DNA of 57,573 bases. It comes from an uncultured Eubacteriales bacterium (GTDB taxonomy: Bacteria; Bacillota; Clostridia; Oscillospirales; Acutalibacteraceae). A program made the position numbers and the translations under genes. Below, in pieces: positions 1 through 57,573 of this stretch (the first letter of the stretch is position 1; each line of letters begins with the position of its first letter). The DNA lies in assembly GCA_964369215.1 (NCBI GenBank), contig CAYJEZ010000002.1, positions 1-57,573 on the forward strand, written 5' to 3'. Under the pieces are notes generated by a model that was given only the letters and a program-made list of their open reading frames with translations, did no database searches and had not been told where the DNA came from.

Positions 1-329
1 AGCTACCTTTTATGGCTACAGAGAACATTATGATGGACGCTGTTAAAAGAGGTGGCGACAGACAAGAACTTCACGAGAAAATAAGAGTTCACTCTCAAGC
101 TGCTGCAAGAGTAGTTAAAGAAGACGGTGGAGAGAACGATTTATTAAGTCGAATTGCTGCTGATGATACATTTGGATTTAGTTTAGACGAGTTAAAATCT
201 CTTTTAAGCCCAGAGAAATATGTAGGCATGGCACCACAGCAAACCGAGAGCTTTATAAACGATGTTGTAAACCCTTTATTAGCTAATTACAACGAAATAC
301 CAGAGGAAAAAGCAGAAATTAACATTTAA
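1..329 (+). CDS. purB: adenylosuccinate lyase, C-terminal fragment (5' end lies outside the window)
   Basis: The reading frame is open from the window edge. The tail (...MMDAVKRGGDRQELHEKIRVHS...EKYVGMAPQQTESFI...) is typical of the PurB C-terminal domain. Confidence 0.8.
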   Translation, partial: LPFMATENIMMDAVKRGGDRQELHEKIRVHSQAAARVVKEDGGENDLLSRIAADDTFGFSLDELKSLLSPEKYVGMAPQQTESFINDVVNPLLANYNEIPEEKAEINI

Positions 330-444
330 TTATGTAAGTTTTCAATCTTTTGAATGTAATAATATTTATTCATTTTATATATTTTGAGGTAAAATATTCA
401 AAGTAGAAATAGAGTAAATTCACTAAAGCATTATCGATTTACTT

Positions 445-521
445 GAAAACCACTAACACCTCTCAAGTTAAAACTCGTATAGCTCAGAGCTTTTTCACTT
501 AATTTCGCTCCATTTTCTAAG
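445..521 (+). repeat. intergenic hairpin repeat, copy A (divergent)
   Basis: The 5' end is GAAAACCACTAACAC and the 3' end is CTTTTTCACTTAATTTCGCTCCATTTTCTAAG. These align to copies B-E. Confidence 0.65.
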
Positions 522-568
522 TTATTTATCCATATAGAAAAATAAAATTTAAATAAAGTTGAACGCAT

Positions 569-600
569 AAAAGTAGCAATGAATTTTCATTGCTACTTTT
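569..600. terminator. bidirectional rho-independent terminator between convergent purB and the peptidase gene
   Basis: AAAA-GTAGCAATG-aatttt-CATTGCTAC-TTTT. Confidence 0.8.
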
Positions 601-646
601 CGTTATAAATATAGTTAGAATACAGCTATGCTACAAATTTAGTTTA

Positions 647-2647
647 TTAGTTAAATGAATAAGACTCTGCTTTTTTAAGGTAATGATTACTGTTAAGCAA
701 AACAGCCATGTCGTCATAATTAATAAGGTCTTTTGAATCTACGCTGAAATCATAATGAAACATCACGTGCAAAGGATTAGAATGAACTTTATTATTGAAA
801 CTAGTTGAATTCCTAATAATTGCAATATCGCTAAAGTTAACTATTCCATCATCGTTTAAGTCTCCTGGAATAAGAGAAATAGTACTTATTTCAGGGTTAT
901 TATGGCTTGTTAACCAAATATCATCATTTGTTATACTTATGTTTTTTATCTCACAAGTCAAGTGAGACAATTTGCTAACTTCCAATCTATAGGTACCTGA
1001 ATTCAATTCTGTAAATTCAAATGGTGTAGTGCTAGAAAGCGTCGGTCCATCAATAGTATAAGGATCCCAGTCGAGTGGAAAACTTATGGTATCTACTACT
1101 TTATTAGCGGAGTCATATAGTGTTAAAGTAGTGCTACTATAAGGCGTGTAGGTCTCTACCACTCCACTTATAGTAAATCCAGGTAATATCGAGAAAAACT
1201 TAATATATTCGCCATTACCACTTGGAGTAAAATTAGAGTGCTCTCCAAAATAAACAGCTGCACCCGGAGCTAAACTAGGAGAAGAAGTATTAGTGTAGTA
1301 TTGTGCTGTTGGTTTTATATTCCAGTCAGAATCTTTAAAAGCATAAGGTCCTTCAGAGTCTTTTTCGGCTAAAGCTATATAAAAGTTCTCTACTAACTTT
1401 GATGTGCTCTCTACACCTAAAACATCTGCTACTATATTAAAGTAAGCTTCATAATCTTTTTGAGCATTACCAGTATAAGGTAAACTAGCTCCCCTTGTAA
1501 TAATTTCTTTAAAAACTTCGTTTGTTTTATCATACTGAGTTGGTAAATACATACCAAGTAAATAAGATAAAGCATAATTGTTTAGGCTACTTTCCCAATC
1601 AGTTAAAGAAACAGAGCCATTTTTTATGTAGCTATTTGTATTAAATGTAGTTACTCGTCCTTGTGAAGTTGCATTGTCAGGCCCATATATAAGGTTAGTA
1701 GAAGCTTCTGAAAAAGCCTCATTCAAAAATGTAGGTTTATAGGTATTAGGTGAATTAACAAAAGCTATAAGGTGTTGAAACTCATGAACTAAAGTTCCAA
1801 AACATTTAGATACAGTTCTATTTGTTGTGTTGCCAGAAGTAAGACCCATGCCATTAACAGAGTCCATATGTATCATGTCCATTTGATTATTATTTATGGA
1901 AGAAAACAAATCTCCTGAATAGAAATAGCCTGAAATGTATGAGCTTGTAGCTGGACCATTTTTTTCAATATCATAGCAAACAATAGCGATTTTTCCGTCT
2001 GAATCTATATCGCTATATTTATATAAGGTGTCAATTGGATCTCCAAAATAGTTAACCATATCATCATACACTCTATCAAATTCGACGCCAATCGTTGTAG
2101 CATCAGAAGAATTAATAGGATAAAGTAAAGTATTTGTCGGAGCCCATACAGTGCAATGGTCACCTACATATAATACCTCAAAATTTTCTGAAGTTGATGA
2201 TGTATTTATGCTTCCACTACTGGTTTTTACCGTAAGTTGTTTAGTATTTCCAACGCTATAAGCGTAAGAAATATCAGCGTCGATTACACTTTGTGATTCT
2301 TCACTGGAAAGTGGAGCAATAATTTCGTCTTGTGGTAGAAAAGACGACGGGTCTATAATACCTTGGCCGTTTTCATCATAACCCATAATGTTTTCTTCTA
2401 TCACAGGCTCAGAGATAGAATAATTATTGTTATCGTCAGAGTTTATTGACGGAAGAGCACCTATTGTGGTTGCTGTTGGGCTAGTATTAAAAAAGTCATC
2501 TTGACTGTTAACAGCAACTAGAGTATCTCCAGTATATGGAGCCTCTAGTTGAACTCCGGCAAACACTATGCTATTTGTTGAAGTTACAAACATTATAAAA
2601 ACGAGTAACAGCGATATCTTTTTTATAAATTTTCTTGTTTTTAACAT
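647..2647 (-). CDS. secreted gluzincin metallopeptidase (M30/hyicolysin-like or thermolysin-like active site) with a C-terminal dockerin
   Basis: An N-terminal signal peptide is present (MLKTRKFIKKISLLLVFIMFVTSTNSIVFAG). The HEFQH motif lies at nt 1772-1786, followed 18 aa later by NEAFSE (compare thermolysin NEAISD). The C-terminus has a dockerin-type Ca-binding repeat, GDLNDDGIVNFSDIAIIRNS, plus a degenerate second repeat. An SD sequence (GAAAGGA) lies upstream. Confidence 0.75.
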   Translation of the reverse strand: MLKTRKFIKKISLLLVFIMFVTSTNSIVFAGVQLEAPYTGDTLVAVNSQDDFFNTSPTATTIGALPSINSDDNNNYSISEPVIEENIMGYDENGQGIIDPSSFLPQDEIIAPLSSEESQSVIDADISYAYSVGNTKQLTVKTSSGSINTSSTSENFEVLYVGDHCTVWAPTNTLLYPINSSDATTIGVEFDRVYDDMVNYFGDPIDTLYKYSDIDSDGKIAIVCYDIEKNGPATSSYISGYFYSGDLFSSINNNQMDMIHMDSVNGMGLTSGNTTNRTVSKCFGTLVHEFQHLIAFVNSPNTYKPTFLNEAFSEASTNLIYGPDNATSQGRVTTFNTNSYIKNGSVSLTDWESSLNNYALSYLLGMYLPTQYDKTNEVFKEIITRGASLPYTGNAQKDYEAYFNIVADVLGVESTSKLVENFYIALAEKDSEGPYAFKDSDWNIKPTAQYYTNTSSPSLAPGAAVYFGEHSNFTPSGNGEYIKFFSILPGFTISGVVETYTPYSSTTLTLYDSANKVVDTISFPLDWDPYTIDGPTLSSTTPFEFTELNSGTYRLEVSKLSHLTCEIKNISITNDDIWLTSHNNPEISTISLIPGDLNDDGIVNFSDIAIIRNSTSFNNKVHSNPLHVMFHYDFSVDSKDLINYDDMAVLLNSNHYLKKAESYSFN

Positions 2648-2817
2648 AAATATAATCCTAATCCTTTCAATAACGGGTAAATATTTATTCTATCTATATC
2701 TAATCATTATATCATAATTAATAAAATTAAACAAGTAAGAAATGTTACGTTTTGTTAATATTCAAAAGTTTTTTAGAATAAAATTTCTCTTTTTATTAGT
2801 AAAAATAAACTAAGGCA

Positions 2818-2846
2818 TTGCAATTGTAAATTATTTAAGCTATACT
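2818..2846 (+). promoter_or_regulatory. sigma-A type promoter for the Nudix-ABC operon
   Basis: TTGCAA-17 nt-TATACT. Confidence 0.6.
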
Positions 2847-2891
2847 ACAAATAATGTTAATAAATTTATATGATTTATAAGGAGATTTGAC

Positions 2892-3359
2892 ATGAGTATA
2901 CGAAATGCTGTTAGGGCAATAGTTGTAAAAAACAATAAAATTTTACTTAATAAGTGTAAATCTGAAGCCGATAATTGCGTTTACTACATTCTTCCCGGTG
3001 GAGGACAAAACATATATGAGAGCATGGAGGAAGCTGTTGTTAGAGAGATAAAAGAGGAGACAGGTTGGTCTGTAAAAGCTCTTAGAATTGTAGCTTTAGG
3101 AGAGCTGATATTTACCGACAAAAACTACAGAGAAGAACATCCGAATTATAGCCACAGATTATTCGTTTATTTTATTTGTGAGTTAGCTAGTGATATAAGA
3201 GAAAATGCAAGTGAATTAGACTTTGAGCAAGAAGGCAGCGTGTGGGTTGATATTAATGAGGTTGACAATTTAAATTTTGAAAGTGCATTGACCGAGGGAA
3301 AGCTTGTTGAGATTATTAATTCTAAAGAGATACTTAACCTTGGTACAGTGTATAAGTGA
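2892..3359 (+). CDS. NUDIX hydrolase
   Basis: Nudix box GGGQNIYESMEEAVVREIKEETG. An AAGGAG SD lies 7 nt upstream of the ATG. Confidence 0.85.
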   Translation: MSIRNAVRAIVVKNNKILLNKCKSEADNCVYYILPGGGQNIYESMEEAVVREIKEETGWSVKALRIVALGELIFTDKNYREEHPNYSHRLFVYFICELASDIRENASELDFEQEGSVWVDINEVDNLNFESALTEGKLVEIINSKEILNLGTVYK

Positions 3360-3366
3360 GGAAAGT

Positions 3367-4206
3367 ATGAGTATTATAGAAATTAAAAATTTTGTAAAAA
3401 CTTACGGGGATTTTACTGCAGTTAAAAATATAGATTTAAGTGTTGAAAAAGGGTTGATAGTTGGATTTGTAGGAAAAAACGGCGCAGGAAAGAGCACTAC
3501 GCTCAGAACAATGTTAAATATGCTTAACCCTACAAGCGGAAAAATTAGTGTTTTAGGTTTAGACAGTCAAAAAGACACAAAAAAAATAAAGACTATGGTA
3601 AGTTATATTCCAAGTGAGTCTTCATTTTATGAAAACATTAGCTGCGAAAAACTGCTTAATTTTGCTATGCAATTTACTAATACATCTAAAGAAGAAATTA
3701 AGAAGCTTGCCGATTATTTCGAACTCGACTTAACAAAAAAAATAAACGAGTTGAGTTTTGGTAACAGAAAAAAACTCTCGTTAATACAAGGTTTTATAAA
3801 AAGTGCTGAGTTAATTGTGCTTGACGAACCAACAAATGGCCTAGACCCACTTATGCAGAATAAATTTTTTGAGCTGTTACTTAGTGAAAAATCTAAAGGA
3901 AAAACTGTGTTTTTATCGAGCCATAATTTAACTGAAATAGAGAAATATTGCGATAAGGTTGCTATTATAAAAGACGGCGAGATTGTAGATTATTTTGACA
4001 TGAAAGACGTAAAAATAAAGCATAAACAAGTGGTAAGCTATATGACTCAAGACGGAGTAAACAAGACTTATGAAATTGACGAAGATATCAACTTGCTTAT
4101 TAAAAAGCTGTCTAAGATTAATCTAATAAGCTTAGAAATTAAGACAAAAACCGTAGAAGAAGAATTTATTTCATACTATAAAAATGATGAGGAAGGAGTT
4201 GTGTAA
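3367..4206 (+). CDS. ABC transporter ATP-binding protein
   Basis: Walker A GKNGAGKST, signature LSFGNRKK and Walker B LIVLDEP are present. I moved the start to ATG 3367 (MSIIEIKNF...), because the track ORF begins inside the upstream Nudix gene. Confidence 0.9.
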   Translation: MSIIEIKNFVKTYGDFTAVKNIDLSVEKGLIVGFVGKNGAGKSTTLRTMLNMLNPTSGKISVLGLDSQKDTKKIKTMVSYIPSESSFYENISCEKLLNFAMQFTNTSKEEIKKLADYFELDLTKKINELSFGNRKKLSLIQGFIKSAELIVLDEPTNGLDPLMQNKFFELLLSEKSKGKTVFLSSHNLTEIEKYCDKVAIIKDGEIVDYFDMKDVKIKHKQVVSYMTQDGVNKTYEIDEDINLLIKKLSKINLISLEIKTKTVEEEFISYYKNDEEGVV

Positions 4207-4208
4207 TA

Positions 4209-5027
4209 GTGAAAAACGTTGATTTTTCTAATATACTAAAGCTATGTAAGTTTAATTTAACAATAACAAAAAAGTCTATAATTGGTTGGACTATAGCTAT
4301 TTTTTCAATTATGACTCTTTATATGATTATGTTCTCGTCTATTCAAGATTTAGCTCAGGCTAAATTTGATGCAATGCCTAAAGAGCTTATGCAGTTTGTA
4401 GGTATGGAAGATATGTCTGACATGTCTGATTACACTACTTATTTTGGTATGATATATAATTTAATTTTAGTTGCGGTATCTATTTTTGCGGCTACTTATT
4501 CAGCAGGTTTAATTACAAAAGAAGAAAAAACAAAGTCTATTGAATTTTTAAATTCACTTGCAGTAAGCAAAACAGAGATTTATATATCAAAATATTTGAC
4601 CTCTACTGTTGCAGTAGCAATAGTGTTAACTGGTGCAATACTTGCAGCAATTGCTTGTGGCTTTATTAATGGCGGAGAAAGTTTTAGCCTAGCAGACATT
4701 ATTTCTTCTGCTAAAATAACCAGTTTTAGCGCTCTAATTTTTGGCAGTATAGGTTTAATGCTTGCAGGAATTAACTCAAAAATAGGAACGGGTGCAGTAG
4801 CGTCTTCAGTTGTTTTAGCAAGCTATATGCTAGGTTATTTAGGCGAACTTCTAGGAGAAAATGGTGAATTTCTATTGAATTTCTCCCCTTTCATTACTTT
4901 AAATGTAAATGATGTTATTGCTTTTAACGAGCAACTAATATATATTTTATTTATATATATTTTAGTATATACTGTTGCTATATTATTAGGTGGAGTTATA
5001 TATAGAAAGAGAGATTTATATATATAA
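4209..5027 (+). CDS. ABC-2 type transporter permease
   Basis: The protein is polytopic and hydrophobic (about 6 TM segments). Its GTG start lies 2 nt after the ATPase stop, and a GGAAGGAG SD lies upstream. Confidence 0.75.
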   Translation: MKNVDFSNILKLCKFNLTITKKSIIGWTIAIFSIMTLYMIMFSSIQDLAQAKFDAMPKELMQFVGMEDMSDMSDYTTYFGMIYNLILVAVSIFAATYSAGLITKEEKTKSIEFLNSLAVSKTEIYISKYLTSTVAVAIVLTGAILAAIACGFINGGESFSLADIISSAKITSFSALIFGSIGLMLAGINSKIGTGAVASSVVLASYMLGYLGELLGENGEFLLNFSPFITLNVNDVIAFNEQLIYILFIYILVYTVAILLGGVIYRKRDLYI

Positions 5028-5136
5028 ATAAGTTTTATGCATAATATATGATAGTGCATGTTATAAATAAACAACTATATCGATAAAATTTTATTGATAT
5101 TTTTATATTTATTGCGTCGAAAAATGTTGAAATATA

Positions 5137-5145
5137 TGCTATAAT
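5137..5145 (+). promoter_or_regulatory. extended -10 promoter element upstream of the GGDEF-EAL gene
   Basis: TGcTATAAT. I saw no clear -35 element. Confidence 0.4.
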
Positions 5146-5191
5146 TAATTTACAATACTTAGTTTTATATACCTATACTAATAAAAGGTAG

Positions 5192-7408
5192 GTGGATGTA
5201 ATAAATAAGTTATCACATTCAGATATTAAAGTGGCTGCTATTTTTATAGGAATAGCTTTTGTTGCTATGACTGTATTATCGATTTGGTTCGACTATTTAC
5301 TGGGCAATGAGCTACAGCTTTCAATTAATAATGAGCTTGAGAGTTTATCTACACAACAACAGATTATTATTCAAAATCAGAATTTTACAAATATTAACAG
5401 TCTTTCAATAATGGCAACTGCTATTTCTGAAGGGCATGTTAAAGTTGATGATATTGAAGATTACCTAAAATCACAGAAATCAATATTAGGATTTAATGAA
5501 GTGTATTATGTTAATTTAGATGGCGAAGGAGTTTCATGCGAAGGTAAGAGAGTGAACTTTTCTGACAATGAAGCGTATATTAATGCTATTGAGAGCGGGG
5601 AGCATTACTCATCAATAACTGGAGACGCAACAACAAATAACGGTATTATGGATATAGCGTATCCTATAAATGTTAACGGTAAGGTGCAAGGAGTTTTGCT
5701 TGGTAAAAATGATATTAAAGGAGTTATTGATCAACTTATTACTGTTGTAGGAGAAAATGGGTATATTGTAATTACTAATTCTGAAGGAAAAGATTTAGTT
5801 ACCTCTGATGATGACTATGTCCCTTTTTCCTATTTGTCTGAATCTAATGTTGTTTTAGGTGAAGGTGAATCTATAACAAAAGTACAGCAAGATTTAGCTG
5901 AGGGTGTTGGTGGAAAGCTAACTTTTACAATATTAGGGGTTACCAGAATAGCTCAGTATACACCTTTAGGATTTGGTGGATTGAACGTAGTAATTGTTCT
6001 TGACGAAACAAGTTTTGAGAGCGGAATAAAAGAGATAACAAGTATTGTTGACGTTATTAGCTTTTGGATAATGTTTGTTTTTGTAGGGTTTATATTGCAT
6101 ACTTGGAACGTTCAAAGAAGAAGCATAAAAAAGATTGAAGAAGCAGCCTATATTGACAAACTTACTAATTTACCTAACTTAGCAAAATTAAAAAAAGACT
6201 TAAGTTATATTCTTAACGAAAATAAAGATAAGCAATATACTATAATAAAGGTAGACGTGAAGAACTTTAAGTCTATAAACGAGATATATGGTTTTGATAT
6301 AGGAAATAAATTTTTGCAGGTGTTCAAATCAATTAGTGAAACAGCACCTGAAAAATCTTTGATAGTAGCAAGAATTGGTATTGACGAGTTTATTTTCTTC
6401 TCAGGTAATGGTTTTTTAGACACTTTAGAAGAGTCTACAGCACATTACGAGTCTTTCTTTAAAATGATTATTCCTGAGCTTAAAGATCATCATCTTGCCT
6501 TTAGTTATGGGCGATATAAAATTACACTAGGTGAAACAGATATAGACGAAATAATTAATAAAGTAAGTCTTGCACATACTATGTCTAAAGAAAAGAAGAA
6601 CAGTGCAATTTATGACTATGATGACGATTATAAACAAAAAGTGTTAGTTCAAACAACAATTATTAACAAGATGAAAAAAGCCTTACAAAACAATGAGTTT
6701 GTGGCGTTTTTACAGCCAAAAGTTAATTTGAATACATATAAACTTGTTGGAGCTGAGGCATTAGTAAGATGGATAGAATCCGATGGTAAAATAATATTTC
6801 CAAATGAATTTATTCCTGTATTTGAGAGCAATGGATTTATTGTTGAACTAGATAAGTTTATTTTAGAATGTGTGTGTAAGTCACTTAGTAAATGGAGAAC
6901 TGAAGGAAAAGCATGTTACCCTATTTCAGTTAATTTTTCAAGACTACACCTAGAAAAATTTAATTTTATTGAAGATATAAAGCAGATAGTAGATAAATAT
7001 GAAGTACCCCATGAGCTGATTGAAATAGAAATAACAGAGACTACTGTATTGCAAAATGAAGCAGTTTTAGGAAAATTTATTGATGATTTGCACAATGAAA
7101 AATTTACAATATCAATTGATGATTTTGGTGCAGGCTATTCTTCTTTAGGATTATTAAAAGATTTTAAATTTAATACTTTAAAACTAGACAGAAGCTTTTT
7201 AAGCAACACAAAAGACAATAAACGTGGAGAAATAGTAATAGAGGGAATAGTAAACCTAGCACATTCTTTGAATTTAGACCTAATTGCTGAAGGCATAGAA
7301 GATGAACCCCAAATAGAATTTTTACGTTCTATAAATTGCCAAGCAGCACAGGGTTACTATTTTGCTAAACCTATGCCTATAATTGATTTTGAAAAACAAT
7401 ATATATAA
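5192..7408 (+). CDS. membrane c-di-GMP signalling protein: Cache-like sensor, degenerate GGDEF domain, EAL phosphodiesterase domain
   Basis: An N-terminal TM segment, a periplasmic Cache-like region and a second TM segment come first. The GGDEF site reads RIGIDEF (nt 6371-6391). The EAL domain has EALVRW (EAL at nt 6755-6763), DDFGAGYSSL and EGIEDE. The GTG start is uncertain. Confidence 0.85.
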   Translation: MDVINKLSHSDIKVAAIFIGIAFVAMTVLSIWFDYLLGNELQLSINNELESLSTQQQIIIQNQNFTNINSLSIMATAISEGHVKVDDIEDYLKSQKSILGFNEVYYVNLDGEGVSCEGKRVNFSDNEAYINAIESGEHYSSITGDATTNNGIMDIAYPINVNGKVQGVLLGKNDIKGVIDQLITVVGENGYIVITNSEGKDLVTSDDDYVPFSYLSESNVVLGEGESITKVQQDLAEGVGGKLTFTILGVTRIAQYTPLGFGGLNVVIVLDETSFESGIKEITSIVDVISFWIMFVFVGFILHTWNVQRRSIKKIEEAAYIDKLTNLPNLAKLKKDLSYILNENKDKQYTIIKVDVKNFKSINEIYGFDIGNKFLQVFKSISETAPEKSLIVARIGIDEFIFFSGNGFLDTLEESTAHYESFFKMIIPELKDHHLAFSYGRYKITLGETDIDEIINKVSLAHTMSKEKKNSAIYDYDDDYKQKVLVQTTIINKMKKALQNNEFVAFLQPKVNLNTYKLVGAEALVRWIESDGKIIFPNEFIPVFESNGFIVELDKFILECVCKSLSKWRTEGKACYPISVNFSRLHLEKFNFIEDIKQIVDKYEVPHELIEIEITETTVLQNEAVLGKFIDDLHNEKFTISIDDFGAGYSSLGLLKDFKFNTLKLDRSFLSNTKDNKRGEIVIEGIVNLAHSLNLDLIAEGIEDEPQIEFLRSINCQAAQGYYFAKPMPIIDFEKQYI

Positions 7409-7544
7409 TCAATTAAATTAAATAGCTGTATAAATCGTAGAGCAGCACTATTTTAATAGCACACTAAGTTTTTCAGGACCTACCTAATACGGATACTGAT
7501 GAAGAAACATTTGGACCATGGGATAAAATCAAACTGAACACTAG

Positions 7545-7578
7545 AAAAGTCAGCTCAATTTAAAGTGCTGACTTTTTG
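7545..7578 (+). terminator. rho-independent terminator
   Basis: AAAAGTCAGC-(12 nt loop)-GCTGACTTTTT. It lies about 140 nt downstream of the GGDEF-EAL stop. Confidence 0.65.
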
Positions 7579-7885
7579 TGTTACACAATATACCCTAAAA
7601 GTGTCTACGAACTCATAACAAACATTTACCTGAAACTTCGGCATCATAACTCATGGTTTTTTCTCATTTATTATTTTTTTGGCTTTGTTAAGTTAATATG
7701 AAAATAATCTTTATATTTCTTTTTCCTTTCAAATTAAATAAATTTATAATGCATTTATAATTAATTCTTGAAAAAGCCATCATAACATCTGTGTATTTTA
7801 GCTTTTCTTAGATTGTAATTTGTAGTGTGTGACTTGCGTTCTTCTTTGCTTGAAATATGTTTAAAATCAAGCAGTTTCAATCTAC

Positions 7886-7924
7886 AAAAAAATCACCTCA
7901 CAAATCATTGTAAGGTGATTTTAT
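7886..7924. terminator. bidirectional terminator (ends the AraC-GNAT operon on the minus strand)
   Basis: AAAAAAA-TCACCT-cacaaatcattgta-AGGTGA-TTTT. Confidence 0.75.
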
Positions 7925-8014
7925 AATATAAACTTTTAAAAAATACAGTAATAATATTTTTTCCTGTTATGCTTTCGACTGAAATTATTGTATATGAGAA
8001 ATATTCTATCTGTT

Positions 8015-8575
8015 TCAGTCGGTAAATAATTTAGAATACAAATAACAGTCAGATAAACCGGAGGATATATTAAAGCTATGTCTTAACAATCCCTCTCGCA
8101 TAAACCCATTTTTCTCTAATGCCTTCCATGATGCTATGTTATCAACATGAACAGTGGCATAAATTCTTTCTAATCCAAGATATGAAAAACCAAACTGAAT
8201 TACAGGCAAAATACAGGCTGAAATAATGCCCTTTTTCCAACTTTTTTCACCTAAAAAATAACCTATATTAGCAATTTTATTGTTGGCTTCAAAGTTACTT
8301 AAATGAATTCTACCTAAAGGCTTGTCATTTTTGTCGGTTATAGTCCAAACATATTCTCGCGCTTTTTCAAACGCTTTTATTTGATTTAATAGTATTACCG
8401 AAACTTTTTCACGGGTTATGTTTTCAGAAGCTCCCTCGTAATATTTAAATGCACTATAATTTTTGTATATATTAAAATAACTCTCTAAATCCTTTTCTAC
8501 ATCAACTTGACGTAAAAACAAATCATTATTTACAGTTATATTCTCAAAGTCTGCAAACTTATTTTTAAAAGCCAT
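8015..8575 (-). CDS. GNAT family N-acetyltransferase (RimJ/RimL-like)
   Basis: The acetyl-CoA fold motifs are present (GYFLGEKSWKKGI..., ASWKALEKNGFMREG). I set the start at ATG 8575, which follows an AAGAGGTG SD. Confidence 0.8.
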   Translation of the reverse strand: MAFKNKFADFENITVNNDLFLRQVDVEKDLESYFNIYKNYSAFKYYEGASENITREKVSVILLNQIKAFEKAREYVWTITDKNDKPLGRIHLSNFEANNKIANIGYFLGEKSWKKGIISACILPVIQFGFSYLGLERIYATVHVDNIASWKALEKNGFMREGLLRHSFNISSGLSDCYLYSKLFTD

Positions 8576-8588
8576 AAATCCCACCTCT

Positions 8589-9476
8589 TTAATCTGTTAA
8601 TTTCTTAATAGGTATATATAAGTCAATTTGAGAACAAGATGATTGACAATCCCAACGTTCATCATAATATTCAAAATCGGCACATATCTCATCAAACAAG
8701 CAATATTCAGAGTTTGGCAACCATACATCATATATATAACGAAATGCAGCACCAATTTCTCCATTAGAATTATTACCATTAACCGTAAAAACTGCATACA
8801 AAGATTTGGGAATTTTCTTTACATGCATCTCTGGGTGAATATTTAAAACGCTATTCACTTCAACCGCTGCCATATAGTAAAAAGCCAATGGACTAGAACA
8901 GAAATCTTCTGAATAATCTTCAAAACCATACATCGTATTTACATCACTTCGGTCAAGACTATTCATAATTGCTTTAAGTTCTCCCCATACTTCTCCTATA
9001 ACATGCCAACCATTTTTTGTATGTTTCCGATATCCTGCAAGAATAAATGCTTCTTTTTCTACAAATTTAGGTTCCATAATATACTCTCCTATAAAATTAA
9101 CTCTTTTTATATAACTGGTAATAATAGTCTCAACACTTTTAAAGTCAATTTTCAGTTGTTTTTTTCTTGCTATAGATGGAAGTGTACCAAAAGTATTTTT
9201 AAATTGTCGGTTAAATGTCTGTATACTACTAAACCCAGATTCAAAGCATATTTCTGTTATAGTTTTATTAGTCTCGCTTAAGCTGATAAATGCCGTTTGA
9301 AGCCTACGTCTATTTATATAATCAGTTATTGTTTGACCGGTAACTGCAGAAAAAATTCTATGAAAATGAAATGATGAATAATTAAATTTACTAGCTACAG
9401 TTTCATAAGTATCTATTTCTGACAAATGCGAGTCAATATATAACAATACACTTTCAATTAACTTTAAGTTGTTCAT
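8589..9476 (-). CDS. AraC family transcriptional regulator with a GyrI-like effector-binding domain
   Basis: The N-terminus carries an AraC double HTH (FHFHRIFSAVTGQTITDYINRRRL...ITEICFESGFSSIQTFNRQFKNTFG). The C-terminus is a GyrI-like domain. An AAGGGGGAG SD lies upstream. Confidence 0.85.
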   Translation of the reverse strand: MNNLKLIESVLLYIDSHLSEIDTYETVASKFNYSSFHFHRIFSAVTGQTITDYINRRRLQTAFISLSETNKTITEICFESGFSSIQTFNRQFKNTFGTLPSIARKKQLKIDFKSVETIITSYIKRVNFIGEYIMEPKFVEKEAFILAGYRKHTKNGWHVIGEVWGELKAIMNSLDRSDVNTMYGFEDYSEDFCSSPLAFYYMAAVEVNSVLNIHPEMHVKKIPKSLYAVFTVNGNNSNGEIGAAFRYIYDVWLPNSEYCLFDEICADFEYYDERWDCQSSCSQIDLYIPIKKLTD

Positions 9477-9817
9477 TATATCTCCCCCTTTTGTAATAAG
9501 TATATACTAAATTCAAAATATCGTATTATCATTTCTTGCTTGTAATATAATTTAATATAATCTTTAATACTATTATACTTGAATAAAATTATAACGCAAT
9601 AAATTAGAGATAAAAAATAATTGTAACAGTAAAATATATTAAACGATAAAACGTATAAAGTATAATCAAAACTCTTACGTCTCAATTTTAACATCGCTTT
9701 TTATCCATATTCAGTTTATTTATATAAAGCCTCTTTACAACAGCTGTATATTTATTCGTTTTTTAATTAAAAGCGGTTAGTGATTTTAGCTTGATTTACT
9801 ATATTTTAATTATTATC

Positions 9818-9846
9818 TTGACAATTTCAAAAAACAATGTTATAAT
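9818..9846 (+). promoter_or_regulatory. consensus sigma-A promoter for the symporter gene
   Basis: TTGACA-17 nt-TATAAT, a perfect consensus. Confidence 0.8.
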
Positions 9847-9918
9847 ACTGCAATAGTTAAAAGCTTTAAAGCGTAAAAGTGCAAAGCTTTAAACCGTTAA
9901 ATTGAAAGGGTGATTATT

Positions 9919-11400
9919 TTGAGTAGAGAAATTAGTATTTGGGGAGTTATTTTACTTTATGCAGTATTTATAGTAGGCACAGGTATATACTACTCAAAAA
10001 AATCTAACGATATGGCAAGTTTTACAGTAGGCGGAAGAAGTGCTGGAGCATGGATTTCTGCTTTAAGTTATGGTACCGCATATTTTTCTGCTGTTATGTT
10101 TATAGGTTATGCTGGAGGGTCTGGTTGGAGTTTTGGTCTTTGGGCTATATTAATAGGTGTAGGCAACGCTTTGTTTGGTACACTTTTGCCTTGGATAGTA
10201 TTAGCTGATAAAACAAGGGCAATTACAAGGCAACACCGAATAAAATCTATGCCACAACTGTTTGAGTTAAGATTTAAATGCACTAACATGAAGTACTTCT
10301 CTTGTTTTATTATCTTCTTTTTTCTTACCCCTTACTCAGCATCTGTTTACAAAGGTTTAACAAGCGTATGCTCTATAGTATTAGGAATAGATGCTAATAT
10401 TTCTATGATAATAATAGCCTTGGCATCTGCTGCAATTCTTATTTTAGGCGGTTACACCGCAATGCTTAAATCAGATTTTATTCAAGGTTTTATAATGATT
10501 ATAGGTGTAAGTTTACTTATTGTGCTTGTGGTTTCTTCTAGTGCTGTTGGTGGAATAAGCGTTGGCTTTAATAATATGGTAGATTACATGAAAAACCATG
10601 AAATGATGCCTCTTAACAGCACAGGCACACTTTCTTTAATATCTTTAATTTTAATGACAAGCTTTGGAACATGGGGTTTACCTCAAATGGTTCATAAATA
10701 TTATGGTATTAAAGATAAAACAGAGGTAAAACGAGGAGCAATTATCTCAACATTTTTTGCATTGCTAATAGCAGGTGGTGGATATTTAATAGGTTCTTTA
10801 TCTCATTTATTTTTCGGCTCTGACTTGCCTGCTGGAGGAACAGATTTTTTGGTGCCTTTAATGCTAAATATGGCTGGTTTACCAGATATTTTATTAGGTG
10901 TTATTCTTGTATTGCTTATTTCTGCTTCTGTCTCTACTTTATCTGGAATAACCTTAACAGCTTGCTCTACACTGTCTATGGATTTTATTAAAGCTAGATT
11001 TAAAGCAGATATGAGTAGCGAGGCAACTGCTAAATTAACTAAGATTTTGTGTTTACTTTTTGTCGCTGTAAGCTATGCCATTGCAGTTAGCAACACACCA
11101 ATTATACAGTTAATGTCATACTCTTGGGGTATTATTTCAGGCTCTTTTTTAGCACCTTATTTGTTAACCCTATACTGGAAAGGGATAAATAAATTTGGAG
11201 CATGGTGTGGGATTTTGGTCGGTTTTTCGGTGGCCTTTATTCCTGCATTACTAAGTGGTTTCACCTCCCCAAATGGGCCTTTATTTGCCTGCCTTGCAAT
11301 ACTAAGCTCATTCATTTTTTGTTTTGTTGGAAGCAAATTATCTACTAAATTTAACTTACAAAGCTCTATGACAAATAATGAGTTTTATGTAATAGATTAA
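9919..11400 (+). CDS. sodium:solute symporter family transporter
   Basis: The protein has about 13 TM helices and an SSF-like N-terminus (FTVGGRSAGAWISALSYGTAYFSAV). I prefer TTG 9919, which sits 8 nt after GAAAGGG, over the track's GTG 9910, which abuts the SD. Confidence 0.85.
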   Translation: MSREISIWGVILLYAVFIVGTGIYYSKKSNDMASFTVGGRSAGAWISALSYGTAYFSAVMFIGYAGGSGWSFGLWAILIGVGNALFGTLLPWIVLADKTRAITRQHRIKSMPQLFELRFKCTNMKYFSCFIIFFFLTPYSASVYKGLTSVCSIVLGIDANISMIIIALASAAILILGGYTAMLKSDFIQGFIMIIGVSLLIVLVVSSSAVGGISVGFNNMVDYMKNHEMMPLNSTGTLSLISLILMTSFGTWGLPQMVHKYYGIKDKTEVKRGAIISTFFALLIAGGGYLIGSLSHLFFGSDLPAGGTDFLVPLMLNMAGLPDILLGVILVLLISASVSTLSGITLTACSTLSMDFIKARFKADMSSEATAKLTKILCLLFVAVSYAIAVSNTPIIQLMSYSWGIISGSFLAPYLLTLYWKGINKFGAWCGILVGFSVAFIPALLSGFTSPNGPLFACLAILSSFIFCFVGSKLSTKFNLQSSMTNNEFYVID

Positions 11401-11404
11401 AAAA

Positions 11405-11465
11405 CACCGACACCCATTCGTTAGACTTTCAGCTAACTAATAGGTGTCGCTTCTCTTTGTTTTTA
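11405..11465 (+). terminator. probable terminator after the symporter gene
   Basis: CGACACC (11408-11414) pairs with GGTGTCG (11443-11449), with further interrupted pairing, and is followed by CTTCTCTTTGTTTTT. The loop is long. Confidence 0.45.
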
Positions 11466-11499
11466 TACATTCAATTATACAGTTTCATATAGTAATAAA

Positions 11500-11725
11500 C
11501 TTAGAAAGTACTACAGAAATAAAATGAAAATGGGTTGTCGCATTAGGGTAAATTTGAACCTTTATTTGTAGGGTTGAGTCAAGACTCAACCGAAATAACG
11601 AAAAACTTTTGCTTTTTCATGAACTACAGAACGGCCAAAGACCGTTCACTGCAATATAATTTGTTTATTTTAACGTAAAAACTTGTTAATGTGACAACCA
11701 CTTTGTTTCTGTTAGCTTTGGGGTT
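11500..11725 (-). repeat. intergenic hairpin repeat, copy E (expanded to about 226 nt)
   Basis: On the minus strand it reads CCCCAAAGCTAACAGAAACAAAG...CATTTTATTTCTGTAGTACTTTCTAAG. It has the same termini as copies B, C and D but a larger interior with nested hairpins. Confidence 0.7.
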
Positions 11726-11731
11726 TAATGA

Positions 11732-12496
11732 CTATAATGACGACTTAATCTTTTTCATAGCAAATTTTTCAAGCCTAGATACTTGTGCTTGAGAAATGCC
11801 TATAATTTCAGCTACCTCCATTTGAGTTTTGCCCTGCATAAACCTCATTTGTAAAATAACTTTTTCTCTATTATCTAAATCTTTTATCGCTTGTTTTAAA
11901 GAGATTTCGTCTAGCCAGTCGCTGTCGCTACCCTCACCTATTTGATCTAATACATATATTGTATCTCCTGCGTCAGAAAAAACAGGCTCATATAAAGAAA
12001 TGGGCTCTACTATAGCCTCTAATGCCAAAACAACATCTTGTTTTTTCATTTCAAGATCTTTACATAGCTCTAAAATCGAAGGCTCTCTGCCATTTTTATT
12101 AATAAACTGCTCTTTACATTGCATCGCTTTGTAAGCAATATCTCTAATCGAACGACTTACTCTAACGCTGTTATTATCTCTTAAAAACCTCCTTATTTCA
12201 CCTATAATCATAGGTACACCATAGGTAGAAAACTGCACCCCATGTTTTAAATCAAAATGATCTATAGCTTTTATTAAACCTATACAACCTACTTGAAATA
12301 AATCATCAGGATTTTCACCTCTACAAGCAAATCTTTGTATAACACTTAAAACTAACCTTAAATTCCCCGCAATTAAACTCTCTCTAGCCCTTAAATCTCC
12401 GTTTTTTACTGCTTTTAATAGCTCTATTGTTTCACTGTTCTTTAAAACTTTTAATTTTGCTGTGTTTACACCGCAAATATCTACTTTAGTATGCAT
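11732..12496 (-). CDS. sigG: sporulation RNA polymerase sigma factor SigG
   Basis: The sequence matches B. subtilis SigG nearly motif for motif (VDICGVNTAKLKVLKN, GNLRLVLSVIQRF, DLFQVGCIGLIKAID, GKTQMEVAEIIGISQAQVSRLEK). The start is ATG 12496, which follows an AGGTGG SD. Confidence 0.85.
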   Translation of the reverse strand: MHTKVDICGVNTAKLKVLKNSETIELLKAVKNGDLRARESLIAGNLRLVLSVIQRFACRGENPDDLFQVGCIGLIKAIDHFDLKHGVQFSTYGVPMIIGEIRRFLRDNNSVRVSRSIRDIAYKAMQCKEQFINKNGREPSILELCKDLEMKKQDVVLALEAIVEPISLYEPVFSDAGDTIYVLDQIGEGSDSDWLDEISLKQAIKDLDNREKVILQMRFMQGKTQMEVAEIIGISQAQVSRLEKFAMKKIKSSL

Positions 12497-12551
12497 AATA
12501 ATACCACCTGTCATTTAGAGTTAAGGATATCGTTAATCTTTTACTCAAGTA

Positions 12552-12581
12552 TATTATTAGTCATATTAAAGTTTTTTATTC
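12552..12581 (-). promoter_or_regulatory. candidate forespore (sigma-F/sigma-G type) promoter of sigG
   Basis: On the minus strand: GAATA-18 nt-AATAATA. My recollection of the consensus is GHATR-18-CATxHTA. The element lies directly after the upstream stop codon. Confidence 0.35.
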
Positions 12582-12587
12582 ATTTTT

Positions 12588-15149
12588 TTATTTTATAAGA
12601 TCTCTTATTTCTTTTTCAGCACTTAATATCTCTTCTCTAAAACCATTTGCAGATACTCTTAAAGCGCCATTTCCCAGCACTATCATTTGCTCTACTGCAT
12701 CAGATGTTGCTACTCTAACTCGATATTTATCAGACATTTTTTTAGTTACTTTCTCTATATACATGTCTGCTGTTTCAGCCTCTTTTGTGTAAACAACGCT
12801 TATGTTATCGTGCTTAACAATAGTTTCTTTATTTCCTTTAACTTTATATGCATCAAATACCAAAATCAAGTCACAATTTTTATATGCCGCATAATTTGTT
12901 AATATGTCAATTAACTTATTTCTAGCAGCATCAATATTAATTTTTGCTAACTCATTAAGCTCTTGCCAAGCAAATATTATATTATAGCCATCGACTAATA
13001 TATATTCAGGTCCAATATGGGTAGACTTATGCCTTTTATAATTAATATTACTTTTACTTTTAATAGGGCTTGAAAACGTAACTCTTGGGTCTGTCTTGAT
13101 TTTACCATAAGTACTCTCAAAAATAGATAAAAGTTCTTTGTCATCTTGTATAGCTAAACCCTTATCGTAAATAGCACCTGCTCTTTTAGCACTTTTTATC
13201 TCTTGTATATCTTTTTCTTTTTCAGATTTAATATGCATATATTCCTCTGCTTTATCCCATTTAACTATAAAACCACTTCCGTGAGAGCAAAAAACAGACG
13301 CACTTGGGTTCTCTGGGTCGTTTTCAGCATCGTATGAAAAAGCTTTAATTACTTCCTCACTATTATGACATTTATCATAACCATTATAATAATATGAGTA
13401 CTTGCCCAAACCTTTTGTATAGCGTATTACCTCTTTCGAGTAGTCAATACTAGTTGCAGCCGGTAATAAGCCGGAAATTATTGTGAAGTCGCCAACGGTT
13501 TCAGGAGTATTAAAGCTTCCTCCCATTTGTTGAATGTCACTTATTGCCTTGCCTACATATTCAGAGCTTACCTCTAGTTTAAAGGCATATACAGGCTCAA
13601 GTAAAATGCTTTTCGCCCTCATAAGCCCATGCCTAAACGCCCTGTAGGTCGCTTGCCTAAAGTCACCTCCTGTGGTGTGCTTAACATGCCCTCTTCCGTC
13701 AACCAGTGTTATTTTAATATCTGTTACAGGTGAGTTTGTAAGAACACCCGTATGGTTTTTTTCAAGTATATGCGTAAGCACTAAATTCTGCCAGTTTTTA
13801 TCAAAAAGGTCGTGTTTTGCTTTGTTGTCTACATAAATTCCGCTTCCTCTAGGCATTGGCTCTAGCTTTAAATGCACTTCTGCGTAATGCTTTAAAGGTT
13901 CAAAATGCCCCATGCCAATAACTTGCTCGATAATTGTCTCTTTATATACTATATTACCTTTGTCAAACTCAACTAAATATCCAAATCTCTCTTCAATAAG
14001 GCTTTGTAAAACTTCAACCTGAATTGCACCCATAAGCCTAACTTGAATTTCTTTTAGGCTTTCACTCCACATAACTCTTAGTTCAGGGTCTTCTTGCTCT
14101 AAAAGTCTTAAATTTGCTAGTGCTCTTACGCTGTCAATCCCTTTTGGCAACATAACTTTATATACCAAAATCGGCTCTAACATTGGTGTATTTGCCTTTT
14201 CTTCAAAACCAAAGCCTTGACCAGCGTACGAGCTTAATAGCCCTGTAACAACGCAAATCTCCCCTGCAAAAACCTCCATACTAAGCTCAAACTTACTTCC
14301 GCTATAGCGCCTAATTTGGTCGACCTTCTCTTCTCTGTCAATTTGCTCTTTATCTTTATGAAAAATTACAGACTTTACCTTAAGGCTTCCACCTGTAATT
14401 TTCAAATGAGTAAGCCTGTTACCCATATTATCCCACGATATTTTAAAAACTCTTGCACCAAATTTATTACCATACTGTGAGGCTAAGGTAAACTTGTCAA
14501 ATGAGTTCATAAACTCTTCAATTCCGTCAAGTTTAAGTGCAGAACCATAAAAACAAGGAAAAACCGCTCTATTCTTTATAGCTTTTATAATTGAACTTTG
14601 TTTTAATGATAAATTCTCTAAGAATTCTTGAGTTAATTCATCGTTGCACATTGCAATGCTTTCTTCTAAATTATCACAATCAAAGTCAATAGCGTTCTCA
14701 CTCAAGTTTTTTCTTATATTCTCACTCAACTCACTTTTTTCAAATGAGCTTATATCCATTTTATTAACAAAAATAAAAGTGGGTATATTGTATCTATAAA
14801 GCAAAGACCAAAGAGTTTGAGTGTGAGCTTGCACTCCATCAATTGCACTTATAACAAGTATTGCATAATCTAGCACTTGTAGTGCTCTTTCTGCCTCAGT
14901 CGAAAAGTCAACATGTCCTGGGGTATCCAGTAAGTCTATTTCAGTTTCTCCAAAATTTAAACGTGCCTGCTTTGAGAAAATAGTAATGCCTCTATTCCTC
15001 TCTAGTTTATGTGTGTCTAAAAAAGCATTACCATGGTCAACCCTACCTAGTTTTCGTATTTTGCCCGAAGCAAAAAGCATTGCCTCAGACAAAGTAGTTT
15101 TGCCTGAGTCTACATGCGCTAATATTCCTATAGTTAACTTTTTGGGCAC
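12588..15149 (-). CDS. TetM/EF-G-like translational GTPase fused to a C-terminal YacP/Rae1-type NYN ribonuclease domain
   Basis: The GTPase motifs are G1 AHVDSGKT, G2 RGITI, G3 DTPGH, G4 NKMD and G5 GSAL. Similarity to TetM-type domains II-V runs to about aa 640. Residues 715-853 carry ILVDGYNIIFAW, LVFDAYKVKG, ETADMYIEK and VATSDAVEQ, which are YacP/Rae1 motifs. The start is a GTG with an AGGAG SD 8 nt upstream. Confidence 0.85.
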   Translation of the reverse strand: MPKKLTIGILAHVDSGKTTLSEAMLFASGKIRKLGRVDHGNAFLDTHKLERNRGITIFSKQARLNFGETEIDLLDTPGHVDFSTEAERALQVLDYAILVISAIDGVQAHTQTLWSLLYRYNIPTFIFVNKMDISSFEKSELSENIRKNLSENAIDFDCDNLEESIAMCNDELTQEFLENLSLKQSSIIKAIKNRAVFPCFYGSALKLDGIEEFMNSFDKFTLASQYGNKFGARVFKISWDNMGNRLTHLKITGGSLKVKSVIFHKDKEQIDREEKVDQIRRYSGSKFELSMEVFAGEICVVTGLLSSYAGQGFGFEEKANTPMLEPILVYKVMLPKGIDSVRALANLRLLEQEDPELRVMWSESLKEIQVRLMGAIQVEVLQSLIEERFGYLVEFDKGNIVYKETIIEQVIGMGHFEPLKHYAEVHLKLEPMPRGSGIYVDNKAKHDLFDKNWQNLVLTHILEKNHTGVLTNSPVTDIKITLVDGRGHVKHTTGGDFRQATYRAFRHGLMRAKSILLEPVYAFKLEVSSEYVGKAISDIQQMGGSFNTPETVGDFTIISGLLPAATSIDYSKEVIRYTKGLGKYSYYYNGYDKCHNSEEVIKAFSYDAENDPENPSASVFCSHGSGFIVKWDKAEEYMHIKSEKEKDIQEIKSAKRAGAIYDKGLAIQDDKELLSIFESTYGKIKTDPRVTFSSPIKSKSNINYKRHKSTHIGPEYILVDGYNIIFAWQELNELAKINIDAARNKLIDILTNYAAYKNCDLILVFDAYKVKGNKETIVKHDNISVVYTKEAETADMYIEKVTKKMSDKYRVRVATSDAVEQMIVLGNGALRVSANGFREEILSAEKEIRDLIK

Positions 15150-15192
15150 TCACACCACTCCTAGTTAATTTATTTGTTTGGTATTAAAAACA

Positions 15193-15232
15193 AGTAGAGA
15201 CGAGTAAGGGCTCGCCTTCCGTCTCTACAATA
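15193..15232 (-). terminator. rho-independent terminator after the PpiC-type isomerase gene
   Basis: On the minus strand: GTAGAGACG-gaaggcgagcccttact-CGTCTCTAC-TTGTTTTT. Confidence 0.75.
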
Positions 15233-15275
15233 AATATTTAATATAATTTCATGTGTTACCTATTTTCCAATATTT

Positions 15276-16739
15276 TTATACTGGAAGCTTGCTTAAGGCC
15301 TCTTCATCATAAGTTATCGGATATACCTCTTGTAACTCTTCAAGTTTTGTGTTAAATTCTTCTAAACTAATATCATTATGAATTTGTTCCATCCAAGCCT
15401 CTTTGCCTTCTCCAACATAATACATAATGTGGTAGCCAAATTCTGTTTCAACTATCTCAACTTCTGCTACTTCACGAGCATCGTCAAAAAGCCAAGTATC
15501 AATAGGTTCAACCATAGTTCCTGGTGTAACCCCTTGATATAACCCACCGTTTGAAGCAGAGGCTGTATCTTGCGTGTAACCTGTTGCTAAGGTAGAGAAG
15601 TTATCTTCTGTTGGGTCTTCATTATATCGTGCTAAAATATCATCAGCCGCAGCTTTTGCCTCTTCGGCTGTATCATATTGATCAAATGAGAATAAGATGT
15701 GTCTAAAAATTTCAGTTACTGTCTCATCTCTGCTTGCAGGAGCAGTAATAAATGAAGTAGTAATAGTATTAAAATCTGCATCTTCTACAATATGAGTCTC
15801 ACCTATTTCTCTTTCTTCATCAAAAATCCAGTCAGACATCTCACTTTCACTTACATAGCTTGAACTATTAAAAACTGCAGAGTCTACCATTGTAGCAATT
15901 TCTTCTTCATTTAAATCTGGATTCATTTGTATAACAATCTCTTCAACTATTTCTAAAAACTCTTCCTCAGAACTAGCATTTTCAAGTTCTTCTGCCCTTT
16001 GCTCTGCTTCTTCCTTTGTTATATTGTTTTCTTCACCCTCGTATGTTATAGAGTAAGATAAATATGATGCTGTTTTATAGTTATTTTCATTCTCTGCATA
16101 ATAGTCTTCTATCTCTTCGTCTGTAATTTCAAGCTCATCAATAAATTTATTATTGTATTTTTGTGCAAGCAAACTCATCTCTACAGCCTTTTCTACATCA
16201 CTTTTTTGCACGCCATCTTCTAAAAAGTAAGGGTCTACATTAGCTAAATTTTCTTCAAGCGTTACATAGTCTTCTTCAGTTAGTGTAATGCCGTCTGCTT
16301 TTGCTTGTTCAGCAAGAGGAATTACTTCATCTACCGACATTTTTGTTGTATCTAAAATGCTGTCAAACCAAGTTTGATCCTCAGTATATGTTTGATTTTT
16401 TAGAGAGTCGTATGGGTTAACACCCGAGTACTCAAAAAAGTAACCACTATAAGCACTTTGCATATTAACATAATTTGTTTTAAACAGGTATGTCATTACA
16501 GCATTGTCAATCTCATATGTTTCAGAACTTGCAGATATATCATCTCTTAAATAATTACCATTTGCATAATAGAACATATAAACTAAGCCTGCAATAAGCA
16601 CTACAATAGCCAAACTAATACCTATAATAGACATAATAAGTTTATCTTTTTTTTGCTTTAAAACTTCTACCGCTTGCTTTTGCTGTTGAATTATTTTTTT
16701 ATCTGCGTGTTGCGCACGACTTCTTGCGCCTTTTCCCAT
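15276..16739 (-). CDS. membrane-anchored PpiC/parvulin-type peptidyl-prolyl isomerase (PrsA/SurA-like)
   Basis: An N-terminal TM anchor is followed by a long acidic chaperone-like region. The C-terminal parvulin motifs are FRHILFSF, GGLYQGVTPGTMVEP and EFGYHIMYY. An AAGGAG SD lies upstream. Confidence 0.75.
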   Translation of the reverse strand: MGKGARSRAQHADKKIIQQQKQAVEVLKQKKDKLIMSIIGISLAIVVLIAGLVYMFYYANGNYLRDDISASSETYEIDNAVMTYLFKTNYVNMQSAYSGYFFEYSGVNPYDSLKNQTYTEDQTWFDSILDTTKMSVDEVIPLAEQAKADGITLTEEDYVTLEENLANVDPYFLEDGVQKSDVEKAVEMSLLAQKYNNKFIDELEITDEEIEDYYAENENNYKTASYLSYSITYEGEENNITKEEAEQRAEELENASSEEEFLEIVEEIVIQMNPDLNEEEIATMVDSAVFNSSSYVSESEMSDWIFDEEREIGETHIVEDADFNTITTSFITAPASRDETVTEIFRHILFSFDQYDTAEEAKAAADDILARYNEDPTEDNFSTLATGYTQDTASASNGGLYQGVTPGTMVEPIDTWLFDDAREVAEVEIVETEFGYHIMYYVGEGKEAWMEQIHNDISLEEFNTKLEELQEVYPITYDEEALSKLPV

Positions 16740-17019
16740 ATATATAGTCTCCTTTTAAATAAACATTTGTTACGTAAAAACTTATAGTTATTTAATTAAT
16801 ATCTAGTTAAAATATTACATTGCATACTAAAACTATAAAAATTTTAACAGCTATAACTAAATTTCAATAACGCTAATATTATAACACATATAAAGTGATT
16901 TGTACATAGATTTTAAGTGAATTTATGGTGAAATAAACCTTGCACGTTTTATATTATTTACAAATAGATTTAAACAACAAATAAATATTTTAACAATATT
17001 TATATCTTTCTAATTTTGC

Positions 17020-17047
17020 TTGATTTTTTCCGATTTTGTGGTAAAAT
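17020..17047 (+). promoter_or_regulatory. promoter for ferredoxin (extended -10)
   Basis: TTGATT-16 nt-(TGg)TAAAAT. Confidence 0.5.
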
Positions 17048-17111
17048 ATAGATATGGGCAAAGTTATGCTTTGCTTATACTAAATTTAATAAAAGAAAGG
17101 ATGGTTATAAT

Positions 17112-17282
17112 ATGGCATATGTAATTAACGAAAACTGCATCTCTTGTGGTGCATGTGCAGGCGAATGTCCTTGTGACGCAATTTCTGAAGGAGAGGGCAA
17201 GTATGTAATAGATGCTGACACATGTGTAGATTGTGGAGCATGTGCAGGTGCATGTCCTGTTGAGGCAATTGAGGCAGGCTAA
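17112..17282 (+). CDS. fdx: 2x[4Fe-4S] clostridial-type ferredoxin (56 aa, below the ORF-track size cutoff)
   Basis: My own translation is MAYVINENCISCGACAGECPCDAISEGEGKYVIDADTCVDCGACAGACPVEAIEAG. It contains two CxxCxxCxxxCP motifs. An AAAGGA SD precedes it and a strong terminator follows it. Confidence 0.88.
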   Translation: MAYVINENCISCGACAGECPCDAISEGEGKYVIDADTCVDCGACAGACPVEAIEAG

Positions 17283-17300
17283 TTTGCTGATAGCACTGAA

Positions 17301-17335
17301 ATTGTAGGGGCGTTTTGCCTCTACAATTTTTATTT
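17301..17335 (+). terminator. rho-independent terminator after the ferredoxin gene
   Basis: ATTGTAGGGGC-gtttt-GCCTCTACAAT-TTTTATTT. Confidence 0.85.
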
Positions 17336-17482
17336 ATACACCTTTTTATTTATAAGCTATACTTATAAAATCGATAAATATAGAAATCAACTTAGAAACC
17401 ATTACATAAACAAGCGCAAAGGTTTTTAGTCAAACTAATGTTCGACTATATTATTAATTGCATAGATAAAGGATTTAGTTTT

Positions 17483-18214
17483 ATGACAAATTCACACTGG
17501 GAACCTTTAGGTAAAAAAAATAAAATTCTTGTATCAAAAAAACACGGATTTACAACAGACACTCTTTTATTAGCTAATTTTGCAAAACCTAATAAACGTG
17601 ACATATGTGCTGATTTTGGCACAGGATGTGGTACTATTGCTGTACTTTGGGATATTAGGTACAGCCCTAAAATCATTTACGCTGTAGAATTACAAAAAGA
17701 GGCTACTGAACAGCTAGAACAAACAATAGATTATAACAAACTTGAGAAAATAACTTTGATAAAAGATAATATAAACAATTACAAAAGCATTTTTAAAAGT
17801 GGAAGTTTAAGCCACATAGCATGTAACCCTCCTTACAAAGCTATTGGAGCAGGCATTAAAAACGAAGTTGACAACTTACGTATTGCAAGGCATGAAGATG
17901 AGCTCAGTTTAGATGAGCTCGCAAAAGCTGCTTCTTATTGTCTCAAATTTGGAGGCAAACTTTTTATTTGTCAACGACCTGAAAGACTTAGTGATGCCAT
18001 TACTATTTTCAGAGAGAACGGATTAGAACCAAAACGTCTTAGATTAGTGCAACAAAGAGAAACCAAAGCCCCTAGCTTATTTTTGCTTGAAAGCAGAAGA
18101 GGTGGAAACTCTGGTATTGATATTATGCCCACTTTATTTATTGAGAAAGACGGTGGTTTGTCTGAAGAAATGATTAATATTTATGGAAATTATAAGGAAG
18201 AACATTATGAATGA
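17483..18214 (+). CDS. tRNA (adenine-N6)-methyltransferase-like SAM-dependent methyltransferase (YfiC/TrmN6/YabB type)
   Basis: The SAM motif DFGTGCG and the NPPY catalytic motif (IACNPPYKA) are present. Sitting upstream of rsmI is the typical position for this gene. I chose ATG 17483 after an AAAGGA SD, with ATG 17438 as the alternative. Confidence 0.7.
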   Translation: MTNSHWEPLGKKNKILVSKKHGFTTDTLLLANFAKPNKRDICADFGTGCGTIAVLWDIRYSPKIIYAVELQKEATEQLEQTIDYNKLEKITLIKDNINNYKSIFKSGSLSHIACNPPYKAIGAGIKNEVDNLRIARHEDELSLDELAKAASYCLKFGGKLFICQRPERLSDAITIFRENGLEPKRLRLVQQRETKAPSLFLLESRRGGNSGIDIMPTLFIEKDGGLSEEMINIYGNYKEEHYE

Positions 18215-19046
18215 AAAGAACAAAGTAAAAAAAGGTGTACTTTACGTTGTTGGCACGCCTATAGGTAATTTATCTGACTTTTCTCCTAGAGCAATAGATA
18301 TTTTAAGTGAGGTTGATTTTATTGCAGCCGAAGATACAAGAGTAAGCGCAAAGTTGCTTTTTCATTTTGACATAAAAAAACCTCTAGTTAGTTATTTCGA
18401 ACATAACAAAACTCAAAAGGGAGAGTATATATGCAAAAGATTATTAGACGGTGAAAATTGTGCATTAATATCTGACGCTGGTATGCCTGCAATATCTGAC
18501 CCTGGCGAACTTTTAGTTTCTCAATGTATTGAAAATAATATTGAGGTACTCGTAGTGCCCGGCCCTAGTGCTGTGGTAAGTGCTTTAGCTTTGTCGGGCT
18601 TATCTACAGGTAGATTTACTTTTGAGGGCTTTTTAAGTACAAATAAAAGAAACAGAAAATCTCATTTAGAAGAAATAATAAACGAGCGAAGAACTATGGT
18701 TTTTTACGAAGCTCCGCACAAACTGCTCTCTACTCTTGAAGATTTATATAAATATTTAGGGGAAAGAAAAATAGCTGTTGCTAAAGAACTAACAAAGCTA
18801 CATGAAAAAGTTTTAAGACTAAATTTAAGCGAAGCGGTAGCCTATTTCACCGCGAACACACCTAAGGGTGAATATGTTCTTGTAATTTCTGGTGCAGAAC
18901 ATATAGACAAGGAATACACTTTAGAAGATGCTATACAAATAGCTTTAAATGAGGTCAGTTCAGGTAAATCAAATAACGAGGCTGCAAAAATTGCAGCAAA
19001 TAAAACAAATTTAAAAAAGAGCGACATTTACAAACAACTAATATAG
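18207..19046 (+). CDS. rsmI: 16S rRNA (cytidine1402-2'-O)-methyltransferase
   Basis: The motifs are LYVVGTPIGNLSDFSPRA, AAEDTR and ISDAGMPAISDPG. The start at ATG 18207 follows AAGGAAG and overlaps the upstream stop by 8 nt. Confidence 0.9.
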   Translation: MNEKNKVKKGVLYVVGTPIGNLSDFSPRAIDILSEVDFIAAEDTRVSAKLLFHFDIKKPLVSYFEHNKTQKGEYICKRLLDGENCALISDAGMPAISDPGELLVSQCIENNIEVLVVPGPSAVVSALALSGLSTGRFTFEGFLSTNKRNRKSHLEEIINERRTMVFYEAPHKLLSTLEDLYKYLGERKIAVAKELTKLHEKVLRLNLSEAVAYFTANTPKGEYVLVISGAEHIDKEYTLEDAIQIALNEVSSGKSNNEAAKIAANKTNLKKSDIYKQLI

Positions 19047-19081
19047 CTAATTAACTATATTAGTCAGAAAGGTAATAAAAA

Positions 19082-19666
19082 ATGAGCCATTATTTTATTG
19101 AAGACAAAAACTTAAAAGATGATATTAAAATAATTGACTATTACTTTGGTTCACATAAATTTTCTTTTACTAGCAATTCCGGCTTGTTCTCAAAAGATAA
19201 CATTGACTATGCTACAGACTTACTTTTGCACACTATTCCCTCACTAAAAGGAACTCTTTTAGATTTAGGCTGTGGTTACGGCTGTATTGGAATAATTTTG
19301 TCAAAGATTAACAATATAACTCTAACTCAAACAGATATCAACCAGACTGCTTTAGATTATACTCGCATTAATTGTGAGAAAAACCATATTATATCTAGTA
19401 TTATTCATTCTGATTGTTTTGATAGTATAACCAACTCTTTCGACACAATTACTCTTAACCCGCCGATTCATGCAGGTAAAGACATTACATATAAAATGTA
19501 TGAACAAGCGTATGAACACCTTAACAATAACGGCAAAATTTATATTGTTACCCTTAAAAAGCATGGTGCTGAAAGCACTAAGAAGAAGCTTGTTTCTATA
19601 TTTAATAATTGTGAAACTCTTTACAAAAAAAAGGGCTATTATGTTTTTTGTTGCACAAAGAACTGA
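19082..19666 (+). CDS. class I SAM-dependent methyltransferase, MTS domain (RsmC/RlmG-like)
   Basis: The SAM motif LDLGCGYGCIG and the catalytic motif NPPIHAG are present. Confidence 0.7.
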   Translation: MSHYFIEDKNLKDDIKIIDYYFGSHKFSFTSNSGLFSKDNIDYATDLLLHTIPSLKGTLLDLGCGYGCIGIILSKINNITLTQTDINQTALDYTRINCEKNHIISSIIHSDCFDSITNSFDTITLNPPIHAGKDITYKMYEQAYEHLNNNGKIYIVTLKKHGAESTKKKLVSIFNNCETLYKKKGYYVFCCTKN

Positions 19667-19723
19667 GCAAGAGTATTTTTAGTATATTTATTTCATTATT
19701 TAACTCTTTATTCTACAAAAGTA

Positions 19724-19752
19724 TTGACAAATTGATAAAAATAATGTAATGT
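19724..19752 (+). promoter_or_regulatory. sigma-A type promoter for the cmk-like gene
   Basis: TTGACA-17 nt-TAATGT. Confidence 0.5.
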
Positions 19753-19844
19753 TTAACTATAGATTAGCAATAGTTAATAATATTGTACAGTTTTTTATAA
19801 TTATTTTATCTTATATCACTAATATCGAGAGGATGGTTAAATTT

Positions 19845-20453
19845 ATGTTGCCTGTAATTACAATATCAAGACAATTTGGAAGCGGAGGAAAGCGCATTGC
19901 TGTAGCTATGTCTGAAAAGCTTGGAATAAAGTATTACGACAAAGAGCTTATTGCTATGGCCGCAAAAGAAAGCGGACTTAGTGAGGAAGTTTTCTCTAAA
20001 GCAGATGAAAAAGCGAGCAACAGCTTGCTTTATTCAATGGTAATGGGAAATTATCCTTTTGGGCGTATGCCTACAAACAGTGACATGCCAATTAATGATA
20101 AGCTTTTTATGCTACAGTCTGAGATTATAAAAGAAGCTGCGGCTCAAGAGCCTTGTATCATAGTAGGTAGATGCGGTGATTATATACTTAGAGAGCACCC
20201 AAGAGTGATGAAAGTTTTCATTCATTCTGTGAAAGAAGATCGTATGGCTTGGGCTGTGTCTGAGAAATTATGTGACGAGCGAAAAGCGTCTGACTTTATA
20301 ACTAAAATGGACAAGCAACGTTCTAATTACCATAACTTCTATAGCAATAAACGTTGGGAAGATATGGTAAATTATGATTTAACTATAAATAGTTCTACTT
20401 ATAGCATCGAAACTGCATCCGACATCATTATTGCAGCAGCAAAACTTTTTTAA
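19845..20453 (+). CDS. cytidylate kinase-like family protein
   Basis: The N-terminus ITISRQFGSGGKRIA is typical of this family. The start at ATG 19845 follows a GAGAGGA SD. The track ORF's 32-aa N-terminal extension is AT-rich leader sequence. Confidence 0.7.
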   Translation: MLPVITISRQFGSGGKRIAVAMSEKLGIKYYDKELIAMAAKESGLSEEVFSKADEKASNSLLYSMVMGNYPFGRMPTNSDMPINDKLFMLQSEIIKEAAAQEPCIIVGRCGDYILREHPRVMKVFIHSVKEDRMAWAVSEKLCDERKASDFITKMDKQRSNYHNFYSNKRWEDMVNYDLTINSSTYSIETASDIIIAAAKLF

Positions 20454-20474
20454 ACATCTTTTTTCTATAATACT

Positions 20475-20511
20475 AAATGCCCAATTTGCAACTTATGCAA
20501 ATTGGGCATTT
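20475..20511. terminator. bidirectional terminator between the convergent cmk-like gene and pgsA
   Basis: AAATGCCCAATTTGCA-actta-TGCAAATTGGGCATTT, a perfect 16-bp stem. Confidence 0.88.
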
Positions 20512-20519
20512 AGTATTAC

Positions 20520-21104
20520 TTATTTCATTTGTTTAATTGCGTCAATGTTATCTCGTACGTAAACAGCCCCAGAGAGTACAGCAAAAAATGTTGCAACTCC
20601 CATAAACAACTCTCCTATAATAAAGAAAGCCACACTTAAATCTGGTATTGCTATCAGACCCATAACGCCTAGCTCTGCAATGTACTGCAAAACCATAACA
20701 ACAATAATTGCTATTATTTGAGTAACTGTTTTAATTTTGCCTAAATTATTTGCCGCTATTACTGTACCTTTTCCTGCCGCAACCAAACGCACAGAGGTAA
20801 TAGCGAACTCGCGAAACATTATAATAGTTACAAGCCATACATCTGTATAACCAAGGGCTACAAAACAAATAAGAGCTGCCATAACCATTATTTTATCTGC
20901 AAGTGGATCCATAAATTTTCCGAAATCTGTTATCAAGTTGTCTCTTCTTGCAATTTTTCCGTCTAAATAATCTGTATAAGATGCAATCGCAAATACTAAT
21001 AGTGCTAATAAATGCCTGTGAGGAATGAAATCTAGTACCAAAAAAATCATAAAGAACGGTACTAAAATTACTCTTAACACTGTAAGTTTGTTAGGTAAAT
21101 TCAT
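20520..21104 (-). CDS. pgsA: CDP-diacylglycerol--glycerol-3-phosphate 3-phosphatidyltransferase
   Basis: The N-terminus is MNLPNKLTVLRV, and the CDP-alcohol phosphatidyltransferase motif reads DYLDGKIARRDNLITDFGKFMDPLADK. The start could be 21104 or 21116. Confidence 0.85.
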   Translation of the reverse strand: MNLPNKLTVLRVILVPFFMIFLVLDFIPHRHLLALLVFAIASYTDYLDGKIARRDNLITDFGKFMDPLADKIMVMAALICFVALGYTDVWLVTIIMFREFAITSVRLVAAGKGTVIAANNLGKIKTVTQIIAIIVVMVLQYIAELGVMGLIAIPDLSVAFFIIGELFMGVATFFAVLSGAVYVRDNIDAIKQMK

Positions 21105-21136
21105 TTTTATACCCATACCTTTCTATTATTGATACT

Positions 21137-22471
21137 TTATACAATTTCGCCTGTTAAATCAGCATCCATAGCTTCATCTATTCTAACTTTAACAAATGTG
21201 CCCATAACTGGTTTTTCTTCAGCCATAAAGAAAACTTTTCCGTCAATGTCAGGAGCGTCCATGCTAGACCTTCCAAACATGCACTCGGCATATCTGTCAA
21301 AACCCTCTACTAATACCTCAAGTGTTTCTCCTATTTTATTTTCACCTAAGTCTTGCATAATTCTCATTTGCAAATCAGTAAGTATTTCAGCCCTGTGTAG
21401 CTTTACTTCTTCTTCAATTTGATTTTCCATAGTTGCCGCTTTAGTATCTTCCTCTGCAGAGTATGCAAAGCAACCCATTTTATCAAACCTAGTCTCTTTT
21501 ACAAACTCACAAAGCTCGCTAAACTCTTCTTCTGTCTCTCCAGGAAAGCCTACAATAAAAGTGGTTCTTAGCGTAATGTTTGGCATTTTTTCTCTAAGTT
21601 TTTTAATTAAATTTGTAAGGCTCTCTTTGCTTCCTCTCCTATTCATCTCTTTTAGCACACGCTCATTAGCATGTTGCAGTGGAATATCTATGTACTTAAC
21701 TATTTTCTCTTCGCTGGCCATAACGTCTATAAGCTCGTCTGTAACAGAATCTGGGTATGCATAAAGAAGTCTTATCCATTTAAGTTTCTCTATTTTACAT
21801 AGCTCTTTTAATAATTCAGCTAACTTGTACTTTCCATATAAATCTATACCATAGCGTGTAGTGTCTTGAGCAATTAAAATAAGCTCTTTTGCTCCACCCT
21901 CTACTAATAGTTTTGCCTCTTCTATTATCTCATTCATTTCGCGGCTTCTGTACTTGCCTCTAATAAGTGGAATAGCACAGAATGTACAGCGATTATCGCA
22001 ACCGTCTGCAATTTTTAAGTAGGCAAAATAGCTAGGGGTGCTAAGCTCTCGCTCTCCACTAAGTGGCATGTTATATTTATCCGGAAAAGCCTGAATAGTC
22101 TCGCCTTTCATCATATCTTTTAAAAGCTTAGAAATCTCGGCATTTGCACCTAAGCCTATAACTGCGTCCGCCTCTGGAATAGATTTCATTATCTCTTCTT
22201 TATATCTCTCTGCTAAGCAACCAGTTACAACTATTTTTTTAATTCTTCCCTCTTTTTTTAGCTGACATAGTTCTAAAATCTCTTCAATAGATTCACGTTT
22301 TGCACTCTCTATAAATCCGCATGTGTTAATAATTGCAATGTCACACACTCCAACATCATTACTTAGTGTAAATCCGTCTTTCTTAAGGGCTGCCATTAAA
22401 ACCTCTCCATCTACTTGGTTTTTTACGCAACCTAAACTTATCATACCTACTCTTGGCATTAAATTAACCAT
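21137..22471 (-). CDS. rimO: ribosomal protein S12 methylthiotransferase
   Basis: The MTTase N-domain reads ISLGCVKNQVD. The radical-SAM motif is CDNRCTFCAIP. The C-terminus is a TRAM domain. Adjacency to pgsA is the conserved arrangement. Confidence 0.85.
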   Translation of the reverse strand: MVNLMPRVGMISLGCVKNQVDGEVLMAALKKDGFTLSNDVGVCDIAIINTCGFIESAKRESIEEILELCQLKKEGRIKKIVVTGCLAERYKEEIMKSIPEADAVIGLGANAEISKLLKDMMKGETIQAFPDKYNMPLSGERELSTPSYFAYLKIADGCDNRCTFCAIPLIRGKYRSREMNEIIEEAKLLVEGGAKELILIAQDTTRYGIDLYGKYKLAELLKELCKIEKLKWIRLLYAYPDSVTDELIDVMASEEKIVKYIDIPLQHANERVLKEMNRRGSKESLTNLIKKLREKMPNITLRTTFIVGFPGETEEEFSELCEFVKETRFDKMGCFAYSAEEDTKAATMENQIEEEVKLHRAEILTDLQMRIMQDLGENKIGETLEVLVEGFDRYAECMFGRSSMDAPDIDGKVFFMAEEKPVMGTFVKVRIDEAMDADLTGEIV

Positions 22472-22521
22472 TCCTTTCCTGTTTGAAAATTTATTTTCAA
22501 AATGCTATCTTCTTTTCAAAA

Positions 22522-22890
22522 TCACTTTACAGGTTTCTCTGAATAAAGTTTTTTGTTTTGAGAATCATAGTCTCTTTTTACATTATAATTAAATTTATCT
22601 ACATACGCTTTCGATATTTCCTCAGGCTTTATATCAAAGCATACTAAAATATCATTATAATACATTAAAACATCTGCAAGCTCAGTGCAAAAATTCGCCC
22701 TTACATTTTCGTCTTCCATTATAGCTGTTTCACCTTTTTTCTTTAAAATAGCTATAACTTCGCCAATTTCCTCTACCATATAAAGCACATGATTTTTAGC
22801 TATTCTAGGCTCTAAGCGAGACCAATGTTTATGTACCTCGTGCAAATCTTTTTGCATTTGTATCATATCCGTAAAATTTATTTCACTCAT
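22522..22890 (-). CDS. MazG-like nucleotide pyrophosphohydrolase domain protein
   Basis: The MazG metal-binding motifs are present: EExGE (MVEEIGEV) and ELADVLMY. Confidence 0.7.
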   Translation of the reverse strand: MSEINFTDMIQMQKDLHEVHKHWSRLEPRIAKNHVLYMVEEIGEVIAILKKKGETAIMEDENVRANFCTELADVLMYYNDILVCFDIKPEEISKAYVDKFNYNVKRDYDSQNKKLYSEKPVK

Positions 22891-22923
22891 TTTCTATTCA
22901 ACCCTCTCCAAATAGTTTGAAAG

Positions 22924-23535
22924 CTAATCCTCAAACTGCTCTTCAAACTTCATCACCTTATTTATATCGCTATATCTATACCCTCTTCTTTGCAAAAAGG
23001 CAATGGCTCTTCTTTTAACTTTTTCATCATCTTGCCAATTAGAGTATTTTCTCTCAAGAATAATTTTTATATCCTCATCATTATCTTCAATAGTCTCCAA
23101 TACATTGTCTATAATTTCTTTATCAATGCCTTTGCGGTAAAGCTCGGTTTTAATTCGAACTTTACCGTATTTTTTAAGATTAATTAAATCTGCAGTATAA
23201 ACATTGGCGTAATCTGCGTCATTTAAAAGGCCTAGTCGCTCCATATTATCTACAGTGCTTTTACAAAGCTCTCTGTCGTAATGAAGCGAGGCGAGTTTAT
23301 TCTCTAAGTCACGCTTAGTATATCTTTTTCTCTCTAAATAATAAAGAGCACTTTGCTTACATCTTTTCTCAGATGAATTATAAATAAGCTCTTTTAACTC
23401 TTCATCATCAATAATGCTGCCCTCTTTATATGGACTTAAAAGAAAAACCTCTTTGTCAATATCTACAGCTGGCTCACCGTCAATATAAAGTTTAATGAGC
23501 GATTTTTTAATAGTTTGACATCTTGTAATTGTCAT
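22924..23535 (-). CDS. recX: recombination regulator RecX
   Basis: The gene sits immediately downstream of recA with a TAATG overlap. It has RecX-like helical repeats (ALYYLERKRYTKRDLENKL, AIAFLQRRGYRYSDI). Confidence 0.8.
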   Translation of the reverse strand: MTITRCQTIKKSLIKLYIDGEPAVDIDKEVFLLSPYKEGSIIDDEELKELIYNSSEKRCKQSALYYLERKRYTKRDLENKLASLHYDRELCKSTVDNMERLGLLNDADYANVYTADLINLKKYGKVRIKTELYRKGIDKEIIDNVLETIEDNDEDIKIILERKYSNWQDDEKVKRRAIAFLQRRGYRYSDINKVMKFEEQFED

Positions 23536-24671
23536 TAGTCTTCAACCGTAATGTCAATATCTGCCTTAACAACAGCCTTAGATTTCGGAGCTTCTGCAAC
23601 CTCTACCTTTACAGCGGCAGGTTTTGCAGGAGTATTTTTGCCAAACAGTTTTTCTCTGTTCTCTTTTAGCTTATCTTCAATCTCTTTTGCAATATCAGGA
23701 TTATCCAAAATAAATTGTTTCGCATTGTCTCTACCTTGGCCTAACCTTACGCCGTTGTAGCTAAACCATGCTCCGCCTTTTTGTACAATCTCAAGAGATA
23801 CAGCCATGTCTAAAATCTCTCCCTCTCGAGAAATTCCTCGCCCGTACATAATATCAAACTCTGCCTCTTTAAATGGAGGAGCAATTTTGTTTTTAACAAC
23901 CTTAGCCCTAGTTCTTGAACCGATAACGTCTGTACCAGATTTAAGCGTCTCAATCTTTCTAATATCAAGTCTAACAGAGGCATAAAACTTCATAGCACGT
24001 CCACCAGGTGTAACCTCTGGGTTTCCGTACATAACTCCAACTTTCTCTCTTAACTGGTTGATAAAAATAGCAACACAGTTAGACTTTGAAATAACACCGG
24101 CCAATTTTCTTAAAGCTTGAGACATAAGCCTTGCTTGAAGTCCAACGTGGCTATCGCCCATCTCTCCCTCTATCTCTGCTCTAGGAACAAGCGCAGCTAT
24201 AGAGTCTACAACAATAACATCAATCGCACCAGAGCGAACTAATGCCTCTGTAATCTCTAAAGCTTGCTCACCTGTGTCTGGCTGTGCTACTAGTAAAGAA
24301 TCAACATCTACACCCAAAGCAGATGCATACACTGGGTCTAAGGCATGCTCAACGTCAATAAAAGCAGCGTTTCCACCTGCTTTTTGTCCCTCTGCAACAC
24401 AGTGAAGAGCAAGAGTTGTTTTACCTGAAGACTCTGGCCCGTACACCTCTATAATTCTACCTCTTGGCAAGCCACCTATTCCAAGTGCCATGTCAAGAGA
24501 TACAGAACCTGTAGAAACAGCCTCTACATTAAGTGTGCTGTTTTGTCCAAGCCTCATTACAGCGCCCTCACCGTATTGTTTCTTTATATGATCAAGTGCA
24601 GTCTCTAAAGCTGCTGCTTTATCTGTTGGTTTTCCGACTGTTTTGGTAAGACCTTTTTTCTTATCCGCCAT
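23535..24671 (-). CDS. recA: recombinase RecA
   Basis: Canonical RecA sequence: Walker [13 protein letters not shown], plus [10 protein letters not shown] and [38 protein letters not shown]. Confidence 0.97.
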
Positions 24672-24746
24672 TATTATATCGTCCTTTCTTGTGCAAATCT
24701 TAATTTTTATAAAGCATAAATAAAAACATACTACATATTTTCAGCC

Positions 24747-24760
24747 TAAACAAATGTTTA
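24747..24760. promoter_or_regulatory. candidate LexA (SOS/Cheo-like) box upstream of recA
   Basis: The palindrome TAAACAAATGTTTA (AAAC-N4-GTTT) lies 76-89 nt upstream of the recA ATG. It has the AAC-N4-GTT core of the Firmicutes GAAC-N4-GTTC box. Confidence 0.4.
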
Positions 24761-24856
24761 TTTTACTCTATAAAATGATTCACATTATCCCCTATTTATT
24801 AATTATATTCTACCATAAAATAGTTTTTATTAAAAGAGTTTTATTGTAAATAATTT

Positions 24857-24884
24857 TAACTGCCCAATAAAAAGGACAGTTAAT
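24857..24884 (-). terminator. terminator hairpin at the 3' end of the CDF transporter gene
   Basis: On the minus strand: TTAACTGTCC-tttttatt-GGGCAGTTAA followed by AATTATTT. It overlaps the stop codon. Confidence 0.55.
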
Positions 24885-26043
24885 TACCTCTATCTATAAT
24901 TACAATAGCACTATAGCTTTTATCAAGAGCAGACACAATTTTAGAAATAGACAAACTGATGTCTTTATCTGACTTTTTAAAAGAGAATGGTACATTTACA
25001 TCAAACAAAACCTTAGTTTCTTCACTTCCCCACACAACCCTAAAGTCGTGCAAGCTAAGCTCTGGAAATGTAGCACTTAAAAGCAGCTCTATTTTTTCTT
25101 TTAGCTCATTCGTCTTCTTGTCACCAGTTATAATAGGGTCTGTATGCACAACAAGATGAACACCCAGCTCTTCAAGAAAATCTCTCTCAATTTCATCTAC
25201 AATATCATGTGCTGCCATAACGTCTTTGCTTGCACAAATTTCACAATCTACAGTTACGTAAGACTTACCCCCACCGTAGCTGTGTATCATTAAGTCATGA
25301 ACGCCCAGCACTCCGTCGTAAGAGAGTATTTTATCTTTTATATTTTTAGAGAACTCCTCGTCCGGTGCTTCTCCTAAAAGTGGCGCACTAGTCTCAATAA
25401 TTAACTTAACTCCAGAATAAACAATAAACAAAGCAACTGCAATCCCCATATATCCGTCTAAATTAATATTTGCATACTGAGACACTAATGCTGCTATTAA
25501 CACTGCCGTTGTAGATATTGCGTCATTCAGGCTATCAAATGAAGTAGCCGTTATTGTTTGAGAACTTATTAGCCTACCTATTTTTTTGTTAAAAGCATAT
25601 TGCCAAATCTTAATTATTATTGATACAACTAAAGCAATATAAACTGCCGTTCCAAAGTCTGGTTGGATAGGGCTGCTTATTTTCTCTATTGAAGTTACTC
25701 CTAATTGCCAGCCAATAAGTAGAATAATAAAAGATATTATAATACCTGTAATATATTCTATTCTAGCGTGACCAAAAGGGTGCTCTTCGTCGGCTGGTTT
25801 ACCAGCTAGTTTAAAACCTATGAGCGTTATTAAAGATGAAGCCCCGTCGGACAAATTATTAATCGCATCTGCAACAACCGACACAGAAGAAAATATCATG
25901 CCTACACTAAATTTTATGGCAAAAAGAATTATATTGCTAATAATTCCAACAGTGCCTGCAAGCTTTCCGTAAGCTCCACGCACTTTACTGTTTTTATAGT
26001 CTTCATTATTTTTTATAAAAGATTTTACTAATAAATTTGTCAA
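24880..26043 (-). CDS. cation diffusion facilitator family transporter
   Basis: Six TM segments carry a CDF signature (VVADAINNLSDGASS, HARIEY), followed by a C-terminal cytoplasmic domain. The start is a TTG that follows an AGGAGG SD. Confidence 0.85.
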   Translation of the reverse strand: MTNLLVKSFIKNNEDYKNSKVRGAYGKLAGTVGIISNIILFAIKFSVGMIFSSVSVVADAINNLSDGASSLITLIGFKLAGKPADEEHPFGHARIEYITGIIISFIILLIGWQLGVTSIEKISSPIQPDFGTAVYIALVVSIIIKIWQYAFNKKIGRLISSQTITATSFDSLNDAISTTAVLIAALVSQYANINLDGYMGIAVALFIVYSGVKLIIETSAPLLGEAPDEEFSKNIKDKILSYDGVLGVHDLMIHSYGGGKSYVTVDCEICASKDVMAAHDIVDEIERDFLEELGVHLVVHTDPIITGDKKTNELKEKIELLLSATFPELSLHDFRVVWGSEETKVLFDVNVPFSFKKSDKDISLSISKIVSALDKSYSAIVIIDRGN

Positions 26044-26079
26044 GTTTTCCTCCTATTCCCAGTTTTATTAATTTATTTA

Positions 26080-26523
26080 TCAATCGCCCTCATTACCAAG
26101 ATAAGCGTTGTAAGGCATCTTCTCATAATATTTTTTAATATCAGTTCTGAGCTTAGTTTGGTAAAGGTCAATTTTATTAAGCTCGTCAATCTTTACCCAT
26201 TCAATCCCTATTTGGGCAGAGTCTCCTTGAAAGTCTACACTCTCTGCACCCTCTACCAATTCGCATAAAAACACAAAATCTACTCTATGAAAAGTCTCGT
26301 CGCGTGTTCCCTCTGCTACAAAAATTAAGTCTTTACATTCTACTTTTAAGCCAACTTCTTCTAAAACCTCTCTGCAAACTGTATCTTTTAATAACTCGTC
26401 TGTTTCTTGACCTCCACCAGGTAATACATAATATTCATATTCGCCATCTCTAATTTTTATTAATAGTACCTTTTTATCTTTAATAATCAACGCTTTTGCT
26501 GAGTTACGTATTCTTCTATCCAT
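26080..26523 (-). CDS. NUDIX hydrolase
   Basis: Nudix box GGGQETDELLKDTVCREVLEEVG. The start is ATG 26523, after an AAAGGG SD. Confidence 0.8.
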   Translation of the reverse strand: MDRRIRNSAKALIIKDKKVLLIKIRDGEYEYYVLPGGGQETDELLKDTVCREVLEEVGLKVECKDLIFVAEGTRDETFHRVDFVFLCELVEGAESVDFQGDSAQIGIEWVKIDELNKIDLYQTKLRTDIKKYYEKMPYNAYLGNEGD

Positions 26524-26553
26524 TTTATTTATACCCTTTCTGTAGTAAAAAAA

Positions 26554-26630
26554 CTTATAAAACACTACAGAAATAAAGCGAAGAAGCTAAACTATGCGGT
26601 TTTCGGCTTTATTTGTTTTAGTTTTTAGGG
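26554..26630 (-). repeat. intergenic hairpin repeat, copy D
   Basis: On the minus strand it reads CCCTAAAAACTAAAACAAATAAAGCCGAAAACCGCATAG...CTTCTTCGCTTTATTTCTGTAGTGTTTTATAAG. It is close to copy C along its full length. Confidence 0.8.
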
Positions 26631-26666
26631 TTTGTTTACTATCTATATTATACACCAATATTACAT

Positions 26667-26725
26667 AAAAAACTACACCAATAATAAGCATAAAATAAAT
26701 ACCTAAGGCTATTGGTGTAGTTTTA
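26667..26725 (-). terminator. terminator after the hydro-lyase beta subunit gene
   Basis: ACTACACCAATA (26672-26683) pairs with TATTGGTGTAGT (26710-26721). The stem is a perfect 12 bp flanked by A and T runs, with a 26-nt loop. Confidence 0.65.
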
Positions 26726-26752
26726 AGTACTACATCTTATTAAAATAAAACA

Positions 26753-27280
26753 TTAAAGCACAACGCTCTTCCCTGTACTATCTATTCCCACAATTAAAGG
26801 AAAATCTTTAAACTGAAGCCTCTTTACAGACTCACAACCTAAGTCGTGGTAATCAATTACCTCGCAACTTGTAATACACTTAGCAGCAAGAGCTCCAGCT
26901 CCACCTATTGCGCATAAATAAACCGCCTTGTTTCTTACCATTGCATCAATAACCTCTTGGCTTCTCTTACCCTTGCCAATCATACATTTTAAACCTAAAT
27001 CTAAAAATTTAGGCGTAAAAGCATCCATACGAACGCTAGTAGTAGGCCCACAAGAGCCTATTGGCAAACCTTTAGGAGTAGGCGTAGGGCCAGCATAATA
27101 TATGCAAGCGTCTTTTAAATCATAAGGTATACTATCGCCTCTGCTTAAAGCTTCATCTATTCTTTTATGCGCTGCGTCTCTTGAAGTATATACAACACCA
27201 GACAAAAGTACTCTATCACCAGCTTTTAGTGAATGAGCAATTTTTTCAATATCTTCTGTATTAAATGCAATCTCAGCCAT
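26753..27280 (-). CDS. Fe-S type hydro-lyase beta subunit (fumarate hydratase class I / tartrate dehydratase C-terminal domain)
   Basis: The motifs are LSGVVYTSRDAAHKR, YYAGPTP, GPTTSVRMD, IGKGKRS and AIGGAGAL. Confidence 0.8.
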   Translation of the reverse strand: MAEIAFNTEDIEKIAHSLKAGDRVLLSGVVYTSRDAAHKRIDEALSRGDSIPYDLKDACIYYAGPTPTPKGLPIGSCGPTTSVRMDAFTPKFLDLGLKCMIGKGKRSQEVIDAMVRNKAVYLCAIGGAGALAAKCITSCEVIDYHDLGCESVKRLQFKDFPLIVGIDSTGKSVVL

Positions 27281-27684
27281 TAGTATACTTTAAACATCTC
27301 TAAATGCTCGCCTACAGGTCCTCTAAAGAAAGCTATTCTTACAGGCATTGGATTTGCTCCGTTAGCATCAAGTGATATATCTTTAGGCTCCATAGTAACC
27401 TCGTAACCTGCATTTCTTACTATCTCTACCATACCATCTACATCGTCACAACAAAATGCAAGATGAACTAAAGCACCGTCACCTAGGTTGTCCGTCGCGC
27501 CTGTGTTCATAATCTCCATAACTGTGTTGTCTCCACAGCTTAAAAGAGCAAATTTTCTCTCGCCGTCTACCCAAGCTCTTACTTCTGCAAAGCCTAATAG
27601 ATCTTTGTAAAAGCTAACTGTTTTCTCATAGTTTGCATTTGTTGGTGTTAGCGCAATATGATGCACTCCAGTAATTTTTGGCAT
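27280..27684 (-). CDS. VOC (glyoxalase/bleomycin-resistance/dioxygenase) family protein
   Basis: The N-terminus ITGVHHIAL and the beta-alpha-beta-beta-beta module pattern fit the family. The start at ATG 27684 follows AAAGGAG. The stop overlaps the downstream start (TAATG). Confidence 0.75.
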   Translation of the reverse strand: MPKITGVHHIALTPTNANYEKTVSFYKDLLGFAEVRAWVDGERKFALLSCGDNTVMEIMNTGATDNLGDGALVHLAFCCDDVDGMVEIVRNAGYEVTMEPKDISLDANGANPMPVRIAFFRGPVGEHLEMFKVY

Positions 27685-27773
27685 AATTAAAACTCCTTTT
27701 CTTACAATAACATATTTTTTTATTTGTTGCATATCTTTTATATATGCAGTACATATAAAAGATAGAAATTACT

Positions 27774-27803
27774 AAAAGGGAAGCGGACTAACCTCTTCCC
27801 TTA
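27774..27803 (-). terminator. rho-independent terminator after ftsZ
   Basis: On the minus strand: AAGGGAAG-aggttagtccg-CTTCCCTTTT. Confidence 0.8.
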
Positions 27804-27840
27804 ATGGAAACCAAATGTTGCCCATTTCATTATGTTGTAA

Positions 27841-28959
27841 TCACTTACGATTAAAAATTGACATAATATCTGTAAACGTATCATCATCTGTTGAAGCAGT
27901 TACTGGAGCAACACCTGTATTTGGAATTGAACCAATCATATCTTCAGAACCATTATCTAAAATAGTAGCAGACTTTGTAGCAGGTACAAATTCACCATTC
28001 ATTCCTGGAAAGCCTGTTGCTATAACAGTAATAGCCATCTCGTCTTCCATGGCCTCATCAAATGCAGCACCCCAAATAATATTTGCATCTTCACTAGCGC
28101 GCTCGGTAATTAATTGAGAAGCGGTATCTATCTCGTCAAGAGCGATGTCAGGAGAAGATTTTATGTTAATAATAACTCCCTTTGCACCTGAAATAGCAGT
28201 CTCAAGAAGTGGACTTGAAATAGCTTGCATAGCAGCTTGCTCTGCTTTATCTTTACCATTAGCACGACCTACACCCATGTGAGCGTATCCTGCGTTTTGC
28301 ATAATTGACTTAACATCTTCAAAGTCTAGGTTAACAATACCAGGTAGTTGAATAAGGTCAGATATACTTTGTACACCTTGACGTAAAACGTCATCGGATA
28401 CTAAGAAAGCATTAGCAAGAGTAATTCTTTGCTCGCTAACTAATTTTAGTCTCTCATTAGGAATAACCACCAAAGCGTCAACATGCTCTCTTAAAACAGC
28501 TATGCCTGCCTCTGCTTGCTCCATTCTTCTTTTGCCTTCAAAAGCAAAAGGCTTTGTAACAATACCTACAGTTAATGCACCCATATCTTTAGCAATACCT
28601 GCAATTATCGGAGCCGCACCTGTACCAGTACCGCCACCCATACCAGCGGTAACAAAAACCATGTCAGCACCCTTTAATGCAGCAGTAATTGCATCTCTGC
28701 TCTCTTCAGCAGCTTTTGCACCAACCTCAGGCTTAGAGCCCGCACCTCTACCACCAGTACTCTTCTCTCCTAATTGTATTTTTACAGTACCCTGTGATTT
28801 AGCCAAGGCTTGTTTATCTGTATTCATACATAATAAATCTATATACTTTACACCAGCAGCAACTATTCTGTTAATAGAGTTACCGCCACAGCCACCTACC
28901 CCTACTACTTTAATCGATTGTGGTGCCTCATCCATCAAGTTATCAATCTCAAACGGCAT
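27841..28959 (-). CDS. ftsZ: cell division protein FtsZ
   Basis: The tubulin signature GGGTGTGAAP is present, along with VVGVGGCGGN and NLDFEDV. Confidence 0.97.
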   Translation of the reverse strand: MPFEIDNLMDEAPQSIKVVGVGGCGGNSINRIVAAGVKYIDLLCMNTDKQALAKSQGTVKIQLGEKSTGGRGAGSKPEVGAKAAEESRDAITAALKGADMVFVTAGMGGGTGTGAAPIIAGIAKDMGALTVGIVTKPFAFEGKRRMEQAEAGIAVLREHVDALVVIPNERLKLVSEQRITLANAFLVSDDVLRQGVQSISDLIQLPGIVNLDFEDVKSIMQNAGYAHMGVGRANGKDKAEQAAMQAISSPLLETAISGAKGVIINIKSSPDIALDEIDTASQLITERASEDANIIWGAAFDEAMEDEMAITVIATGFPGMNGEFVPATKSATILDNGSEDMIGSIPNTGVAPVTASTDDDTFTDIMSIFNRK

Positions 28960-29245
28960 AACTACTTCCTCCTATTTTTTTATCCTATATTTTGCAACTT
29001 TTCTTATCACAACTAACATATCTATGCCTACATCATGAAAAAAAGTCTGTATACACATATATGTAAATAAGTAACCGCAGTAAAATAAACCACTTTACAT
29101 ATTTACTCCTATATAATTTAACATTTTTTTTATCTAATTTCAAGTAAAAAAACAATTTTTTTTATTTTTTTTGCTAATATTTACAATTTTGATACATTTA
29201 AGCTAGAATTTTTCTTTCTTTTACTTAATTTGCGCACAAACTTTA

Positions 29246-30007
29246 TTAATTCGACAAATTATTTGATTTATAATAAGCTTGATTTGTTTCTCTGCCTAGG
29301 CTTAAATCCAGTGTACCACTATCGGTTTCGGGTATGTTACCACTTTCTATAACTTGCTTAGCAAATTTTAATTTAAAATCAAGTTCGGTAGCATTTCCAA
29401 GTTCGATAACTATTTTTTCATTACTGGTAATCGATATATTATGTACATCAGATATATCAATGCCTGTAACATTTTCAATTTCACATTCTTCTATTGAAGT
29501 TAATAGCACTGTTAAACTATCATTTTGTTCACTGTTAACTAAACTTATATATCCATCTTTATCTTCAATTTCACCAAAATTAGCTATCACAGCACCTGAT
29601 GCAGGTTTTGCATTTATCTCTAATATTTTGCCACTATCGCTTACATAAACATAAGCACCTTTGTACACTATAGATGCAACTGGAACAGCATCTATGACTT
29701 CTACATTAATAGTAGAAGGTAAGGTTTTACTAATTATAGCATCTTCTATATATGGAAAACCGCCCTCTAACTTCTCTTCAATTTCGTCTATGTCCATAAA
29801 TGCTAAATTTTCACCATATTCAATATTCATAGCTTGAATAATTTCATCTGCAGAATAATACCCTACAGATATTAAATTAATGTTTTCTGCTTTACATAAT
29901 GCAACTAAGCCGGTTGTGCATAGGCTTGCAACAATAAACGCTGCTGCGACACATTTTACTTTAAACCCTGTACTTTGTTTTTTTTGTACTTCTTTTAATT
30001 TAGCCAT
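29246..30007 (-). CDS. ftsQ: cell division protein FtsQ/DivIB-like (POTRA domain)
   Basis: A single TM anchor is followed by a POTRA-like region. The gene lies between murA and ftsZ. The start is ATG 30007, after GGAAGGTGA. Confidence 0.7.
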   Translation of the reverse strand: MAKLKEVQKKQSTGFKVKCVAAAFIVASLCTTGLVALCKAENINLISVGYYSADEIIQAMNIEYGENLAFMDIDEIEEKLEGGFPYIEDAIISKTLPSTINVEVIDAVPVASIVYKGAYVYVSDSGKILEINAKPASGAVIANFGEIEDKDGYISLVNSEQNDSLTVLLTSIEECEIENVTGIDISDVHNISITSNEKIVIELGNATELDFKLKFAKQVIESGNIPETDSGTLDLSLGRETNQAYYKSNNLSN

Positions 30008-30108
30008 ATATTTCACCTTCCTTTCTCTATGCAAACCTTTGTTTGCTAGAGTATTAATGCGTTTAAATATATATTAGACTAATACATTCTCGCAAATAGA
30101 TATCGTTA

Positions 30109-31362
30109 TTATTTTCTTGAAATTATTGCTCCTATAGCAGATAAATTTCTTTCAATATCTTCGTAGCCCCTGTCAATAAACTCTGTACCGCTAACTTTTG
30201 TAACCCCATGAGCCGCAAGCCCAGCAACTACTAAAGACGCTCCGCCTCTTAGCTCTCTCGCCTCTAAGGCAGCCCCCCATAGTTTATCAACGCCCTCTAC
30301 TATAGCTACCTTTCCCTCAACATTTATCTTAGCCCCTAGTCGTGCAAACTCACCTGCATGCTTGTATCTGCTTTCAAAAATTGTCTCTACAAATACGTTT
30401 GTGCCTTTGCATAAGCAAGCCATGGCCATTATAGGAGCTTGGGCATCTGTTGGAAATCCAGGGTATGGCATAGTTCTTATTCTTCCGATGCTTTTTAGCT
30501 GATTTGGCGCTTTTATATAAATATTATCTTTTTCTTCAATTACTTTACAACCAGCCTCCTCAAAAATAGGAAACATAGTTTTCACTCCCATATCAGGGCA
30601 ATTTCTTAGCAAAATATCTCCACCTGTTACTGCAGCAGCACACATATAAGTCGCCGTTACTATTCTATCTGACATTACTGAGTATTCGCAGCCATACAAT
30701 TCTTCTACCCCTTCAATAACTATGCAACTACTTCCTGCACCACTTATTTTTGCTCCGCAAGAGTTTAAGAACCTTGCCAAGTCAACAATTTCAGGCTCTC
30801 TAGCTGCATTTTCCAGTACTGTTTTTCCACTTGCATTAACAGCAGCTAATATAACGTTCTCGGTAGCTCCCACACTTGGAAAACTTAAGTTTATATAGGT
30901 TCCTTTTATCCCAGAGGGTGCACTGCACTGCATTAAACCAGAGCTTTCGTCTATCTCAACGCCCATTCGTTTTAATGCCATTAAGTGTAAGTCAATAGGC
31001 CTTGCCCCTAACTCACAACCACCAGGAAACGAAAGTGTTGCCTCTGCACACCTACCTAAAATAGCCCCCAAAAAGACAATCGAAGACCTCATTTCTCTCA
31101 TTAGGTCATCAGGAATTCTACTACATACTACATTTGTACTGTCAATAACTACAGTATTACCTTCTATTTTACATTTGCAATTTAAGTGCTCCAATATTTT
31201 CACTGCCGCACTTACGTCTGTAAGCCTTGGGCAATTATGTAGTATTGTCTCACCTTTAACTAACACACAAGCAGATAAAATTGGGAGAGCACTGTTTTTT
31301 GCTCCTTGCACTTTAAGTTCACCAGTGAGCTTTTTAGCTCCCTCTATACTTATTACTGCCAT
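30109..31362 (-). CDS. murA: UDP-N-acetylglucosamine 1-carboxyvinyltransferase
   Basis: The N-terminus is ISIEGAKKLTGELKVQGAKNSALPILSA. The catalytic Cys loop reads FPGGCELGARPIDLH. Confidence 0.95.
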   Translation of the reverse strand: MAVISIEGAKKLTGELKVQGAKNSALPILSACVLVKGETILHNCPRLTDVSAAVKILEHLNCKCKIEGNTVVIDSTNVVCSRIPDDLMREMRSSIVFLGAILGRCAEATLSFPGGCELGARPIDLHLMALKRMGVEIDESSGLMQCSAPSGIKGTYINLSFPSVGATENVILAAVNASGKTVLENAAREPEIVDLARFLNSCGAKISGAGSSCIVIEGVEELYGCEYSVMSDRIVTATYMCAAAVTGGDILLRNCPDMGVKTMFPIFEEAGCKVIEEKDNIYIKAPNQLKSIGRIRTMPYPGFPTDAQAPIMAMACLCKGTNVFVETIFESRYKHAGEFARLGAKINVEGKVAIVEGVDKLWGAALEARELRGGASLVVAGLAAHGVTKVSGTEFIDRGYEDIERNLSAIGAIISRK

Positions 31363-31504
31363 ATCGACACCTCACTTTGCATATAATTCTAAATACTTAA
31401 TTTTTAATAATTCATACTAATAAAAGCAAAAAAACAGCTACAATCTGCTTTTATAAATCAAATAAGTATAAGACATAATATGCCATTTAAGGTGTTTTGT
31501 GTTT

Positions 31505-32617
31505 TTAATTAGCCTTTGAGTACGCTGCCTCAATAATAATGTTGTAAATTCTTTCGTTAGCATCATTTATATATAATTTTTCAGCATTTTCTCCCATAAT
31601 TTTAGCTTTGTCTTTTTCTGCTAAAATGCTGTCAACTTTCTCCTCTAATATTTTAAAATTTAAATCTTTTTCTTCAATAATGTCTGCCGCACCTATTTTC
31701 ACTAATGACATTGCATTGTGAAATTGATGATTTTCTGTAACATAAGGCGACGGAATTAAAACAGAAGCTTTTGCTTTTGCTGCAATTTCTGTTATTGATA
31801 TAGCCCCTGCTCTACTTATTACTAGGTCTGCAGCAGCTAAAGAAAGTGGCATGTCTACATATTCTAAAATTCTTATATCTTTATGTTTTGCCTCTTTTAG
31901 CCTTGTCATTTCTTGAGTTATTTTACCATAACCTGTGCCATGAATGTGTTGATATTTGTTGTCGTAATAAGTCCTATTTAAAAGTTCTATCATGGTATTG
32001 TTTATTTTTTCTGCTCCAAGACTCCCGCCCATTGATAAAATTACAGGTCTATCATCAAGGTTAAGTTCTTTTCTTGCACTTAGATATTCCTCTTTAATTA
32101 TCTCTGGCCTAACTGGGTTTCCTGTTATATCAATTCGGACACTGCTGTCAAAATACTTCTTAGCGTCTTCAACAGCTAACATTACACTGTATACATATTT
32201 AGATACCAATTTTGTAGTTATTCCAGGGTAAGCATTAGATTCATGCACTACACAAGGTATCTTCTTTTTTGCTGCCTCTCGAATTACAGGCCCTGTAACA
32301 TAGCCACCTGTTCCAATACATACGTCTGGTTTAAATTCATCAATAATTTTTGAAGCTTGTATTGAAGAACTCACTAATCTTCCTAAAGTTTTAAAGTTTC
32401 TTACTATATTTTTCGGTGTAAGTCTTCTTTGAAAACCTGATATACTTATACATTTTATATCATAACCAGCAGGTGGAACTAATCTTTCTTCAATTCCGCC
32501 TTTGTTTCCTACAAAAAGTATTTCAACATTCGGTTTCTTTTCTTTTAAATATTCAGCTGCAGCTAATGCAGGATTAACATGCCCTGCAGTTCCACCACCT
32601 GTAAATAAAACTCTCAT
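31505..32617 (-). CDS. murG: undecaprenyldiphospho-muramoylpentapeptide beta-N-acetylglucosaminyltransferase
   Basis: The motifs are MRVLFTGGGTAGHVNPALA and TGGYVTGPV. The start at ATG 32617 follows AAAGAGGTG. Confidence 0.92.
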   Translation of the reverse strand: MRVLFTGGGTAGHVNPALAAAEYLKEKKPNVEILFVGNKGGIEERLVPPAGYDIKCISISGFQRRLTPKNIVRNFKTLGRLVSSSIQASKIIDEFKPDVCIGTGGYVTGPVIREAAKKKIPCVVHESNAYPGITTKLVSKYVYSVMLAVEDAKKYFDSSVRIDITGNPVRPEIIKEEYLSARKELNLDDRPVILSMGGSLGAEKINNTMIELLNRTYYDNKYQHIHGTGYGKITQEMTRLKEAKHKDIRILEYVDMPLSLAAADLVISRAGAISITEIAAKAKASVLIPSPYVTENHQFHNAMSLVKIGAADIIEEKDLNFKILEEKVDSILAEKDKAKIMGENAEKLYINDANERIYNIIIEAAYSKAN

Positions 32618-32704
32618 ACTTACACCTCTTTCCATTCTCTTTATTTAAGTTATCTTATCCACATTTAAGATACAACGCCATCACATATACAAAATTTATT
32701 CAAC

Positions 32705-33961
32705 CTAAATTTTCTCAGTATAAGAATTTCTCGATACTGCGAGCAAAACTCCCATTTCTCCTAAGGTAACTAGCAACGCTGTACCTCCATAGCTAAAAAA
32801 CGGTAGACTAATACCTGTATTCGGAAAAGCATTTGTCGCAACACAAATATTGAAAGCTGCTTGTATTCCAACTGTAAATGTCATTCCTAAGCCCAACAGC
32901 ATTCCAAATTTGTCTTTGGCGTTTATAGACACTACTACCCCACGCCAAACAAATGCAATAAATAAACCTATTACAAGCATTGCACCTATAAAACCTAATT
33001 CCTCACATATTATTGAGAAGATAAAGTCATTTTGTGAAGCAGGCAAGTATAAATGCTTTTGCGTTGATTGTCCAAGCCCTACTCCTAACAACTCACCTGA
33101 CCCTATTGCGTAAATAGACTGTACAGTTTGATAAGTGTCTACTATCGGCTCTCCAAATTCATTCAGCGGAGGATTAAATGGGTCTCTCCAACCTTCTATC
33201 CTATCTAAAGTATAAGCAAATACATCACTGTTCAATAATAAAAATATTATCGCAGTACCTGCAATAGCACCAATAATAACAAACCATCTAACTTGAATGC
33301 CACCAACAAACATAATAAGAACTGCAAGAGATGCCATTATTATTGTTCCAGATAAATGCCTCTCTGCTAAAACAAGACCAGTTAAAATACCAGTACAAGC
33401 CATGCAAGGCAACACTGTTAACTTTATTGATGTTATATTTTTTTGATTCTTACTCAAAATATAGGCTAATATAACCACTATGGCAAACTTAGCAAGCTCA
33501 GACGGTTGAAAGCTAATTGGCCCAATGCTTATCCACCTTTGTGCTACACCCTCAGATAATGCAAAGCTATCTATAAGAACTATTCCTAACAGAAGTGTAG
33601 CTACACCAAAAACCAACCAAGCAAACTTATAAAATAAATGATAGTCAATGTAAGACAAAAAAAACATAGCTATTACGCCTACTAAAGCAAACATGGCTTG
33701 GTCTTTTATAAAGTGGTAACTATCTCCATAATCGTAAAAACCTCTTGCAAAGCTAGCAGAAAACAGCATAATAAGCCCCATGCTAAGAAGTGTTAGAATT
33801 AATATAACAAGTGGCAAGTCTACGCCTAATCCCAAAGACATAAATTTATAGCTAAATTTCTTTCTTTTCTTTGTGTTTCTTTCACTTCTTTTTTGTAGTA
33901 TAGCACTACTTTTTTCCACTTTACTTTTCTTATTGTAAGTTACCGCCTTGATTTCAGCCAT
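32705..33961 (-). CDS. ftsW: FtsW/SpoVE (SEDS family) peptidoglycan polymerase
   Basis: The protein is polytopic with SEDS motifs (QPSELAKF, NDFIFSIICEELGFIG, GISLPFFSYGGTA). It sits in the dcw cluster. Confidence 0.9.
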   Translation of the reverse strand: MAEIKAVTYNKKSKVEKSSAILQKRSERNTKKRKKFSYKFMSLGLGVDLPLVILILTLLSMGLIMLFSASFARGFYDYGDSYHFIKDQAMFALVGVIAMFFLSYIDYHLFYKFAWLVFGVATLLLGIVLIDSFALSEGVAQRWISIGPISFQPSELAKFAIVVILAYILSKNQKNITSIKLTVLPCMACTGILTGLVLAERHLSGTIIMASLAVLIMFVGGIQVRWFVIIGAIAGTAIIFLLLNSDVFAYTLDRIEGWRDPFNPPLNEFGEPIVDTYQTVQSIYAIGSGELLGVGLGQSTQKHLYLPASQNDFIFSIICEELGFIGAMLVIGLFIAFVWRGVVVSINAKDKFGMLLGLGMTFTVGIQAAFNICVATNAFPNTGISLPFFSYGGTALLVTLGEMGVLLAVSRNSYTEKI

Positions 33962-33979
33962 GAAAACCTCCTCGAACTT

Positions 33980-34978
33980 TTAACCAAACACCACCAATGT
34001 TACCCCTATAACTCCTCCGATAACAGTGATTAAACCGAAGACAAAACATATCTTCATCTCGCTCCAACCGCTCATCTCAAAATGATGGTGAATGGGTGAC
34101 ATTTTAAACAATCGCTTACCTTTAGTAATTTTAAAATACGACACCTGTAATACAACCGACATAATTTCAATAATATAAATAATTCCAACTGGCACTAGTA
34201 GTATTGGCATGTTTATTCCAAAAGCCAAAGCACATACTACACCACCTAAAAAAAGCGAACCTGTATCTCCCATAAAAACTTTAGCTGGGTTGAAGTTCCA
34301 TACCAAAAAACCTAAACATGCACCAGCTAATGCTAAAGCTAAAATAGATATACCAGCTGAGCCTAATATTGTGGCGCATACCATAAATGTCATAGCCACA
34401 AAAAATGTAACCGTTCCACACATTCCGTCAATTCCATCTGCAAAATTAACGGCATTCACCATACCCACAATCACTACAGCTGCTAACAAATAATAGAAAA
34501 AACCTAAATCAATACGACCTATAAAAGGTATTATTGTATATGTGTCTCCCCCTGCTAAATAAACAGAAAACAAATATGCAGCTGCTACAGTAAATTGAAG
34601 TAGTAGCTTTTGCTTTTCTGTAAGCCCTAAATTTCTTTTCTTTTTAATGCTAATAAAATCATCTAAAAATCCAATAATTCCAAAGGCACATGCCATTAAC
34701 AATCCTGAGATAGTTTTAGTGGTATGTAATATAGTTTCTATACCTGAAAAGTATGCGGATAATACCACACCTACAATTACCGCTATTATCATGGGTATAA
34801 TAAACATTATCCCCCCCATAGTCGGCGTACCTTGTTTTGCTTTATGCCAAGCAGGACCTTCTTCTCTAATAGTTTGCCCAAAGTTTAGTTTTCTTAAAAA
34901 CGGTATTATCCATTTACCAAAAAGTGCGGTTAACGCAAATGCTAAAACAACAGTTATCAATTGTGTATATAAACCCAT
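33980..34978 (-). CDS. mraY: phospho-N-acetylmuramoyl-pentapeptide-transferase
   Basis: The motifs are PTMGGIMFI, NAVNFADGIDG, MGDTGSLFLGG and SPIHHHFE. Confidence 0.95.
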   Translation of the reverse strand: MGLYTQLITVVLAFALTALFGKWIIPFLRKLNFGQTIREEGPAWHKAKQGTPTMGGIMFIIPMIIAVIVGVVLSAYFSGIETILHTTKTISGLLMACAFGIIGFLDDFISIKKKRNLGLTEKQKLLLQFTVAAAYLFSVYLAGGDTYTIIPFIGRIDLGFFYYLLAAVVIVGMVNAVNFADGIDGMCGTVTFFVAMTFMVCATILGSAGISILALALAGACLGFLVWNFNPAKVFMGDTGSLFLGGVVCALAFGINMPILLVPVGIIYIIEIMSVVLQVSYFKITKGKRLFKMSPIHHHFEMSGWSEMKICFVFGLITVIGGVIGVTLVVFG

Positions 34979-35020
34979 AAACTTCTACCTTCCAAAGTAT
35001 TTTCTCCACTCTTAACCTTA

Positions 35021-37270
35021 TTATTCAATTCCGCTATAATCTACTAATGTAATTGTTATAACAGTTCCTGGTTTGACTTTTTCACCCGCAAAAATATTTT
35101 GCCCTTGAGCCTTTATGTCGCCTGATGTTTTTGCACCTGTAAGTATTATTTGTATATTATTGTCTGCTGCTACAGCATTACACTCACTCACTGTCAGCCC
35201 TGTAAAATCAGGAACAACTACTAACTGCTCAGCCTGAACACTCTCATCAGTGTAGAGAACAATCTTTCCACCCTTTGGCATTTCGCTTCCTTCACTAGGC
35301 ACTTGCATGCTAACAATTAAGTTATCATCCGCATCACCAAACACCTCTGCGGTAAGTCCAGAAGCAGCAGCCATATTTTCAGCTTCAGCAACAGTCATAC
35401 CTACTAAGCCTGGCGCTATAGCTCTTGTTTCATTAAACTCTTCTTCTGTAATACTGCTTTGAACACCTAAATATGGTAAAATTTCTTTCATTATATTTGC
35501 AAACACCGGTCCTGCTTGACCTCCACCAGAAGCAGTTTCTCTATCAGGTTCATCAAAAAACAGCAACAATGCATATTCTGGGTTATCAGCTGGAGCAAAC
35601 CCCGCATATGATGCTATGAAATCCATGCCTAGGTCAGGGTTCTCTAAATACTTGGCAACTTTCTCAGAAGTTCCTGTTTTTCCTGCAATTCTATATCCCT
35701 CTACATATCCTGATTTTCCTGAGCCTGTTGTCGCATTTTGCTCTAATATATCAGTAACAGTTTTCGCTGTTTCTTCAGATATTACTTGCCTTTTGCTTTC
35801 TTCTTCGGCTATTTCTATAATGTTTCCTTCATTATCTAACACCTTGCTAACTACATGCGGTTGTACTAAATACCCTCCATTTGCTATAGCTGCCACCGCA
35901 GTTATCATTTGAATAGGCGTAACAGTTATACCTTGACCAAATGATGCCGTTGCAAGCTCAACTGGATTAAGCTCTTCTAAACTATGGTAAGAACCTATCG
36001 CCTCGCCTGGCAAATCAACTCCTGTTTTTTCTGTAAAGCCAAAAGACTCATAATAATTATAAAAAGTCTGCGAACCCATTGCCTCAGCAGTTTGCATGAA
36101 AAACGGGTTGCACGAATTGCACAAACCCTCTACAACCGTTTGAACTCCATGGTTGTATCCATATCTCGAAACCCAACATCTAATAGATTGAACAGAGTTT
36201 GTCGGAGTATACACACCATGGCATGAAAAGGTGGTCTCAATATTAATACTACCACTCTCAAGTGCTGCAGCTGCGGTAACATCCTTAAAAACCGAGCCTG
36301 GCTCATAAGTATCACTAACCGCTTTATTTCTCCATTGTTTGTAAAGCGCGTCTGAATAAGCTGAGTCTCGTTCATTCTCAGGCAATGCATCTATTGTAGC
36401 TTGGGTCTCTTCATTAACCAATGTCCAAGGGTCGTTTAAATCAAATTGCTCGCCTGTTGCAAGTGCAATTATTGCACCTGTGTTCACATTCATTACTATT
36501 GCAGCGCCACTGTTTTTTACATCATATTTTTCAATTCCGTCTGCTAAATATTTTTCGCATATACTTTGAACAGTTTCATCTATTGTAAGAATTAAGTCGT
36601 ACCCATCTTCTGCAGATACCATTTGTTCATATTGAAAAGGCATATCTGTACCTGTTGCATTCTTGGCATTAACAAGTTTTCCTGCAGTCCCAGACAACTC
36701 ATCTTCATATTGCATTTCAATACCATATAAACCATTTCCGTCTGTACCAGTAAAACCAATTACGCTAGAAGCAAGCGTTCCGTAAGGATAATATCTTTTA
36801 TAGTCTTCTAAAATCCTAATACCCCCACCAATATTGTTTTCTTCCATAAACCTAATTATTTCTTCGCCAACGTCATTCTCTACTTTTCTTTTTAAAAATG
36901 TAAAGCTGTTATTCTCTTTTGTTTTGTCATAAATGTCCTCAGCCTCCATCTCAAGTATTGGAGCTAAGCCAGTTGAAACCAACCGTCTCATATCGTCATC
37001 ATCGCCAAAGTAACTAGGTTCAAGAGCTATTGTCCACACACTTGCACTTTGCGCCAAAATTTTAGTGCCTGTAGCATCATAAATAGTACCTCTGTTAGGA
37101 GTTAGTACAGTTGTAGATAAGCTTTGGTTTGTAGTTTTATTTTTAAGCTCTTCTCCTTGAACTAATTGTAGATCAAATAAAAAAGCACTAGCATAAACAA
37201 AAATAGCTACTAAAACGGCAAATGCTATTATTGCTTTCCTTACTGAAGTTTGCTTTTTGCTTTTCGCCAA
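35021..37270 (-). CDS. class B penicillin-binding protein (SpoVD/PBP2B type) with two C-terminal PASTA domains
   Basis: The transpeptidase motifs are SVFK (SxxK), SCN-type and KTGT. Two PASTA repeats are present (GLVGMTVAEAE..., VPDFTGLTVSEC...). I chose TTG 37270, 8 nt after AGGAGG, because the track's GTG 37279 abuts the SD. Confidence 0.9.
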   Translation of the reverse strand: MAKSKKQTSVRKAIIAFAVLVAIFVYASAFLFDLQLVQGEELKNKTTNQSLSTTVLTPNRGTIYDATGTKILAQSASVWTIALEPSYFGDDDDMRRLVSTGLAPILEMEAEDIYDKTKENNSFTFLKRKVENDVGEEIIRFMEENNIGGGIRILEDYKRYYPYGTLASSVIGFTGTDGNGLYGIEMQYEDELSGTAGKLVNAKNATGTDMPFQYEQMVSAEDGYDLILTIDETVQSICEKYLADGIEKYDVKNSGAAIVMNVNTGAIIALATGEQFDLNDPWTLVNEETQATIDALPENERDSAYSDALYKQWRNKAVSDTYEPGSVFKDVTAAAALESGSINIETTFSCHGVYTPTNSVQSIRCWVSRYGYNHGVQTVVEGLCNSCNPFFMQTAEAMGSQTFYNYYESFGFTEKTGVDLPGEAIGSYHSLEELNPVELATASFGQGITVTPIQMITAVAAIANGGYLVQPHVVSKVLDNEGNIIEIAEEESKRQVISEETAKTVTDILEQNATTGSGKSGYVEGYRIAGKTGTSEKVAKYLENPDLGMDFIASYAGFAPADNPEYALLLFFDEPDRETASGGGQAGPVFANIMKEILPYLGVQSSITEEEFNETRAIAPGLVGMTVAEAENMAAASGLTAEVFGDADDNLIVSMQVPSEGSEMPKGGKIVLYTDESVQAEQLVVVPDFTGLTVSECNAVAADNNIQIILTGAKTSGDIKAQGQNIFAGEKVKPGTVITITLVDYSGIE

Positions 37271-37322
37271 ATTCTTCACCCTCCTAAAGAAACAAAAAAT
37301 CGTGTAATAAACTTATCGTGAT

Positions 37323-37351
37323 ATTTTATCTTAAAACAACCATATTGTCAA
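37323..37351 (-). promoter_or_regulatory. sigma-A type promoter upstream of the PBP (spoVD-like) gene
   Basis: On the minus strand: TTGACA-17 nt-TAAAAT. It is embedded in the TGTCAAGT/ACTTGACA inverted repeat. Confidence 0.55.
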
Positions 37352-37448
37352 GTTATTACATACTTGACATAGTTTATTAAGACTCAAATCTCTATATTAT
37401 ATATACTCTTGATTATAACAAGCTATTACATTTGAAATTCATCTCTTA

Positions 37449-37958
37449 TTAAAACCCAAAAAAATTAACTATAGCTAAAAGCAAATTCCCCTCATCTTCA
37501 TTGTGTACTACACCTTTGTTCTCATCTTCTAAATTAATGTATATTATTTGATTAGAATTAACATTATCCATACCAAGCTGGTTTCTTGCATAAAATTCTA
37601 CTTCTGTCGAATCTATTCCATTTGCTACTTGCATTTGCAGTTGAACTTCTTCACTCTTTAGCAGATTGATATCTTGCTGTGCTGTATTAATATCATCTGT
37701 AAGCTCTGTAAGTCTTACTTGTCCATACACTAAAAAAGCTGTTAAAGAAAATATAGCTACAATCGCAGAAATTCTTGCCCAAGCTTTAACTACACTAAAA
37801 TTCTGTCTTCTCGCTTTTCTCAATTGCTTCTCAGTAATCTTTATTAAGTTATCAGGAGCTTTATTAGTAGTTTGATTCTTTCTATTTTGTTCTCTTCTTA
37901 CAGGCTGAATTTTTCTTACTGCATTTCCATCATATAAATCATTGTTTCGTCTTGCCAC
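37449..37958 (-). CDS. ftsL: FtsL-like cell division protein (septum formation initiator family)
   Basis: A basic N-terminus is followed by a single TM segment (ISAIVAIFSLTAFLVYG) and a coiled-coil. The position between rsmH and the PBP is the expected one. Confidence 0.6.
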   Translation of the reverse strand: MARRNNDLYDGNAVRKIQPVRREQNRKNQTTNKAPDNLIKITEKQLRKARRQNFSVVKAWARISAIVAIFSLTAFLVYGQVRLTELTDDINTAQQDINLLKSEEVQLQMQVANGIDSTEVEFYARNQLGMDNVNSNQIIYINLEDENKGVVHNEDEGNLLLAIVNFFGF

Positions 37959-38020
37959 TTTTCATCTTCCTTTCTTTTTTTAATATCTGTAACAATATTA
38001 AATAAGAGCAAGGGTATTGA

Positions 38021-38947
38021 TTAAATTTTCTCTATTACTCTTAATCTTGCGCTTCTAGCTCTCATATTCGTCTCTAACTCTTCAGGCTTTGCTGTAAGCC
38101 CTCTTTTGTAAATAATATTACCCTTAGGTTTTTCTCCACAAACGCATATAGGAAAATCCTTAGGACATTTACATCCTGTGTTCTTCTCTTTCATAAACTC
38201 TTTAACTATTCTGTCTTCTAATGAATGAAAGCTTATTACCGCTAGTCTACCACCAGGTTGTAGAATTGAAAAAGCGCCCTCTAGTCCTTTTTCAAGCACC
38301 TCAAGCTCTTTATTTACAGCTATTCTAATAGCTTGAAAAGTCTTTCTTGCAGGGTGCTTTTCTTGCCTTCTAACAGCAGCGGGAACAGCGTATTTAATTA
38401 TCTCAGCTAGTTCAGTAGTTGTTTTTATTTCGCTTTCTTCTCTTGCGCATACAATCGCCTTTGCAATTCTAAACGCATTTTTATCTTCACCGTATTTTCT
38501 GATTATATTTGTAAGGTCAGCAATACCTAAAGTATTTACTAAATCATACGCACTTGTGCCGTTTTGACTCATTCTCATATCTAGTAATGCCTCAGTGTGA
38601 TACGAAAAGCCCCTATCAGTTTTATCTAGTTGATGTGAAGATACACCTATATCTAAAAGCACTCCATCTGCTAAAGCTATTCCATTTTCTTCTGCTATAT
38701 TAGCAATGTCACTAAAGTTGCCACTTGCTACTTTTACAAACTTAAACTCTTTAAGTCTTTCAGTTGCCACTATAATCGCATCAGGGTCTTGATCTATCGA
38801 CAGTAGTCTACCACTAGTTAGTCTTTGTGCTATAGCGGTTGAATGCCCTGCTCCTCCAACTGTTCCATCTATATATATTCCATCTGCCTTTATATTTAAA
38901 GACTCAATAGTCTCTTCAAAAAGTACAGGTATATGATTAAATTCCAT
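38021..38947 (-). CDS. rsmH: 16S rRNA (cytosine1402-N4)-methyltransferase
   Basis: The motifs are HIPVLFEE, YIDGTVGGAGHS, LLDIGVSSHQLD and ISFHSLEDRIVK. Confidence 0.95.
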   Translation of the reverse strand: MEFNHIPVLFEETIESLNIKADGIYIDGTVGGAGHSTAIAQRLTSGRLLSIDQDPDAIIVATERLKEFKFVKVASGNFSDIANIAEENGIALADGVLLDIGVSSHQLDKTDRGFSYHTEALLDMRMSQNGTSAYDLVNTLGIADLTNIIRKYGEDKNAFRIAKAIVCAREESEIKTTTELAEIIKYAVPAAVRRQEKHPARKTFQAIRIAVNKELEVLEKGLEGAFSILQPGGRLAVISFHSLEDRIVKEFMKEKNTGCKCPKDFPICVCGEKPKGNIIYKRGLTAKPEELETNMRARSARLRVIEKI

Positions 38948-39366
38948 TATAGTATAAGATCCTCCATATCTCCGCTCAACAATTCCTCTTTCATACTATC
39001 AGATTCAACTTTCCATTTTTCTTTATCCCAAATTTCTGCTCTTTCACGATTGCCAATTATTGAAACTTCTTTAGTAAGACCAGCATATTCTCTAAGCATT
39101 TGAGGAATTAATATTCTTCCTTGTTTATCTGTTTCTACGTCAACACAGTTAGCAGTAAAAATTTTTTGAAACTTTTTTGCATTACCAACATTTGAATTTG
39201 CTATATTATTAATAAACTTGTCCCATTCATCTTTTGAATAAACATACAGGCAGCCTTTAAGACCCACGCTGACGAAAAACACGTCACCGAGAAACTCACG
39301 GAATTTAGAGGGAACTGTGACCCTACCTTTTAAATCCAAATTATGTTGATACTGACCGTATAACAT
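38947..39366 (-). CDS. mraZ: transcriptional regulator MraZ
   Basis: Two SpoVT/AbrB-like halves are present (LDLKGRVTVPSKFRE and DKQGRILIPQMLRE). It is the first gene of the dcw cluster and overlaps rsmH at TAATG. Confidence 0.93.
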   Translation of the reverse strand: MLYGQYQHNLDLKGRVTVPSKFREFLGDVFFVSVGLKGCLYVYSKDEWDKFINNIANSNVGNAKKFQKIFTANCVDVETDKQGRILIPQMLREYAGLTKEVSIIGNRERAEIWDKEKWKVESDSMKEELLSGDMEDLIL

Positions 39367-39406
39367 AGACTACCCTTTCCTTCAATCAAATTCTGAGTCA
39401 AATTCT

Positions 39407-39459
39407 CCACTATAAAACACTTTTTGCCACTTAGACACACTTTTTGCCACCCAGTACAC
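39407..39459 (-). promoter_or_regulatory. MraZ operator: GTG[G/T] direct repeats phased about every 10 nt
   Basis: On the minus strand: GTGTActgGGTGGCaaaaaGTGTGtctaaGTGGCaaaaaGTGTTttataGTGGA. It includes an exact 14-nt direct repeat, GTGGCAAAAAGTGT, at a 20-nt period (39417-39430 and 39437-39450). Confidence 0.7.
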
Positions 39460-39461
39460 TT

Positions 39462-39490
39462 ATTATAGACTAAAGCTGTTAAACATGCAA
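39462..39490 (-). promoter_or_regulatory. dcw cluster promoter (Pmra equivalent)
   Basis: On the minus strand: TTGCAT-17 nt-TATAAT. Confidence 0.75.
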
Positions 39491-39598
39491 GTAAAATATA
39501 TAAAAAATTGAATTATTTTTTAGAAAAAGTAAATTGTCGAATATTTGGGTATCACATTCTTTAAACTGCTATATATTGTGTTTTTTCGCCAGAAAACA

Positions 39599-39640
39599 TA
39601 AAAACACCTGTTAAAAACCTAAATTTTTAACAGGTGTTAT
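39599..39640 (-). terminator. terminator after the coiled-coil protein gene, insulating the mraZ promoter
   Basis: AACACCTGTTAAAAA (39603-39617) pairs with TTTTTAACAGGTGTT (39624-39638), a perfect 15-bp stem followed by a T run on the minus strand. Confidence 0.85.
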
Positions 39641-39683
39641 TGTTATATTGCACAAATCATATAAAAGTGGAGGTGAATCCCTA

Positions 39684-40157
39684 TTATTGATTAGTTTTTT
39701 GTGCCGCTTTGATGTTCTGCCTAGTCTTTCTTAACTCAGCTAATGTATCAGAAACAGACTCATCAGCCCTTCTCATCAGTTCATCAACATAATAGTTAGA
39801 AGCATTTCTCATCTCTTTAAATTTTGCTTGCCCTTGCATTATTAGATCATTCGCTTTCGCCTGAGCCTGCCTTACTAATTCATCTTGATTAATAATATTT
39901 CTAGCTTTTTCTTCTGCTACTCTCACTACTGTATCAGCATCTCTTTGTGCTTCAATCATTATTTGCTCTTTTTGAGATATTATCTCTCTTGCTTTTCTAA
40001 TCTCGTCGGGTATAAGTTCCCTTATTTCATCTACAATCTCTCTAATTTCTTGCCCATCAGCAAAAACTTTTCCACCAGAAAGCGGAACAGACCAACCTCT
40101 ATCTATCACATCATCCAAAGCGTCTAATAAATCTTCTATTGTATCTTGATTGCTCAT
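39684..40157 (-). CDS. hypothetical coiled-coil protein (ATPase stator-subunit-like heptad-rich sequence)
   Basis: The ORF has good coding character and is followed by a strong terminator. It is charged and helical throughout. I recognised no catalytic motif. Confidence 0.55.
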   Translation of the reverse strand: MSNQDTIEDLLDALDDVIDRGWSVPLSGGKVFADGQEIREIVDEIRELIPDEIRKAREIISQKEQIMIEAQRDADTVVRVAEEKARNIINQDELVRQAQAKANDLIMQGQAKFKEMRNASNYYVDELMRRADESVSDTLAELRKTRQNIKAAQKTNQ

Positions 40158-40203
40158 AATTTCATTACCATTCCTTTCTCAAAACGCACTATTTATATAA
40201 ACA

Positions 40204-40707
40204 TTATTTTTTATCTTTGCATAGTCTATCACTTATGATATCAAGTAAACATTCAGGCACAAAGTAGCTAATATCTCCACCAAAACCGGCCACTTGCTTG
40301 ACCATGCTAGAGCTCAAAAACATATTATCAGAACTAGTAGCAAAAAACACTGTCTCTAAGTCGGGATTGAGTTTTTTATTTGTTAAAGCCATTTGGAACT
40401 CATACTCAAAGTCGGTCATAGCTCTTAAACCTTTTACTATAACATTAGACTTCTTCTCTTTTGCGTATTCAGCAATTAAACCGTCTACAATCTCAACTTC
40501 TACCGGTAAGTTTTCTTTTTCAACCACTACTTTTAGCATTTCTACTCTTTCAGAAGCAGTAAAACTAGTATGCTTACTCGGATTTTTAGGAACTGCAACA
40601 ATCAATTTATCAAAAACCTTGCAAGCCCTTATTATAATATCCAAATGTCCTAAAGTAATCGGGTCAAAACTTCCGGGATAAATAGCAATTTTCATTATTA
40701 CGACCAA
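40204..40707 (-). CDS. coaD: phosphopantetheine adenylyltransferase
   Basis: The motifs are [19 protein letters not shown] and [13 protein letters not shown]. The start is either TTG 40707 or ATG 40695. Confidence 0.92.
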
Positions 40708-40721
40708 CCAACCTTTATTGT

Positions 40722-41255
40722 TTAATCTCTATAAAATGTAAGCATTATCTTTCCATACTTATAACTTTTAGATTTTTTAAAATGTTCTACTGTTTCTGGC
40801 AAAACATCGTCTAAACTGTGCTCACATATTATTATTCCCTCATTTTTCATAAATGAGGCAAGCTTAGGCAATACGTCTTGCAATATTCCCTCGTTGTAAG
40901 GAGGGTCTAAAAACGCAATATCATACTCTTGTTTATTGCCAAGCAAAAAACAAGCATAATCTGCGTTAACCACTTTTGCCTTGTCTGAAAATTTAGTAGC
41001 ACTTATGTTTTTCTTACATATAGCAATAGCTTTTGCAGAACTATCTACTAGCACTGCGCTATTTGCCCCACGGCTTAAAGCCTCTAGCGCTATTTGTCCA
41101 CTCCCCGCAAACAAATCTAAAAAAACACTATCTACTAAGTCAAACTGTATTATATTAAAAAGTGACTCTTTCACCCTGTCTAACGTTGGGCGTGTGTTAT
41201 CGCCTTCTAAACTAAATAATTTAGTTCCTCTTTTTTCTCCTGAAATAACTCTCAT
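40722..41255 (-). CDS. rsmD: 16S rRNA (guanine966-N2)-methyltransferase
   Basis: The motifs are [44 protein letters not shown] and FLDPPY. The start is ATG 41255. Confidence 0.88.
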
Positions 41256-41371
41256 ATACAACATTCCTACTTTAGCATACATCATTATCACATCATTTTG
41301 TCAAAATGTCAACAGTTTTAACAATTTTTTCAAATTTAATGTAATAATAGAAAGATTTATCAACTTTATTA

Positions 41372-43192
41372 TTAAAGGTGTTTTATAATACTTTCTGCAT
41401 TTTTTTTAGTGATACCCTTGACTTGCAAAAGCTCTTCAGCGCTTGCCTCTTTTATATTCTTAACTGTTTTAAAGTGTTTTAACAAAGCTTTCGCTTTTGC
41501 CATACCAATTCCTTCAATTTGAATTAAAGAAGACGAAATATTTGCTTTTTTTCTAAGGGTTTTATGGTAACCAATTGCAAACCTATGAACTTCATCTTGA
41601 ACAGAAGAAATAAAATTAAATGCTTTTTGTACAGATTGTATCTCTACTTCACCGCCGCTAGAAGCTATAGCCCTAGTTTTGTGTTTATTGTCTTTTACCA
41701 TTCCAAAAAGAGGAACATCTATCTCCATCTCCTTCAAAATAGGAAAAATAGCATTCACATGTCCTTTTCCGCCGTCAAGTAAAATCAAATCTGGCATTCT
41801 TCCAAATCCTTCTCCAGTTTCTTTTTTCTCTTCATACTCAGCAAATCTTCTTCTTATTACTTCTCTCATACTTTCATAATCGTCTTGTCCTACTACAGTT
41901 TTAATTTTAAATCTTCGATATGCGCTTTTTAGTGGTCTTGTGTTTTCAAACACTACCATACCACCTACATTCTCGCCGCCAGCTAAATTACTGATATCAT
42001 ATGCCTCAATATATTTGGGAGGGTTTTTCAAGCCCAAAAGTCTTGATAGCTCATCCATTGTAGAAAGCTCTTTTCCTGACGATTCGGTGTCGTGAGACAG
42101 TTTTTCCGCAGCGTTCCTTTTGCACATCTCTAAAAGCTTTGATTGCTCACCTATCTTCGGAATAAACAATTCTACTTTTTTACCTGCTTTATCACTCAGC
42201 CATTTTTCAATTAGTTCTTTATTTAAAAGCTCAAACTCTAATGTTATCCTTGTGGGTATCTCAAACTCTTCATAGTAGCGCTCAATAAATTCTTCAACTA
42301 ACTCCTCTAAAGATTCCATTTGCTCAAAAACGTAGTCTTGTCTATCACAAAGCCTTCCTGCTCTAAACTTTAATATGGTTATTCCAACTTTGTCTTCCGA
42401 CTTTGCTGTACCTATAACATCTTGAACTCCTATATTACTTTGAACAACCTTTTGTCTCTCCCCTACTTTTTCAATAGCATTAATTCGATCTCTAATCATA
42501 GCCGCTCTTTCAAAATCCAATCCCTCAGCCGCTTCATTCATTTTTGTGGTCAAAGATTTTATCGTTTCATTATTCCCTTTTTTTATAAACTCTATCGCAT
42601 CTTGAACTCGGTTTTCGTGTTCACTTTCCTTCATTTTACCCTTGCATGGCGCATCACATTGTTTAATATAATAATTCAAGCAAGGTCTAGCTCTGCCAAA
42701 CTCAGCTGGAAATTTTTTATTACATGTAGGAAGTTTAAATACTTTTACCGCTTCATCTACAATACTTCTTACCATAAAAGAGCTCATGTATGGGCCTAAA
42801 TACTTCGAGCCATCTTTATTAATTTGTTTTACAGCAGATATCCTTGTCCAAGGTGGAGATGTTATTTTAATATATGAGTAGCCTTTTGCATCTTTTAGCT
42901 TTACATTATATTTAGGATTATATTGTTTTATTAAACTATTCTCAAGCACTAATGCCTCAAACTCACTGTCTGTAACTATATAATCAAAGTCATATACAAG
43001 ACTTACCATTTGTATAACCCTTAGCGCATGATTTTTGTCAGACCTAAAGTATTGAGTTACACGGTTTTTCAACGCCTTCGCTTTGCCTACGTATATTATT
43101 TTTCCTGTTTTATCTTTCATTAAATAAACTCCGGGCATATGTGGCAATCTGTTCGCCTTAGCCCTTAAGTCTACTATTTTTTCATTCATCAT
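41372..43192 (-). CDS. uvrC: excinuclease ABC subunit C
   Basis: The GIY-YIG N-terminus reads PGVYLMKDKTGKIIYVGKAKALKNRV. A UVR domain, an endonuclease V-like domain and a C-terminal HhH motif (IEGIGMAKAKALLKHF) follow. Confidence 0.95.
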   Translation of the reverse strand: MMNEKIVDLRAKANRLPHMPGVYLMKDKTGKIIYVGKAKALKNRVTQYFRSDKNHALRVIQMVSLVYDFDYIVTDSEFEALVLENSLIKQYNPKYNVKLKDAKGYSYIKITSPPWTRISAVKQINKDGSKYLGPYMSSFMVRSIVDEAVKVFKLPTCNKKFPAEFGRARPCLNYYIKQCDAPCKGKMKESEHENRVQDAIEFIKKGNNETIKSLTTKMNEAAEGLDFERAAMIRDRINAIEKVGERQKVVQSNIGVQDVIGTAKSEDKVGITILKFRAGRLCDRQDYVFEQMESLEELVEEFIERYYEEFEIPTRITLEFELLNKELIEKWLSDKAGKKVELFIPKIGEQSKLLEMCKRNAAEKLSHDTESSGKELSTMDELSRLLGLKNPPKYIEAYDISNLAGGENVGGMVVFENTRPLKSAYRRFKIKTVVGQDDYESMREVIRRRFAEYEEKKETGEGFGRMPDLILLDGGKGHVNAIFPILKEMEIDVPLFGMVKDNKHKTRAIASSGGEVEIQSVQKAFNFISSVQDEVHRFAIGYHKTLRKKANISSSLIQIEGIGMAKAKALLKHFKTVKNIKEASAEELLQVKGITKKNAESIIKHL

Positions 43193-43293
43193 AGTTATTG
43201 CACACCGCCCTTAAATTTATTCTTAACTAATAGTTTTAAAACAACAAAAAAGGCAACAGCGCAAAACGCCATTGCCAATTTAACTTATGTTAA

Positions 43294-43557
43294 TTACTCT
43301 GTAAAGCCGGATTTAATCAGCTCTACCAAGCTTTCAACTGCCTCTTTGTCGTCTGCTCCATCGGCAATAACTCTTATACTTGTTCCACCGACTATACCTA
43401 AAGATAAGATACCTAACAAACTTTTAGCGTTTACCCTTCTCTCCTCTTTTTCAACCCAGATAGAAGACTTAAACTCATTCGCTTTTTGAATAAAAAAAGT
43501 AGCGGGACGAGCATGAAGACCTACTTGATTTTGAACTAATACCTCTTTATCGTACAT
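43294..43557 (-). CDS. ptsH: phosphocarrier protein HPr
   Basis: The His15 motif GLHARPA and the Ser46 motif NAKSLLGILSLG are present. The start at ATG 43557 follows AGGAGTGA. Confidence 0.9.
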   Translation of the reverse strand: MYDKEVLVQNQVGLHARPATFFIQKANEFKSSIWVEKEERRVNAKSLLGILSLGIVGGTSIRVIADGADDKEAVESLVELIKSGFTE

Positions 43558-43620
43558 AAAAAAATTCACTCCTGTCAAATATTACAATGTTTAAAACACA
43601 TCAAACTATCTTCTAAAATT

Positions 43621-43649
43621 ATTATAGCCATAAATTATCTAGACGTCAA
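43621..43649 (-). promoter_or_regulatory. sigma-A promoter for ptsH
   Basis: On the minus strand: TTGACG-17 nt-TATAAT. Confidence 0.7.
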
Positions 43650-43856
43650 CCGAATATTCAATTTTTGTCTTGATTAACTAGGGACAATATATTATGAACA
43701 ATTTATTTGTATAAATTAACCTTATTTTCTTCTTATTGAAATTATGTCTTGATAGGTATGTATTCCTTTTGATTTAAAATTCAACTATTATGCTACTAAA
43801 AAAATTAAACATTATTCTCAAATTTCATTAACAATTGTATGTAATGATTTTTTTCA

Positions 43857-44564
43857 TCATATTTCGCTATCTTTCGCACTAGCTAACTTGTTAAACAAGT
43901 CTGGTCTCAACCTTTTTGTCTTCTCTGTAGAATTATCACTCTTCCATTCTTTAATTTTTGCATGATTACCATTAAGCAAAACTTTAGGAACAGACAACTC
44001 TCTCCAAACCGCTGGCCTTGTATACTGGCTATGTTCTAGTTTCCCTGAATAATGACTTTCTTCTGTAAAACATATTTCTTCACTTAGCACTCCCGAAATC
44101 ATTCTACTTACAGCGTCGGTTAAAATCATAGCAGGCATCTCGCCTCCAGTCATAACATAGTCTCCAATCGAAACTTCTTCATCTACATATAAGTCAATAA
44201 GTCTCTGGTCAACTCCCTCATAGTGCCCACATAAAATACATAAATTATCTTTAGCAGATAATTCTACTGCTTTTTTTTGCGTTAATACCTTGCCACTAGG
44301 CGACATATATATAACATAGGGTTTCTTTCCTAAGTTATTAGTAAGTGTATCAATTAGGCAGGCAATAGGCTCTGCTTTTAACAACATTCCTTTACCCCCA
44401 CCAAAAGGCACATCGTCTACTCTTTTATGTTTGTCAAATGCATAATCTCTCAGTTGGTGTGTACAAACTTGCAAAAATCCAGCTTTACGAGCTCTGCCTA
44501 TTATGCTCTCACTCATAATATTTTCACACATTTCGGGAAAAAGGGTGATAACGTCAATTCGCAT
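43857..44564 (-). CDS. trmD: tRNA (guanine37-N1)-methyltransferase
   Basis: The motifs are MRIDVITLFPEM, DDVPFGGGKGM, CGHYEGVDQR and GDYVMTGGE. Confidence 0.95.
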   Translation of the reverse strand: MRIDVITLFPEMCENIMSESIIGRARKAGFLQVCTHQLRDYAFDKHKRVDDVPFGGGKGMLLKAEPIACLIDTLTNNLGKKPYVIYMSPSGKVLTQKKAVELSAKDNLCILCGHYEGVDQRLIDLYVDEEVSIGDYVMTGGEMPAMILTDAVSRMISGVLSEEICFTEESHYSGKLEHSQYTRPAVWRELSVPKVLLNGNHAKIKEWKSDNSTEKTKRLRPDLFNKLASAKDSEI

Positions 44565-45081
44565 CACTTATACCTCCGTCGTCAAAAATACCAGGAATAG
44601 GTTTTACCCTTACTACACCTTCTTCTAAGTCTGTACTATCTATCATTGGCTTGACAGCAGGAAAGAGAAACTCTTTCTCTTCATTGATAATTCTATAAAC
44701 ATTATTTGCTCCAGTATTAAATACTTCTTCAATAACTCCATAATATTCTGAAGTATTCGCATCTATTACTTTTAGTCCAATTAAGTCAGCTATAAAGTAA
44801 ATATCTTTCGGTAAGTTCACATCACTTTTATCAATGTATAAAACCTCACCTCTTAATTTAGCAGCCTCTTCAGGTGTATTAATATCTTCAATAGTAACGA
44901 GTGCCATTTTTTTGTGAATTCTTATTGACTTTTTTTTAAGCTCAGTTTTGCCTTGGTTTAAGTAAAGCAAATTAAACTTTTTAATAAATTCAGGATAATC
45001 TGCCCATACCTCTGCCTTTACCTCACCTTTTATGCCATGCACTCCTACGATTTTTCCAATCTCTAAATATCTGTCGGACAT
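44554..45081 (-). CDS. rimM: 16S rRNA processing protein RimM
   Basis: The motifs are IGKIVGVHGIKGEVK and a PRC-barrel C-terminus. The gene lies upstream of trmD and overlaps it. The start at ATG 45081 follows AAAGGAAG. Confidence 0.88.
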   Translation of the reverse strand: MSDRYLEIGKIVGVHGIKGEVKAEVWADYPEFIKKFNLLYLNQGKTELKKKSIRIHKKMALVTIEDINTPEEAAKLRGEVLYIDKSDVNLPKDIYFIADLIGLKVIDANTSEYYGVIEEVFNTGANNVYRIINEEKEFLFPAVKPMIDSTDLEEGVVRVKPIPGIFDDGGISDAN

Positions 45082-45402
45082 AATCAACTTCCTTTATTTT
45101 TTTATTTTAAGCATATTTTATTTACTCTATTTTGTCAAGTAATAATTATATTACACTCACATAACATTGCTATGCCATATTGTTTAAAAGCTTAATTTGA
45201 TTACATATATTATTTTGTTGTTTTCTAGCTAATATATAGTAAAAACAACAAAAGTTGTTCAAATGTTAATTAATTAATAATCTATAATAATTTTAAGTAT
45301 AAATTGTAAATTTCCTGTTAAAAATTTATTGTGTTATTGAATTAGTAATATATGTTGTTTATACTTAATAAATATGATACAACCTAGAAAGAAGGTGTAA
45401 AG

Positions 45403-45798
45403 ATGTTACAAAAATTAGCTATGTTTATGTCTGGCAGGTACGGTTTTGATAAGTTGAACTTTGTCTTAGCCATTGCATCAATAATTATTTCTTGCTTCGC
45501 CACATTATTTGATTTTGAAGCACTATCTATTATCTCTTTTGTACTCACATTGTATGTAATTTTTCGGATGTTTTCAAAAAATATACCAATGAGACAAAAA
45601 GAGTATTATTCTTTCTTAAAACTATGGACACCGATTGAAAAATGGTTTACAATAAAGAAGAAAGCATTTGATGACAGAGCTAGTTATAAATACTTTAAAT
45701 GCCCCAATTGTTCTCAACAGCTTAGAGCACCTAAAGGCAGAGGTAAAATATTAGTTACTTGTCAAAAATGCAGAAAAGAATTTTCAAAAAAAGTATAG
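45403..45798 (+). CDS. small membrane protein with a C-terminal zinc-ribbon
   Basis: Two TM segments are followed by CPNCSQQL...CQKCRKEF (CxxC-N17-CxxC). A GAAGGTG SD lies upstream. Confidence 0.6.
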   Translation: MLQKLAMFMSGRYGFDKLNFVLAIASIIISCFATLFDFEALSIISFVLTLYVIFRMFSKNIPMRQKEYYSFLKLWTPIEKWFTIKKKAFDDRASYKYFKCPNCSQQLRAPKGRGKILVTCQKCRKEFSKKV

Positions 45799-45976
45799 GT
45801 ATTAGAGTATTTTTGCTAATATGAAAAAATTTTGCTTTTATCTTTTACTATTAGTTTTCATATCTGCTTCAGTTATAAAAAAAGGTATAGCAGTCATAAA
45901 CTCTAACTTTTACTAACTGAAATTATACTCATATTTACTTATAATCAAGCTAAAAAAAGAAAGGTACGATATAATT

Positions 45977-46945
45977 ATGAGAATAGCAATTATTGGAACT
46001 TGGCATGTACACACAAACGAGTATGCACAATCGGTTATTGACAATGAAAAAGCAGAGCTTGTTTGCATTTATGATGTAGACAAAGCACGAGGAGAAGCTT
46101 TTGCAAATAAGTATAATTTACCCTTCGTTTCAGATTACAATGAAATTCTTAACGACAAAAGCATTGATAGTGTAGTAATTTCTACCGCTACTAACGAGCA
46201 CCCTGAAGTTATTAAGCAAGCTGCTAAAGCTGGTAAACATATTTTTACAGAGAAAGTATTTGCTTTTACTACAGCTGAGGCAGAGGAAATGGCAAGTGAG
46301 GTAGATCAATTTGGTGGCAAATTTACAATAGCATTATTCCAACGCAACCTATCAAAAGTAATATGCTTAAAAAAACTACAAGAAAGTGGTGATTTAGGAG
46401 ATATTACTTATATGAGAGTTCGAAATGTGCATAACGGAGCGATAGGCGGTTGGTTGCCTGAGCACTTTTTTGATAAAGAGCAATGCGGCGGCGGTGCGAT
46501 GATGGACTTAGGTGCACACCCTATGTATTTGCTAGATTGGTTTATGGGCGAGCCTGTCAGCATTTCTTCTACTTTCACTTCAGTAACAGGTAAACCTGTT
46601 GAAGACAATGCTGTTTGTACTATAGAATTCAAAAACGGAGCTATCGGAGTTTCAGAGACAAGCTTTGTATCTTCTAATTACCCATATATGATTGAATTAA
46701 GTGGAACAAAAGGCGGAGCTATGATTGTGGGAGAAACCGTTAGTTATTGCTGTGAAAAAACAGATAACAAATGGGTAACCATAGATAATATTCCTGAAAA
46801 TATGCCTAGGCCTATTCATCTATGGATAGATGCAGTGGTAAATGACACAGAAGCTCCTTTTACTACAAGAGATGCTGTTAATTTAACAAAGCTTATGGAA
46901 GGCGCGTATATTTCTAGCGATAAAGGTATAAAATACATATACTAA
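45977..46945 (+). CDS. Gfo/Idh/MocA family oxidoreductase
   Basis: The N-terminal Rossmann region reads MRIAIIGTWHVH, followed by the EKV(F) motif and a C-terminal alpha/beta domain. Confidence 0.85.
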   Translation: MRIAIIGTWHVHTNEYAQSVIDNEKAELVCIYDVDKARGEAFANKYNLPFVSDYNEILNDKSIDSVVISTATNEHPEVIKQAAKAGKHIFTEKVFAFTTAEAEEMASEVDQFGGKFTIALFQRNLSKVICLKKLQESGDLGDITYMRVRNVHNGAIGGWLPEHFFDKEQCGGGAMMDLGAHPMYLLDWFMGEPVSISSTFTSVTGKPVEDNAVCTIEFKNGAIGVSETSFVSSNYPYMIELSGTKGGAMIVGETVSYCCEKTDNKWVTIDNIPENMPRPIHLWIDAVVNDTEAPFTTRDAVNLTKLMEGAYISSDKGIKYIY

Positions 46946-46958
46946 ATAAAGTTAATAT

Positions 46959-46995
46959 AAGTGCGGAGCCTTTCGAGTGTTTCCGCACTTTTTTA
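46959..46995 (+). terminator. rho-independent terminator after the oxidoreductase gene
   Basis: AAGTGCGGA-gcctttcgagtgtt-TCCGCACTT-TTTT. Confidence 0.85.
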
Positions 46996-47016
46996 AAATA
47001 AAGGGAGTGACTACAC

Positions 47017-48321
47017 ATGCAAGACTTCACAAAAAAATTTACATTCGCCCATCTTCTTGGCACAATTGCATTCACTATTGTACTTATTTATATATTTTTT
47101 CAGTTCGACTCATTTTTAGCTATGCTTACAAATGTAACTACTGCATTTATGCCCTTGTTTATGGGCTTAGTTTTAGCTTTTGTGTTAAATGTTATAGTTA
47201 AATTTTTTGAAGGTACCGCATTTAAAAAGCTTAATGAAAAATATAAAGACGGAAAAGTTTGTAACAAAATTCAACGCCCCATCACTATTACCATTTCTTT
47301 AGTTGCTTTTTTCTCAATAATTGCATTAATTGTATTCTTCATTATACCAGAGCTGTTCAGATCGATAGAAAACTTTGCTAATATCGCTTATGAAAATGCA
47401 CCTGTTTATCTTGAGGCTGCTGAAAAATGGATTACAGATTTAATAATATCAAACAATATTAATATTGATATAGAAACTTTACAACAAACAGTTTTTTCTG
47501 TTTTTGATTTCAATGCCATATTACAAAATGCTTCAGAATTTGCTAGTACCTTTTTCTCTTCTGTTTTATCTGCTACAATTGGTGTTGCCAGTGGGGTTGT
47601 TACTGTTTTTCTTAGCTTTGTTTACACTATATATTTTCTTGCTGGAAAAGAAAAGTTAGTATTAGACTTTAAAAAACTAACATATTCTTTATTGCCAGTT
47701 AAGGCAGTTCCTCCTTTTGCAATGTTTTTACGTCTTTCAAATAAAATTTTCTCTAACTATGTGCGTGGTCAACTTACAGAGGCAATTATTCAAGGTTTGC
47801 TTTGCTATGCCGGTATGAACCTAATAGGTCTTATTGAATACTCTTTACTTATTTCTACTATTGTAACAATATGTGCTGTTATTCCTATTTTAGGTGGCTA
47901 TATTTCAGCAATTTTGGGCACTGTTTTACTACTATTAGTTAACCCTATAGACGCATTGTGGTTCATTATTTTCATTCTTGTACTTCAACAATTAGAAGGA
48001 AATTTAATTTATCCGAAAGTTGTGGGTTCATCTATGGGTCTGCCTGAAATATGGACGCTAACATCTGTTATGGTGTTAGGTAGCCTTTTCGGAATTGTCG
48101 GTGTTCTTATCGGTCCACCTACAATGGGTGTTATTTACACTCTATCTACCCATTCTACAAATAATCGATTAAAAAGAAAGAATATTGACAACGATGTTTT
48201 ATCAGGAAACGAAATAGATAAACTCTACGAAGAGGTATTATCTCCGAAGCCTGTTAACGCTGAACAAGAGAAAAAAACAAATGAAATAGCAAAAAAGATT
48301 AAAAGAGATTTAAAAAAATAA
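47017..48321 (+). CDS. AI-2E family transporter (PerM/YhhT-like permease)
   Basis: The protein is polytopic, and the conserved C-terminal segment QQLEGNLIYPKVVGSSMGLP is present. An AAAGGGAG SD lies upstream. Confidence 0.85.
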   Translation: MQDFTKKFTFAHLLGTIAFTIVLIYIFFQFDSFLAMLTNVTTAFMPLFMGLVLAFVLNVIVKFFEGTAFKKLNEKYKDGKVCNKIQRPITITISLVAFFSIIALIVFFIIPELFRSIENFANIAYENAPVYLEAAEKWITDLIISNNINIDIETLQQTVFSVFDFNAILQNASEFASTFFSSVLSATIGVASGVVTVFLSFVYTIYFLAGKEKLVLDFKKLTYSLLPVKAVPPFAMFLRLSNKIFSNYVRGQLTEAIIQGLLCYAGMNLIGLIEYSLLISTIVTICAVIPILGGYISAILGTVLLLLVNPIDALWFIIFILVLQQLEGNLIYPKVVGSSMGLPEIWTLTSVMVLGSLFGIVGVLIGPPTMGVIYTLSTHSTNNRLKRKNIDNDVLSGNEIDKLYEEVLSPKPVNAEQEKKTNEIAKKIKRDLKK

Positions 48322-48332
48322 TATTTAAAGAA

Positions 48333-48373
48333 GCTGTGACGAAATAGAATTGGTTTTGTCACAGCCTTTTTTT
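48333..48373 (+). terminator. rho-independent terminator after the AI-2E transporter gene
   Basis: GCTGTGAC-(17 nt loop)-GTCACAGC-CTTTTTTT. Confidence 0.85.
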
Positions 48374-48499
48374 GTAATAATTAGTATAGTAACGCCATTT
48401 CAATAATAATTAAATAAATGCATGTACAAGCTTTAATTTATTGGGTTTGTAAGCATTATGTAGTGGTATGACTGTATATTATAAAATTTATTATTTTCC

Positions 48500-48528
48500 T
48501 TTACATATTAGACTATACATAGTATAAT
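48500..48528 (+). promoter_or_regulatory. sigma-A promoter for the CofE-like gene
   Basis: TTTACA-17 nt-TATAAT. Confidence 0.65.
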
Positions 48529-48579
48529 AATCAAGGAATTTATATTAGTTTTATTTATTATCGAAAGGATTGTTGTAAA

Positions 48580-49779
48580 ATGTCAAGAATGATAGGTACC
48601 GTCTCAAGAGGTGTTAGAGCACCAATTATTAGAGAAGGTGACAACATCAAAGAAATAGTTGTTTCAAGCGTATTAGAAGCTGTTAAGTCTGAAAATATTG
48701 AGCTCAATGACAAGGACGTAGTTGGTATTACGGAGGCTGTTGTTGCAAGGTCTCAAGGAAATTATGCTACTACACAAAACATTGCTGACGATATCAAATC
48801 AAAGTTCAACAGCGACCATATAGGTGTTATTTTCCCTATTTTAAGCAGAAATAGATTTGCTATTTGCCTAAGAGGCATTGCAAAGGGTGCAAAAAAAGTT
48901 ACTCTTATGATGAGCTATCCGTCTGACGAGGTTGGAAACCACTTAGTTGATTTAGACATGCTTGACGAGAAAGGCGTTAATCCTTGGACTGACGTTTTGA
49001 ACGAGGCTAAATACAGAGAGCTTTTTGGTTATTTAAAACACACATTTACAGGCGTTGATTATGTAGAGTACTACTCTAACTTGATTAAAGAAGAAGGCGC
49101 TGAACCTGAGATTATTTTCGCTAATGATTGCAGAGCCATTCTTAACTATACAAAAAATATACTATGCTGTGATATTCATACAAGAGAGCGTTCAAAAAGA
49201 CTGTTAAAAGCAGCTGGTGCAAATATAGTTTTAGGTCTCGATGACATTATGACTGCATCTGTAGACGGAAGCGGTTTTAACCCTGATTATGGCCTACTTG
49301 GCTCTAATAAAGCAACTGAAAGCACTGTTAAGTTATTCCCTACAGATTGTGAAAATTTAGCTAATGCTATTCAAAAAGAGTTTCTTGATAAAACAGGCAA
49401 AAATATTGAAGTGTTAATATACGGAGACGGTGCGTTTAAAGACCCAGTAGGAAAAATTTGGGAACTAGCTGACCCTGTAGTTTCTCCTGGCTTTACAAGT
49501 GGACTTTTAGGAACACCTAACGAGCTTAAATTAAAATATTTAGCAGACAATGACTTTGCAGATTTAAAAGGCGATGCTTTAAAAGAAGCTATATCTAAAA
49601 CCATCATTGAGAAAGATAAACAAAACCAAAGCCTTGTTGGCCAAATGGCTACCCAAGGTACTACACCACGTAGATTGACAGACCTTATCGGCTCTTTATG
49701 TGATTTAACCTCTGGTAGCGGAGACAAAGGTACTCCTATTATTTTAATTCAAGGTTATTTTGATAACTACACTAATTAA
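48580..49779 (+). CDS. CofE-like (F420-0:gamma-glutamyl ligase family) protein, long Firmicutes form
   Basis: My recollection is that the family motifs are present (GITEAVVARSQG, DYGLLGSNK, GDGAFKDP, DLTSGSGDKGTPIILIQG). This assignment needs HMM confirmation. Confidence 0.55.
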   Translation: MSRMIGTVSRGVRAPIIREGDNIKEIVVSSVLEAVKSENIELNDKDVVGITEAVVARSQGNYATTQNIADDIKSKFNSDHIGVIFPILSRNRFAICLRGIAKGAKKVTLMMSYPSDEVGNHLVDLDMLDEKGVNPWTDVLNEAKYRELFGYLKHTFTGVDYVEYYSNLIKEEGAEPEIIFANDCRAILNYTKNILCCDIHTRERSKRLLKAAGANIVLGLDDIMTASVDGSGFNPDYGLLGSNKATESTVKLFPTDCENLANAIQKEFLDKTGKNIEVLIYGDGAFKDPVGKIWELADPVVSPGFTSGLLGTPNELKLKYLADNDFADLKGDALKEAISKTIIEKDKQNQSLVGQMATQGTTPRRLTDLIGSLCDLTSGSGDKGTPIILIQGYFDNYTN

Positions 49780-49802
49780 ACATAAAAATATATAGACAAT
49801 CA

Positions 49803-49900
49803 ACCCCAAAACTAACACTGATTAAGAGAAAAAACGCATATATATAGTCAAATCAATATTGAGCTTTTAGCTTTTTCACTTGGTTTCTGTAGTATTTAGT
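49803..49900 (+). repeat. intergenic hairpin repeat, copy B
   Basis: It reads ACCCCAAAACTAACACTGATTAAGAGAAAAAACGCATA...GCTTTTTCACTTGGTTTCTGTAGTATTTAG. Confidence 0.8.
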
Positions 49901-49910
49901 AAATATAACA

Positions 49911-49961
49911 AAAATGACCTCATAGAGTTGGCAATGGCTTCACTCTTTGAGGTCATTTTTT
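49911..49961. terminator. long bidirectional hairpin lying between repeat copies B and C
   Basis: AAAATGACCTCATAGAGT-(13 nt loop)-ACTCTTTGAGGTCATTTTTT. The stem is 15 bp with 1 mismatch. Confidence 0.8.
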
Positions 49962-49986
49962 ATTGTTGTATTTCTAGTTATTCAAG

Positions 49987-50064
49987 CCTCAAAACTAACA
50001 CAAATTAAGCGAAAAACCGCATACATCCAAACTTTTTCACTTAATTTCTGTAGTGTTTTCTAAG
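49987..50064 (+). repeat. intergenic hairpin repeat, copy C (most compact, consensus-like)
   Basis: It reads CCTCAAAACTAACACAAATTAAGCGAAAAACCGCATACATCCAAACTTTTTCACTTAATTTCTGTAGTGTTTTCTAAG. Nt 50002-50016 pair with nt 50033-50047 (15 bp, 1 mismatch). Confidence 0.8.
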
Positions 50065-50092
50065 TTTAGTAACTATAATTTGATGTAGTGTT

Positions 50093-50689
50093 TTACTTAC
50101 CCCAAAGTTCTTTATTATCAGTTACTAATTTATATATGTTCTCTCCTGCTTGTTCTTCAAAATATGTCTTTAAACCTATATTTTTAGCTCTTTTCTCTTT
50201 TGAATAGCTACCATATCGCCTCTCTACATCATTCATTCTATCTATCATATCCATTACTACTGAACCGGATAATGAGTCGCAGAGCTGTATTAATCTATCA
50301 TAATCATCAAAAACCATTTCAGCTAATATAATTTTCAACTCTTCATATTCTTTATCAGAAATATCAAGTGCACCAACATAATCTTTTTCACTTTGTGTTG
50401 TAAAAGAATGAGACATACAAATTCGAGCAACCTCGTCATACCCTAAGTCTAACATGTATTTATAGCCATAATAAATATGCCCAAAACCAGGTATAGAAAA
50501 ATGTCTGCCTATATCGTGTAATAAACCTAATACATATGCTTTTTCACTGTTCATCTTACATGCATTTGCTATTTTTTCAGCACAATGTGCCGCAGTGTAT
50601 GAATGCTCTACCCAAGGTCCTGGGTTTCTATCTTTAGCAATTTTAATTAACTCTTCTGCTTTTTCTTTTGTTGGATATATAGTTATCAT
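50093..50689 (-). CDS. HD domain phosphohydrolase
   Basis: The H...HD signature (HSYTAAHCAE ... GLLHDIGR) is present. Confidence 0.75.
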   Translation of the reverse strand: MITIYPTKEKAEELIKIAKDRNPGPWVEHSYTAAHCAEKIANACKMNSEKAYVLGLLHDIGRHFSIPGFGHIYYGYKYMLDLGYDEVARICMSHSFTTQSEKDYVGALDISDKEYEELKIILAEMVFDDYDRLIQLCDSLSGSVVMDMIDRMNDVERRYGSYSKEKRAKNIGLKTYFEEQAGENIYKLVTDNKELWGK

Positions 50690-50738
50690 TCCTTTCTACT
50701 CTGATAAAATATAATGTCAATGTTAAGTTAAAATAAAG

Positions 50739-51551
50739 TCAAACATTAAAATTATCTAACAACCACTTAGCCACTCCGTCATTATCATTACTTTCAATTA
50801 TAGAAGTTGCAACAGCTTTTATTTCTTTATCTGCATTTTTTACAGCATAACACTCGTCCGCAAATTTAAACATCTCTAAATCGTTTCCACCATCTCCAAA
50901 AGCTACAATATAATCGACACCAAGTATAGTTTTAAGCTGTTTAATTGCACTTGCTTTGCTTACTCCTTTACACATAATTTCAAGCCACATATAACCCGTG
51001 TATATATCTTTATAATAAACACAAGAGTATTTATCTTTAAAAATTTCATACAATGCTAGCAGTCTATCATCGTCTACTATACAAGAGTAGTGAAAAACCT
51101 CACTAATTTCAGCAAATTCAACTATCGGATTATCTCTTTTATCACCTTTTCTTGTAGCAATAAAAGCTTTTGTTTCGTTATTAATTTTGTCTTGCTCATA
51201 AGTAAACTTCTCTTCTCCATTTATATAAGAAAAAATAATTGGATGTATATTATTTTGTTTAAAACAAGAATTTATATAGTCACTGTCTTCTTTTTCAAAA
51301 AAGTTAGCTTGAATAATCTCTCCCGTAGCATTTTCAACAATCATAGTTCCGTTATATACAATTACAGGTATTTTTGCGGTAATACCACTAGTAACCTTAG
51401 AAGCAGTAATATACGAGCGTGCAGTTGCATACGAAAACATCATGCCTTTTTCTGCTAAATAGTTAATGGTTTTTGCAGTGAAATCTGATATTTCTTGATT
51501 TTTATTTAGCAGGGTTCCGTCTAGGTCTGAAACATATAAAGTTTTTTTCAA
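50739..51551 (-). CDS. Cof-type HAD-IIB family hydrolase
   Basis: The motifs are LYVSDLDGTLL, ATARSY and AFGDGGNDLEMF. The start is a TTG that follows GAGAGGA. Confidence 0.85.
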   Translation of the reverse strand: MKKTLYVSDLDGTLLNKNQEISDFTAKTINYLAEKGMMFSYATARSYITASKVTSGITAKIPVIVYNGTMIVENATGEIIQANFFEKEDSDYINSCFKQNNIHPIIFSYINGEEKFTYEQDKINNETKAFIATRKGDKRDNPIVEFAEISEVFHYSCIVDDDRLLALYEIFKDKYSCVYYKDIYTGYMWLEIMCKGVSKASAIKQLKTILGVDYIVAFGDGGNDLEMFKFADECYAVKNADKEIKAVATSIIESNDNDGVAKWLLDNFNV

Positions 51552-51578
51552 AACACTATCCTCTCTTATTTTTTAATA

Positions 51579-52124
51579 CTACCCAATAATTTCGGCTGCT
51601 GTAACATTTTTCATATGTTCTAAAGCAAATTCACCTGCTGCTTGATTAAAGGTTGCAACACAGTTTTTGTGTACTACTATTTTATAACCTATATTATATG
51701 CATCAACTGCTGTGTGAAGTACACAAATATCTGTACACACGCCTACTATATGCACTTCTTTAACATTTCTTTCTCTTAACTTTAAGTCTAAATCAGTAGC
51801 ACAAAAAGCAGAATACCTACTTTTGTTAACCTTTAAATATTGTGCTTTTGGAACTGAAGCGACTTCGTCTGCTACCTTACCATATAGTTTTTTGCCTTTT
51901 TCATCGTAACAATGTGCAGGAAACATATCTTTCTCTATATTATATCCATCTTCAATACTATGGTTATCAGATGCCTCAACGATAAAATCTTCGCTATCTT
52001 TGAAATCTTTTATCACTTTTATTATGTTATCTTCAATATCTTGACCTGGTTTACCACAAGTTAAGTTTCCGTCGTCTGCTACAAAGTCATATACGTAGTC
52101 TACAATTATTAATGCTTTTTTCAT
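51579..52124 (-). CDS. isochorismatase-family cysteine hydrolase (nicotinamidase/pyrazinamidase-like)
   Basis: The catalytic triad context is present: ALIIVDYVYDF, FPAHC, KSRYSAF and GVCTDICV. The start is ATG 52124, after AAAAGGATGA. Confidence 0.8.
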   Translation of the reverse strand: MKKALIIVDYVYDFVADDGNLTCGKPGQDIEDNIIKVIKDFKDSEDFIVEASDNHSIEDGYNIEKDMFPAHCYDEKGKKLYGKVADEVASVPKAQYLKVNKSRYSAFCATDLDLKLRERNVKEVHIVGVCTDICVLHTAVDAYNIGYKIVVHKNCVATFNQAAGEFALEHMKNVTAAEIIG

Positions 52125-52193
52125 GTTAATCATCCTTTTCAAAGTAATACAATGTGTCTTGACACCTGCAAGAGTATTCTACCACTAAATCAA

Positions 52194-52613
52194 TTAAATG
52201 TAAATAGCTATGTTAATTTTCTCAAACAGTAAATTAACATAAGCGTCGTGATTATAGTTCATAGGTTCTGTATGCGGAAAAAACAGTATCATTCTTATTA
52301 TATAAACTACTAAAAATAAGGCAATTACTAATGTTAATAAGAATCTGCATTGCTTTGACTTATTTGAAAAAAAATTAGGCTTAATAATGTATAAAATAAG
52401 AATAATAGGTAAAATCCAAAATAGAGGGTGCATAAAAAAAGCCATTGAGAAATCTGCTTTAAAAAGCGCTAAATATGCCCTAGTTATTCCGCAACTAGGG
52501 CAAGGAAATCCAGTAGCGTTTCTTACAACACAACTAATATCAAGAATTAGTATTAGAAACGCACCTATCGTAATATATGAAAAATTTTTAATCCATTTTT
52601 TATATATTGACAT
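52194..52613 (-). CDS. DUF2752-like small membrane protein
   Basis: The CPSCGITRA motif and 4 TM segments are present. The start is ATG 52613 or TTG 52619, and it overlaps the galT 3' end. Confidence 0.6.
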   Translation of the reverse strand: MSIYKKWIKNFSYITIGAFLILILDISCVVRNATGFPCPSCGITRAYLALFKADFSMAFFMHPLFWILPIILILYIIKPNFFSNKSKQCRFLLTLVIALFLVVYIIRMILFFPHTEPMNYNHDAYVNLLFEKINIAIYI

Positions 52614-54090
52614 ACTCAATGAACCTTAAAAAAGCCGCTCTTCCCTCTTCTGTACACTTAAACACACCCGCGTCTTCTAGCACTTTCTCAAAAGCAAGGC
52701 CTACCTCGTTTTCTAAAATAGTGTCCACATTTTCTGCAGTTATATTCTCATGCTTTGCCAAAATACCCTCAACCCAGTTTCTATGAACACAAAGGCTCTC
52801 TGGAATTTCTTGTTTGTTTACAATGATATCAGCAATTTGGCTCATCTCTTTTTTAAGCCTTGCAGGCAAAACGGCTAAGCCCATAACCTCTATAAGCCCT
52901 ATGTTCTCTTTTTTAATATTATGTAGCTCTTTATGTGGGTGATACACGCCAAGCGGGTGCTCGTCAGTGCAAATATTATTTCTTAAAACTAAGTCAAACT
53001 CATAAAATTCGCCCTTTTTTCTTGAAATAGGGGTAATTGTATTATGAGGAGTGTCTTCTGTATAAGCAAAAATAAAGCTATCTTTGTCGCTATAGGCTCT
53101 CCATTTTTCAAGAATATGATCTGCAAGCTCTACTAGTCTGTTGTCGTTTTTCGACTTAATTCTTATAACAGACATAGGCCATTTAACTATTTGTGCACTC
53201 ACGTCTTCAAAGCCTTTAAACTCTATATCAAGCTCTTTTTCTGCCTTCTCCATAGCAAAAGTGTAGCTTCCGCCTTGAAAGTGGTCGTGACTTAAAATAG
53301 AGCCACCTACTATAGGTAAATCTGCATTAGAGCCAACAAAGTAATGTGGAAATTGCTTAACAAAGTCTAAAAGCTTTCTAAAGCTAGATTTATCCACTAC
53401 CATAGGCTCGTGCTCACCTTTAAAAATTATGCTGTGCTCGTTGTAATATGTGTACGGAGAGTACTGAAAATACCATTGCTCGTTATTAATTGTAACAGGC
53501 ATAGCCCTTAAATTTTGTCTTGCTGGGTGGTTAAGTCTGCCAGCGTACCCCTCGTTTTCTTTACATAACATACACTTTGGGTAACCACTTTGTTTTGCCA
53601 AACGCTCGGCAGCTATGTCTTTGGGGTCTTTCTCTGGTTTAGACAAATTTACAGTAATGTCTAAGTCTCCATAAGCCGAGTTGTACGACCACTTAAGGTC
53701 TTTTATTACTCTATACTTTCTTATGTAGTCGCTATCTATAGAAACTGCGTAAAAATAATCTGTAGCTTTAACAGGGTCTTCCTCGTAAAGCTCACCGAAA
53801 ACCTCTATCATCTCTGAGGGTTTTGGTGTAAATACACCCATAACTTTTGTTGTAAATAAATCTTTACAAGTGGTAGTATCTTCTATAATATTCTCACTAA
53901 TTGCGTACTGACTTAAAGCATTAAGCACGTTCTCCAGCTCTATTTCATCATATGCTACATCTACTTCTTCAAATTCGTCAAGTCTTAAAACATCTAACAA
54001 GCAATTAGTTGCCCAAATTCTGTCTGTCTCCTTTATTAAGCCTTTGTTTAACGCATAGTATACTAATTTAGAAATTTCTTTATTAAGCAT
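52600..54090 (-). CDS. galT: UDP-glucose--hexose-1-phosphate uridylyltransferase (type 2 GalT)
   Basis: The length of about 495 aa fits the Firmicutes-type GalT. The motifs are CMLCKENEGYAG, YFQYSPYTYYNEHSI and GGSILSHDHFQGG. Confidence 0.88.
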   Translation of the reverse strand: MLNKEISKLVYYALNKGLIKETDRIWATNCLLDVLRLDEFEEVDVAYDEIELENVLNALSQYAISENIIEDTTTCKDLFTTKVMGVFTPKPSEMIEVFGELYEEDPVKATDYFYAVSIDSDYIRKYRVIKDLKWSYNSAYGDLDITVNLSKPEKDPKDIAAERLAKQSGYPKCMLCKENEGYAGRLNHPARQNLRAMPVTINNEQWYFQYSPYTYYNEHSIIFKGEHEPMVVDKSSFRKLLDFVKQFPHYFVGSNADLPIVGGSILSHDHFQGGSYTFAMEKAEKELDIEFKGFEDVSAQIVKWPMSVIRIKSKNDNRLVELADHILEKWRAYSDKDSFIFAYTEDTPHNTITPISRKKGEFYEFDLVLRNNICTDEHPLGVYHPHKELHNIKKENIGLIEVMGLAVLPARLKKEMSQIADIIVNKQEIPESLCVHRNWVEGILAKHENITAENVDTILENEVGLAFEKVLEDAGVFKCTEEGRAAFLRFIEYVNI

Positions 54091-54151
54091 AACTACAACC
54101 AACCTTTCTCATTAAATATCTTAAATAATACACAGTCAATCATGCTATGTA

Positions 54152-54745
54152 TTACACCTCTTTTATTAACTCTTGCGCCTTAATACGGCTAGCCTCGTAG
54201 TCTCTACTCTCAATTAAATACGGCTTTGTTGGCAGTTCTGCATTTTCATCTACTGGGCATAGTTTCTTCTTCATAACCAAAACATCATAGCTTTTTCCAA
54301 ATTTTTCAAAACTGTCTTTTATTATCTCTTTCTCTTCAAATCCCCATTTTTTATGAAAAGCCACAGCCTCATCATTAGGCAGAGGAATTTTAGCAGTAAT
54401 CCCTCTTTTGTTTCCAAACTGCATAATATCTATCATTAAAGAGTACATTGAAGAGCCTACGCCTCTTCTGTAAAATCCCTCTTTTACATAAAGTTCTATA
54501 GTACAGTTAAAAAAGTCGTTTGGGTCTTCGTCCTCTGTAAGAAGACAAAAGCCTACTGTCTCACCGTCAATCTCACTCATAACCCAACCTCTGCCGTAGG
54601 TATATTTATCTATACGCTGTACATACTCTGCAATGCTTGGCAAAACCTCTTCTTTTGTGCAGTGGCTATTATCTACATAAGGTTTATACACTTTAAGCAT
54701 TGTAGGTGCATCCCATTCATTTATTCGTCTTACTAAAGTTCTCAT
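54152..54745 (-). CDS. GNAT family N-acetyltransferase
   Basis: The acetyl-CoA binding motif YRRGVGSSMY and the segment AVAFHKKWGF are present. A GAGGAG SD lies upstream. Confidence 0.75.
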   Translation of the reverse strand: MRTLVRRINEWDAPTMLKVYKPYVDNSHCTKEEVLPSIAEYVQRIDKYTYGRGWVMSEIDGETVGFCLLTEDEDPNDFFNCTIELYVKEGFYRRGVGSSMYSLMIDIMQFGNKRGITAKIPLPNDEAVAFHKKWGFEEKEIIKDSFEKFGKSYDVLVMKKKLCPVDENAELPTKPYLIESRDYEASRIKAQELIKEV

Positions 54746-54763
54746 TTTTTCTCCTCTACACTA

Positions 54764-56182
54764 TTAGTTAATAAGGTTAATGTCAAGCCACTTTTTCTTC
54801 TCTAATCTAATTAAGAAAAGAATGCCTCTAACACTGAGTTCTAATGTCATCGCAATCCAAACTCCTGCTAAGCCAAAGCTTGGCGCTAAAATAACCGATA
54901 ACAACACCCTTACTCCCCACATTGAAATAAGGCTGATTAAAAACGGACCTTTTGTGTCTCCAGCTCCTCTTAACGAGCCAGAAATGGAAATTGTTAAACC
55001 GAAGAAAGGCTGTGCTATTGCTACAATTCTTAGCATATCTGCACCTAGTGCTATAACCTCTGGGTCAGATGTGAAAAAAGTCATAAGCGGTTTTGCAAAC
55101 ACAAATATTAATAAGCCGCCTAAAGACATTATTATAACACCTAAAACATAAACTACTCTACCACATTTTAAAGCAACATCTTTTCTTTTAGCTCCCATTG
55201 CTTGCCCTACTAAGGCTGTGCCAGCAGTTGCAACGCCAAAGGCAGGTAAATAACTAATTGCCTCTGCAGTTACTGCAAGGTGATTAGCCGCCACTGCAAC
55301 TGTACCCATAGCAGTAACTATAAATGTCATAACAATTTGTGCAGAGCTTATCATTGCCCTTTCAAGAGCAACAGGAAGACCTAGCCTAAGTGTAAGCCTT
55401 AAGCAGTCTTTTTTAAATTTAAAGTCTTCTTTTATACTAACCTTTAAAGTTTTGTATTTGTTAAAAATTATATAAATATAAAGTAAACTTACTATAAACA
55501 AAGCAAGTGCAGAACCAATTGCAGCTCCTACAACTCCCATTCCTGCACCCCAAATAGTTAGATTAAATCCAAAAATATTATATGTATTTGTAGGGTAAAT
55601 AAATAAGAAGTTAAATGTAACATTAAATATGTTTATAAGCAAATTCAAAAGCATTGGCGTTTTTGTGTCGCCAGAGCATCGAATTATTGAGCTTAGCATT
55701 AATATACAAAAGTTAAAAGGCATTACAAGAGACATTACTGCTAAGTAGCCACTCGCCTCTCCTTTTACTGCATCTTCTGCGCCTAGCCAAGTAGGCAAAA
55801 AGAAAGATAAAATAAAGCCAATAAGAGCAATACCTAAACCAAAAAGAGCAACAAAGCTTAAACTTTGCCTTACAATAGACTTCGCTTTATCCAAGTCTCC
55901 TGCGCCAATTTGCTGAGCCACCTGCACAGAGAAACCTACAGCCGCGGCACTTAAAATTCCATTTAAAAACCACAGTGTACTGGTTGTAACACCTACCGCC
56001 GCCGTTGCATCAGGTCCTAGGCTACCTACCATTGCTGTATCAACATACTGAACAAAGGTTACCATAATTTGCTCTATCATGCTAGGCAGCGCAAGTGCAA
56101 GCACGGCAGAGAGCGTTACCCCTAAAGTAGGAGTTCCGTCGTTTTTTAATATGCTACTAAAAGCATTCTTGTTTGTTTTCAT
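54764..56182 (-). CDS. MATE family efflux transporter
   Basis: The protein has 12 TM segments and MATE-type repeats (SIIRCSGDTKTPM and SGSLRGAGDTKGPF). Confidence 0.9.
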   Translation of the reverse strand: MKTNKNAFSSILKNDGTPTLGVTLSAVLALALPSMIEQIMVTFVQYVDTAMVGSLGPDATAAVGVTTSTLWFLNGILSAAAVGFSVQVAQQIGAGDLDKAKSIVRQSLSFVALFGLGIALIGFILSFFLPTWLGAEDAVKGEASGYLAVMSLVMPFNFCILMLSSIIRCSGDTKTPMLLNLLINIFNVTFNFLFIYPTNTYNIFGFNLTIWGAGMGVVGAAIGSALALFIVSLLYIYIIFNKYKTLKVSIKEDFKFKKDCLRLTLRLGLPVALERAMISSAQIVMTFIVTAMGTVAVAANHLAVTAEAISYLPAFGVATAGTALVGQAMGAKRKDVALKCGRVVYVLGVIIMSLGGLLIFVFAKPLMTFFTSDPEVIALGADMLRIVAIAQPFFGLTISISGSLRGAGDTKGPFLISLISMWGVRVLLSVILAPSFGLAGVWIAMTLELSVRGILFLIRLEKKKWLDINLIN

Positions 56183-56280
56183 TCATCGACCTAGTTAATT
56201 GCCCTAATTGCAATTAACTAACCTTTCTGTTCTTTAAACTTTTCTTTTCAATACTTTTTTTGTTGTTGGACAGGTATAGC

Positions 56281-56916
56281 CTATTTTGTCCTACTAATAT
56301 ATAACACATCATATAATTCATTCATACTACGAATGTTATAATCCGCTATGTCCAAGGTTTCTCCTTCCTCAGAAAAGAAACAGGTAGATATTCCTGCATT
56401 TTTTCCTGACTGAATATCTATATCCCTATCGCCTATAAATATAGCGCTTTTTTGTGAAAATCCATGTTTATTCATTAAATACACTACCGCTTCAGGGCTA
56501 GGTTTACGCTGAAAATCATATTCTGAAGTTATTATTTCTGAAAAATATTCTTTTAAGCCATACTCATCAATAAGTGTATGTGTTGACTTTCCTCTGTGGG
56601 TAAAAAGGTAGTTTTTTCCATTATTTTTACATATATCACCGCATATAGAAACAATGTAGTCAAAGGGCTTCACTTCTTGGCTTTCTCTGTTTTTTCGCAA
56701 AGATTGATACTTTTCAAAAAAATCTTCCTTTAAATTATATCTAACTTTATATTGTTCAATAGTGTAACCCATAGAAATCTTCATACTAGATTTAATATCA
56801 TGAATTGGTTCTTTTATATTATATTCTTCTAATACTTGGCAAAACACAGAGGACATGAATGAATAAGTATCAAAAAGTGTTCCGTCAAAGTCCCAAATAA
56901 TATTATTATATTTCAA
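56281..56916 (-). CDS. HAD family hydrolase (phosphoglycolate phosphatase-like)
   Basis: The motifs are IIWDFDGTLFDT, KPSPE and IGDRDIDIQSGKNAG. I chose TTG 56916, 7 nt after AAAGGAGG, over the track's ATG 57039, which would add 41 non-homologous residues. Confidence 0.75.
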   Translation of the reverse strand: MKYNNIIWDFDGTLFDTYSFMSSVFCQVLEEYNIKEPIHDIKSSMKISMGYTIEQYKVRYNLKEDFFEKYQSLRKNRESQEVKPFDYIVSICGDICKNNGKNYLFTHRGKSTHTLIDEYGLKEYFSEIITSEYDFQRKPSPEAVVYLMNKHGFSQKSAIFIGDRDIDIQSGKNAGISTCFFSEEGETLDIADYNIRSMNELYDVLYISRTK

Positions 56917-57048
56917 AAGGTTTCCTCCTTTATATAAATAATATGAATAAATCACACCAAACATAAGGAGCAGAGCACCTCTACAAAAGTTGTTTCTGTT
57001 TTTATAAATACATTTTTTGTTTTGTGGTGGTTTAGACAAGGGTTTTGC

Positions 57049-57501
57049 TCATTTTATGAGGTGCTTGACATAATGAATTTCATCTTCATCTCTTGACACT
57101 TCAACATATCCAAATTTTGAATATAAATGCTGGTTTCCTATACTAAATGTAGGAGTTGATAGTCGCCATTCAGTTATATCAGGATTTAATTGTTCATTTA
57201 ATTTCATCACTTCAAAACCATAGCCTTTATTTTGATAAGATGGGTGGATAACAAAGTCTTCAAATCCCATTGTTTCTTTATTTATAGGATAAAGGAAAAA
57301 AGCTCCGATTATTTTTTCATCCAATAATACTTTGTACGCATAGAATGATTTAATAATATTTAATTGAGACGATATTTCATCATAGCCTTGAGGTCCACCA
57401 TCTCTACCTAAATAAGCATTAATTTCTGCGTTATATGCAAGTGTTTTTATAGTGGTTATTTGCATAGCATCATCATTTGTTGCCCTTAATAATGTTAACA
57501 T
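57049..57501 (-). CDS. GNAT family N-acetyltransferase
   Basis: The motif is YQNKGYGFEVM. The start at ATG 57501 follows a GGAGG SD. Confidence 0.75.
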   Translation of the reverse strand: MLTLLRATNDDAMQITTIKTLAYNAEINAYLGRDGGPQGYDEISSQLNIIKSFYAYKVLLDEKIIGAFFLYPINKETMGFEDFVIHPSYQNKGYGFEVMKLNEQLNPDITEWRLSTPTFSIGNQHLYSKFGYVEVSRDEDEIHYVKHLIK

Positions 57502-57573
57502 ATTACCTCCAATTATAAAAATAATGCGAAGCAAGTTCAGAGTAGGGAACGGTCTTGACCGTTCCGTCTTCCC

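Follow-up and report, generated by a model that had tools for sequence, protein, structure and literature searches.

A chromosomal Clostridial family of EF-G/Tet-type GTPases fused to a YacP/Rae1-type NYN nuclease, a candidate factor for mRNA cleavage on stalled ribosomes

The window analyzed here, a 57,573-nucleotide stretch of DNA from an uncultured Eubacteriales bacterium, encodes a further member of the Clostridial family of Tet-like GTPases fused to a YacP NYN nuclease domain, and the gene is chromosomal and of a housekeeping type. The architecture is not new and was reported before, first for ten Clostridiales species in which Tet proteins carry a YacP-like NYN domain (Atkinson, 2015, BMC Genomics, PMC4342817) and later from Clostridia under the name 'TetM-NYN_YacP fusion proteins' (Matelska et al., 2017, NAR, PMC5499597). 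The window protein shares with these fusions the identical domains (GTP_EFTU, EF-G II-V and NYN_YacP) and the same Clostridia home, and does not differ from them qualitatively. The initial annotation knew of no characterized member, and our literature search likewise found no functional study. New in the present analysis are the size of the family, the invariance of its active sites, two conserved elements in the spacer between GTPase and nuclease, two subtypes of the C-terminal tail and the explicit failure in tests for tetracycline-resistance proteins.

The fusion is widespread in Clostridia and lies in variable housekeeping contexts

The same Pfam architecture is found in all of the 120 best database homologues, with 54-63% identity and, where reported, a query coverage of at least 99%. 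Among species-representative genomes, at least 597 loci of Oscillospiraceae, Ruminococcaceae and Lachnospiraceae were confirmed to encode the fusion, and matches with E ≤ 1e-30 form 480 clusters at 50% identity. Many of the Clostridia that are most abundant in human and ruminant guts carry the family, and the fusion-bearing orders include the dominant human-gut genera Faecalibacterium, Ruminococcus, Roseburia and Blautia.

In the window, the gene occupies positions 12588..15149 of the (-) strand as one uninterrupted 853-codon frame, just as initially annotated, with a GTG start, a TAA stop and full-length homologues. A Shine-Dalgarno sequence, AGGAG, can be read from the sequence at 15158..15162 (-), 8 nt 5' of the GTG codon. 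The gene is flanked by a PPIase gene upstream and by sigG downstream. A terminator-like hairpin followed by a T-run, called by consensus scan only, lies 3' of the PPIase gene at 15198..15217 (-), and its location between the PPIase gene and the fusion gene suggests that the latter has its own transcription start. The neighbors are housekeeping chromosomal genes, and rsmI and other RNA methyltransferase genes lie close to the fusion gene. While the adjacency to sigG is real, the link to sporulation that had been proposed rested only on this adjacency, which is absent in 80 of 80 related loci and in three other contexts. Clustering of the flanking ORFs of the 80 loci revealed no recurrent neighbor genes, the best cluster occurring in 8 of the 80 loci at scattered positions, and on this basis both an operon partner and a link to sporulation are rejected. 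A TrmO gene is located downstream of the fusion gene in four of the 80 loci. No second NYN_YacP or trGTPase gene is found elsewhere in the window. The region at 50-57 kb of the window was considered as a gltX-cysS-mrnC-rlmB-(rae1)-sigH cluster and rejected, given that NCBIfam models identify galT, a MATE transporter and HAD hydrolases there. Short NYN ORFs are absent from 85 fetched loci, within the roughly 15 kb per genome that this search covered.

The N-terminal part is an EF-G/Tet-type GTPase with family-specific domain IV tips

Residues 1-597 of the fusion constitute an EF-G/Tet-type five-domain GTPase that, judged from its sequence, is apparently catalytically competent and comprises domains I-V. 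The G domain (residues 5-219, 14493..15137, (-); Pfam GTP_EFTU, 2e-48) contains the G1-G5 motifs, the catalytic His79 and a short Tet-like G' insertion. All five translational-GTPase motifs of the initial annotation are present, namely AHVDSGKT (residues 11-18), RGITI (53-57), DTPGH (75-79), NKMD (129-132) and GSAL (202-205). Domain II (residues 230-304, 14238..14462, (-)) matches Pfam EF-G_D2 and is followed by domain III (residues 345-395, 13965..14117, (-)) with a weak EFG_III match, domain IV (residues 400-513, 13611..13952, (-)) with an EFG_IV match and domain V (residues 516-597, 13359..13604, (-)) with an EFG_C match. AlphaFold2 modeling combined with Foldseek assigns an EF-G fold to the N-terminal part (E about 1e-51), and pLDDT values are mostly above 80 for residues 1-640. 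Among 278 distinct members the G1-G5 motifs are invariant or near-invariant, with the P-loop and NKxD invariant and H79 kept in 277. The loops at the tip of domain IV, GHFEPLKHYAEVH and GRGHVKHTTGGDFRQ, are family-specific and near-invariant, the near-invariant residues of the latter being K490, H491, T492, G494, G495, D496, F497 and R498. Tip residues conserved like catalytic motifs argue for a specific ribosomal contact.

Domain IV contains neither the YSPVS motif of Tet proteins nor the GGRGQYGH motif of EF-G. Like EF-G, the fusion has the EF-G fold, the G motifs and, where loop III of domain IV begins, a DG..H pattern, but the long G' insertion is missing, and so is the GGRGQYGH tip of loop I, which reads GHFE--PLKHYAEV instead. 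EF-G models score below their cut-offs (277 vs 659 bits for TIGR00484 and 314 vs 583 bits for NF009381). The closest relative encodes a separate EF-G paralogue close to its fusion gene.

The C-terminal part is a YacP/Rae1-type NYN nuclease core with an invariant acidic site

The YacP/Rae1-type NYN nuclease core occupies residues 715-853 (12591..13007, (-)) and contains the acidic residues D720, D766, D795 and D817. As had been anticipated for residues 700-853, Pfam NYN_YacP (PF05991) matches well above its cut-off (residues 717-850; 2.7e-46, 158 vs 24.6 bits). Searches with HMMER against PDB chains reproduced the alignments to TetM and to Bacillus subtilis YacP given in the initial annotation. 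In these searches, the four acidic residues align with D7, D53, D81 and D104 of B. subtilis YacP, the numbering of the Rae1 catalytic residues being taken from the PDB alignment. D720, D766 and D795 are kept in 278 of 278 distinct members and D817 in 277, so that the active site that had appeared intact in the single sequence is near-invariant in these members. Foldseek matches the C-terminal part to Rae1 (PDB 5MQ9 and 5MQ8) with TM scores of 0.69-0.74 and an rmsd of 1.7-3.4 Å over about 137 columns, and in structural alignment the NYN cores are 36-39% identical.

The fusion differs from Rae1 in its C-terminus, its covalent context and its genomic location. B. subtilis Rae1 occurs as a free protein, about 170 amino acids long and with a C-terminal tail, and is encoded in a cysS-mrnC-rlmB-rae1-sigH cluster, whereas the nuclease core of the fusion is tethered to a 600-amino acid GTPase, lacks the tail and is encoded outside such a cluster. 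The NYN match stops at position 136 of the 166 positions of the Pfam model, where the protein ends, indicating that the Rae1 C-terminal tail is missing. Six residues or fewer follow the NYN core in 185 of the 278 members, while Lachnospiraceae-type members retain the tail of about 30 residues. The tail has been lost in the window protein and in most Oscillospirales-type members and the family comprises two subtypes, with and without tail.

GTPase and nuclease are separated by two conserved elements and a flexible tether

The spacer between the GTPase and the NYN domain is about 117 residues long, and within it residues 598-640 and residues 669-683 each form a conserved element. A Lys/Ser-rich linker had been proposed here and a linker is indeed present, but it is not the plain stretch of about 70 amino acids originally described. 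Element A (residues 598-640, 13230..13358, (-)) consists of a conserved helix, a beta-hairpin and a short helix and packs on the GTPase body. Its pLDDT is 82-90 in the full-length model and 43-62 when modeled without the GTPase. Y606, D611, S618, F620, C621, H623, G624, W631 and H639 are near-invariant, as is C594 just ahead of the element, and element A possibly harbors a Cys/His metal site. Linker 1 (residues 641-668, 13146..13229, (-)) is variable, of acidic or mixed composition and modeled as a low-confidence helix. It leads into element B (residues 669-683, 13101..13145, (-)), a conserved amphipathic helix with the family consensus D-K-E-L-x-x-I-F-E-R-T-Y-G. Linker 2 (residues 684-714, 13008..13100, (-)) is disordered (pLDDT 32-35), basic and Pro-rich, with a family-wide composition of 27% K+R and 11% P. 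Residues 644-669 and 687-711 have pLDDT values below 50. Beyond element A the spacer is a flexible tether, about 75 residues long, that includes a single conserved helix and a disordered stretch of basic character. No known fold was found for elements A and B with the C-terminal part folded alone.

The domain organization points to a factor-site-docked nuclease acting on stalled or collided ribosomes

On balance, the combination of domains leads us to favor a tethered Rae1 nuclease that docks at the ribosomal factor-binding site and cleaves mRNA where ribosomes have stalled or collided. In its GTP form the GTPase module would dock at the factor-binding site with the domain IV tip in or near the decoding center. 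Stalled or collided ribosomes would be selected because the factor site stays available there. The tethered NYN domain could then cut mRNA on the docked ribosome or at the neighboring collision interface, yielding a truncated mRNA that would feed into tmRNA-mediated rescue and decay as for free Rae1, with GTP hydrolysis timing or releasing the factor. The covalently attached GTPase may replace or reinforce whatever targets free Rae1 to ribosomes; since Lachnospiraceae-type members keep the Rae1 tail, it is not a simple substitute for the tail everywhere. We tentatively extend this to a more specific proposal in which the fusion would be the cell's Rae1 in Oscillospirales and Lachnospirales, delivered via the factor-binding site by an EF-G/Tet-derived GTPase whose residence time and GTP hydrolysis would serve as the stall or collision sensor, the 75-residue tether placing the NYN domain on mRNA at the ribosome edge.

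Free Rae1 of B. subtilis is now assigned the role of cutting translated mRNA upstream of ribosomes that have stalled, for tmRNA rescue and decay, and its part in collision rescue has been defined only recently. What Rae1 and the fusion would have in common is a presumed cleavage of mRNA that depends on the ribosome and leads to trans-translation. The initial annotation assumed that Rae1 cuts mRNA in the A site, a premise that its authors have withdrawn. Delivery of the nuclease to the A site by domain IV consequently does not follow. The general idea of a GTPase-targeted mRNA nuclease in quality control survives as the reading we favor, while A-site delivery and the connection to sporulation do not. 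SmrB, Cue2 and NONU-1 are collision-sensing SMR nucleases and Hbs1-Dom34 (Pelota) is a GTPase-delivered A-site rescue factor. All are recruited to stalled or collided ribosomes, but their resemblance to the fusion is a functional analogy only, with unrelated folds, and none of them joins an EF-G-type GTPase covalently to a nuclease.

Should the favored mechanism hold, the fusion would be the first enzyme found in nature to unite a translational GTPase with a nuclease for bacterial no-go decay and would link a bacterial translational GTPase to mRNA cleavage, loosely resembling eukaryotic GTPase-delivered rescue factors. Because Rae1 binding is transient, there is no ribosome-bound Rae1 structure. 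The fusion represents a covalent Rae1 on a factor that could be locked on the ribosome with non-hydrolysable GTP, which would make the position of Rae1 and its recognition of stalls approachable; under the proposed mechanism GDPNP or an H79 mutant could trap Rae1 on the ribosome, which has hitherto been impossible.

An unlikely alternative with evidence of its own is that the GTPase delivers the NYN domain to 16S/23S rRNA or A/P-site tRNA and not to mRNA. It could serve rRNA maturation, or it could inactivate or turn over ribosomes that are damaged or idle, for example during stationary phase or sporulation. Gene neighborhood first tied the YacP family to rRNA/tRNA processing, the stand-alone yacP gene residing in a gltX-cysS-mrnC-rlmB operon together with rRNA-processing enzymes, and YacP has been proposed to be part of an rRNA/tRNA processome (PMC5499597); this link keeps rRNA in play as a substrate. 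The rsmI and other methyltransferase genes near the window gene point in the same direction, and linker 2, being basic, could be an rRNA-binding segment. However, translation-dependent mRNA cleavage is the only experimentally defined activity of NYN_YacP proteins, the methyltransferase neighborhood is not conserved in the 80 loci, and a tether of about 75 residues is better suited to reaching single-stranded RNA some way off than to serving an rRNA site fixed beside the factor.

The fusion falls short of tetracycline-resistance proteins in models, motifs and mobility

We consider it very unlikely that the fusion is an antibiotic ribosomal-protection protein, directed against tetracycline or another A-site drug, with the nuclease adding to resistance, although an RNase-based resistance mechanism has been suggested (Atkinson, 2015, PMC4342817). 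The fusion shares with Tet(M) and Tet(O) (PDB 3J9Y and 4V6V) the same five domains, the short G' insertion and one continuous alignment over residues 4-592, and for these residues no PDB sequence matches better than TetO and TetM, at 238 and 236 bits. The best NCBIfam model is tet_protect at 415 bits and many members are named TetM/W/O/S family proteins in source databases. Both resistance models nevertheless stay far from their cut-offs, tet_protect (NF012153) with 415 vs 775 bits and TetM/W/O/S (NF033148) with 277 vs 1100 bits. Domain IV loop III reads GRGHVKHTTGGDF, with the family consensus AGRAHxKHTEGGDF, where TetO and TetM both have YYSPVSTPADF (LYYSPVSTPADF). The fusion thus lacks the Y-S-P-V-S of loop III, the tetracycline-displacing motif according to published structural work on TetM. 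In addition, element A, the tether and the nuclease stand in place of the C-terminal extension of Tet proteins. Domain IV loops are the parts of Tet proteins that dislodge tetracycline (PMC4342817).

The distribution of the fusion also argues against resistance. The species-level genomes that carry it present variable housekeeping contexts with no mobile-element neighbors, and plasmid and phage collections hardly contain the fusion. A mobile resistance gene was considered and rejected, each of the two collections giving only two full-coverage matches, which lie on very large 'plasmid' records and on unannotated faecal contigs. As the initial annotation foresaw, automated pipelines call the family a TetM/W/O/S resistance protein, and such routine labeling can inflate resistome counts.

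A toxin or defense function and an artefactual frame find little room in the data

Ribosome-dependent nucleases such as RelE act by shutting down translation, and the fusion could in the same way be a stress- or phage-triggered toxin or defense effector that halts translation by cutting RNA on ribosomes. A preprint on Rae1 speculates on a defense role of Rae1 against invader mRNA, and stand-alone NYN_YacP genes occur on plasmids of Clostridioides difficile and Ligilactobacillus. The fusion gene, however, gave no match in PADLOC, no antitoxin-like or defense-island neighbor recurs in the 80 loci and the family is spread over many species in housekeeping contexts, all of which makes such a function extremely unlikely.

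That two separate genes were joined artificially by an assembly error or a frameshift can be dismissed, as the same fusion appears in all 120 best homologues from independent sources and in 78 of 80 independent genomes, and the junction region itself carries conserved elements. The comparison with orthologous genomes called for at the outset therefore establishes the frame as genuine and the gene as one under selection. In the 78 species-representative loci it is an uninterrupted ORF covering residues 3-852; one further locus, in the related MAG L021, is split by a probable sequencing frameshift and one is truncated by a contig end. The genomes with an uninterrupted fusion include the cultured isolates Ruminococcus flavefaciens ND2009, Gemmiger formicilis and Flavonifractor hominis. 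Short, seemingly stand-alone relatives, for example the 181-amino acid protein P0267 with 66% identity, were rejected as separate genes and represent fragments that start in the linker or at an internal start.

A GTPase and a Rae1-type nuclease are fused in a single reading frame

The fusion gene (12588-15149, minus strand) is one uninterrupted frame of 853 codons with a GTG start, preceded at a distance of 8 nt by AGGAG on the same strand. Between it and the PrsA-like PPIase gene directly upstream lies a terminator-like hairpin (15198-15217). Pfam matches place GTP_EFTU at residues 5-219 (E 2e-48), EF-G_D2 at 230-304 (E 4.4e-05, 23.9 bits, below cut-off), a weak EFG_III match at 345-395, EFG_IV at 400-513 (E 1.4e-18), EFG_C at 516-597 (E 1.5e-18) and NYN_YacP (PF05991) at 717-850 (E 2.7e-46), the last scoring 158 bits, far above its cut-off of 24.6. 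HMMER searches of PDB chains aligned residues 4-592 with TetO (4V6V, 238 bits) and TetM (3J9Y, 236 bits), and residues 716-849 with B. subtilis YacP/Rae1 (5MQ8/5MQ9), pairing D720, D766, D795 and D817 with YacP D7, D53, D81 and D104. They also reproduced every motif quoted in the initial annotation and both the TetM and YacP alignments it had given. AlphaFold2 modelling with a 118-sequence alignment gave a mean pLDDT of 81.9; the full-length model resembles EF-G structures (E about 1e-51), and the C-terminal part modelled alone resembles Rae1 (TM 0.69-0.74, rmsd 1.7-3.4 Å). The frame, the Pfam and PDB matches and the models thus confirm the GTPase-NYN fusion.

The window protein is a typical representative of a large, conserved and uncharacterised family

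The best 120 matches, drawn from 5.8 billion proteins, show 54-63% identity to the window protein (query coverage at least 99% where reported), and all 120 share its Pfam set. A profile of residues 590-853 scanned over one genome per GTDB species matched at least 600 stretches, at least 597 of which were confirmed. When 1.84 billion cluster representatives were searched exhaustively with HMMER using the same residues, 480 clusters reached E≤1e-30; the number rose to 1610 at a threshold of E≤1e-10 and to 3208 at E≤1e-3. The best 150 representatives are full-length fusions or evident fragments thereof. The best 80 loci come from Lachnospiraceae (e.g. Blautia, Roseburia, Anaerobutyricum, Marvinbryantia, Herbinix) and from Faecalibacterium, Ruminococcus (including the isolate R. 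flavefaciens ND2009), Gemmiger formicilis, Flavonifractor hominis, Anaerotruncus, Acutalibacteraceae and Ruminiclostridium. A single unbroken ORF of 839-1037 aa spans query residues 3-852 in 78 of them; the other two are incomplete, one in a MAG with a probable frameshift and one with a contig end inside the gene. Given these unbroken frames and the shared Pfam set, the chance that the single frame is an artefact is negligible. The fusion is neither artefactual nor rare, and interest lies in the family as a whole rather than in the window locus. In the MAG with the probable frameshift, from Ruminococcus (L021, 6212-8819), the gene is broken into two overlapping ORFs (194 and 720 aa), probably through a sequencing error rather than by true fission. 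One family protein (P0188, 1156 aa) carries an insertion of about 300 aa within its G domain, GTP_EFTU spanning residues 3-520, with no Pfam match inside the insert.

Both active sites and a distinctive domain-IV tip are conserved

Residue conservation was computed over an alignment of 278 distinct full-length members. The P-loop, DTPGH and NKxD motifs are near-invariant, H79 is present in 277 members, and the NYN acidic residues D720, D766, D795 and D817 are kept in 278, 278, 278 and 277, respectively. This near-invariance indicates purifying selection on both enzymatic centres. The domain-IV tip is conserved as strongly as the catalytic motifs and resembles neither Tet proteins nor EF-G. Loop I reads GHFE--PLKHYAEVH in the fusion, IHIEVPPNPFWASV in TetO and GKFIRLTGGRGQYGHV in EF-G; loop III reads DGRGHVKHTTGGDFRQ, YGLYYSPVSTPADFR and DGSYHEVDSSEMAFK, respectively, with K490, H491, T492, G494, G495, D496, F497 and R498 each kept in 266 or more of the 278 members.

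YSPVS is a detail of loop III in structural work on TetM. The domain-IV loops of Tet proteins have a role in dislodging tetracycline (PMC4342817). We rejected a Tet ribosomal protection protein because all NCBIfam Tet models score far below their cut-offs (415/775, 298/900, 291/1425 and 277/1100 bits), the tetracycline-dislodging loop III is replaced, and the gene sits on the chromosome, where its housekeeping surroundings vary and include no mobile elements next to it. EF-G was likewise rejected, its models falling below cut-off and both the long G' insertion and the loop-I motif being absent. Since no curated NCBIfam model reaches its own cut-off on the fusion protein, source labels are generic ('translation factor GTPase family protein') or wrong ('TetM/TetW/TetO/TetS family'), the latter being the mislabelling of which the initial annotation aptly warned.

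The spacer holds two conserved elements and the C-terminal tail defines two subtypes

Domain V and the NYN core are joined by a spacer (family median 117 aa, range 96-246) that is not featureless. Element A (residues 598-640, window 13230-13358) is modelled as two helices, the second one short, with a beta-hairpin between them, and contains near-invariant Y606, D611, S618, F620, C621, H623, G624, W631 and H639, with C594 just ahead. Its pLDDT is 82-90 in the full-length model versus 43-62 without the GTPase and, because it is confident only when the GTPase is modelled too, we take it to pack against the GTPase body. Judging from sequence, the near-invariant C594, C621, H623 and H639, in or beside this small helix-hairpin module, could together bind a metal. 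There follow linker 1 (about 30 aa; variable, acidic or mixed), element B (residues 669-683), a conserved amphipathic helix with consensus DKELxxIFERTYG, and linker 2 (about 31 aa), which is disordered, basic and Pro-rich (K+R 27%, pLDDT 32-35).

The window NYN core stops at position 136 of 166 in the Pfam NYN_YacP model; the window protein therefore lacks the C-terminal segment that stand-alone Rae1 has. At most six residues follow the core in 185 of 278 members, a group that contains the window protein together with most of those labelled Oscillospiraceae, Ruminococcaceae or Acutalibacteraceae; at least 20 follow it in 60. Nearly all Lachnospiraceae-labelled members keep a Rae1 tail of about 30 aa, with Pfam matches to positions 156-165 of 166 (loci L026-L029, L038, L046, L049, L050, L056-L058, L063 and L080).

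The fusion may cleave mRNA on stalled or collided ribosomes

The architecture has been published twice, both times as a bioinformatic remark: in ten Clostridiales species, with a proposed RNase-based resistance mechanism (Atkinson 2015, PMC4342817), and as 'TetM-NYN_YacP fusion proteins' of unclear role (Matelska et al. 2017, PMC5499597). As it was already known, the novelty initially claimed for it was overstated; our full-text literature search turned up no work on the function, structure or genetics of the fusion. The premise of A-site cleavage by Rae1 is likewise outdated, the A-site model having been withdrawn by its own authors (PMC12407103). According to a 2026 preprint, Rae1 makes tmRNA substrates on collided ribosomes, and a ribosome-bound Rae1 structure does not exist because binding is transient (PMC13622287).

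On balance, our analysis leans towards a GTPase-docked, tethered NYN domain that cuts mRNA on stalled or collided ribosomes. The GTP-bound GTPase module would bind the ribosomal factor site, like its EF-G and Tet relatives, while the family-specific domain-IV tip would read some feature of the decoding region. Stalled or collided ribosomes, being unable to proceed, would hold on to the factor, giving the tethered NYN domain time to locate single-stranded mRNA at the ribosome edge or collision interface. Cleavage would yield truncated mRNA for trans-translation and decay, and GTP hydrolysis would free the factor. By a polymer-length estimate only, the tether of about 75 residues with its basic segment is compatible with a reach from the factor site of several tens of angstroms. 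That the substrate is instead rRNA or tRNA seems unlikely. Drug protection is improbable in view of the sub-threshold Tet scores, the replaced loop III and the chromosomal housekeeping contexts, and a toxin or defence role, with no PADLOC match, is more doubtful still. As a natural lockable GTPase-Rae1 chimera, the fusion could make ribosome recognition by Rae1 experimentally tractable.

The fusion gene lies in variable chromosomal contexts

The window locus is unremarkable chromosomal DNA from a spore-forming Clostridial genome with a low GC content (33.5%). sigG (11732-12514; NF006071, 401 bits, cut-off 372) lies downstream on the same strand across a 73-nt gap without a terminator-like site. 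Divergent genes nearby encode a TrmN-like methyltransferase, RsmI and an RsmC-like methyltransferase; pgsA, rimO, recX, recA and the dcw cluster are farther off. Elsewhere the neighbours are an EF-G paralogue, an oxidoreductase and carAB (L001), NUDIX and TrmO genes, or a divergent spoIIIA operon. Neighbours thus differ in every other context examined and clustering of flanking ORFs from 80 loci revealed no recurrent partner, so the adjacency to sigG is incidental, with no conserved operon in the family, and the suggested sporulation link is unsupported. By eye, GAATA-N18-AATAATA in the gap resembles a forespore sigma-F/G promoter; the window sigG is not adjacent to spoIIGA-sigE. In L001, the closest relative (63% identity), the 688-aa EF-G paralogue (2782-4848) lies two genes upstream on the same strand.

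A 738-aa GGDEF-EAL protein (5192-7408, plus strand) and an AraC/GyrI-like regulator (8589-9476) are encoded within a few kb of the fusion gene, with no evident link. The Pfam scan gave no match for minus-strand ORFs 647-2647 (666 aa, left end of the window), 9476-9694 and 22522-22890, nor did the NCBIfam scan for 52194-52619 and 57049-57534, also on the minus strand.

The plasmid collection yielded only two full-coverage matches, both in 'plasmid' records of very large size (Monoglobus, 518 kb; Agathobacter, 252 kb). The phage collection likewise yielded only two, on unannotated faecal 'Bacteriophage sp.' contigs. MT835563.1 and MT835514.1, unannotated 'Bacteriophage sp.' records from human faeces, encode the linker and NYN part of the fusion at 50% and 40% identity and probably represent bacterial sequence deposited under a phage label. 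Stand-alone YacP-like 'NYN domain-containing' genes, about 45% identical to the fusion NYN core, occur on large plasmids of Clostridioides difficile (records H7-H15, 96-135 kb) and on 32 Ligilactobacillus plasmids, and similar genes are found in Listeria, Enterococcus and Staphylococcus 'phage' records.
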